Below, piece by piece: positions 1 through 51,051 of a DNA stretch of 51,051 nt. Positions within the stretch are counted from its first letter, which is position 1; each line of letters begins with the position of its first letter. The translations under genes were made by a program, and so were the position numbers. Source of the stretch: Amoeboaphelidium protococcarum X5 (taxonomy: Eukaryota; Fungi; Aphelidiomycota); assembly GCA_023515725.1 (NCBI GenBank), contig JALDTO010000182.1, positions 1 through 51,051 of the forward strand, in the 5' to 3' direction. A model generated the notes under the pieces. It was not told the DNA's origin. It saw only the letters and a list, made by a program, of their open reading frames with translations, and made no database searches.

Positions 1-337
1 TAAAAATGATCAAGTGTTTGTGTAGCCACACTCAAAGCTGAAGCAGACTCATGATATAAGTCTCCATGATAGCAAGGGCAATTGATATGTACTACTGTAT
101 ATAAGTATAACGTAACATTGATACGCGCTCTTGAATGTTTACGCTCTTTAGAAACAAGCTGCTCTTTACAGTTCATCAGTGAAAGGCGACCATCTCTTGA
201 AACACCAGAATGATCTGCGCGCGCGATCAACCTTAACCGATCACGTCGCCTAATCAATTTTTGCATTTAAATCGCACCATTTTAACTCTAGTAGATTAGG
301 TCGTTGAAATAATAAATTTATATAAATCAAAATCAAG

Positions 338-952
338 ATGGGTGCTTATAAGTATATTGAAGAATTGTACAAGAAGAAGTAGAGCGATGTGTTGAGATTC
401 TTGCTTAGAGTCCGCTGTTGGGAGTACAGACAGTTGAACGTTATCCACCGTGCAACCAGACCATCTCGTCCAGATAAGGCCAGAAGACTCGGTTACAAGG
501 CTAAGCAAGGTTACGTCATCTATCGCGTGCGTGTTCGCCGTGGTGGCAGAAAGCGTCAGGTCGCCAAGGGTATCAACTACGGTAAGCCAAAGACTCAGGG
601 TATTGTGCAGCTGAAGCCTCAACGCTCCCTGCGTGTCAAGGCTGAGCAGCGTGTCGCTCGCAAGGCTATGAACCTGCGCGTGTTGAACAGCTACTGGATT
701 AACCAGGACTCTACTTATAAGTACTATGAAGTCATCTTGGTAGACCCATCTCACACCGCCATCAGAAATGATCCTCGCATCAACTGGATCTGCAAGGCTG
801 TGCACAAGAGACGCGAAGAGCGTGGTCTTACTGCAGCTGGTAAGAAGAGTCGTGGTCTGGGCAAGGGTCATCGCTTTAACAAGGTTATTGGCAGTGGTCG
901 TCGTCAGAACTGGTTGCGTCGTAACACCCTGTCTCTAAGAAGATACCGTTGA
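338..952 (+). CDS. RPL15: 60S ribosomal protein L15 (eL15), 204 aa
   Basis: ATG 338 gives [14 protein letters not shown][TAG][17 protein letters not shown]...NTLSLRRYR then TGA. TAG 380-382 sits at the conserved KKQSD Gln, and 204 aa is the usual eL15 length. Confidence 0.99.
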
Positions 953-1235
953 TCAATCTGACTTTCTCTATGAGGCGAGGGTATGGTGGTGTAATTATGA
1001 TTATGGTCTTGCTCTAATCTAATTTCATCTATCATATTATTTTTTTCTACGTTTACTTGATACCATTTTATTTTATTTTATTACAGATATTGCTTCTCCG
1101 ACAGACATATTCTAATGACGCGTCGAATACGCTTCACTACCTCAATGAGTCAATGTAGTAACAAGATTATCAAGAGACAAATGGTGATAACTTATAGTCA
1201 AAAGCACTATGTAGATGATAAATATATAATTAAAT

Positions 1236-4200
1236 TCAATTCTTAAATTCTAGTAACTGTACTGCAGCTTCAGCCATAAGCTGTGATCCAACTGCGCGCC
1301 ATTATTGACCCTTTTCACTCTTGATCAATTGCATAGAGAGTAACCACTTCACACTGGCCAACTCTTTGGAAGATAATCTGGTGGAGAACTGATTGACACC
1401 ACCAACCAGGTGCAACTCGATTATACTTAGGAGCCAATGCGGATGAATAACCAAATCTTCAATAGACAACATGGAAGTGAGATGCATCATCTTGACAAAG
1501 GCGAAAGTGATCCACTGATTATAACTCGAGCGATACTCAAAACTATCCACCATATCGGATGAATCATATGGCAACTCCTAAGGACTGATATTAAATAAAT
1601 CCATGGTGGATACCAGACGGCGTTAAGCATCAGACAACTAGGAGCGGACTCTAGCAGATGCATCAGAATAAGGCAAACACTCCTGCTGTGCACCAAAGCA
1701 GTAAGTATAAGACTTTTCAGCCGTTGTAGTTGAATTACTTACCAACATGATTAGAGGGTGTCTCCACTATCTATTCCTCCTACTACTATCAACCTCAGTT
1801 CCATTTGAGTATACTTTCACCTTTTAATCAAAGGCAGACGTGAAATCTTCAGCAGCGATCAATTGCAAAAGCATACAAACAGTAGGCTAATTGACATTCC
1901 AGCCAGACCTTCTCAACTAACCCCCATACTCTTTGTTGATTAAATCCTGAAGTGACCAAGGCATCAGCGGTAATCTCACAGCTGTGGTATCCTGTAAAAA
2001 CTTTTCCAAAATCTAAACCATCATTGCACTTAACGGCGAGATGGAATTAACCAATAACTGATACAATTAATGAGACACTCCATCAATCCGAATCATTTCA
2101 GCATAAGACAAATCCCCCAACATTTACACACCAACGCCTTCGCCGCGTAAAGTACTAATAAACTGCGAGTACTTTCTACTTAGACTAATACAATAATCAG
2201 CAACACTGACTTCACTAGTTCCTGATCTTTATGACAGTAGTTACCTCATACTATTCACCGTGTCATTTAGCTGAGACGTTATGCTCTGCAAGTAAAAGTA
2301 GATATCAGGATTAGATGACGATATGTCCAATGTGAATAAGTCCAGAGATCCGCGTGGTGAGTCTTTCCACTGTGAGTCCTTTATTCTGTTGCTCGTCAGG
2401 GGAGTGGATAATAACAGCAGATTAGTCAAATATGTTGAAGATCTAGCAGAGTCCGCCGAAGAATCACTACTTTCATCCAGCTGCAGATGGGTGTCAGCCA
2501 TAGCTCTAGATTGCTTACCAACTACAACGTTAAACTGCTCCTGAGCCATCCCAGGAAGAGAATCTTTGACAGCCTTCACCTAATTAAACTAAAACTGCGC
2601 CAAATTACTCAGGTACATCATAGATTGAACAACCACATCGCGACTCTCACGCCAGTCCGCCTACTTTGACCACAGGCTATTCTCAAGCGAATTCAATGGT
2701 GGATTCAATCGTATCCAGTCATACTGAGGACATGATGGGCAGTTTGGAAACACAACTTTGAGCAGCAATGGCTCCAAATCCTCCAAGTCACCCTCATTCA
2801 TGGCTAGTGTGATATCTCCCAGTCGACAGCTGGTCAAGTAAACCATCTCACGCTAGTTGATTCCGTCAATGTCTATTTAGCTTTGTGGATTTAGCACAGA
2901 CCTATCATTGATAAACTAAGTCTTCACGTTCAACCATCGCCACGGACTTTCTTTAAAACTTGAATCCCATGATGGATTGATCTTTTGATAATTAGGACAT
3001 GACCCATCCTCCATAAGGAATGCAAATGGCCCAGACTTGGTGAGTCTATTGTGCCAGAATCCGGTACGATTCAGGAGTGCATGTTGGAATATCAATACGA
3101 CGGGCATACTTCTAGCTGGAATAGTGACTCCTTATCCTCCATCCATTGATTTGGTATAAAATTTCAGATTAGTCACCACAGTCGGATAAAACTTCTTACC
3201 TTAATCAGTCTGCACAATTTGCATCTTTTACTCAACGCGGACTTGTAATTACTCGGCTGAAGCATCACTAACACAAGATATTCCAGTATCAGTATACTTC
3301 TGAGGACATCCACCAGATTGAACAGGAATATAGGACTTTCCGTCAGACAACGCCTCAAACTAGCTCAAACTCTTGATCAGAATATTAACAGAGTTCTAAT
3401 TCCACTACAGAGCATTACTATCGACACCCACATCCAGATCAGAAGTTGGTACAATTGTCTAAAGAGACAACTAAGTGTGGTCCAGATTAATCCACATGGT
3501 CGAGGTATTAGTTATCAAGTTAGTGGAGACACTGCTCATATTCATAGCCATATGGATAAATGCCACACCTGTTAACTATTTGGATTTATTATTCGTCAAG
3601 AATCTAGTGGCATTACCAACGACATCTATACTGACATCCACTTTTCCGTATGCAGACACTCCACGCATATATCCACCATCATCAAATCGAGCACTACCAG
3701 ATAAAGCCGTCACCATAGACACTTGATCACGGTCGCGCGTATTAGTCTGATATCCAGTCTTGACCTACTCAGTGAAAATCTAATTATCGTTCAACTTCAT
3801 AGAAGATACGCCTTTCCACATAATATTCCGCCCAGAGTGAGAGCAAGAAATACGAGTATGGATATCTCTATTGCGAACGTACCAACCATTATGCAAAGTA
3901 TAGAACTAGACGCAGCAGTCGGCCAATGTACTATAATCAAAATCAGTCAAATTGATATTATCCCCCCTCTGTATAGGCATGGAATCTCTTGTGTAAGCTG
4001 GAATAAAGCCAAGTACCTGATTAAAAGGACCAAGTTTACCGCACGTCAAAGGACCAACATTGGTAGCCTTAGCCAAATTTGGTACATATAAAGAGCTAGA
4101 TACAATAGGCACGACTGATTGATCGTAATTAGTCCAATTTGAGTGAACCAGCAACTGGATCTAATTCTAATTACCTTCATAATCCGATAGTGACAGCACT

Positions 4201-4982
4201 TGTTGCACCAACTATGCTGACTGTGGATACTGATAAAGACGTTCAGCATCCAGGATCACCGATGACTGTTGACCATTTTGTTGACGCAACTCACGCATCA
4301 TATCCTCATAGACATAATCGCGTTTACACCCAAGCAAATTGCACCTTGGTAGAGTAAGAGTAAGTGCACAGATGAGACCAGCGGTTAGCAATACTATCAC
4401 CGCAAATAGGCATCCACGCTTCTACGCCAGTGATATTCTCTTCTACCAGGTGATATACACCTCTCTCTTGAAGCGATGCAGCTTATTCGACGCGATTAAA
4501 TAGCGCCTCCTCCAATTACTCTACTACTGCTTACCACCCTTCTTCCTGGTAGTAGAGCCAGTATCAATCGTATGGATCTCAATCACATTGCCTTGCGTAC
4601 TACTATTACTCTTAACGTGTTACTTATAGCTAGACACTGGCAGATGAGATTGATAGAAAGATATTGGGACTTGACCACGCTTAGTCTAGGGACTCTTGAG
4701 TGCAGCGGCGCGCTTTGGAGCGGTGACAGTGGACATGCGAGGACTGGACGCGATTGATGATTGGGATTACTACTAGGAGTCTACTTATTCCCCACCATTA
4801 CCATTATTATTACCGCCTTGTCCTAGCTAATTCAACAACTGAAATTCCATCAGCAACAGATTATCTGCCAGATGCTGATTAGCCGTGTTTGCCGTAGATT
4901 CGCTGATATCTGCATCTGATTGATTAGAGCTGTAGATCGCCGTCTTCTTTGGCTTGCAGTTTTCACTCGTATTATCAGTCAT
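1236..4982 (-). CDS. Unknown-family single-pass (type II-like) membrane protein, ~1248 aa (copy A)
   Basis: One TGA-free frame under table 6 joins track ORFs 4212-4400, 3906-4154, 2916-3107, 2661-2846, 2241-2579 and 1302-1574. Low-complexity N-terminus, basic stretch, hydrophobic segment CLFAVIVLLTAGLICALTLTL, then a large Cys-containing region. Aligns by eye with the gene at 15457. Confidence 0.85.
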
Positions 4983-5402
4983 TTTTACTGAGTGATAATG
5001 AACCTCACCAATATATCGATCAGACTAGGTACTATGATTTTTTATAAAGGCGGGATAACAAAATCCTAAATGCGGCAACACGCTGATCTATCAACTAATT
5101 TTGAGCCCTTTTTACTGCTGCGCCACATTTAAGCTTGCTGTTACAACCCCACGTAAGTACTAAAAAGTTTCTCGCTTAATGCATTTTTAGAGATATTTCG
5201 TAAAACTTAAATATTCAAGAATAGAAGGGAACAGGCGGCTCTATTTCGGGAGAGTATCAGCGCGATCATAATGAACCATTTGTATTACGGCTAGGATGAT
5301 GAAGCTACCGTAAGAATTTGTACGGCCTCCTATGTAATAGATCTCAAACAAAACTAATGAAATTCAAAATTTATTATGTGCATTTATATGTCACGTCTTC
5401 AT

Positions 5403-8400
5403 TCAAATTCTATTCTGACTGCGATAAACATTCTAAGCTGATTTGCACTCGGTGATAAGCCACTTGCATGTCCTCTCATCAGGCAAGTGCAAGACCAAAT
5501 CCTCCTAAGTCTCTCTTCGCTTTATCTGCACGTCAGTTCCACCAGCTGCAGATTAGATATCAATAGAGTCACTCAGCATCATCTGCCACTGCACGGTAAA
5601 TCTTCCACCAGGCTGAAGACCAAGTAGACGGAAGTTGCTAATCATGACTATGATATTATCTTTACGAACATCCAAATGAGCCAAGTACACTTCATTTTCA
5701 AACTTCTAAAACCTCGCAGAGTGGAATAAAAAAGCACCGTACGCCTTTCTTCCATCATACACTTCCAGCACGCCGGAGATACCAACATATCGAGGGTACC
5801 TAACACGCTCCAATTCGTGATTCTTCACATTGGCAGAGTTCCTGATACCTTCTGTGAGATTTCCGGTAAAGTCAAACAGGCCGACAGCTGGTTTGGCAAC
5901 AAGTCCCACAATGCCTTTCCCAAATCCTTTAACAAATCCACCAGCACCTTCCTTCTCGGCACCACGAATTGGTTACTCTACAATACCAGTCACTCCGGAC
6001 AAGATGCTCTTTGCAAAAGACTGAGCACCAGCAGTCGCACCTTTAATCGCATGCCTTGGACGATTACGGACTCGCGATGCTTTTCTCTGCGCCTAAAACT
6101 CGGAATCCATCGTAGCCGTGGCCAATCCTTTACTAACACTACTTGACATTTTGGCAAAGGTGTCGCTGAATCCATACACAGTCTTTCTGATAAACGATGA
6201 CGCACCTTTCGCTATTCCGATACCAAAATCTTGAGGTCGATCACTGACAAATCCCAAGTACGGCTCATAGAACACGTCTTTCACACCAGAGCCGATCGAG
6301 TTGAACAATCCAACAGGGTTGCCTAAAAAGTCGGCGGATCCAATCAGTTTGTAAAATTATCCCAGAACCTCCTGAGTATAATGCTTACGAAGCAGTTCCA
6401 TCAATTAAGCCATCGTAAATGTAGGATGCTCCAGAATAAGAGCGTTCAGCTTCAGTCCAGCATCAGATACATTGCCGACAGTCATTGTGAATATATTCAG
6501 CAGAAATAGAATAGGATTATGAGAATGAGCAAGTTCAACATCCAAAGAGCTTCCTTGAGATCTCTCAAAAGTGATATTGGCCTTGATCGGCTAAACTTCC
6601 ATCACCTCAAAATACATTTTCTGACCAACTTCCTGATACTGTGGCTCGCCATAAAACTAGATTGGATCATAGATGTAACTGGCAGCATTCAGATCCACGG
6701 CATCAAACTTGAACACATCGACTATGGACATAATAAAAGCCTCATTCAATTCCAGAGATATTTCTTGGAGTAGTAAAGAAAAGTATTTGAAATAATCCAA
6801 TCCATAATTCTTGTTCTTGGCTCTAACCACCGCAGCTTAAAGAACAGGAAGAGCAGACTGTTTACTATCCTCTTGGCCAATCATGGTAGGATACAAAATA
6901 ATAGGAAAATCCGCATCATAGTCTTAATTGTCAGCTTATATCCAACTAATGGAAAATCCTAGACTCTCATGCACAGATTGATCCTTATAGACAAGACTCA
7001 AATCTTTCATGGACAAATACACTCGCTCTTTCTACTGCTTATCCAGCAGCGATATTCCAAGGCCAGGTAGAGCGAGTTCAATAATCATGCGAATCGGAGC
7101 AGAGACATCAACCTCTTCAAACTGCTAATCCTTCTAAGAACCGTCAGAAATCATCTTGTAGATTGAACCAGGCTGCTTCCAGTCAGACAACTTAATAACC
7201 GTTGTTCTACCTTCAAATACAATATCCACACCCAGGACACCAAATCCATGAGCAGAAGGATACTTTATAGGGATCTGGGTACCAATTTCATCAATCACCA
7301 ACTCCTTCTCATAACTGTTGACATTGATCAGCAGCAATCGGTCTGCCATCGCCGGCTCATCCCAGGTGTACAACATACTCTATTTGTGAGGAATACGATA
7401 CTTTGGTCGCGTCTTATGCTGATACACAATGACATCTGCTGAGGAATTGTTGTCAAAGCGATATGGCCACGACTCCTTCTCCTTCTGCACGGCAATGAAA
7501 ATAGTTGCATTTTCCAAGATAAGGTTGACAGAGAGCAGAATCTCGTGCTTAGTGTTATGATTCAAAACTTTGATAAAGTTCTTACCCATGACATTACAAT
7601 ACACATACGGACTCCATAGATCATAGCTCTCCGGCAATCTAAAGCATATCATTTTGTCCACATCTTGAGGAAATTCATACACTGGGCATTTATCATTCGA
7701 GTTCACCATAATCGAGCCTTTACTATTCAAAACTTTGCACTCCAGCATCTCATCCATCAAATTTCTAACTATAAACCTTGGCGCAAAAGATATAACTTTG
7801 CTAATCTAGTATTTACCTGTACCAGTCGACACTTTCATACCGAGCGGAATAACGGAACCAATTTTCCGTAAGTGCACCTCATTCACTGCACCCACAGTCT
7901 CCAAACTAAATGGCTTTGACCAGCTAGAATCAATAGTTTTCACCTCAACACGACCGCGGAGGTGTTCACCGGACGCAAAGTTAAACATCAATGGCTAAAT
8001 ACTATCAACATTCTACAATCCGACATTATCTTACGACACACACGGACTAACTTTGCGCTACATCAGTAGAGAGTTGGCCTTGTAATCTAGATACAACCCA
8101 GTGGAATTCAGAATGATGTAAGGAGAGTAGATGGTGATTTTCTTCGAGCCAACATCACGTCTATTAAGTTGATTATAGTGCAATTTAAGATTCAATGCTT
8201 GACCAAGCGAATCTCTAACAGTAATATGGTGCTCTTCAAACTTCTCCTCAGGATTGTTAATGATTGCAATCTCAGACTCATTGTATCCGACACCGGGAAT
8301 CAACAGTCTCAATCCAACAGTGTGCAAAGATGTGATATTATGAATTCTGGCACTCTCGCCTTTATCAATAGATCCATTATACTGCTGCTTAGAACCGCGA

Positions 8401-11400
8401 TCATACAGACTGTACTTGAGGGAATATGGCAGCAGATTCTCAAGCTCGTAAGGAGCCTCGATGGTGTACTCCATTAAACAAACATTCGCATTTTGCCGAG
8501 ATTAAGCATAAGTCTTAGCAGATACCACCATGAAAAAGTCAGGCAAGTCGTCGTTTTAAGCACCTTTGCAAACAATGTTCACTGCAGAGGACTACTATTT
8601 ACCACGAGCAGTCTTTCGCCAGTCTAGACTAACATCGCTCCAACCATAACTGAATTCATTGCTCGGTCGGACTCTAATCTACGAGTCATGTATCGATGGA
8701 ATAGGCACGGCACATCTAGACCCAGCAGATAATTTCATTACGCGCTCACTATCACTACCACCATCCACAGCAGTCATCATCAACTCCAAATCAATATTAG
8801 TGCTGTTCAAGATGGTGAGCCCAGATCTAAAAGTGACATGTTTAACATTACCTTGGAGCGTCACTTCACACACGAGTTGGTAAGATACACCCTTCACCAT
8901 CGGTTACAGAGGATAAAGTTGAACGGCAGCCTGATCAATCGAGATATTCTTTAACGTCTCCCAGCCAAGACCATTGATTTAAATATTCAAATCGTGATTC
9001 TTAGCAGACAACTCTTTACGCATTTGACGCCAGTTCTCGAATCTATATGGTACCTCGCACTAATCAGAAATATTGATTAATTGAGCGTCAGATGCAACAG
9101 CCGACCAGACTACAATCTCAAAACCAGTCTCATTGCGCAAGATATAAGGATCATCAGCTTGTCGTTAAACTTCATCACCTTCAACTTTTTACTTGTCCCA
9201 CATCGACTGAACAAATAGACACTGCTACATCAGCTGATTTGACACATTGATATCCAGCCGCTTATCAGTTTTAAATACGATATCGCTGCAATCCTTCTAC
9301 AACTTCACGAGACCATTGATGAGTACAGGCTCGATCACAGGCTCCCAATGAGAATTCTTGATGTTAAAGAAATTAAAGAACAGCGGAGTCTTCACTTTAG
9401 CTTCCAAATTGGCGGACCAGTTCTGCAGTTCACCAAGAACTTCATTCATCTGCAAATCAAACATTGGCAGGTGGAGATTACTTAAATCATCAATGAGGAT
9501 GACACGGAAGCCTTTGAGGTAAAACTTAAATCGCTCATTCGGATCATTTTAAGTAGTCTGCACCGGCTAAATCTAGCTCAGAAAGGATTCAGCCCTCTAG
9601 CTCATTTAACTGGAAACTTCCTTGCCCTTTAGCACAGTATCACTATTAGATTATACGACTTGATTATATTTCTCCATCACACTACTAATAATAGAGGAGA
9701 ACACAAACAGATCATGATAGGAGACACGAAGAACTATTATTCTAGGGATATCCAACGCCCACGCAGATTAAGCTTTGCCTTTCGACGGACGATTATCCAT
9801 TACAAATGTGGCTTCACTTTCATCAAGAACAACCACAGCGGTCCCATCTTGGTCTTTCATGTTACAGAGTGATAGTGAAATTCCTTATAAAACGACGGAC
9901 ATAATACTCTCTTAAGTTACCAGCAGTTCATCAACATGCAACAGAATAGCATTCGTGTCTGCTTGCTGAGAGTCTTTTAACAAGGTAATCTAAGTGTTCT
10001 TGGCATCCACACGATACGATAAAGTTGCAGTTGACACCACCTTTTCAGACACCACAAGGGGAGACTCTTGCTGACTACCATCGCTAACAACTTCATTATG
10101 TGGCTTCATGACCAGCGACTTTTACAAACCTCCCATCAAGTACTAATACAATTCAAAAACAAATCCAATTTTGACATTCACCTGGATGCGATTAGCATCA
10201 ATGATTAACAGCGCGTCTTACTTGGGATTAGTTGAATACTCCAACTTCAGCTATTACTCATCAGTTATAGCAGGCAACATGATATCTCTATAGTATAGAC
10301 TCTTCTTACGACCATCCTGAATATAAAAATGCTACACATCTACGAGAACAGACATAGTTTAGTTGGATCTAGTAACAACATTAACTCCGATATTGTTAAC
10401 TTGGAAGGTGGCTAAAGCATCGGAATTTTCAAACTTGAGCTATAGCGACAATTGCGGAACCTTAAATACTCCCTTAAATTATTCAAAAGGATGTCGCAAA
10501 TCAATATCCGACACTTTACGCTCCACAAAAGTCTTCTAAGCCGAGCTCTAAGATCCTGCACCACCAAGCAAAGGAGAGCTCATCAGCATCTGATACATAT
10601 CCAAGAAGAATAAATACTGCTTTTCAGTCAAATGGATAGCCAACGCAGTGGACTGTAGATCTAATGTGAAAGCAGGTAAGTCATGCTTTTCATCATTGAG
10701 AGGCAGTCGAAATTTGAGATCAACGTTCAGATCGTCAAGCACAGATAGTTCTTACCGTTTACCACCAACCTTTAACTAATCTGCAGTCTTCAGCGATATC
10801 TTACTCAAATTAAGGACATAATCGTTACAGTATACATTAGAGTCAACTACAGACAACTTGGAATTTAGACTCATATTACCAAGATACGCTATAACAACAT
10901 CCGGCTTGGACAATTACTTAGGTAGCAACACGACAGGTGTATCCAAATGTACATCAAGCACCAACTTTAGTATCTATGACGGATCAATAATCGACTGCGG
11001 CTACATAACATTGCGAGCCACCAATGCCATATCTTAACCAAATCTAGTCATAAAACCCAAAAACTGCATAAAGAAATCCTCCAAGTATGTAATCTGAAGA
11101 GAACCACCATTAACAGTAACGCGCTGATCATAGCCAGGATAGTTTTCATTCTAAGGTGAGAACGTCTCATATTAAACTTCAAGCAGCCTCTTCTGCGATA
11201 AAGTGCGAATAAACTCAAAGTACACTTGATTCTCAGTTCTCTGTACCAGATCGCGGGCAACAATCTTTCCGACATCAACATCAACTCTGATAGTGCCATC
11301 AGAGGGAAGTTACACAATGACTCCAACATTTTCAACAGCACTAAATGCGAACTTTTAATCTTTTTACCGAAGAGTCAAAGACAACTACTTCATTGTAAAC

Positions 11401-14400
11401 TCAAACTGCATATCCATGGCTCGGTCTTCCGCTTAAGGCATATCACCAGATTTTACGACAGACTAATCATCCTTAGTTTAACTCTGAGGCTACTAAGCTG
11501 GCGACTCCTAAGGGGTGATGAAAGTTGACAGTACATACTGATAGATTCTCATTAAGGACGTATCATTAGCTTCCAACGCAACAGCATTAAAATCCACAAT
11601 TAAATGTATGTCTTTACCTCTAAAATCCTTGTAAAACTATGGATGCTTCTTGTTGACAACCTAGAGCTTCAAATTGGCCAAATTCTATTACTAAAAGTCC
11701 ACGCCATTTTGCTATCCCAGATCTTAGTATTGGCTATCGATAAGCTTATGATAAACGTCTTCTGAGCCGTCCGCGCGCGAGACCAGCACGATACCGGCAA
11801 CTGATAACATGGCAGACAAGTCATAAGGCCGCACAAGCATACTAAAGTCGGCAGCTTTGAGACACAAATCAGCCATCTTTTAAAACAATTTAGTACCAGA
11901 GTCATATTCAAATACATTCAACTATAGACTATGGATGCGGCAATCAATCTTCACCAATTTACTCTGAGCCACAGTGGCCAAGTGTACAGTATGTCTCTCA
12001 GAATCCGCAACGGATTGCAAATCAAGAGAGGCAATATCGTCCGAATCCGTCAGATTTCCATCAGCATGCAATAACGCCCTCTCTGTAAAAGCTTGTCCAG
12101 CATCAAGTATACCAGTCTGCTATGTCTGAATCTCTTGTATACGACTATGGTCAGACATGGCGTCATTGTCACCAATCTTCTCTTACTAATTAAAATCATC
12201 TGCTACCCCAGACAAAAGTGCCATAATAAGCCACCAGTACTATTAAGTAAAGTTCACTTCCAAAGACGGCAAATCACCCGACACTTTAACCTTGTTCAGA
12301 TTCAGAGCCTTGGGAAGAATAGAAAGATCCACATTCAAGGAGATGTTGCTCTTCGGCAAAATTGGCTAAAATCCTAACTCAGTAAGCTCAATGGCCATAT
12401 TCGACAAATGCACTACAAACCTATCGTACATATACCGCTCCAGCTCTTCCTCAGACAACTCAGATATGCGCGCAATCAAATCTTCTTTCTTCTGCTTACT
12501 GACAATATCAGTCTCCACACAAATCTGGCCCATATCAAAGACAAAGTCAACAGACTCTGGCAATTCCAAAATTTTATCATAGAACTGAAGAAACTTCTAA
12601 TTGACGGATTCTTTGCTAATACATCTAAACCATTATTTGAGAGGCATTTTAATGAGTGGCGCACTGAGATCCACATTGAGATTGACACTCTAGTGACCAT
12701 ACATTGCTATAGAGAGAGCTCCTTTGCCCATAACATCCAGTTGAGCATTCAAACTGTCGCGCACACCCATTCCAATCACATTCTCGCTGTCTTTGGGAGC
12801 ATCAAAGAAATGAACCAGTTGAGGTAAAAACTTTGGAATATAAGTAATCTCAAGAGGCAATAAAGACATTTGAACATCCAGATCTGCGGCGACAACTTTA
12901 GATGGTGGAATAGTTTAAACAGCTATAGTAAAGAGACTACCATTAGAAGATTCTCGTTCAGATGCTTTAATGATACTCTATACTTTCTACTCAACAATCT
13001 CTGTTGACGCTTCAATTTTACTCAAATCCAACTTGAAATTCATTGAACGAGGATAAAGCTCTACATGCGCATCAATAGAGTACAACTAGGCATCAATCAA
13101 CTTTGGCATCTGGATTTAGTCCTTATCTCTGAAAACATTCATGAGAGTTACATCACCTTTAGAGATTTTAAATTACAGCTTCAGTCGCAAATCATCATCG
13201 CTATTCTCATACAAACTATCCTGCTCTTCATTGTAATCAATGATATCGTACAGCTTCTACCTATGCTCTTCTGACAATTCCTCATTGCTCTAACTACCAG
13301 ATCCACTCGACCATATCCAAGATAACCATCCACCGGATTTCTACTTTGAACCACCTTTGCCACTTGCTTCGTCGATCAGCTGTAGCGGATCGACAAGCTC
13401 CTTACCAAACTTTTTCAACTCATTTTTGCCATACTTTATCGCTAATCTTCTAAAGAACCTAATGTCTTCCACGGTCAAACCTGACATTTTATCAATAGCA
13501 TCCAGTTGACTCAGCACCTAATCATATTCCTTCTTCAAGCGACGATAACGAGAGCTTTCACCTCCAGCAGCAGGAGAAGTTGTATCGGCACCAGAGCTCT
13601 AGGAGGCATCTTCTGGAGATACCAATTCAACAAAACCAAGCTTCTTTTAATACAAGACTACATATTTCTATCGCAAGTCGCGGCGATTCTTCATGTAATT
13701 CCAACTGCTTTTGTATGCAATACTCTTGACATCAGATAACACACATTCAATAGCATAAGTCCAGCGTCTAGCAGCCGCCGATCTAATACTATTATCCAAC
13801 AGAATATGATGTTAATCAAAATATAAGCGCTTCTTAACTAGCATATTGAAATTATCAACAATAAAATACACACTCTCATGTTGATGTTCATCCAGAGATA
13901 GCGATATACTTTCCACTACTGACTCAACATGATAGCGAGGATCAGTTAGATCTCTCTTCTTCTTCTTGTTTATGACCAGCTTGCTAGACATACTGACAGG
14001 ATTGAGAATATACTAATGTTAACCAGACTGCCTAGAATTATCAAGAGTATCAAAATACACCGCTAAATTTTGCAACAGCACTTTCTTATACACCGCGTCA
14101 GCAGAATTGGAGATAAACTGCTCTTCAAACTAAGCATTAGTCGATTTAGCAGAAACTTCATCAATAGCAACCACGGCAGTACTTACCCCATCTGTAAACT
14201 ATAAATGAATACGCTAAACAGAAACCTGCAGATTATCAATAATTTTGGAGACAAGACTGTCGAAAAATGAGGAGCCTTTCGACTGATCCTACTCATTCTA
14301 CCCTCCAGTACCAGCAGCACTCAACATATTCTTGTACGCCTGATCCAAATTAGCCAAATCAACCAATTTCCTCTGCAATATCGCCTCCTTCACAGCGTCA

Positions 14401-14699
14401 ATATCTTTCTGAGCCACGGTTCCAGTCGGCTGGCAGACCAGACGGACATCGCTAATAGAGACAATGACCGGCTTATGCTTCAGATTATTCCATGGAATAG
14501 AGAGCTTAATTTCACCAACCACTCCATCCACTAACTCCAAGGGAATCTAAAATTAATGAAACACGTCACTACGAATCTTACAATCCTTCAGAGTGACATT
14601 TCCATTCCAGATTTGCAGCGATAACTACTGAGACTGCAAATTGCTAATGTACTAACCAAGCGTTCTATTCAAAATATCTACTACCAACTGCTCAAACAT
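5403..14699 (-). CDS. VPS13: VPS13 bridge-like lipid transfer protein, ~3098 aa, apparently intronless
   Basis: Chorein N-terminus MFEQLVVDILNRTLG[TAG]YISNL...IWNGNVTL...GEIKLSIPWNNL. C-terminal motifs WI[TAA]ADN[TAA], GSADFLGNPVGLF and KPAVGLFD. All VPS13-like track fragments share one frame. Ends TGA 5403-5405. Confidence 0.96.
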
Positions 14700-15456
14700 A
14701 CCAAATTGATCCAATTACAATCAGTTACTTGTGAATTATAATCTTTAAAAGCGCAATGTTTATTTAGATGATGAACAGAAAGGCATGCAGTGAGCGCAGA
14801 TGATAGATGATGCGATGATCGTCTGCAGGCAAAGATGATGGATGGATGACTCGACCAAGGGCTGATTTTTCAAACTTGAATGAATCAACGCGCGAGGAGA
14901 AGCTTTTCACGTTTCAGGTACGTTTCAGAGAACTCGTTCAATGTGAATTCCAATACAATATACGTACTTACCTGAGCTAAATTGAATTGAATTGCATTTC
15001 TACTCAATTACACGGTGTGCACAATAATTTTTATTCTTATGAAACTTTCTTTTAATTCTTTAGAAGGATCAAATCTTTTCAAAGACTGGTAGAGCCACAT
15101 ACGCGTAATTTAGATTCGAATCAAAATAAGCCAGACAGATAACTGTTGAGAAACAAGAGGAAAGATCTAAACGCAGTAGATTTGAGACACATTTACCTAC
15201 ACGGTGCCGCAAAATAGTAATAATAATGATAATAAGCCTTTCAAACAGCACCACTTCTCTCCCGTTACTATAAACATCGAACCGCTAAACTGATCAAGGA
15301 GACTCTAGTTTGAGCAGATGACAATGTGCCCCTGATTAATCCAACTCCAAATCAGAGCATACATACAGAGCGGCCGTAATTTCCTCTTTATATCAATTTT
15401 AAATCATTTTATTTGACTTGTTATTATAGTGTGTAAAAACTATAAAAATACAAAAT

Positions 15457-18400
15457 ATGGATGAATCTAGTAATCATAATGGTAATGCTTAGCCTGTAAG
15501 CGGTGAAGATTAACGCGACGCCGGCGACCGCTCATAAAGTAATGTGAGTGACTCGGTTCAAGACTCGCAGTAGAGAAGAGCAGCTAGAAGCAGTATGATA
15601 TCTAATAGAAATAGACTCTCTGATCAGCTGCTTTAACTAGATATTGATTTGCATAATCGACCTCCAGCACCTAGTTAGTAGCCATCTCCTCAGAAGATCA
15701 AGTCTGCATTAAGCACACGCAGCACTAGGACATTCAGCTCATACTAGCGACCAATTGGTAGTGAAGATGGTCATTAAGCGTAGAGTCCTCCTGGTAGTCC
15801 TCAAGTTGCGTTCACTAGAAAGAATCCGAGTCGGACCACCTTCTCCATTGCTCTGCCTCCGCCATAGTCCATGGACGATGATGATGATATGTATTATTAA
15901 AAGCGTACGCGTCAGAGATCGCAATACTTTCACTCTCCCAGAGCCAGCATTGCAGCGTCATGGAAAGGTGTTAGAAGACGCGCCAGTATGCTCAGTGTTG
16001 CACTTAAACATCAGACTATCGATCGTTGGGACCATTGGTCGCGTAAGAAGAAGATTGCTATATCATTGATCTTCTTCTGTTGTATCTCACTGGTAATCGT
16101 TCTGCCTATCCTGTACAGAGAATAGAATTGTAACATTCAGGGATGCCGCACGGAGTATTTGTATTCACAGTTGGCTAATAGAATGACTTAAGGCGTCGAT
16201 GCTTATATTTATCCTTAGAATTATGGCGACTTTGGGAATGTGAAATAGATACTCGACTACACCGTAAGTTCAATGTCAATATTTTCTACTGCTGTGGGAA
16301 CATACTTTGATTTGGATAAGATCAGACTCATTAACATGACTTTTATTGACACTGACGATCCTCTGCCTACTCTTAATCCCCGTCTGTAAGCTATGCCTAC
16401 CTCAAAGTTTACTCTGCCTATTGGAAAGGCTATATGTGGAAAACTATCTCCATAATCTCCTATTTTAGGATTCTTGCCATCCAACTATGAGGCTGTTGTG
16501 AATTCAATCAGTAGTTCTGATAATCAGTTGCCTCAAGTGTAAATATCAAATTGGACCAACACAAAAGTCGATAATCCTTCTACTCAGTAATCTGTTGGTA
16601 ATCTGAAGCCTTTTGAGCTGGCATCATGCTGTATTCAGTTCCTCTCTGACAAGGCTAGGAGCAGGATTCATAAAAGTGATGTTCATGTTCGCGTTGGCTG
16701 TGTTGGAGGGGCTGAAGCTGGTGGCGGGCTGTGGATTGGGATGAACAATATGTTGTAAGGCCATCAGCTGCCTGACTGGACCGACAGGATGAAGTCTGGC
16801 CAATCCTCAAATGATGTCTTTCATCGAGATGCATCCGTAGTCTCAGTGTCTTCCATAAATGGAAAGTCATATAGTCGTGGGTTGCAGCTATCTGGTAGTA
16901 CGCGATGGTCCGGCTCTTTGCTACCAGTGCTCTCTTCTCTTAGCGGTAATGTGATGACGCCATTGAATATGACATTGAGCTCCTTTATACCGGTCAATGA
17001 GGACAAGGGAGAATTGGTTCTAAACACTAGATCCATGTTGCTCAGTACGATGCTAAGTCCATCGGAGATCGACGTGTCTCGTATAGTACCTCAGCCTTGG
17101 ACAGATCGAGTGGGTGCATGTGGCAACTCACTGCCTATAGTTGTGGATTACTTGAATCCCTTTGATGAGGAAGTTATCGCTAATGTAACTTTTTCTGGTT
17201 CTTCAGTGCTTTTCTAAAGTACAGGCTGCCCATAGAATTATATCCGCTCCAATGGCTGCTGGCTTCAGGATGCTTTATTCAATGTCAATGCTAATGTCGT
17301 GTATGAGGACTCTATCCTGACTTAAAGTTCTCCGCAAAAGTTAGCAGTACTCCGCTTTTATCCAGCAATGTTAATCACTTAGACTGGCAAAAATGTGTCT
17401 TTACCCAGACTGCAGACTAATTTGTATTTAAGACACTCATCTAATAGAAAGCGCGATAAAGTGAACGTTTATGCTCTGTATGACCAGAATTGCGTGTTGA
17501 GAGAAGAGGAATAACCAGAGTCTGGATTCTGGGACTCCTTCAATTTCTTTAAAAGGTAGAGCCAATGGCGTGCGGTTAGCCTGGGAAGATAAGAAAATAG
17601 TCGGCATGTGAGTACCGAGGGTAAGAAGGTGGTATGGTCAACCAGTTCTAGATCGGGCGAGATTGTTTTGGTTGCTGACTATGATGTTGCATCCGTGCTT
17701 GAAGTTAGACTGGAGTTGGAGGGGTGTCCCGCCCACGTATGTCAATAGTCTGAATGGGTACATTTTAACACGAGCAGTCTGCCCAACTTCGAGAGAGCTT
17801 TTAACTGGACTAGCTTTGCTGCTGGTTATACTTAATACAGCAGCGATATTTAATCGGCATTGTCTGCAGCTGGTAGCAATTATAAGTCTGAAGCTGTCGA
17901 TTTTCAGTTCAATGAATATCAGACAGCGGCATAAATGCTGGACGCGGCTTAATTTGAATCTCAGTGGTTTTATGGACATTCACAGCAGGATCTTACTCGC
18001 AATTCTAGTCGGTAATCACTTTTACTCGATTATATTACCTTTGCCGGGCCTTTTAACGCTGACAGCGAACCGGTGAATGATGTTATGAACACTTAGCTAG
18101 ATGCTGTGAACATTTCCAGATGCCATTGTAATCGAATGATACTAATCCTTAGGTATAAGGCGGCGTTGATGCGACTGTTGATGATTCTACAAAATTTCGT
18201 GAGTTTATAAATGCATCTCTCCCACTGATAACATCTATTAACCAATTTATGAATCAGTCGGATGGCTCCGTGAAGAATGTCAATATTGTAAATCTTTGTC
18301 TATCGCTGGCCCAAGATCTTGGTGCAAGTGCCGACTCGCCAGATATTACTGCTTAGAAAGTTCGCTCAGCCACTTAAAAGTTGCTTGCTCCTGCAATATA

Positions 18401-19136
18401 GCTTCATCTTATTGTCCAATAGCACTACTCCTAGATCATTGGTCCTTTTATTGAGACATTCAAGTACTGGATCACTTCACAGATCTCATAACAACCTTAG
18501 TTCCTGGCTACTAGAGCTTTTAATAATTTGAATGGGTACTTGAAGTCGTAATATGGAGGTAATAGTAGCACGCAATTTGAAAGTGCGCTTTCTATAATCT
18601 TAATGACCGCCATGTATTCACCTGCTTAAAACTTTACGTTGGTAGACAGATTAAGTTATGAGTCCATGGCTTCTTAATTACAGGAGTTAGAAAAAGTATT
18701 TTAGTATCCCAGTCAGATGCCTTGGGAGATTTAGTTGCCTCTTGTCAGCAGAGGATAAGGTATTGATCTAAGTCTACTGCAAAAAGTGATTAGAGAGTGG
18801 TTGAAGGCAAAGACTAATTTCCGTAATGCTTGGGCAAGTCAAACGTCTATAACTCTAATAAGAACAATCATGGAGAGCATTCAGGCAAATGATTTGGACC
18901 CTTTATAATTCGACTCTCAATGGTTACTCGGCATCCTGACGTGGGCCAATCTGAACTTTGATGTCTCTAATGGCGACTTTTCTACAGTCCTTACCAGGAA
19001 GCAATTGAATATGATTGAAGTGCTGCTCAACGTTAAGGATCTCAGTGGACAACTGCAAGATGGCGAGGATATACAGGATTCCGCTTTTAATTTGTATCAA
19101 GCTCTGTTAAAGCTAAACTAGAACGCCAACTAATGA
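15457..19136 (+). CDS. Unknown-family single-pass membrane protein (copy B, paralog of 1236-4982), ~1225 aa, with a frame break near 18081-18225
   Basis: ATG 15457 after an A-rich leader. TM segment IAISLIFFCCISLVIVLPIL, then CNIQGCRTEYLY. The first frame is open to TGA 18226-18228; a second frame is open from 18081 to TGA 19134-19136 and continues the homology to copy A. Confidence 0.75.
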
Positions 19137-19209
19137 TTGAAAGAATAGTAAGAATAGAAAGTACAGTATAAATTAACGTTATCATTGTTCCATTTTCTTC
19201 ATTAAAGCT

Positions 19210-20262
19210 TCACAATTTTGAGAATTTAACTTTGGCATCTTTATTCAATACAGACATGACACTCTTTTATAAGTCTTCTGACTGCAACATGGTCATGTTC
19301 CAGTTCTTAATAAAGTCCAGCCCCTCCTGAACAGAATGATCTAAAGCATGTTCTAATGATACCTTAGTCCCCCTGATTGCTATTGGTGACTTGGCAGCAA
19401 TCTACTCCGCCAAAAGCTGTACTTGCTTCATCTACACATCTTTGTCATAAATAGACATTATCAGCAGTGATCCAGTTTCCCATAATCATAAATTACAAAT
19501 TACCATTTCATCTTTAGACTCGTATACACCATTTACCAGGCCGTATTATAAGGCTTCGACGCTGCTAATATTACGCCCTGTATTACACCATTCACGCAAT
19601 TTACCGTGATGGCCAATAATTTTGGTTAACCTCTGGATGGATCCGAGGTCTGCAGCCAATCCAATATCCACTTCTTTGACAGAGAAGTACGCGTCTTTAG
19701 TACAGAATCGCAAGTCTGCCGCTGCAATAAGATCAACACCGCCACCAATGCAAGCACCGTGAACACAAGCAATGACGGGCTTCTAACACTAAGAAACCGC
19801 AGTGACCGCCTTTTACCAACGGTCGAGCAGAGTCCTCAACTTCAAACCACGCCGCCCAGTGCAATCACCTCCATTGATTATCTCAAACAATGCTTTATCA
19901 GTCACTACACTAGGTCTCGACATGCACAACTGTTATAGTCTGTTCTAAATCATTGAATAATCTTACAATCTAGGCCTGCTGTAAAGTGCTTCGACTCGCC
20001 ACCGGTTAAGATGATGGCGCGAACATCAGGATCATCTGCAACGCTTCTGAAATGACTTCCCAATTCATTAAAGAATCTACACAAATGTCATAGAACATCG
20101 CTTTTACGTCCCAATATAAGATTGAAAAGGTTACTGGTCATTCAGAGCATTCAAACGGGAGGAACGGTTGAGTTCAACCAACTACACGAACTCTGACAGT
20201 ATGCGCGATTTGATCGACATGTCTGCTATGAAGTTTTGAATTCTAAAGAAAGTCGACCACAT
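19210..20262 (-). CDS. ECH1: Delta(3,5)-Delta(2,4)-dienoyl-CoA isomerase (crotonase family), peroxisomal
   Basis: Motifs FTAGLDL, KPVIACVHGACIGGGVDLIAAADLR, SVKEVDIGLAADLGSIQRL and WNMTMLQSED; ends VKFSKL-TGA (PTS1). Three GT-AG introns at about 20077-20134, 19905-19966 and 19432-19503. Start uncertain (20262 or 20220). Confidence 0.9.
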
Positions 20263-20399
20263 GGAATGCTGTGGATTTGCACTCAGATCTGGAGTCTTTG
20301 CTAAACTAAAGTCATTTTAAACTATTAAGAATGATGAACATTTAATGAAAAATATATTATAATAAAATCCATTTAATCATTTCTTCCTGTTTCATAAGG

Positions 20400-21115
20400 C
20401 TGACTTCCACCCAACCTACGCAGGTTGAGCACCTTTCGTGATCTGCAAACGCGCACTTTAGTGCACGCCTGCAAGAAAAAGGTACATATACTTCATATCC
20501 TGGACAGCTCATACATGTTAGGGAGGAAAAGCTAATGCAGAAGAGTCAACGCAATCGACGGCCTCGGCGTCGTCTGGCAAAGTGGATACGCTAGGCCCTT
20601 TGCAGCATTTAACCTTCTCTCCTTGATTCGCCCTGAGATACTCAGGCATCAAATAACCTAGTCACTTTGCTGGTCCTACGTGTGCTCCATATTCTCCATA
20701 CGCCTTTCCATAGCGGTAAGACGGTCTTCGATGGCAGTAAGACGGCCACTTATTTATACCTAAAGGGCTTCTAGGCCTTGTGGCGGACCTTGGCCCATAA
20801 TTAGAGACACTTGTGCCCAGTGCTTATTCAGATCATTTATTCGGCAGCTTCAATCTCTTGTTCATTAACGGAGTAAGCATTTAGTCGGAGCACTGACATG
20901 ACATAGCGAGAACGGGCATTCATAACAGACGGATTGAACGGCTTTAATAAACCATCAGTACTGTGAGGTTAAAGATGGGTGACATTCGCCTAATCGTTAT
21001 CCCAGGCTGAAACGAAGACGGAAAGGCGCGCCTTTAAAACAAGTCTAAATCAGGGAAGTATGCTGATGCTGGTTGAAAGGGTGACTGATGTAAAAGGGAA
21101 CACCGACTTGTCATC
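20400..21115 (-). pseudogene. Probable decayed coding remnant with a heptad coiled-coil segment
   Basis: GC-richer block between AT-rich flanks. The minus strand gives MGQGPPQGLEALQVQISG-RLTAIED-RLTAMER-RMENMEH, mirrored by a 21-bp DNA repeat near 20713-20748, but all three frames hit TGA. Boundaries are approximate. Confidence 0.4.
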
Positions 21116-21313
21116 GTATCATCACGAAGTCCTGAATCACTGATATTTTGAAGAGTGGTCTTACGCGCAGTGATAGAATTTGTAGGCGACTGTAACTGAG
21201 CGGGCACAAGGTAAAGAACTTGTGTCTAAAAATACCTGTGACTAAGAATTAATAAAAATTTTTTACCATATATTACTATTTCTATGATCAATTGTGCCCA
21301 AAGAGGTAAATCT

Positions 21314-22846
21314 TCAATACAGATAGTCCCCATCAACAGCCATGACATTGTCATCGCCTCTGCATCTAGAGTTGACAAGTTCTCGTCTGACCTCTGGGGA
21401 GATCTAGTGATGATTCTGAACCTTTATCAACTCCAACACTGCTTCCTTCTACTCAGGAGACATATCTTCCTTATATCTCTGACAGAAGGTGAGCAGACAC
21501 TAATGCCAAATCACCGGCATACTGTTGGGATTTTCCATCTTTCTAGCACCGCGACCATACGAGGATCTGACAAAATCATCACCCGGTCCATGACGGAAAC
21601 GCAAAAAGTGCTCAACAATTGAGTCAATCACACGGTAAGGCAGAGCATATTTCTTATCCAGAAGAACGCGCATAAAAATACTGTTGGCGCCGTTATAGCG
21701 TTCAATCTAGGATAATTTCATTAACGCGGCCGCACTGTGCAGCAGAGGCACACTAGTCTTTTTCAGTACGCTACTCACCACCAATGCTTCACGCAAAGTG
21801 CAGCTCATAGACGCGTCTGCATTAGGATTCAATCTAGATTAGACGCCACAGAGTGGTAGTAGAATACCTTTAAACCAAGCAGCTGGCTTATACAAGGCCT
21901 TCTTCAAAGCTTCAAATAGATGCGGATTAATAATACGAGTGTCCTTCTTGCTTCCTGTACCACCAACTTCTTTCAGTGCAGTACGGTTTCCCATGTCTGA
22001 GCGGACATGATCCAAGAGGATTAAATTATAGAATCGCTGAGCCATCTTTGGCTTAAGATTGGAAGAAAACATCTTGGTGGCAGCAAGTACTGCAGCGGGA
22101 CTCCAGTTCTCTGGCGCTGTCAGGTACAGGATATCTTCCCAATTGGACAACGATGGGATAATCTTGAAAGCCTTTGGCAATTTTCCGGATCTATAACGTG
22201 CCAGTAACAAACCGACTTTTCCATAAACTTCAACAACTTTGGGAGTTAAATTTGGAGGTATATACTACTAAGGGTGGGAGCCATGTTCATTATTCTCCAT
22301 CTCCCGTAACTTACTCATGACGATAGATGACAGGTTGACGCGTTCAAAGTCTCCCCCATTTTCATCAAAATCATCACCATCTGGCATAAACAGATTCAGT
22401 GCATCCCTATCTTGAGCAGAAATATCATTATACTCACCGTACAAATCTCCCATATCACTAGCGGCATCTTCGTCAAAGTTGTGAAAATCGCTAAAATTGC
22501 TTTATAACTCTTCATCAGCAGAATCGTCTCCGTACGCATCATCTTCATCACTTTCTAAAGATTTAAGATCTTGGTGTCTAGAATATCTATCAGAAGCATT
22601 GATATCCAATGACCGGCTCTCATTATCTTCCAACTCCTCCATCTACGCGCGAGCTTGCTCCAATATTTTACGCGAACTCTTGCTGTCGATAGCGGCACTA
22701 ACACTCTTATCCAGTCTCTTCTCTTCACGAGCCTTAAACTTTTATCTATCCTTCTTCTGCTTATGCGAAGTCAAGAATGAAGACTCGGCTCTTGCCATAG
22801 GATCGACGCGTTATTTCCCTCTACTAGACTTTATCACTGGCGGCAT
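21314..22846 (-). CDS. ENP1: Bystin / Enp1 40S biogenesis factor, 510 aa
   Basis: [54 protein letters not shown][TAG][10 protein letters not shown]. Single frame ending in TGA. Confidence 0.96.
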
Positions 22847-23045
22847 ACTGTTAAACGTGCCTATTTTTGCTTTCTTTTTCTCTTCGATGAAGAACAAGCT
22901 TGGCTTATGGCTTAGAAAAATCAACTAAGCGAGAGACGCGCGATCCATCCAGTAGACGAGCTGACTAGTTCAGGAAAATATAGAAACGAACAATTATAGT
23001 AATTTGGAAAGGAACGAACAAGTTGGAATGTAATAGTTATTAAAT

Positions 23046-26000
23046 TCATCCGACCCATTTTCTCACGTTTCTAAACATTCTCAGCCAAGGCCCGTCCGCG
23101 TAATCATCAGACTTATGCAACATCTCGTCTGGACACCAAGAGCTGCTTACAGTCCTTATGACACGCTCAGGATGAGGCATCATGATCAGAACGCGTCCAT
23201 CAGCAGAGCAGAATCCAGTCACGCCATCTACACTACCATTCGGGTTCTGTGGATACTTTTCTGTTGCTGAATCGTGACCATCCACATATCTTAGAGCTAC
23301 CATTTATTAAGACTGCAGCTGATTGTAATCCCCACTAGACTCAAATTCGGCCAATCCTTCGCCGTGCGCAACAGCAATCGGCAACTATGAACCAACCATA
23401 TCATCAAACCAAATCTGACTAGCTGCTGACTGCACAATCTCTACCATGCATGTTCTAGCCTCAAACTGCTCACTCTAATTCTTGACAAAACGAGGTAACA
23501 GCTAATTCTTAGTAGATGCAGTAGCACCAGACGTATCAGTACTCGAGAATAAAGACTTTAACTGAGACAGCATCTGACAACCATTACAAACACCAAGGGC
23601 GAACGTATCGCTTCTCTAAAAGAATTTCTTAAACTGATCCACTAACTGTTGGTGATACAAAATACAGTTGGCCCACCCGGAGCCGGCGCCCAACACATCA
23701 CCATAACTGAATCCACCACAAGCTGCAAGACCGACAAAATCATCCAATGTAACTTTCTCCTCAATCAAATCAGTCATATGCACGTCAATGGCGCTAAAAC
23801 CAGCTCTCATAAAAGCATACGCCATCTCGCGATGTCCATTGACACCTTACTCTCTCAAAATAGCAACCTTTGGTCTGGTGCTGAGATTTAACGTATCCAA
23901 AGGATTAACCAGATGATTAAATGTCAACTTGTAAAACAATCCCAGATCTTAAAATGAAATTCCATCATATTCTTACTTAGCACAGACAGGATTGTCCCTA
24001 AGAGCCTGCATTCGGTATGATGTCTCACTCCATAGCTTCAAGCAATCTTGAAGGTCAAACTTGACGAGATCGCCATCATTTACAGAGTCACTTAATTAAA
24101 TAGAAAGCTCCATGGAGTCACAAAGAACTTATCCTATGCAATGCACATTAGAACTCAACTGGCACTATTCAACCAGCTCCAAGAACTTGGACTATTCTTT
24201 AGCATCAACTTAAACTACGGCGCCCAGTTCTTCATTTACCAAGAATGACAACAAATCGTCTTAAGAGATATCCAATTTTAAAGCAACTCCAACTCTGCCA
24301 GCAAAACACATTTCCATCAAAGTAACGATAAGTCCTCCATCAGATCGATCATGATAAGCCTTGATCAAATTGCTGTTTCTCGATAAAGTCATAAGATGGA
24401 AAAAGTTCTTCAGCAAAGATACATCTTCAATGTCAGGGACCTCTGTTCCCACTAAGCCTAAAGTTTGAGCATAGCAAGATCCACCTAATCTCATTTTGCC
24501 ACCAGCCAAATCTACGAAATACAACAGAGACTGATTCATCCTGTGCAATTAGGGAGTCAAAGTCTTTCGGACATCAACCACAGGAGCATAAGCCGTAATT
24601 ACCAAAGATAGTGGGGAAGTGACAGATTTGGTACCCGCTTGATCATCAGAATCGCGCCATGATGTCTTCATTGACATAGAGTCTTTACCAACTGGAATGG
24701 ATATTCCCAACTGCGGACACAGCTCCATGCCAATCGCGTGCACAGCTTCATATAATGCTAATCCTTGGCCAGGTTCACTTGCGGCAGCCATCCAGTTGGC
24801 AGACAATCTGACACTACCAAGACAACTCTAAGTATCGATAGCCTTGCTTGAATTCTCACTGTTAGAGGATGTATAATCTTCACGATATCCAATGTATGCC
24901 GCAGCGAGATTAGTCAAACTTTCACATACGGCCATTCTAGCTGACGCAGCTGGATTAATCAAAGCTAAAGTAGGACGCTCACCCATAGACATACACTCTC
25001 CCGTCAGAGTCTCATAAGATGTGGCAGTAACAGCACAATCGGCCACGGGACACTGCCACGGTCCAACCATTTGCTCTCTACATACCAGACCGGTCACCGA
25101 TCTATCTCCAATAGTGATGAGAAACTACTTAGAAGCCACAGCTGGTACCTTTAAAACGTTCTTAACAGAACCTATTAAATCAACTTTACCAAAATCGGCA
25201 GGTATAGGCTGCAAATCCCTGCGTACAGTACTATCAGACTTCTTCAAAGTGGGAGCTTTGCCAAAAAGTAATTACATTGGTAGATCAATAGGCACTTGAG
25301 AAGAGAGACAATCCACAAGTCTGAGTTTCTACTCTTCTGTGGCAACACCAGCAATCCCGAATGGGCAGCGTTCACGTTGACATATAGATTTAAACACTTC
25401 AATTTGATCGCGATCAATGGCACATACGAACCTCTCCTGCGACTCATTGCACCAGATTTGCATAGGAGACATTGACTGATCATTGCATGGAATTTCTCTC
25501 AGCTGGAAAGTGGCTCCCATTCCACTATCATGTACTAGCTCAGGGAACGCATTACTTAAACCGCCAGCACCAACATCATGCAGCGACAATATAGGATTAA
25601 GATCACCCATTGCCACACAGGCATCAACCACTTCTTGAGCGCGTCTCTGCATCTCTGGATTGTCCCGTTGAACGCTGGCAAAATCCAATTCCGCCGAGCC
25701 AGATCCACCAGATGCACTTGAAGCAGAACCGCCTCCCAATCCAATGAGCATACATGAACCACCAAAAACAGCTAGATAGGATCCAGCAGGTATTTTATTC
25801 TTCTCAATATTCCGTGGCATAACATTACCCATACCACCAGCGATCATAATTGGTTTATGGTAACCAAACACCTCTGACCTATCAATCTGCTGACAAAATG
25901 TCCGGAAATATCCAGTTAAACAAGGTCTGCCAAACTCATTATTAAAAGCAGCAGCGCCCAAAGGGCCTTGTAACATAATGTCCAGAGCACTGGCAATCTT

Positions 26001-27134
26001 CTTGGGTTTACCCACGCCATCACGCTCCCAGTCATGAACAAAACCAGGAATTACCAAATTAGATACTGTGAACCCACAGAGACCAGCCTTGGTTCTGCTA
26101 CCACAACCAACCGCGGCTTCATCCCTAATCTCACCACCGCTGCCAGTAGACGCACCCTGATAAGGACTTATCGCTGTAGGATGATTATGTGTTTCTACTT
26201 TGCACAACAAATGGACATCTTACTCATCCAACTGATACTCTTTGTCGGCTGATTGAATCTGCAAATACTGAGCGGAATGTCCTTTCAACACAGCGGCATT
26301 ATCCTTATACGCACTAAGCACATTCTATGGATGCAATTTATAAGTATTCTTGATCATTTAAAAAAGAGAAAGATCCTATACCACACCATCTATAGTCCAA
26401 GAACCATTAAAAATCTTGTGTCTACAGTGCTCAGAATTAACTTGGCCAAACATCATCAACTCTGCATCAGTTGGATTCCTGTTAATCTCGCGATAACTCT
26501 TGACCAAGTACGTAATCTCTTCCTAACTAAGAGCAAGGCCCCACTTTACATTAGCTGCCTAAAGAACACTTTACGCTTCATGCTCTGATTAGCATCCCAA
26601 TATATCGACAGATGACAACTCACCAGGTACCGCAGAAAGTTGGAAAATGTCTTCAATTCGAGGCTGATCATTCTCAAGGACACACTCAGTCATTCTATCA
26701 TGAATTTCTTCCATGACTTAATCCCATTATATCTTTGATACAGGTGACTTGCAAGATATAATGTATACTCTGCCTCGTTCCACGCGTTCTATCACATCTC
26801 CCAATCCACAGTACTTGACAATGTCCGTCGCTTTGGATGACCATGGTGATATCGTCCCAGTTCTCGGAATCACATGAATTATTTTACCATTGTTTTAATT
26901 CTTCCAGCCATCCAATAACTAGGGAACTTCTTATGCTACTTGAGAGCGCCCAGTCAAAAATGTGGTAATCTTGACGCGATCTCCATCGTTAAGCTGGCTT
27001 TAACTCAATTGACAATAGCACACATAGTAAGCTTTGATATCCTCTATTTGACCGGATGCGACATGATTAACCTTCTATAGCAGTTGCAAATTTTTGGCAG
27101 GAGACTGTACTCTATCACCAATTATTCTCAGCAT
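23046..27134 (-). CDS. ADE6: Phosphoribosylformylglycinamidine synthase (large-type PurL), ~1362 aa
   Basis: [49 protein letters not shown][TAA][29 protein letters not shown]. Single frame ending in TGA. Confidence 0.98.
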
Positions 27135-27415
27135 ATTATCTCCGTTGATATTACCGTTCCCACTTGCAGTCATTACAGTTCAACGATATTTTAAAATACA
27201 ATCTGCTGATGTCGTTTATCAATCGTCGTTAAAAAGAGCCGATCGCGTGGCGCAATTTTTGGCTTTGATCCAACCTGGCCATCCAGCCATAACCGAGACT
27301 GTACGTAAGTTTGCACAATGTACACGCCAAAAGGTAATGTATAAGAATATGCTTGAATTTTTAAAACCGCTTTCCAAGTCAAATTAACAATCTAAAACTT
27401 AAATCTTTATATTCA

Positions 27416-27865
27416 TCAATTATGCCTGAAGAATTTCATGCCCATCCAGTTCATGACTATTGCTGCCAGTGTTACAGGGATCGTGATTGGCACCAAGTAG
27501 CAGTAGTAATGGTCATCCTTTATGGCGTCCAGCAATTTATTTCCAGTGTACGGCATGAATTTACTGATAACAATTGCGTACATACTAATGGCAAAGTAGA
27601 CATAAGTCGCCAGTAGTAGCAAAATCCCATATGTCCATGTGAGACCACTATCCACAGTGCTGTTGTGTTTCACATGCTTGTTCGACTCGACAATCGTGCG
27701 CCGGAACGATGAATCGCCTTGAAACAGACGAGCCTTCACGTTCGGGTGGAAGTCTGTGATTGAACGCTGCTCCGGAGAGGTACTACTTGCGAGAGACTGG
27801 CTATCTTCCAGAAATTTGGCTTACTTTATTTAAAGAGAAGTACTTTCGATCAATCGATTGGACAT
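27416..27865 (-). CDS. PIG-Y-family membrane protein (putative GPI-GlcNAc transferase subunit), 149 aa
   Basis: Two TM segments with SKFMPYTGNKLLDAIKDDHYYCYLVPITIPV...NWMGMKFFRHN, the pattern of fungal/plant PIG-Y-domain proteins. ATG 27865 is reached by reading TAA as Gln. Confidence 0.8.
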
Positions 27866-28034
27866 TCTTTTAATAGAGTAGTAGATAATTGGGCCAAGTT
27901 TGAATTGAGAAGTTTAATTATTTTATGTCAAAAAGGCAAAGAGAAAACAAAGGATATGAGCTCAAGTTGACAAGTTTCATCAAGTTCACGCCTCTGCCTA
28001 AAATCCGTTCAATTTCAACACCCAGAAGAAGGTA

Positions 28035-29168
28035 TCATTTCTGTAAAGGATTACTGGTGAAGAATAACATCTTCTCTCTAAAGTTCAGAACATCGCCAGC
28101 ATCAACGGCGGAGTTTTACTTCTGCTTCATATTGAAACGAATCGTTTGACTCTTGTTAGCATTCTCAATCATCAACTAGATCCACAGCTGCTTCTTACCA
28201 GCCTAACGCTAATCATACGGCATCGCCAGAGCCTTGGCAATTTCAGCCTTTGCTCTCTGAGCTATTTCTTTTAGACGCGCAATCTCATCCTGCTCAATTT
28301 ACAGCTGCTTCTGCAACGACAACAGCTCAAACTCTCTCTCAATCCTCGTCTACTATTTCATATTTTGGGATGAGGTATTAGCTTGAGAAGACGGCGTCTA
28401 CTTTTGCTTCTTAATACGTATAGTGCCAGCGATCACTTCTGTAGCTGAGGCCATTGCTTTCTCGAGAGCCGCGTCATCCTATTTAGAATGCTCAAAGTTT
28501 TACTTCATCTCAGTAAGGTGCTCCTCAAGCCCGGCTCTAACTCTCGCTTGCTCTTCCAAGTCTTGCTTCAATTAATCAATCTTTTCTAGAATTTACTTTT
28601 ATCTCGTCAGTTGGTCCGATTAATCCAACTCCAAATCCTAAATAACTTATTTAATGGCATCGACTGCCTGGGAAGACTGTTCAATATCATTCTAGAGTTG
28701 TAAGACTTCATCAGTAGGATCACTACTTGCACTATTCTTCTCCTTCATCATCTGCTGTTTAAACTTGGCAAGTTCATCCTTCTTCAATCTCAAAGTCTTT
28801 TGCTTAGACTGAATTACGCTGGTAGCAGATTCGATGTGTTATTAAACTTGTTTCAACTACTCTTTAGGCTTGTTGTCACGAGGATCATCAAGCAAGTTTC
28901 GCTTATTCAAGTGGTCAATAAAGTATCGACCAACAGCTTCATCGTACGTAATCTCCCATCCATAAGGTACTTCGTCTCCCTTACACTCCTGCCAGGTCTT
29001 TGGCTTCCAGAGTGCATCTCTCGGATCGACCCAAGATGTCTCCTTAGTCACATCATTAATAAAATAAGCTTTCTAATTATGAGCTGAACTCACAGCTTTA
29101 CGCCACCCGGCAGGCAGAGGATAATCATCGCTCTTGGTCTTTTATTGCTCCATCTACTTTTCAGGCAT
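28035..29168 (-). CDS. Compact KIBRA/WWC-like protein (tandem WW + coiled coils + FREKMxFFT tail), 377 aa
   Basis: PLPAGWRKA...TSWVDPRDALWKPKTWQECKGDEVPYGWEITYDEAVGRYFIDH...DDPR, followed by coiled coil, TRIEREFEL...DEIARLKEI and C-terminal NFREKMLFFT. These match KIBRA signatures as recalled. Confidence 0.85.
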
Positions 29169-29334
29169 TAAAACTTCAAAGCAGATGAATTTTAAGTACA
29201 ATTTCTAATTTTGATTATAGAGCGATGTTAATTGTTTCAACCCCTTTATCTAGTAAACAGAAATAAAAAGATTGTTAAATCAGAATATTGATATGGTATT
29301 ACAAAACTAACCCACTCTTGTATTGTACCGAAAT

Positions 29335-30783
29335 TCAGTTCTATTTCTTTTTCAACTGCAGGCATTTTTGAATATGTTTCCACCATACAGTCAGATCATT
29401 TGGGTCCTTGTTGTTGTAGTAGCTCTCAACCAGCACCCAATTGTGGCAACATGGACACATGCCTTCTTTACGACCATCTTTTGTTGAAAGTCGCGTCTCT
29501 TCAGGCTTTGGCATTTGTGATTTAGATGACGAGCTCACTCCATGAGTCCAGTGCATGTGCTACCAATATGAACTAACTTTGATCTTGTGCCAATGTGGCT
29601 ACTCGCACAAAAGACAGAGCCCTTCACGCAACGCTCCATGGTCCCTGACAAATCTAGGAGAGTATAAATCACTAGCATCCCTGGCCTCCTACAACGCAAT
29701 TCCTGGAATTCCAACCACCTCCTTATGGAGAATGTCAAGAGGCAATTTTCTCTCCACAGGGAGATTATACAAGATCTTGTCAAACTGTTCTTTGGTTACA
29801 ATATCCACAGACACTCTGGCGGTGTTTCTTGAGCGGGTGTGCGCGTATTTAGACACAACTCTACTATCCTGTAGCTCTTAACAAGACTCAAATGGGAAGG
29901 CTTGACTGAGTGACGGCAGTTATAAATCATCCTAAAATTGACTTTTGATAGGAGATGGCAACGACGCGGCAAACACCAAAGATTGCATGGAATCAGAGAA
30001 GCCCAATCGCTTTGATCTCAAATCGGATAGCATAAGATTTTCAGCTCCATTATAGGAAGCCTGAGCTTAATCAGCAGAAAACGACTATCTCACTCTGAAC
30101 GGAGTTTATTGTGGTTGTTGTTGCGGATACGGAAGAATCAAATCATGCTTGGACGATGCCCGCTTTCTTCTCCTTCGCTACGGCCCGCCCGTGGTAATTG
30201 GTTCAACTTCGTTAAGCTACGTGGTAGAAGTTGAAAACTGTAGAAGCATTGACGCCGCATAAGAGTCTTTTGACGAAGCTGCCGATAGAGGAGCATCTCT
30301 CTCACTCAGGCGTCTGGGTAAATTGCTTTGATTCTCGACCACCATGTAAACTTCATCTCCAAGACCATCTCCGCCAGCATCACCAACAACACTATTCCCA
30401 CTATAGCTCATGGCATTACCATCATACGGGACCGCCTAGTATTATGTTTCATACTTGGGTCCTTTCCCTGGAGACGGCAATGATCTGGTCTGAAACAGAG
30501 GCGCTTTCTTTCGCAGAGGCTCAAACGGCTACTGATTAACCGGCGGCATGATCGAGTTACTCTGAATCTTATTCTAAATTGCCTCAATAGTCTACTCCCT
30601 GGGGGACTTTCCAATAGCATTGTAAATCTACACTCCTGTCGCAGTCTGATGTCCAGTAATCTTCTAATTGCTATTCGGATTAGTGGCATATTCTGAGCCT
30701 TGTTGAGACAGACGACGATGTCCATCATTAGTGTTGTTATACCGACCACCTGCACTCTGATACAAATCTTCTTGTCTTTACAT
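29335..30783 (-). CDS. Rua1_C/DUF4451-domain putative transcription regulator, ~482 aa
   Basis: Long low-complexity N-terminus. C-terminal domain LYTPRFVR...REGLCLLC...SSYW[TAG]HMHWTHGVS...EGMCPCC...WWKHIQKC. Single frame from ATG 30783 to TGA 29335. Confidence 0.8.
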
Positions 30784-31167
30784 CTTTGATACAAATAATA
30801 AAATAGCTGTACTCGTTAGAGAGTATATGCCTCTGATATGCGATAGAATTCAAACAAACTGGGGCATAAAAGAAATGATCAATTTATTTATAGCCATCAT
30901 GTCGTCAGTGTTGCCACTGCGTTGTCTGATGATCAGTGTGTTGGCAACTAAAGTGCGACCTGCAGTTTGATCTCTGCCTCTTGCAAAGCTGGTTTCACTT
31001 TCGCGCGCTTGTTGAGTTGCCGGTCTTTCAAGTTTGTCGCCGTCGATCGTTCGCTGTTCCACTCATGCTGTTTCCCCTCGTTCCTGCTGCTAGACTCTTG
31101 AGTACCTCACCTTTCCATCGTAGATAACTTAAGACTTATTCGCTCCAGAAGCGACTGACGGAAAGAA

Positions 31168-32545
31168 ATGAGTTACGTAGTTATTGGAGTAGTTGCCGCG
31201 ATACTTGCGATACTTGGGCCTCAGTTGTATCACGTTCTTGATAAAGGTAGATTTCATAAAAGTCTTGGTTTTATGATAGTACTCGTTAATTTATATAACA
31301 TGAATGTAGGAAATGTGATCAATGAGCTGTCACTGGTTAATACTGAGAATTGTAGATTAAAATTTAAAGATTAGATTTAGGCTTGTGAGGACATGCAAGT
31401 AGTGCCTGCGAACGACGATTTCGTTCTACTTGCGTGCGGCAACTTGGAACAGCATAAACTATGGTGGCCACCTAGAAACAAGAGAAATGTTAATGTCACC
31501 ACGTTTGATGATATGTCTACTGACAATTTTTATCTCCTGAATGTCAAGGTAACATTTAAATTTTTATATTTTCAAGCATGAGATGTGTTGACCTTATTAA
31601 TTTGTATATGAGTAGACTGAAGTGTTGAATCAAGTAAAAGTGGTTGGTGCTCCGCATAAGTTGGTTCTACATGGTATCCATATCTTTAAATCGTAATCAG
31701 ATGGATAATTACAGGTAGCCTCGATTAACCATTAGCTGGATGGTTCGGTGATTGATGTATACAATTTGGACTTGAAGTAGGCAAAGTTGACTTTTAGATT
31801 TTCAATCCAGCATGAATTAATAACCACTCCGAATGATGTTACTTTTTTATCAACGTAATAGATATTGGTTACGAACGATCATCAGTCTGTTGATAGTTTT
31901 GGTTGGAGACTGTTTGAAGAATTTGCGTCGCGTCCCTCTGGCAATGTTGTCGCCTGCAATTGGTCTTCTGATGACGCGTCAGATCTGAGTTGTACAGTCC
32001 TGTTGGATGGGATTCCATATCCTAACGGTATTCTGGTTCATAATGATCATTTGTACATTGCATCTTCATCACTGGGCTCAGTTTCTATTCACAAACTGCA
32101 CCGCGGTAAGAAGGAGAGGCAAGTGACTGTTGAAAGTAAACCGGAAGCGGTCGTCCAAGTCGGTATGTGTCCAGATAACATCTCTGTGGATAAGAGTGGA
32201 CGTGTCCTAGTTGCTGGGCATCCTAAAATTATAAATTATATGGCACGATCTTTAGGATTGACGTTACCTGCGTGGCTGATTAGACTGCTTCAGCCTGGTT
32301 TGCGGTCGCTGCCTCATCCTGGTGCTTCATTCAAACCATGGTCGCAGGTGGTGTAGATCTTTGAGAATAAAGATGAAGACTTGTATTACAATGTCAAGTA
32401 TAAATCCTCTGTTTTATTCAGAGACGATGCTGTCGACTCTGACATTGAAGGCTCTTCGGTAGCTGTTCACTCGGATGGAAAAGTTGTTATCGGACTGTTG
32501 ACTGGCAAAGGGATTGGCATTTGTAAGAATCTTCTGAATAGTTGA
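31168..32545 (+). CDS. Paraoxonase/arylesterase-like six-bladed beta-propeller with N-terminal signal anchor
   Basis: Signal anchor, then ACED, LHGI, INH, TPNDV, VTNDH, YPNGI and PDNI motifs. Intron 31549-31615 is required by frame; an in-frame intron 31247-31309 is probable. Confidence 0.85.
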
Positions 32546-32752
32546 AAACCAATAAGTAAGACGTCAAGTAATCGAATTATAACTAATTTGTCATCTTAAT
32601 CACATTAAACAATGTAAACTGGTAAGAAGCCACCCTCTGAGTAACTTCTCCTTGTAACTTTCTTCCCCTTTTGTCATCGGCTTTTGATTTCTATTGCACA
32701 GTATTATCGCGCAAGTCTTTATAGAATTTATATCGACTCTAAATATAAAATA

Positions 32753-34501
32753 ATGCTTAGTGGAAGTAGTAGCGGTGGTGCAGGTGATTGCTCTGGATTA
32801 AATAATTCTCTGAACAAAATCAAGTAGCCTTTCAATAAGATTGGTCTGCACAGAGAACTCCCACAGCAGCGCAAGTCTCGTCTTGCGTAATCACAGCAGC
32901 AGCAGCCTGTCGCGTATTCTCCTGAATTTGATTAGGCTTGGTATCAATCTAATATTAAGCAGAGTACCGCTGAGCTTTAATAGTAGTAGTAATAATAAAT
33001 TGGGAAGCTGCAAGGTAAGCAGCCGCTGCGAAATGTTACATAGGATTGGAATTAGGAATTTGCTGGAATGAGATTTGATAATCCAGATGTTAATCTTGAA
33101 CAGTTTCGTGATTATGATTTTGCGTCTTCATCAGCACCATCTTCACTATATTAGTCAAGATCTAATGATTTTGTGGATGAGTTTAGCTCTTACCAGCTGC
33201 CGTCTGCCTAATAGCTGACCCACAAGGAGATGCAAATATCCTAGACATTAGATCGTATCTGGGATCAATCACTGGATTCAAAGAGCTTGTAATCTGGCAG
33301 TTAGAAGTAATGGACAGAACAGGAGATCAATCAGAGGTTGGATGAGATGGAGAGTACGTGGTAGGAAGCGTAAAAGATTGATCATTAGATGGAACAGTTG
33401 GAGCGTGCATGGCAAGACGTGAAGCTGTAAGATGATCAGTTCGCCGATGGTTATGATGATGAATTTGGATTCAATTAAGCTTGGGCCAATGCTAAAGGAG
33501 AAGCGTTAATGTCTCAGCCAAATTGGGATCAGGCTACAGATACCTTTGGTAGCATGGCGGACAAATATAAGGACATGGATTACGTATTTGAGTAGGATAA
33601 TCCATTCTTTACTCACTAGGATCCTTATGGAGAAGGTATGCGTTTGTAGAAGGAGGCATCTGCTTCTCTTACTACCATTGCTTTGGCGTATGAAGCCGCT
33701 GTGCAGAAGGATTTGCAAAACTCGGATGCCTGGCTCCAACTTGGCCTCGTCTAGGCTGAGAATGAGAAGGAGGATCCAGCAATTGTGGCTCTGTCGAAAG
33801 CAGTCAACGCGGATCCGGGCAATCTGTAGGCATTACTAGCACTAGCAGTTTCTTATACTAATGAAGGTTTGGATGATTAGGCGTTTGGTGTCCTCAAGTA
33901 GTGGATCAGCCACAAGTATCGCCAAGATGTACAATAGCTGGCTCCCGATTTGTTGTAGAATGACACGGCTCTGCCCATCTATGAACTGTATGATAGTTTA
34001 TCCAACGCGTACCTTAAGATTGCCAGAAAGTAGTAGAATAATGCGCTTGATCCGGAGCTTTAGATTGGTCTTGCTATTCTGTTTTATAATACTGGACAAT
34101 TTGACAAGAGTATCGATTGCTTCCGTCTGGCTTTACAACTGAGACCAGATGACTACTTGCTGTGGAATCGGTTGGGAGCCACTCTGGCCAATAGTGGAAA
34201 GTCGGAGGAGGCTATAGCTGCGTATGATCGAGCACTGGAGATTAAGCCGCAGTTTATACGTGCCAGGTACAATCTTGGTGTTAGTTGTATGAACATTGGC
34301 TGCTATAAAGAAGCTGCTGAGCATTTTCTGAGTGCTTTGAATGTCCACAACGACTACAAGAGCATCAAGCTGAGTGGAAACATGTGGGAGACATTGAGGA
34401 GAACGTTCTCCCTCATGGGCAGACACGATTTGGTACAGCTGGCTTCTGATGGAGCCGACCTGTCCCTTTTCAGGTCTGAGTTTGATTTCTAGTAATAGTG
34501 A
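32753..34501 (+). CDS. PEX5: Peroxisomal PTS1 receptor, ~582 aa
   Basis: N-terminal Cys (GDCSGLNN), WxxxF-like motifs, TPR region AWLQLGLV[TAG]AENEKE, LAVSYTNEG, LWNRLGATLANSG, RARYNLGVSCMNIG. Ends FRSEFDF-TAG-TAA-TAG-TGA. Confidence 0.97.
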
Positions 34502-34580
34502 GAGACTCATTTGAATTGAGATATCTCTGTTGAATCTTGAGCTTTGTAACATCTATATTGAGTAATTAATTTATTCTTAT

Positions 34581-35756
34581 TCATTTGAATGTTTACAGAT
34601 ATTACAGCATGTAATCGCGAGAATTAAAGCCATCAGATTTGACATTTAACTTGGCAGAATAAGATGTATTCCATAGTGGAGATATGAGGGACAGTATAAC
34701 AGCAGAATGATCTAATTCTTTGGCCGTGATGAGATTACATTTAACAGAACATTACTATAATAAGTCAGCCATTAAAACACTTTACGCAATGGGAACAGTG
34801 AAATCTTTGGCACCATGCAAGATATGAACCTCCTTTACGCGACCATCATGCAACTTCTTAATCGTCTCTTTATCGGTCAGTGACCATTTGAGCATACCTT
34901 GATCAGTAGAACCCATACTACGGCACATTCCACTTAAATTATGGACATACCGACTCTTTTCATAATCATAATGCTAGTTAATATCATAGACTCCAGCTAA
35001 TAAAATGAGATTGTGCAATTTGGGCACTCTAACTGCTGAATTCAATATTGACCATAAAGCAATATGACAACCAGCAGAGTGAGCCATCAAATCAATCTTA
35101 CAGCTACCGCCATACATTTCACGTACATAAATAATTGAATCACGTACCTGACGGACCATAGATTCTATTCTGACATTAGGATACACGTCATACTATGGAA
35201 TAATAACAGCATTGTATTGTTTCAATTCTTTGCACAGCTAAACTCCTAGCTGGAAGTATGTAGACTTGGTACCGGACGACCAAGCACCGCCATATACAAA
35301 GATCAGAACTCTACTAGGCCCATTAGATTTTTATTATTACTACGCACATTTATAAACATCCAGAAGTATATCAGTGTTATCATCACGCACTTGGTATTCT
35401 CGTATGACAACAACCCCATTCCAGTAATCAGAATAACATTTCAAGTAATCAACACACAGTCTCAGCACATTAAAGTCGCCCAACCAGAAAAGCAGCTAAT
35501 CACCTACAGCATAATAAGTCTTTGCTATAACGAGACTGAATTCATATATGGAGAGTAATAATGCGTGTAAACTCTGAGGACGATTGAATGCAGATTGGAG
35601 TAATTCAGAGTGAGGAAAGTGGTAAGTCTTTACAACAGGATCGTAAGCCTTGAGCCAATACAAAGTTGCAATAGGTGCATAAATTGGGAATATTATTAAG
35701 AGCACTGCAATCTTAATTATCCATCGCATCAAAGCCTGTATCACTTATAACATCAT
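34581..35756 (-). CDS. Alpha/beta hydrolase (prenylcysteine methylesterase / kynurenine formamidase-like), ~391 aa
   Basis: VLIFVYGGAWSSG, nucleophile elbow AHSAG, ILHGAKDFTVP, DHS. Hydrophobic N-terminus; single frame ending in TGA. Confidence 0.85.
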
Positions 35757-36010
35757 CTTTAATTGACTGAGATAAGGATAAAGGATATATCCAGAATTTT
35801 CAATTCAAATCGCTTGCTTAGTAAGTAGAAGTATAGAGTTTTCACACCGACAATTATTTGACTGCTGCAAAGGGAGGGGAGATACTGCCGTGGTTCACCG
35901 ACGCGTTGACATTCTTTAACGTCTTCGGTCAGCGGAAGATCAGTGTACTTCGCAATGGATCATATAATATTGTTGTAAAAGTGTAAAAGAATGATAGTAA
36001 TTCGAGTTCA

Positions 36011-36470
36011 TCAGTAGAATAAAGTTTATTCGTACATGATTTTAAAACCTTTATACTCGTTGGGCCTCATTGCCATCTTCCTTCCGACAATGTCAATTGG
36101 CTCTAGCATTTTCAAGGTTCAGCTTTACGCTCATCTGACATTGCGCCTCCGATAAGCTCTCTTCTCGGGGTATTAGCCACATTTCTGGACGGTAGTCTTA
36201 ATTGATCTACCCCAGCATTTCCATCTTAAGGCGCAAAGTATCTCGTGCCATCTCAAGAAAATCACCGCCTTGTCTCTTCGCGGCCAACGCAGCACCAGCG
36301 CATAACAGTCTTCGCCAATGGCATCAATGTACTTCTTGAAGAAACCATTAACGGTACTTAATATCTCTGGCACCGGATTGGGATATTCAGCCTTCAACCC
36401 AACTAGACCAAGACTTATCGATCGCAGTAATGGCAAATACTATCCAAAAAAGCAAAGGCCAATTTTGCAT
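36011..36470 (-). pseudogene. Possible decayed gene for a small secreted protein
   Basis: ATG 36470 gives signal-like MQNWPLLFWIVFAITA. Protein-like text continues only by switching frame about three times (AEYPNPVPEILSTVNGFFKKYIDAIGEDCY / AGAALAAKRQGGDFLEMARDTLRLKMEM / EPIDIVGRKMAMRPNEYKGF). Confidence 0.4.
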
Positions 36471-36947
36471 TAATTAGTTAGTTTCTTCTAAAAGACTCAG
36501 TAGGCGCAAAATAACTTTTGGTAACGAATCACATACAGCTCTGAATTTGTGCACATTGATTAGTGGGCCTATAGTGGAGTATATGTCTCAGCGGATTACT
36601 CAAAGGATTTTTAGCTTTATCACCGAGAACCGCCTTTCATAATTTCCACACATTAGAACTTAACTACAAGCAAGCTGGGTAAGAGAGTACGCATATGTCT
36701 CTCATATTAGAACTTAGTGCAGTATTCATGAGACGGAGATAGAACCAAAAGGGAGCAGCGCAGAAACTTTCGCGGTGATCTGACCGAAATGGGACTGGGA
36801 AATCAATGCGTAATCATAGCTGCTAGTGACCAACTCGCCTTAAACTTTGGTGAGGCGCAGCAAAAACATCTGTTTGATTACCCAAGCCGCGTATTTTTAG
36901 TCGCAATTGATAAAACAATACGTAACATTTTAGTAATATCGTCATAA

Positions 36948-38549
36948 ATGACTTTTGAGTTGGATCTAGGATTTTAGACTTATCCGGAGATCCATGAGCC
37001 AGCGCAGTGTAAAGTATCTGGGCATATTCCGAGCTGGTTGAAAGGTGTATTGTTCAGGTAGGGATATCATCATCGCCACACTTTACTACTAACAATAGCG
37101 ATTTGATAGTGTAGAAGCGGTCCAGGATAGTTTATCGTAAAGGATGAATCCACTGGTAAGTAAAGGCAATTTGCACACTGGTTTGATGGCTTGCAGCTGA
37201 TCCACAGGTTTGAGGTGGATGGCCATAGTGCCATGGTTAAGTACAGTAGAAGAGGAAACGCGGCAAACGTAGGCGAAACGTTTCTGAATGATCCTCAGTC
37301 GATGATCTTCTGGGGGAAGCAGCCAGCTGATCCTTGCGTCACTCTATATGGCAAGTTCTTTCAAGTATTCAAGCGTGTACTCAAGATTTCCAAGTTCCCG
37401 CCGAACATCAATGTAGTCCCTTACGCGTAAATGCCAGGTGTCACTTAGTCAGGGGATAACAAGCTGGTGATCACAACTGACGCGAACATGTATGATGTTA
37501 TGGACAAAGACACTTTGATCTCGCAGTCTGTAAAGAGCTATGCCAAAGTTCACCCTCAGTTGAATGGATAGTTTAGCGCTTCCCATGCCTGTAGCGATCC
37601 AATGACTGGCGAGTACTTTAATTTCTCACTTTCAGCTGGAGCAGTGAACAAATTGACGCCATTCTCTGTTGAAAAGAGTGGGAAAGTCCGCTTGTTTGAA
37701 ACAGTTAGTAACGTGTCTCTGTCGTACGTACACAGCTTTGCCCTTACTCAATCGTACCTGGTGATCTTGTTTCAGCCATACATCGTTAAAAATCCTATCA
37801 CTATGCTATATAGTTAAAATTTGTCTGACGAATTCTAGTGGCTACCTGAAGAAAGTGTAAAGTATTACGTGTTTGATCGTAGTACCAGCAAACTTGTGAA
37901 GACTTATCGCTCCGATCCGTATTTTGTATTTCACACGATTAACGCGTTTGATCTGGATGGAGGTGTTGTTATTGATCTATGTGGCTACCAGTCCTCTGCT
38001 GTTAATGATGATTTGACTGTGGAGAATTTATCTCGCAAAGCTGATATGAGCAGAACGGTTGCGGAGTTTTATCGTATCACTCTGCCTAATGTTGCATCTG
38101 AGAGTACTTGCGCTGTTGCTGAGGCTTCATTCAAGATCTACCCTCTGGAACACCACTTTGAACTTCCTAGAATCAATGACGCCTTCTACTAGAAATAACC
38201 ACAATACGTGTACGCAGTCGGAGGCTAGAAGAATAATGTTGAGTAGCTATTTAACTGCATAATTAAGGTTGATATTCAAAATTTGATTGCGGGAGTTAAT
38301 AATGAGATTGCCGTCTATCGCCCTGAAGGAAGAGGAGTTCCAGCAGAGCCAATCTTTATTGCTAATCCTGACGGCATCAGTGAAGATGACGGCGTAATCG
38401 TAAGTGTAATTTTGGACCATGAGAAAGCAGAAAGTTATCTCATCATTTTGGATGCGAAATCCATGACTGAAATAGCGCGTGCCTGGCTAGGGACAGTTAT
38501 GAACTACAATTTTCACGGCGTGTTTGATTCAAAGTCTTAAAATGCCTGA
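36948..38549 (+). CDS. Carotenoid cleavage oxygenase (RPE65/CCO family)
   Basis: VSGHIPSWLKGVLFRSGPG, HWFDG, four iron-ligand His contexts (SASH, YVHSF, FVFHTINAF, NFHGVF), ELPRIND, EPIFIANPDGISEDDG. Intron 37058-37114 has a TACTAAC branch site. Confidence 0.95.
37058..37114 (+). other. 57-nt spliceosomal intron
   Basis: GTAGGG donor, TACTAAC at 37087-37093, TAG acceptor. Removal restores the conserved LFRSGPG motif. Confidence 0.9.
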
Positions 38550-38621
38550 AAGAGTAAATGAAATATAGGTAAAAAAGTAATAATATGAATTAAATCACAA
38601 TCCTACAACTTTTGGGTATAA

Positions 38622-39074
38622 TCATACATGAGCTTACTTTTTGCGTAAGCATAGTCCTGCCCAACTGGATAGCTGATCTATATCTATATTGTTACTAACA
38701 GTGCCATCAATGCTCTATGCATTCACCCGATGAAGAGCTGTAAGTAACAACAAGCGAGCTTCAACAGGCTTCTCGACACTCAGACAAGATCTTAACAACG
38801 TGCCATCCAACGACCTGCTATTTTCACTATTTAAATCCATACACAGCTACGAAAAAATCTTTTTAAATGTTTCATGGGTATTATATCGTTAAATTACGTA
38901 CAGCAAAGAAAACGAGTAGTCGCCGTCAAATTTTTCAATCATAAATTATTTCAATCTCAGCGGTGATTGCAGATAACGATGCATTATGCTGCATGTTAAA
39001 CTCATTTACGCGTAATCTGCATTACTTACAGCCTGCAATGAAATCTACTGAATTATTTCTAGTGGTAACGTCAT
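38622..39074 (-). CDS. Small F-box-like protein
   Basis: AAAATG start giving MTLPLEIIQQISLQ...YAQMSLTCSIMH (F-box LPxEI...xxxC pattern). One probable short intron at about 38847-38897. The 3' part is less certain. Confidence 0.55.
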
Positions 39075-39455
39075 TTTGATAATTTTGAGGTATATACTTT
39101 TTGTGAATAAGCAAGTAGAAAAGCAGTAATGTAGATTAATTCAGTTCTACTTCGATCAGAGTCGATACTATTTTAAGCTAAATCGTTTCTATTTCTGTAC
39201 AAGGACATTTTTCGATTGGACACAATCCTTGCTCTGAGCAACGAGACGCGTCTAAAAGTGAGCTATATACTGAGTACATAGCAAAGAGAGCTCATTAAGT
39301 CAAGGTGTTAACATGCAAGATTCGAAATCCGATTTTACGAAACTCGATTTGGTGAATCAAAATCCACGCGGCGATTCATCATTTCCGCTTTGTTCTTCTT
39401 ACACGAAAGAGAGAGAAATCCCTTCTGATTGCAGTTTGTAGTGCTGTCTGTGGAA

Positions 39456-41096
39456 ATGTAATATCAATCTAAACAGTAAGAGTATTCAACAATGCGCCGG
39501 GATAAGAGTAATTCTCTGAATAGCTCATAAAGTACACTCCTCTCTACAGGTGCGCGGGACTACCGTAATTAAGCTGATATAATGGATTCTAAAAGTGGCG
39601 ACAATGCCTCGATTTCATCGCACACTTTGTATTCTGAATTCTAGCACATGTATCCTGAATATATGCCTATAGAGATGGATGATAATGATGGTTCACTCGA
39701 TGATTATCAAGATTCTTACACCTCCCATTACAGTAAAGATGAATTGAAGGCTGAGCTATTGAAGGATAAGATTGCATTTCTGTCTTCCAAGATATCTACG
39801 TTGTAATTTAAGCTCTTGGATGCATAGAAACAGTTGCATCAGGTGGTTGACCGTGCAGATTACGGGTCTTAGTGCAGTATTGATATGAATGCTATTCAGG
39901 AGTAATCTGTGTAAAGTATCACGTCTGCCGATGCATCACTAGAGTCAGTAGATCATACCTTCGGCCAGCACCGCCATCATCTTGGTCCGACTAAGAGTTA
40001 TTATTCTAGTACTTGTATCAAGACTCTATCTGGACATCGCCGGCCTATCAACCAATTAGATTTTGAGGATCCTCAAGGTTTAATGGTATCCGGAGTTGAA
40101 GATGGTGAACTACGCGTATACGATTTGGCGTCTTTTAATTGCATTCGTAAAATTCAGGCTCATGATTCCTCCATCAGGTGTATTAAAATGAGCGATGATA
40201 TAATCTTTAGTGGCGGAGATGATTGTCTTTTGAAAATGTGGCGACTACCCGTATTTTAGAGTGGTAACTCTGCGTCTCTTAAACTTCGGTAGGATAATCT
40301 TATTCGCGTCTTTGGTGGACAGTTGGGTTCAGTGCAATGTGTCGATGTGTGCCGGTAGAATAATCTTTTACTTTCAGGTGGTGCAGATAATCTAATCAAA
40401 GTTTATGATCTCGAGTCTGGCTCTGTTAAATCTTCAATTCATCTCCAGTCTGAACATGACCCGATACTGCACAACACTGTACATAGTCCGCATGATTCTC
40501 ATTATCAGATTAACAATTCCGCATAATCTGATGGCGTAGGATTATAACTGCTATCGAAGAAAGCTATGGCCTTTGATAATTCTGATTTGGCATTCTAATA
40601 TCAAGGTGTAAATTCGATTTAGTTCAATACGGATGGTACTTTGGTGTGCGGTAGTCATGATGGTCATGTTCGGATATTTGATGTGAGATGTTTAGACTCT
40701 TCTCATCGCTAATCAATTGATATTAGTGCCCATACCATGCCAGTTACTAAAGTATAATAATTGGATCATTTACTCATATCTTCATCTTTGGATGGTACGA
40801 TAAAGGTTCAAGATTTACGTCGTCTCAGCTTAGATTCTCTGGATCCTCTTGCCACGCATAACTCTGATTCTAAAGAAGGCTTCTTGGACTTTTCTGTATG
40901 TCCAGCCACGTAAAGACTTGTGGCTGCTGGTGATGGTTGTGCTGTAGATGTGATTAGTAATTTTAAAACATTTATCGGTTCACATTAAAGGCACTAGCTT
41001 GAAGGACACTTGACGCGTGTAAATACTGTCGCTCTCCGCGGGTCAAAACTCCTCAGTGCTGGTAATGATTGTGTAATTAAAGTATGGGAATTATGA
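39456..41096 (+). CDS. Coiled-coil + WD40 protein, Mdv1/Caf4-like mitochondrial fission adaptor, ~546 aa
   Basis: Disordered N-terminus, coiled coil (ELKAELLKDKIAFLSSKISTLQFKL), then CIKTLSGHRRPINQLDFEDPQGLMVSG...LRVYDL, resembling the Mdv1 LDFDxPFGT repeat. More WD repeats; ends IKVWEL-TGA. The WD40 call is firm, orthology less so. Confidence 0.7.
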
Positions 41097-41331
41097 AAGA
41101 TGTAAGAAGTAATATCTATAATTTGGAACCAAAATACTGTAGATTAAAACAAAACTTTTCTCAAAACTATTTTGCTGGTAAAGCCTCTAATTAAATGATC
41201 TTGATGTATTCACAGGCACAAGAACCTTTGAGAACTTGAAGACAATATAGGAACCTCTGGGCAAAAGAACACGTAAACCATCTCAATATTTCCCTCTTGG
41301 AATAAAGTATCTTTATTGACTGCGAACAATT

Positions 41332-43065
41332 TCAACTCGTTAGGAACGACCTGGGATCTCCGAACTTCAATAGCGCTTCGCCATTTATACGATAAACGTG
41401 TTTCGCTCCTTGTTGCATCATTGTTGCTTAACTATGTTTAGTGGTATCGAGGGTTATAAAGATGAAGCGAATAATCCTTGTTAAATTGTCGGAAATTCTT
41501 GTGAGACCAGCTATTCGACCTGCATTATACGAGGGAGGAGCAGCCAAACAATAATAGGATAATGGTGTATGACTAGTATTTCCAACCTTTGTAGTAAACA
41601 AATCGCCAAACTTAGTACGATGGACATTGTACGAACTAGTAGATATAGAAATAAAATTGATGAACCCTCCAGAATAGACAACTACGTCTGCTACTGGGTG
41701 ATTTGGACTATAGCAGATAATCATTGAATTGTCGGGATATTTCGGAATATCTTCTCCGGATTCTGGTCTCTGCTGCACAATTCTTTCTGAAATAAGCATA
41801 TCAATATGCTCTGAATGATCCACTTCATCCCTTTTGTCATTCAAGCGGGCAACAGGAAACTGGAAGGATGTCTTTCTTTCCAGACCCATTTAAATAAATA
41901 TCTGAAAAGCATATCATTTTGCATCAGTTTTCGCCAACGTTTGAATTATAATATCCATATTAGTCGCTACAATATCATACATTGCATTGATAACGTCAGG
42001 AGCTATCGGAGCTGCAGAACCATCGCTCAATCCTTCAAATAAACCAGAATCAATCCAAATCGACGGAACATGAGATGATTGATAGTTGTTGATACATACG
42101 CGGCAGGAGAATTCTAGAACATCCTTTTCATTAGTTCTAGATATAACAGTCTTGACGCGATGGGCAAAATAATCTCGATTGGCTCTCCTCAAGTATAGAT
42201 AATCACGATCAGTCCAGCTGCATTCATTTTCAATAAATCGCTGCTTGACAGTAGCCAAAAGTCTTGGTACACGACCAGTCAATCCCAACAATTCAGTGTC
42301 GCTTAAAGGTGGAAATACTTGTCTTTAGCGATAATCCGAGACAATTAAATCCCATTCAGACTTCGAATACAGAGGAACTTGGATTGTCGCCTTACCACCG
42401 TCAAAATCCCCAAACATTTCAGACTTTTGAACACTAAACGAAGAGGAGACCGCTAGCATGGCATACCCTTTTCTGAAGGTAAACTTCGAAAAATGTCCAA
42501 AGAGACCCTTCAACATGTCCTGTTTAAATACAGAAGTCGATAGTAAGCAATTCCATTGATCAATACCAACAAATACAGGGAGCTCACATATTCTGAAAAA
42601 CTCCTGATGAATTGAGTTAAGAGCAGCCTTGGGGTCGTCTGATCCATCAGTCGCTTTATCTGCCAAATCTTTGATCCTCCTGAGATTATTGTAATTGGCG
42701 TCATATGTTGAGAAGACATTCTTATTTGATTCGAGTAATATTCTTAATATAGTACGAGCACAAATGTCGTCACTAACACCATCAAACTGTTTAGTGTCAG
42801 AAATGTATAAAACTAGCCATTTCTGACTCTTAATGCAGTCCAATGCACAGAGATAAAGCAAAAGAGATTTACCAGCGCCTGAAGGACCTGTAAGCACACA
42901 CTTATCAAATTCATTTTGAGCACCAGTATCAAATACTCTTTTACGAAGTCTTCTAGCATCCGGTCTGACCAACAAATGTAGCTTACCGTCCTCTTTATCC
43001 TTACTCAATGTGAAAGGGATTGTGAGATTTGAATCGACTTGTTCGTCCGTAAACGGTTGATCCAT
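41332..43065 (-). pseudogene. P-loop NTPase + restriction-endonuclease-like gene (Crinkler/RHS C-terminal type) with an internal in-frame TGA
   Basis: Walker A VLTGPSGAGKS, WLVLYI, Walker B VFVGIDQWN, LTGRVPRLL, then PNHPVADVVVY...FISIS. Three track ORFs share one frame, joined by TAA (Gln) but broken by TGA at 41914-41916. Confidence 0.65.
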
Positions 43066-43317
43066 ATTTGCATATTTATAAATAAATGATTGAAAAGGTG
43101 AAGTGAAAAAGAAAAAAGTTGATTATTTTTCTGAAAGCAAAGTAGTTTTCAGAAAAGTATTATTTAATTTTATTTTGGTGTCAAATTATAGATATTACTT
43201 CTGATGTACACTATATTATGAGGCTTTAATAACAAATATATACTCTAGAGATTTATTGTTCTATCATATATGTTTCTAAACTTGGTAACTTAAAGCACTT
43301 AACTATCCTGCCATAGT

Positions 43318-43914
43318 TCACTTGAGAACGCCATCAAAAAATAGCTTATGAGCGAGAGCTGTCAGAATCTTGATTCGCTCACTCTCCGGCAAAGATTGAA
43401 ACACCTCGACGACACTACGACCGTGCTAATCTCTGATACTTCCAAGCTATCTACCAATCGCTAATCCTGCCAATGCTCCGGGAACGTTAAAGATGATGAA
43501 TCCCAGGCCAAGGCCAGACACGGCGCCAACTACAGACCACACGTAACCTTTCCCATCTCCGGATCCAAGTTCAGTACGAAGCATCTCTTCGAATTCACTT
43601 CCAAATACATTATTTGCATCCACCTTTGGCTCATAATTATATTCGGATCCCTGAAATTACTTATCTGACAGTGGATTGTACAACTTTGTTCCAGCGAATC
43701 TGCAATCTTGATCATGCCGTTGTTTCAGCGATTGATCGCTCAAAATGGCATAAGCTTCATTTACATACTGAAACTTGCGATTAGCATCTTTATCTTGTGT
43801 ATTCTTATCGGGGTGATGCTTTAATGCCAGCTTCCTGTAAGCATCTTTTATTTCTTTTTAACTAGCTGACGGTGATATACCCAATATGCCATAGTAATCC
43901 AGTATGATTGCCAT
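43318..43914 (-). CDS. J-domain protein with C-terminal Gly-rich hydrophobic segment, 198 aa (tandem copy 1)
   Basis: DYYGILG...[17 protein letters not shown]...[13 protein letters not shown]. Collinear with the adjacent copy; ends TGA. Confidence 0.92.
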
Positions 43915-44059
43915 AATTATCTAGTCCGCTTTCAAAGCAAAGATTCTAGTACTGTATAATCGACGGTTCTGATTAGAAAGTCTAAATGTCGGGATTCAGG
44001 TCTTATCAAAGTTAAAAACGGAAATAAAAATAATTAGGATTACTAATACTGCATAGAAA

Positions 44060-44665
44060 TCATTTCATCACACCGTCAAAGAGCTTCCTTGCCAACGTGG
44101 CCAAAATCTTGCTACGTTCACTCTGTGGCAGAGTTTGAAAGACTTCCAATACACTGCGACCGTGTGTATCTCTGATCCCACCAAGATATCGCCCGATAGC
44201 CAGACCGACGAGCGCGCCTGGAACGTTAAACATGATGAATCCTAAGCCTAGTCCACACAAAGCCCCAATTAATGACCACATAAATCCATTTCCGCTCCCA
44301 TTTCTCATCTCATTGCGTAACATGTCTTCAAACTCACTGCCAAACAAATTATCCGCATCCACTTGAGGCTCATAATCATCCTCCTGCTGATATTGGGATC
44401 GCGATTTCGACTCTGATGACATTGGATTGAATAAAGTTGCGCCAGATTGTCTTCTATCTTGATCATGTCTTCTTCTCTACGATGGATCACTCAATATAGC
44501 ATACGAATCGTTAACATACTGAAACTTGAGATTGGCTCTATTATCATTGGGATTCTTGTCAGGATGATTCTTGAGAGCAAGTTTTCTATAGGCATCTTTA
44601 ATTTCGCTATTGCTCGCTCTCTCTGAGACACCCAGAATTCCGTAATAATCAAGCACTACAGGCAT
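44060..44665 (-). CDS. J-domain protein with C-terminal Gly-rich hydrophobic segment, 201 aa (tandem copy 2)
   Basis: Track ORFs 44477-44686 and 44060-44422 join through TAG=Gln. HPD motif; [25 protein letters not shown]. Confidence 0.93.
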
Positions 44666-44907
44666 CTTAATAATCTCTCTATACAAAAAGATTGGTTTCG
44701 GTAAAATCGATAACAGATGTCAGTGTGATGGGATTGAAATTGCAGATCTTGAAAGTTCTGCCAAAGGGGTAGTCACTGTGATTACAATTGTCATTCGAAC
44801 GCGATGACTACATACTGTAACAAGTGCAAAATAACAACACATACAGTACAGCATTGTGCACTAAAGAGTATGCTATTAATAATATTTATTTTAAAATGTA
44901 GAGTATA

Positions 44908-47172
44908 TCATTCTTGAAAATACGCATCCTTGAATTCTTAGAGTTCTACGCGGTCAGCCACTTCTCTGATATCAGACTCAATTCTCTCAGTCACTTCATC
45001 TTCCCTTGCTGCACAAATCTTCAATATATCTGTAGTCATCTCATGATTACCAAGAATATCAACGTGTTCACTAGTCTTTGGACCACCTCTAATATCCTTA
45101 ACAACTGAAACTGGGTCATGAACATATTCTCGTGTCAGAACTTTGACTTTATGAGGATTGAATACTCTGCCGTACTTTTATCTAGTATCATGACGCCATC
45201 CGTTCACAGACATGAAGGCGAGAGATAACAACGTGACCGTTCCGTCACCTTCAGTACAACTGACTCCATTCTTCACAAATCCATCATCAGAGTTGGCATT
45301 AACATCAAGATAGAAATCTTTGGGTACCTTCTATTGGGTCTCAGTCGGAACGCTTTTATTTGAGCCATAATCGCTCATAATGATTCTCTATTGCTCTTGG
45401 TCTTTTCTGATTCTATCTTCATCTTTGGATGTAAGCTTCTAATTTTTCTAGGTTGAGGATTTTCCATCTCGACTAATAAACTTTTACAAAATCTCAATAG
45501 CCTGTGAATTGTCCTCAGTCAAGGTGTAGTGGTAAGATCTTTCCACCACATTTCCGTATCCGTGAAAGTCATAAATTGTCATGTTGGGCGCATTAGGGAG
45601 AGAGCTTTCCAACGGATTACTGAAATACTTCTCTTAATCATACTCCTCAGATTCCAAATTACTGAGTGCAATTCCCTGAGAGTAATCAGAAGACATTCTG
45701 TTTCTATAGAATGGCCCAGCGTGCTTAAACAATAAGTTGAGCGTGTCATCCATTGTAAAGTTTCTCAACTCTCCCAAACCATACTCTTTGAAAGCCAATC
45801 TAAGATCTTCATTATCCTGAAATTTCATAAACGCTCCATAACTCTAATCATTCCTCTGCATTTCTTCAGTATCCTCAGCGGACCAAGTGAGATTCCCCCA
45901 GACAGCATTACCACCTTTAGGAAGCATAGAGCTACCGCCACTCCAAACTCTAAATATCGCCGATCTCTCCTTTTTGGTGAAGAATCGCTCCAACAGAGAC
46001 GACATCAACCATCCGAGTTGCGCAGTATCTCGCATCTCCCCAGATAGAACGGTAGAGACAGACTTTGGGACACCCAAGTACGGAGTTGCGATAGAGACAT
46101 GGGCGTGAATATGTTTATCCACCCAGAGCCTCCCTTTGCCACCGTGTCTGCTCTCGACCCATTTCAGGAAATAATGAGCAACTAAACCGCCCATACTATG
46201 TGATATCAACACCGCTTTCCGCCCTGTGGTCTTCAATGACAGCTCTATATTCAATTTCATCTTACTAAAATATGCATCACGTTTCTCCAGATTAGGAAAT
46301 GATAATCGCCAATCGTATGCTGCCACATGAAGATTGTTACTATCGTAACCGATATAAGCCAAGTTCTCAATCATGCGAGACCATACAAAGTAGCCATGAA
46401 TAAAATAATCGGCTGCATCAATGCCTTGCACAGCGCGCACTTTGGCATTATCAGGATCAAGGCCAGTTACCGGATGAAGAAGCAGGTTGTTCAAATAGCA
46501 CTCTTTATCCAGTAATAGATTGGTCATCAGCGATATGTCTCCCCAAATCTTGCGACGAAAATACACCTCGCTGCATCCACCGCGAGACCATGACTCAAGA
46601 TTAGTAGATACGATGCCCGGGATGATAAACACTGGATAGTGAGCCTTTAATCCACGCTCTGCCAGCAATCTACCAGGTGCCGATGAATCAGTGTCGTTTC
46701 CATTGCTTTGGAAGCTAAGGGATTCAAGTCTTAAGCGCTCCAACACCAAGGACGTCCAATTACTCAGACCAAAAGATTCGCCATTCTCATCCATAAACTG
46801 TGACTCTTTCACCAACTACGATAGTCTATCAAAAAATTCTGCGCCTCTAAACGCGTACGGCATATGCTATCGCATCAGCGATAAGGTGGTATCATTGTGA
46901 GATGCGCCATACAGGAGGATCAGTACACCTGTGACAAGGCCAACCAGGAACGCAAATCTTCTGCGCTGCACAATATTCTTACTCAGCTCCACTATTCCCG
47001 ATTTATTACACGATTCGTCATAGCTGTCATTCAATGCAGAAAGTAGTAGATCTTGAGACGACGACGACTCATCACCACTATCCATGTCGCCATCTCTCAG
47101 AGAAGATTTAGAGCGGCGACTACTCGCTTTACGTGAGCTAGCTGTAGATCCTCTCAATCTCACGCTTGTCAT
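44908..47172 (-). CDS. LRO1: Phospholipid:diacylglycerol acyltransferase (LCAT family), ~754 aa
   Basis: N-terminal TM, PVFIIPGIVSTNLESW, AAYDWRLS, SHSMG, LSGEMRDT, MLPKGG, EGDGTV, HVDILGN. Single frame. Confidence 0.96.
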
Positions 47173-47416
47173 TTTAAGTTTTACACTGACGTTGCTGTGG
47201 ACTGTAGATCAACTAAAAAAGGGCCTAAAGCATCGATAGAAAAGAGAGAGAGGGAGAAGGTTGTGAATCTGCGCGTCCTTTTGAAGATTCAGGGATAAAG
47301 TTTGACTGACGGGGATCGACATGAACCAAAAAGAGTATGAGTCACCCATCAAAGTCTATAATCAAGAGCTTTTCTCAATTCTATCGAGTAAACACGTCCA
47401 TTATCACATGGAACAC

Positions 47417-47937
47417 TCAAATATCATAATTACGAAACTTTGAAATCAAGTCTGTCGATGGAGATTAATTCTAACCAGCTTTAGTCTATAATGAACTACT
47501 ACTCTCAATATGATCAGAGTTTTGATCAATTTTTAAAACTGTTTCAGACCGGTCAGTTTTCCAGTGAGTTGGCTACATAGACTTTACATGCAAGTGCAAG
47601 TATACTAGATAAATATAAAAATTATTAAGTATTATAACTAAGTGAATCTTACATGGTTCTATATCCGTTCCTTCCAATGGGAGTACGGTATGAGTAAATC
47701 TGAATCCAAATATCTATTATACAGACATCTAGATTGATTATCGCTCAGGGTGGTATAAGCTTGTTGAATAAGACTAAATTCTTAACTTTCATCGTTGATG
47801 TTCTTGTCTGGGTGGTATTTCAAAGCCAAATGCTTGTACTCGGCCTTTATCTACTCTAAAGAACTTGATCTCACACAATTCAAAACTTTATAATAATCCA
47901 TTTATATCCCATCAGCTTTTTTGTTACTGTCGTTCAT
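47417..47937 (-). CDS. DNAJC12/JDP1-like J-domain protein
   Basis: DYYKVL...IKAEYKHLALKYHPDKN...YNRYLDSDLLIPYSHW. An 80-nt intron 47573-47652 (GTAAGA..TAG) leads to THW...LISKFRNYDI-TGA, matching the recalled DNAJC12 tail KFRNYEI. Confidence 0.85.
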
Positions 47938-48135
47938 ATTATCTCTTCCATTGTACATTGTTGAAGAAATGTGATTTGACATGGATGATATTCAAAGTGG
48001 TCGCTTCTTATAGTTCGTTCGTTAGCTCTGTAAATCTCGATTGATCGTTGTTCTCTGAATCGACGCGCTTCTTTCGCTGTAAAAGCAAGTTTGAGCATAC
48101 TATTAATATACTGTAGTGTGATTATCCAGGAGAAG

Positions 48136-49728
48136 ATGAATTCAAGTAATAACAATTTTTGTAATAATCATCCATTAGATTTGGATCCATGTGGATAGGA
48201 AGTTAAGAATGGGAGAAGTAGAGCGTTCATTGATATTCAGGTGGATGGACGGCGCGAGGGACGTGTAGTCTTTGAACTGTATGAGGACATGATGCCCAAG
48301 ACGTGTCAAGTGTTCAAGTCATTATGCTTAGGACGTGACTATATGGTTAATTAAAAAGTAGAGTAGCAATAGTCTTCATGCGATGATAAAGCAGATCACA
48401 GAGCAGATCAAAAGAAAACTTAGACTGCTGATGGTAAAGATGTTAATCTCCATTATAAAGGAACACCGTTGCATTATATCGATCCTGAGAAGATGGTTGT
48501 GATGGGCGATGTTGCCAAGAAGAAGGGGAAAGTTTCGCTGATGGACGGAGGATTCTATGCGGGTGATGATGTGTTGGAAGTGTGCGCAGATGAAGAGCAG
48601 ATGTGGTAGAGTGGTGAGTTCGTGCTGGCCGCGTACCCACTATAACCACCACAAGAGAAGCAGATGAGTAAGAAGGAGATGAAAGCTCTTCAGCGTGCAA
48701 GAGAGGCTGGAGAAGCTGATTCTGAACTCTCGCCTGCAGATCAAGAGAAGTAGTTGCGTGACTCGCATCGCATAACGTCCTAAATACTAATTACAACTGC
48801 CAGTGGAAGACCGGCACTGCCTAATGAGGATTAGTTATTCTAGAAGCCCAAGATTTTTGGACGCGTTCTTAAAGGTCACCACACTCTGATAGCTCTTTCT
48901 AAACTTCCTATTGAGAGTAAGAATGGTGTGCCGTTCAGTGAAGTGGAGATATCTGATAGTGGCATTCTATTTCCTGGTCAGAGTGATGACTGGCTATTCA
49001 AGAATGGACAGGAACCTTATGCCTACTTCCCTGAAGATTCTTATCCAACTGTACCGGACAAGTAGTAATGTCTCCGCATTGCTGATGAGTTGAAGAGTCT
49101 TGGAAATGAAAAGGTCAAGATTGGCCATTATAGATTTGCACAGAATATTTATGAGAAGGCTATGCGATATGCAGAATTCCATTTTGACGAATAGCTTAGG
49201 GATGGTTTAGTACAGGCGGATGCTCAGACTTCATAGCAGAAAGTTGATGAATGGACAAGTGCAGTAAACAGATTGAGAGCATCGTGTCTTTTAAATCGAA
49301 TTTTGTGCATGTAAAAGAATTACAAGTATCACCAGGTCATTAACGATGTTGACATGCTCCTGGATAGTCCTCAGTCTTGGTTATTTAATACTGAAGACAA
49401 GATCAAGTTATTATATCGTCGCGCTATGGCATTCGTGTCTTCAGTTGAAGATGAAACTTATAGAGTTTAGAAGTAGGCAGATAATGATTTTGATGCCAAT
49501 TACATCGATTTGGCACTTGCTGATCTTGAGGAGGCTCTAGCTCTGTACACTGATGGCTAAACTAAAGACCCATTGCTAGTTCAATAGTATGAGGCGGTAA
49601 AGAGAAAAGTGGTGGATAGACACAGAGCTGATGCCTAGAAATACTCTAACTTGTGGTCTTCATCTGATAAAAATACTACTAACAATAGTATCAATGTTGA
49701 TATTAACCAATCCTCAACTGGTTGGTGA
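48136..49728 (+). CDS. Cyclophilin-40-like (cyclophilin + TPR) protein with a degenerate PPIase site, ~530 aa
   Basis: RAFIDIQVDGRREGRVVFELYEDMMPKTCQVFKSLC, LHYKGT, TS[TAA]ILIT, IFGRVLKG, VEISDSG, YFPED, LKSLGNE...YEKAMRY, KLLYRRA. Single frame ending in TGA. Confidence 0.88.
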
Positions 49729-49865
49729 CTTTAGTTGGATTAAAAAGCTTCTTCACACTTGGTACATCTGCTTGAATTGGCGTATAATATTCTTACCAGA
49801 ATGGCATAACAGTTTTTTCTAATAGTGAATAACAAACAAATATACAGTAAATACTAATAGAGAAA

Positions 49866-50898
49866 TCATTGTCTATTCCATAACTCTTTCATCTATTCTA
49901 AAAATATAAATGTGAGGATAGTCTGAGGACCAAGACGAACATAACTAGGAACCCAGCCCTTGAACAGAGTTAATACTCCCTCATGCCGAATAATTTTAAA
50001 CATGGCATCCAAAGCACTATTGTATTACATTTAAGACGCAGAACTAGGTACTACTCTTGATCTAGCACCAGGTATTGAATACTATTAAGTCGTCGATGAT
50101 ATTGATGATGATGTTGATGATGTCGATGTTGGTGACTATGAAGACGATGAATTCATTATACGAGTCTTGATCACGTCCATCGGCGAGGACACTGTAGTAG
50201 CCACAAGACCAGCCATAAGACTAGCACTAAAATGTGTCCGTGTATCATGAGAATCAAATCCAAATCGGATAAGAATTTGCTTAAACGTGTCATAAGTGGT
50301 GAGCTGTGATGCAGTCATTGCAACGGCACGCAGAGAATTAGGCCAGACGCCTTTCCACAGCGCCACCACACCCTCCCTACGAGTTATCTACATCAGACCA
50401 TCCAGGGCATGTCGATAACTCCGTCGCTAATCCACAGGCAACTTTCCATCAGCCTGCATCCGAATGTTGACAATGTCAGCGGGCGATCCAATCATTCCAG
50501 CGATGAATCCACTCAGACATGCGGCAGACAGTGATTTATAAAATGTGAAATCTGATCCATAGTACGATTTGATCTTTTCATACATACCAAATCGAGCGGT
50601 TGAATAAGTGAGCTAACGGAGTAGAGATGCTGATAATCCATTGAATAATGCTAGCGGCGATTCTTTGATAACTATATCTTTAATAGTGTGCATCAGACTA
50701 GTCTTAGGCAGATGATGATGGGATGTTTGTAATCTCACTTTCAACAGATCCAGCGGATGAGTGCAACAAGCTGCCAACGCTGAGCTCTACACACACAAAT
50801 ATCAAGAATATTATATATCAACTAAATTGTACTATAATAATGATGGAAATACTTACTACTCCGCCGAACCAGAACGGTTAAGATTACTAATTTTTCAT
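49866..50898 (-). CDS. DIC1: Mitochondrial dicarboxylate carrier (SLC25A10/Dic1)
   Basis: PFWFGG-SSALAACCTHPLDLLKVRLQ, LLR[TAG]LTYSTARFG, PADIVNIRMQAD, SPMDVIKTRIMN, RLGPQTILTFIFLE[TAG]. Intron 50787-50856 (GTAAGT..TAG). Confidence 0.94.
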
Positions 50899-51051
50899 TA
50901 TAATTTTGATCAAGATCTACGGTAATCAAAAATCTCAATTTTTCGTCGATGATGTTGATTGATGAATTAAAAAAATGGCGGATCAATCATTCGTGCACCA
51001 AGTCCTTTTGAAATTTTTTATCCATAAAGTATTTGTATGATAGTTAGTCTT

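Follow-up and report, generated by a model that had tools for sequence, protein, structure and literature searches.

The window, that is the whole stretch of 51,051 nucleotides that was analysed, derives from Amoeboaphelidium protococcarum X5, a parasite of algae from the aphelids, the sister group of fungi, and carries on its minus strand a single-exon gene with an ATG start at 29168-29166 and a TGA stop at 28037-28035. In-frame TAA or TAG accounts for 23 of its 377 codons and the gene is readable only if TAR is decoded as glutamine. The same decoding applies throughout the window, where frames bounded by TGA reach 3105 codons and include dozens of TAA/TAG each (117 in the longest), and to the flanking housekeeping genes, which encode VPS13, FGAM synthase, bystin, PIG-Y, a Rua1-type regulator and a TPR protein. 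A code with UAR as glutamine is on record for A. protococcarum (PMC5304391). On a 2.8-Mb contig of another A. protococcarum assembly, the GenBank twin MP228_009780 ('hypothetical protein', 377 aa) is found, which shows 12 residue differences to the window product (97% identity). This twin was used as a proxy for the window protein in Pfam, folding and ESM Atlas searches, sequence searches with the window protein were conducted with its stop-free pieces, each apart and the longest of 71 aa, and local comparisons of the full product relied on translation by genetic code table 6. No synteny was detected between the window and the contig of the closest standard-code homologue, which has Ssu72 as a neighbour.

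With TAR read as glutamine, all elements quoted in the initial annotation are present, namely the WW tandem with its DPRDALWKPKTWQECKGDEVPYGWE linker, the coiled coil, the second coil TRIEREFEL...DEIARLKEI and the terminal NFREKMLFFT. The features of the locus are:

28035..29168, minus strand: complete single-exon coding sequence, 377 sense codons plus TGA, intact frame
29019..29120, minus strand: WW1, residues 17-50 (Pfam WW; AF2 strands 22-27, 33-38 and 43-45, pLDDT ~90)
28974..29018, minus strand: short KIBRA-type inter-WW linker, residues 51-65, ALWKPKTWQECKGD... (phmmer alignment to KIBRA 6j68 and MAGI2; conserved across the family)
28878..28973, minus strand: atypical WW2, residues 66-97 (second Trp replaced by Leu93; best Foldseek matches are KIBRA WW12 complexes)
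28431..28871, minus strand: coiled-coil region 1, residues 100-246 (AF2 helices 100-142, 152-181, 186-228 and 232-246)
28353..28424, minus strand: Ser/Gln-rich low-confidence linker, residues 249-272 (pLDDT <50 at 249-270)
28224..28349, minus strand: C-terminal coiled-coil helix, residues 274-315, TRIEREFELL...DEIARLKEIAQ (AF2 helix 275-315; the animal counterpart ends in ...LRELK)
28101..28187, minus strand: basic helix, residues 328-356 (AF2 helix 328-356; conserved Trp329 of P-x-W ahead)
28056..28082, minus strand: signature motif FREKMLFFT, residues 363-371 (from alignments), followed by the six residues SNPLQK and the end of the protein

Contigs of related strains or samples are ~93-95% identical over the gene and show no indel inside the coding sequence, the nearest indels outside being located at 28015/28016 and from 29196. 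In a sample of the best-supported 40 of 158 differences, 33 fall inside the coding sequence, 29 of which are synonymous and four non-synonymous under code 6. These sampled differences affect the third codon position 22 times, the first 11 times and the second never, and include six TAR/CAR and two TAA/TAG interchanges. The gene is under purifying selection, for which, as for the decoding of TAR as glutamine, the synonymous bias together with the TAR/CAR swaps between strains provides independent confirmation.

KIBRA is a scaffold of growth control and memory in animals. The animal proteins WWC1/KIBRA, WWC2 and WWC3 and Drosophila Kibra have in common with the aphelid protein an N-terminal WW tandem with an atypical WW2, the first coil and a C-terminal module. 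When the 71-aa piece, which runs from the last part of WW1 across the linker and WW2, was compared with the PDB by phmmer, KIBRA WW12 was the best match (E 3.3e-18) and MAGI2 the second (E 2.9e-17), with NEDD4-type, YAP (E 3e-7) and SAV1 tandems far weaker; the linker of mouse KIBRA WW12 in PDB 6j68 stands as quoted in the initial annotation. The AF2 model, calculated from the GenBank twin and a family alignment of 17 sequences, consists of the WW pair (pLDDT ~90, a level kept over residues 11-130) followed by long helices, with a mean pLDDT of 74 and a pTM of 0.63. Its best Foldseek matches in the PDB are KIBRA WW12 with LATS1, beta-dystroglycan, AMOT, Dendrin and PTPN14 (E 1e-8), then MAGI2, with a TM of 0.60-0.78 to the KIBRA WW12 complexes (TM 0.78 and rmsd 3.0 versus 6jjw), and the nearest ESM Atlas cluster is WWC1/WWC2 both by shape and by features. 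Among 1.84 billion representatives, the best whole-tandem matches comprise short fungal-type proteins of 350-520 aa with 60-70% identity and then animal WWC proteins, such as 'protein kibra' of Acanthaster, which are 1050-1320 aa long and have the tandem at residues ~24-89. A few multi-WW proteins score among the best whole-tandem matches in this set.

Within the family, WW2 and the linker constitute the most conserved part, with P68, G70, W71, Y82, I84, H86 and P96 invariant in the alignment and the second Trp of WW2 replaced by L, I, V or F in all 27 tabulated members. YAP/Yorkie proteins have an N-terminal TEAD-binding domain before the WW domain(s); in the aphelid protein only 16 residues lie ahead of WW1. 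WW1 has kept both Trp, but carries Asp39 in place of the canonical beta2-beta3 His and a longer loop 1 (SSAHNQK). None of the 10 aphelid/chytrid sequences possesses the WW1 His (D, Q, S, A, R or K is found instead) and a basic loop 1 of the form S-x-x-H-x-K-K is common to them, while the His is kept in all holozoan sequences and in all but one of the anonymous short homologues. Judged from these residues, the changed pocket and the longer basic loop may have altered PPxY binding at WW1.

The C-terminal module is the discriminating evidence, because KIBRA and MAGI cannot be told apart by their WW tandems. In animals, the elements of this module have been described as three conserved helices that follow the aPKC substrate-like peptide (PMC13282866). 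TRIEREFELL, the heptad helix with D-E-I-x-R-L-K-E-I, P-x-W, the basic helix and FREKM.FFT are colinear between the aphelid protein and animal WWC, and the animal helix KK[TA]SKE.YKLR, termed 'positive-faced', corresponds by alignment to the basic helix. [ST]F[RK]EKMAFFT is found close to the C-terminal end in 14 representatives of animal WWC, just before PADDV where the latter is present; the C-terminal strings of KIBRA cited in the initial annotation do correspond to this terminal motif and to the conserved L[KR]E[IL]K coil of animal WWC. An HMM of the last ~110 residues, constructed from short proteins only, aligns end-to-end on the last ~115-130 residues of animal WWC. The animal C-terminal profile matches the short-family profile in hhalign with 97.2% (E 3.4e-11, 94 columns) and, compared with the single aphelid protein, recognizes the first helix alone at E 1.1e-5. 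The module is present also in the Kibra-like proteins of Capsaspora, Salpingoeca and Syssomonas. A single-sequence search of the aphelid genome with the animal C-terminal module gave no match, and an animal-only C-terminal profile did not recover the gene in the six-frame aphelid genome, with a chance-level match elsewhere (E 6.4). These misses likely reflect a sensitivity limit and are not evidence against homology, as the in-frame TAR codons, their likely cause, split the frame and the profile-profile comparison is clear.

Coiled-coil region 1 has its homologue in the part of animal WWC that separates WW2 from the WWC1 hairpin (animal residues ~90-265), the animal and short-family profiles matching in hhalign with 95.9% (E 5.5e-9), a similarity that coiled-coil composition may inflate. 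A homodimer prediction with 2 x 377 residues gave no answer (score 0.00) and thus speaks neither for nor against self-association.

Compared with the animal WWC proteins of ~1100-1300 residues, the aphelid protein of 377 residues lacks the Glu-rich stretch, the hairpin, the C2 domain and the PDZ tail, has Asp for His in the WW1 pocket and a longer loop 1, and shows no convincing aPKC pseudosubstrate. The WWC1-like helical hairpin PF25802, which animal proteins match at E 1e-42 to 1e-47, is not found by Pfam at E <= 0.1 in the GenBank twin or in one chytrid orthologue, and the hairpin remained unaligned in the profile comparison of the first coil as well. The absence of the C2 domain and of an ADDV-type tail, already pointed out in the initial annotation, holds. 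Pfam detects only WW and no C2 domain in the aphelid and chytrid proteins, and since the WW domains, the helices and the 24-residue linker fill the 377-residue chain of the AF2 model, there is no space for a beta domain of ~130 residues. The aphelid C-terminus reads ...FFTSNPLQK before TGA and contains no class-III PDZ ligand, while the animal proteins end with ...PADDV. Also absent by alignment is a helix of ~25 residues between P-x-W and the basic helix, a feature of Holozoa. The aPKC pseudosubstrate-like motif of animals is FxR...S-x-R-[MW]-K (PMC13282866). TIRIKK at residues ~249-255 weakly resembles the animal aPKC core S-V-R-M-K-R, but has no FxR arm and lacks conservation in the chytrid orthologues, and this resemblance in sequence is provisionally treated as chance.

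Reciprocity points in the same direction. Upon comparison of Acanthaster Kibra with the whole 23.6-Mb aphelid genome, the gene ranks first (E 3.9e-28; next locus 8.4e-12) with a match over residues 4-133 that extends past the WW domains, so that the best aphelid match of animal Kibra is this gene and not another WW family. That both ends of WWC/KIBRA are contained in 377 residues, as proposed at the outset, is thus upheld by PDB phmmer, Foldseek, the reciprocal match and the profile comparisons. With high confidence, the gene can be regarded as the Amoeboaphelidium orthologue of animal WWC/KIBRA in a minimal architecture of WW1, short linker, atypical WW2, coiled coil 1, disordered linker and C-terminal module.

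What would such a protein do? It is predicted to be a cytoplasmic adaptor, in which a proline-rich partner would be bound by the compact WW pair, self-association or clustering could come from the two coiled-coil segments, as it does in animal KIBRA condensates from the central coil and the C-terminal one (reviewed in PMC13339755), and the basic helix together with FREKMLFFT, which adjoins the aPKC-binding site in animals, might form a docking surface for an anciently conserved partner. That the protein feeds a pathway of the NDR/LATS-Mob-TEAD type in the aphelid is a tentative and rather doubtful proposal. TEA-domain genes, SARAH-domain matches and many FERM genes are present in the aphelid genome, and no PPxY-bearing LATS/Warts was found among the kinases located. 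The SARAH match is located in a frame of ~150 codons without a kinase, and the FERM genes inspected encode MyTH4-FERM proteins, talin-like proteins and one FERM protein of 516 codons. Two NDR-family kinases were located by a GTPDYIAPE-type pattern; neither PPxY nor LPxY occurs in these two NDR/LATS-type kinases, as read in TGA-bounded frames with introns unmodelled. Matches based on Pkinase_C, considered as LATS candidates, were ordinary AGC kinases only. A genome scan for closely spaced PPxY pairs yielded 10 versus 15 in the control, thus no enrichment and no candidate ligand, and all of the matches that were translated turned out to be Pro-rich proteins with no evident link to Hippo.

With another residue in place of the WW1 pocket His and no PPxY in either of the NDR/LATS-type kinases located, a Hippo-type role is possible but unproven. 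Chances are even that a true WWC homologue has been repurposed on the fungal side and has no part in a Hippo-like cascade, serving instead, for instance, the polarity, trafficking or cytokinesis of zoospores and amoeboid stages by binding a different ligand that is non-PPxY or phospho-dependent. Loss of the WW1 His in 10 of 10 aphelid/chytrid sequences with their common S-x-x-H-x-K-K loop 1, the lack of PPxY in the two NDR-family kinases, the kinase-less ~150-codon frame of the SARAH match and the literature, which confines Yorkie to Holozoa/Filozoa (PMC13366479), are in line with repurposing, but the nearly invariant WW2 and linker, the KIBRA-like fold of the tandem and the TEA-domain, SARAH and FERM genes in the genome are less easily accommodated, and the PPxY absence has been judged on two candidate kinases without intron models.

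It is very unlikely that the product is unrelated to WWC, a MAGI-like or lineage-specific coiled-coil protein with tandem WW domains whose resemblance to KIBRA stems from convergence or from WW ancestry only. The compact WW1-linker-WW2 unit of MAGI1-3 does look very similar and likewise has another residue at the second Trp of WW2, the MAGI2 tandem nearly equals KIBRA in the PDB search (2.9e-17 versus 3.3e-18), one chytrid orthologue has been automatically named MAGI3, and coiled coils are easily aligned. However, MAGI proteins combine the tandem with guanylate-kinase and PDZ domains and do without the WWC coils and C-terminal module, whereas Pfam finds neither a guanylate-kinase nor a PDZ domain in the aphelid protein, its C-terminal module aligns with animal WWC independently of the WW domains (97.2%, 94 columns), a near-identical FREKM.FFT occupies the same terminal position, P-x-W is conserved and the reciprocal best match is to Kibra. 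The probability is negligible that the gene is a contaminant or was recently acquired by horizontal transfer from an animal or another holozoan, as nothing specific speaks for it apart from the single copy found in an assembly where many other genes occur as homeologous pairs, while the 23 TAR codons fit the host code, TAR and CAR are swapped between strains, the gene recurs on the 2.8-Mb contig of the second A. protococcarum assembly and groups with chytrids, not animals, and the housekeeping neighbours in the same code rule contamination out.

The orthologous relationship to animal WWC/KIBRA extends beyond the aphelid. Short orthologues of 370-520 residues with 31-38% identity are found in at least six chytrid genera. 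Rhizophlyctis rosea (KAJ3038803), with two copies, and Borealophlyctis nickersoniae have entries automatically named 'Protein wwc2' in GenBank, the proteins of Caulochytrium protostelioides (RKP00114) and Synchytrium endobioticum (TPX45824) are termed 'hypothetical', that of Clydaea vesicula (KAJ3205946) received the automatic name 'MAGI3', and Lobulomyces angularis contributes a full-length short homologue. Further short homologues belong to a standard-code organism sister to the aphelid and to several anonymous metagenome or run contigs. A region-restricted homologue search with a chytrid C-terminus retrieved close relatives only, which makes for an incomplete taxonomic survey. Architecture, length class, loss of the WW1 His, loop 1 and C-terminal module are shared between the aphelid and the chytrid proteins, the latter differing by the standard code and in some cases by N-terminal extensions or short C-terminal tails.

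Unicellular holozoan Kibra proteins share the WW tandem and the C-terminal module with the aphelid protein, but have the WW1 His and, except for Syssomonas, an extra C-terminal helix and long insertions. Their length amounts to 399 residues in Syssomonas, as short as the aphelid protein, 731 in Choanoeca flexa, 783 in Salpingoeca kvevrii and 2199 in Capsaspora (CAOG_07806), where the WW tandem is located at residue ~1390, and Pfam recognizes neither C2 nor PF25802 in the Syssomonas, choanoflagellate or Capsaspora proteins. A maximum likelihood tree of 36 rows and 278 columns, drawn from the WW tandem, the first part of the coil and the C-terminal module, groups the aphelids (99/97) within a clade of aphelids and chytrids (97/92) and places animals, choanoflagellates and Capsaspora together on the other side with weak support (89/67), Syssomonas being on a long, weakly placed branch. 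The fungal-side and holozoan clades mirror the species tree, which agrees with vertical descent from the opisthokont ancestor. An origin of WWC/KIBRA no later than in this ancestor is supported by sequence comparison, and the dating to at least the opisthokont ancestor put forward in the initial annotation agrees with a tree congruent with the Holomycota/Holozoa split, just as the fungal-side origin of the gene agrees with its genetic code, with the twin that GenBank holds for A. protococcarum and with the placement among chytrids.

The suggestion of the initial annotation that the gene represents the minimal core of the family is plausible in that Syssomonas, a holozoan, has a short protein too, but the direction of change is unproven. 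Short forms on both sides, as deduced from the sequences, favour a short ancestor, though they do not prove it. With slightly better than even confidence, the ancestor can be envisaged as a protein of ~400 residues with WW-WW, coil and C-terminal module, an organization kept in aphelids, chytrids and Syssomonas; the hairpin, the C2 domain, the aPKC site and the PDZ tail would be subsequent insertions in the lineage leading to animals. By the same proposal, the module of FREKM.FFT and basic helix would mark an ancient partner that is older than animal Hippo and has been overlooked in animal work, and the view of Kibra as a holozoan innovation would have its cause in searches that require WW plus C2. 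Surveys and reviews indeed put the origin of Kibra in Holozoa (PMC7035326, PMC10402117, PMC13366479), where it counts as a gene of 'animal multicellularity', and one systematic survey called Kibra only by WW plus C2 (PMC7035326).

In a full-text literature search, outside of which Sebe-Pedros et al. 2012 fell, no paper combined Kibra with chytrids, aphelids or other Holomycota. The prior trace of a fungal-side Kibra thus consists of automatic GenBank naming only, with no chytrid member found described in a paper. The novelty implied in the initial annotation therefore stands with respect to publication, but the protein is not unique to this genome, given the at least six chytrid genera and the two automatically named 'Protein wwc2'. 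The gene is a real, conserved member of a known family with reduced architecture, and its news value is evolutionary rather than mechanistic. A C2-less orthologue in aphelids and chytrids would shift the origin of an upstream Hippo/polarity scaffold to the animal-fungal ancestor and would define ~250 residues, including the C-terminal motif, as conserved over about a billion years. With the short proteins, structure and binding can be studied on small and tractable versions, and with their assignment the GenBank entries termed 'MAGI3' and 'hypothetical protein' can be flagged as misnamed.

The WWC-like gene is found in a single copy in the aphelid genome assembly, and the contigs of another sample carry two alleles, each at about half depth. 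Its immediate upstream neighbour is a Rua1-type regulator, and the neighbouring genes of the window are as follows.

5406-14720, minus strand: VPS13, in a frame of 3105 codons, 117 of them TAR
21317-22969, minus strand: bystin
23049-27179, minus strand: FGAM synthase
27419-27820, minus strand: PIG-Y
29338-30849, minus strand: Rua1_C-type transcription regulator

Of the 12 residue differences between the window product and its GenBank twin from the other A. protococcarum assembly (MP228_009780), the only non-conservative one is located at codon 351 (window 28116-28118), where a one-base change (TAA/TAY) separates the glutamine of the window from the tyrosine of the twin.

In the chytrid Clydaea vesicula, the short homologue KAJ3205946.1 has been automatically named 'Membrane-associated guanylate kinase, WW and PDZ domain-containing protein 3'. 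The alignment shows that the WW tandem is the only feature shared with MAGI, while the C-terminus aligns with the terminal module of the WWC family; the GenBank name is probably a misannotation.

When animal Kibra is compared with the aphelid assembly, the locus ranking next after the WWC-like gene is a second tandem-WW locus (C233:119285-119536 and C207:582781-583059), which displays 35% identity to the WW12 piece of the WWC-like gene. Two adjacent genes per homeologue (C192:162451-166241 and C235:523318-527622) encode proline-rich proteins in which PPSY motifs stand back to back (PPSYSPPSY, PPSYRPPSY) ahead of poly-proline; these proteins could act as ligands of WW domains or belong to the wall.

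As the majority of the WW, FERM, TEA and SARAH loci are present twice, in near-identical form, on separate contigs (C214/C264, C286/C264, C233/C214 and others), a hybrid or duplicated genome is suggested. SARAH-domain matches are restricted to C98:1791753-1791875 and C264:1588654-1588776 (L031 1177-1644) and sit inside a TGA-bounded frame of approximately 150 codons, with neither a kinase nor a WW domain in this frame or just upstream. The locus may encode a stand-alone SARAH protein or belong to a gene with unmodelled introns. On C207 (339649-347107), approximately 5 kb separate a TEA/ATTS-domain gene from a large gene of MyTH4-FERM type that has two FERM_M matches, an arrangement that is also kept on the homeologous C98 (935243-942674).
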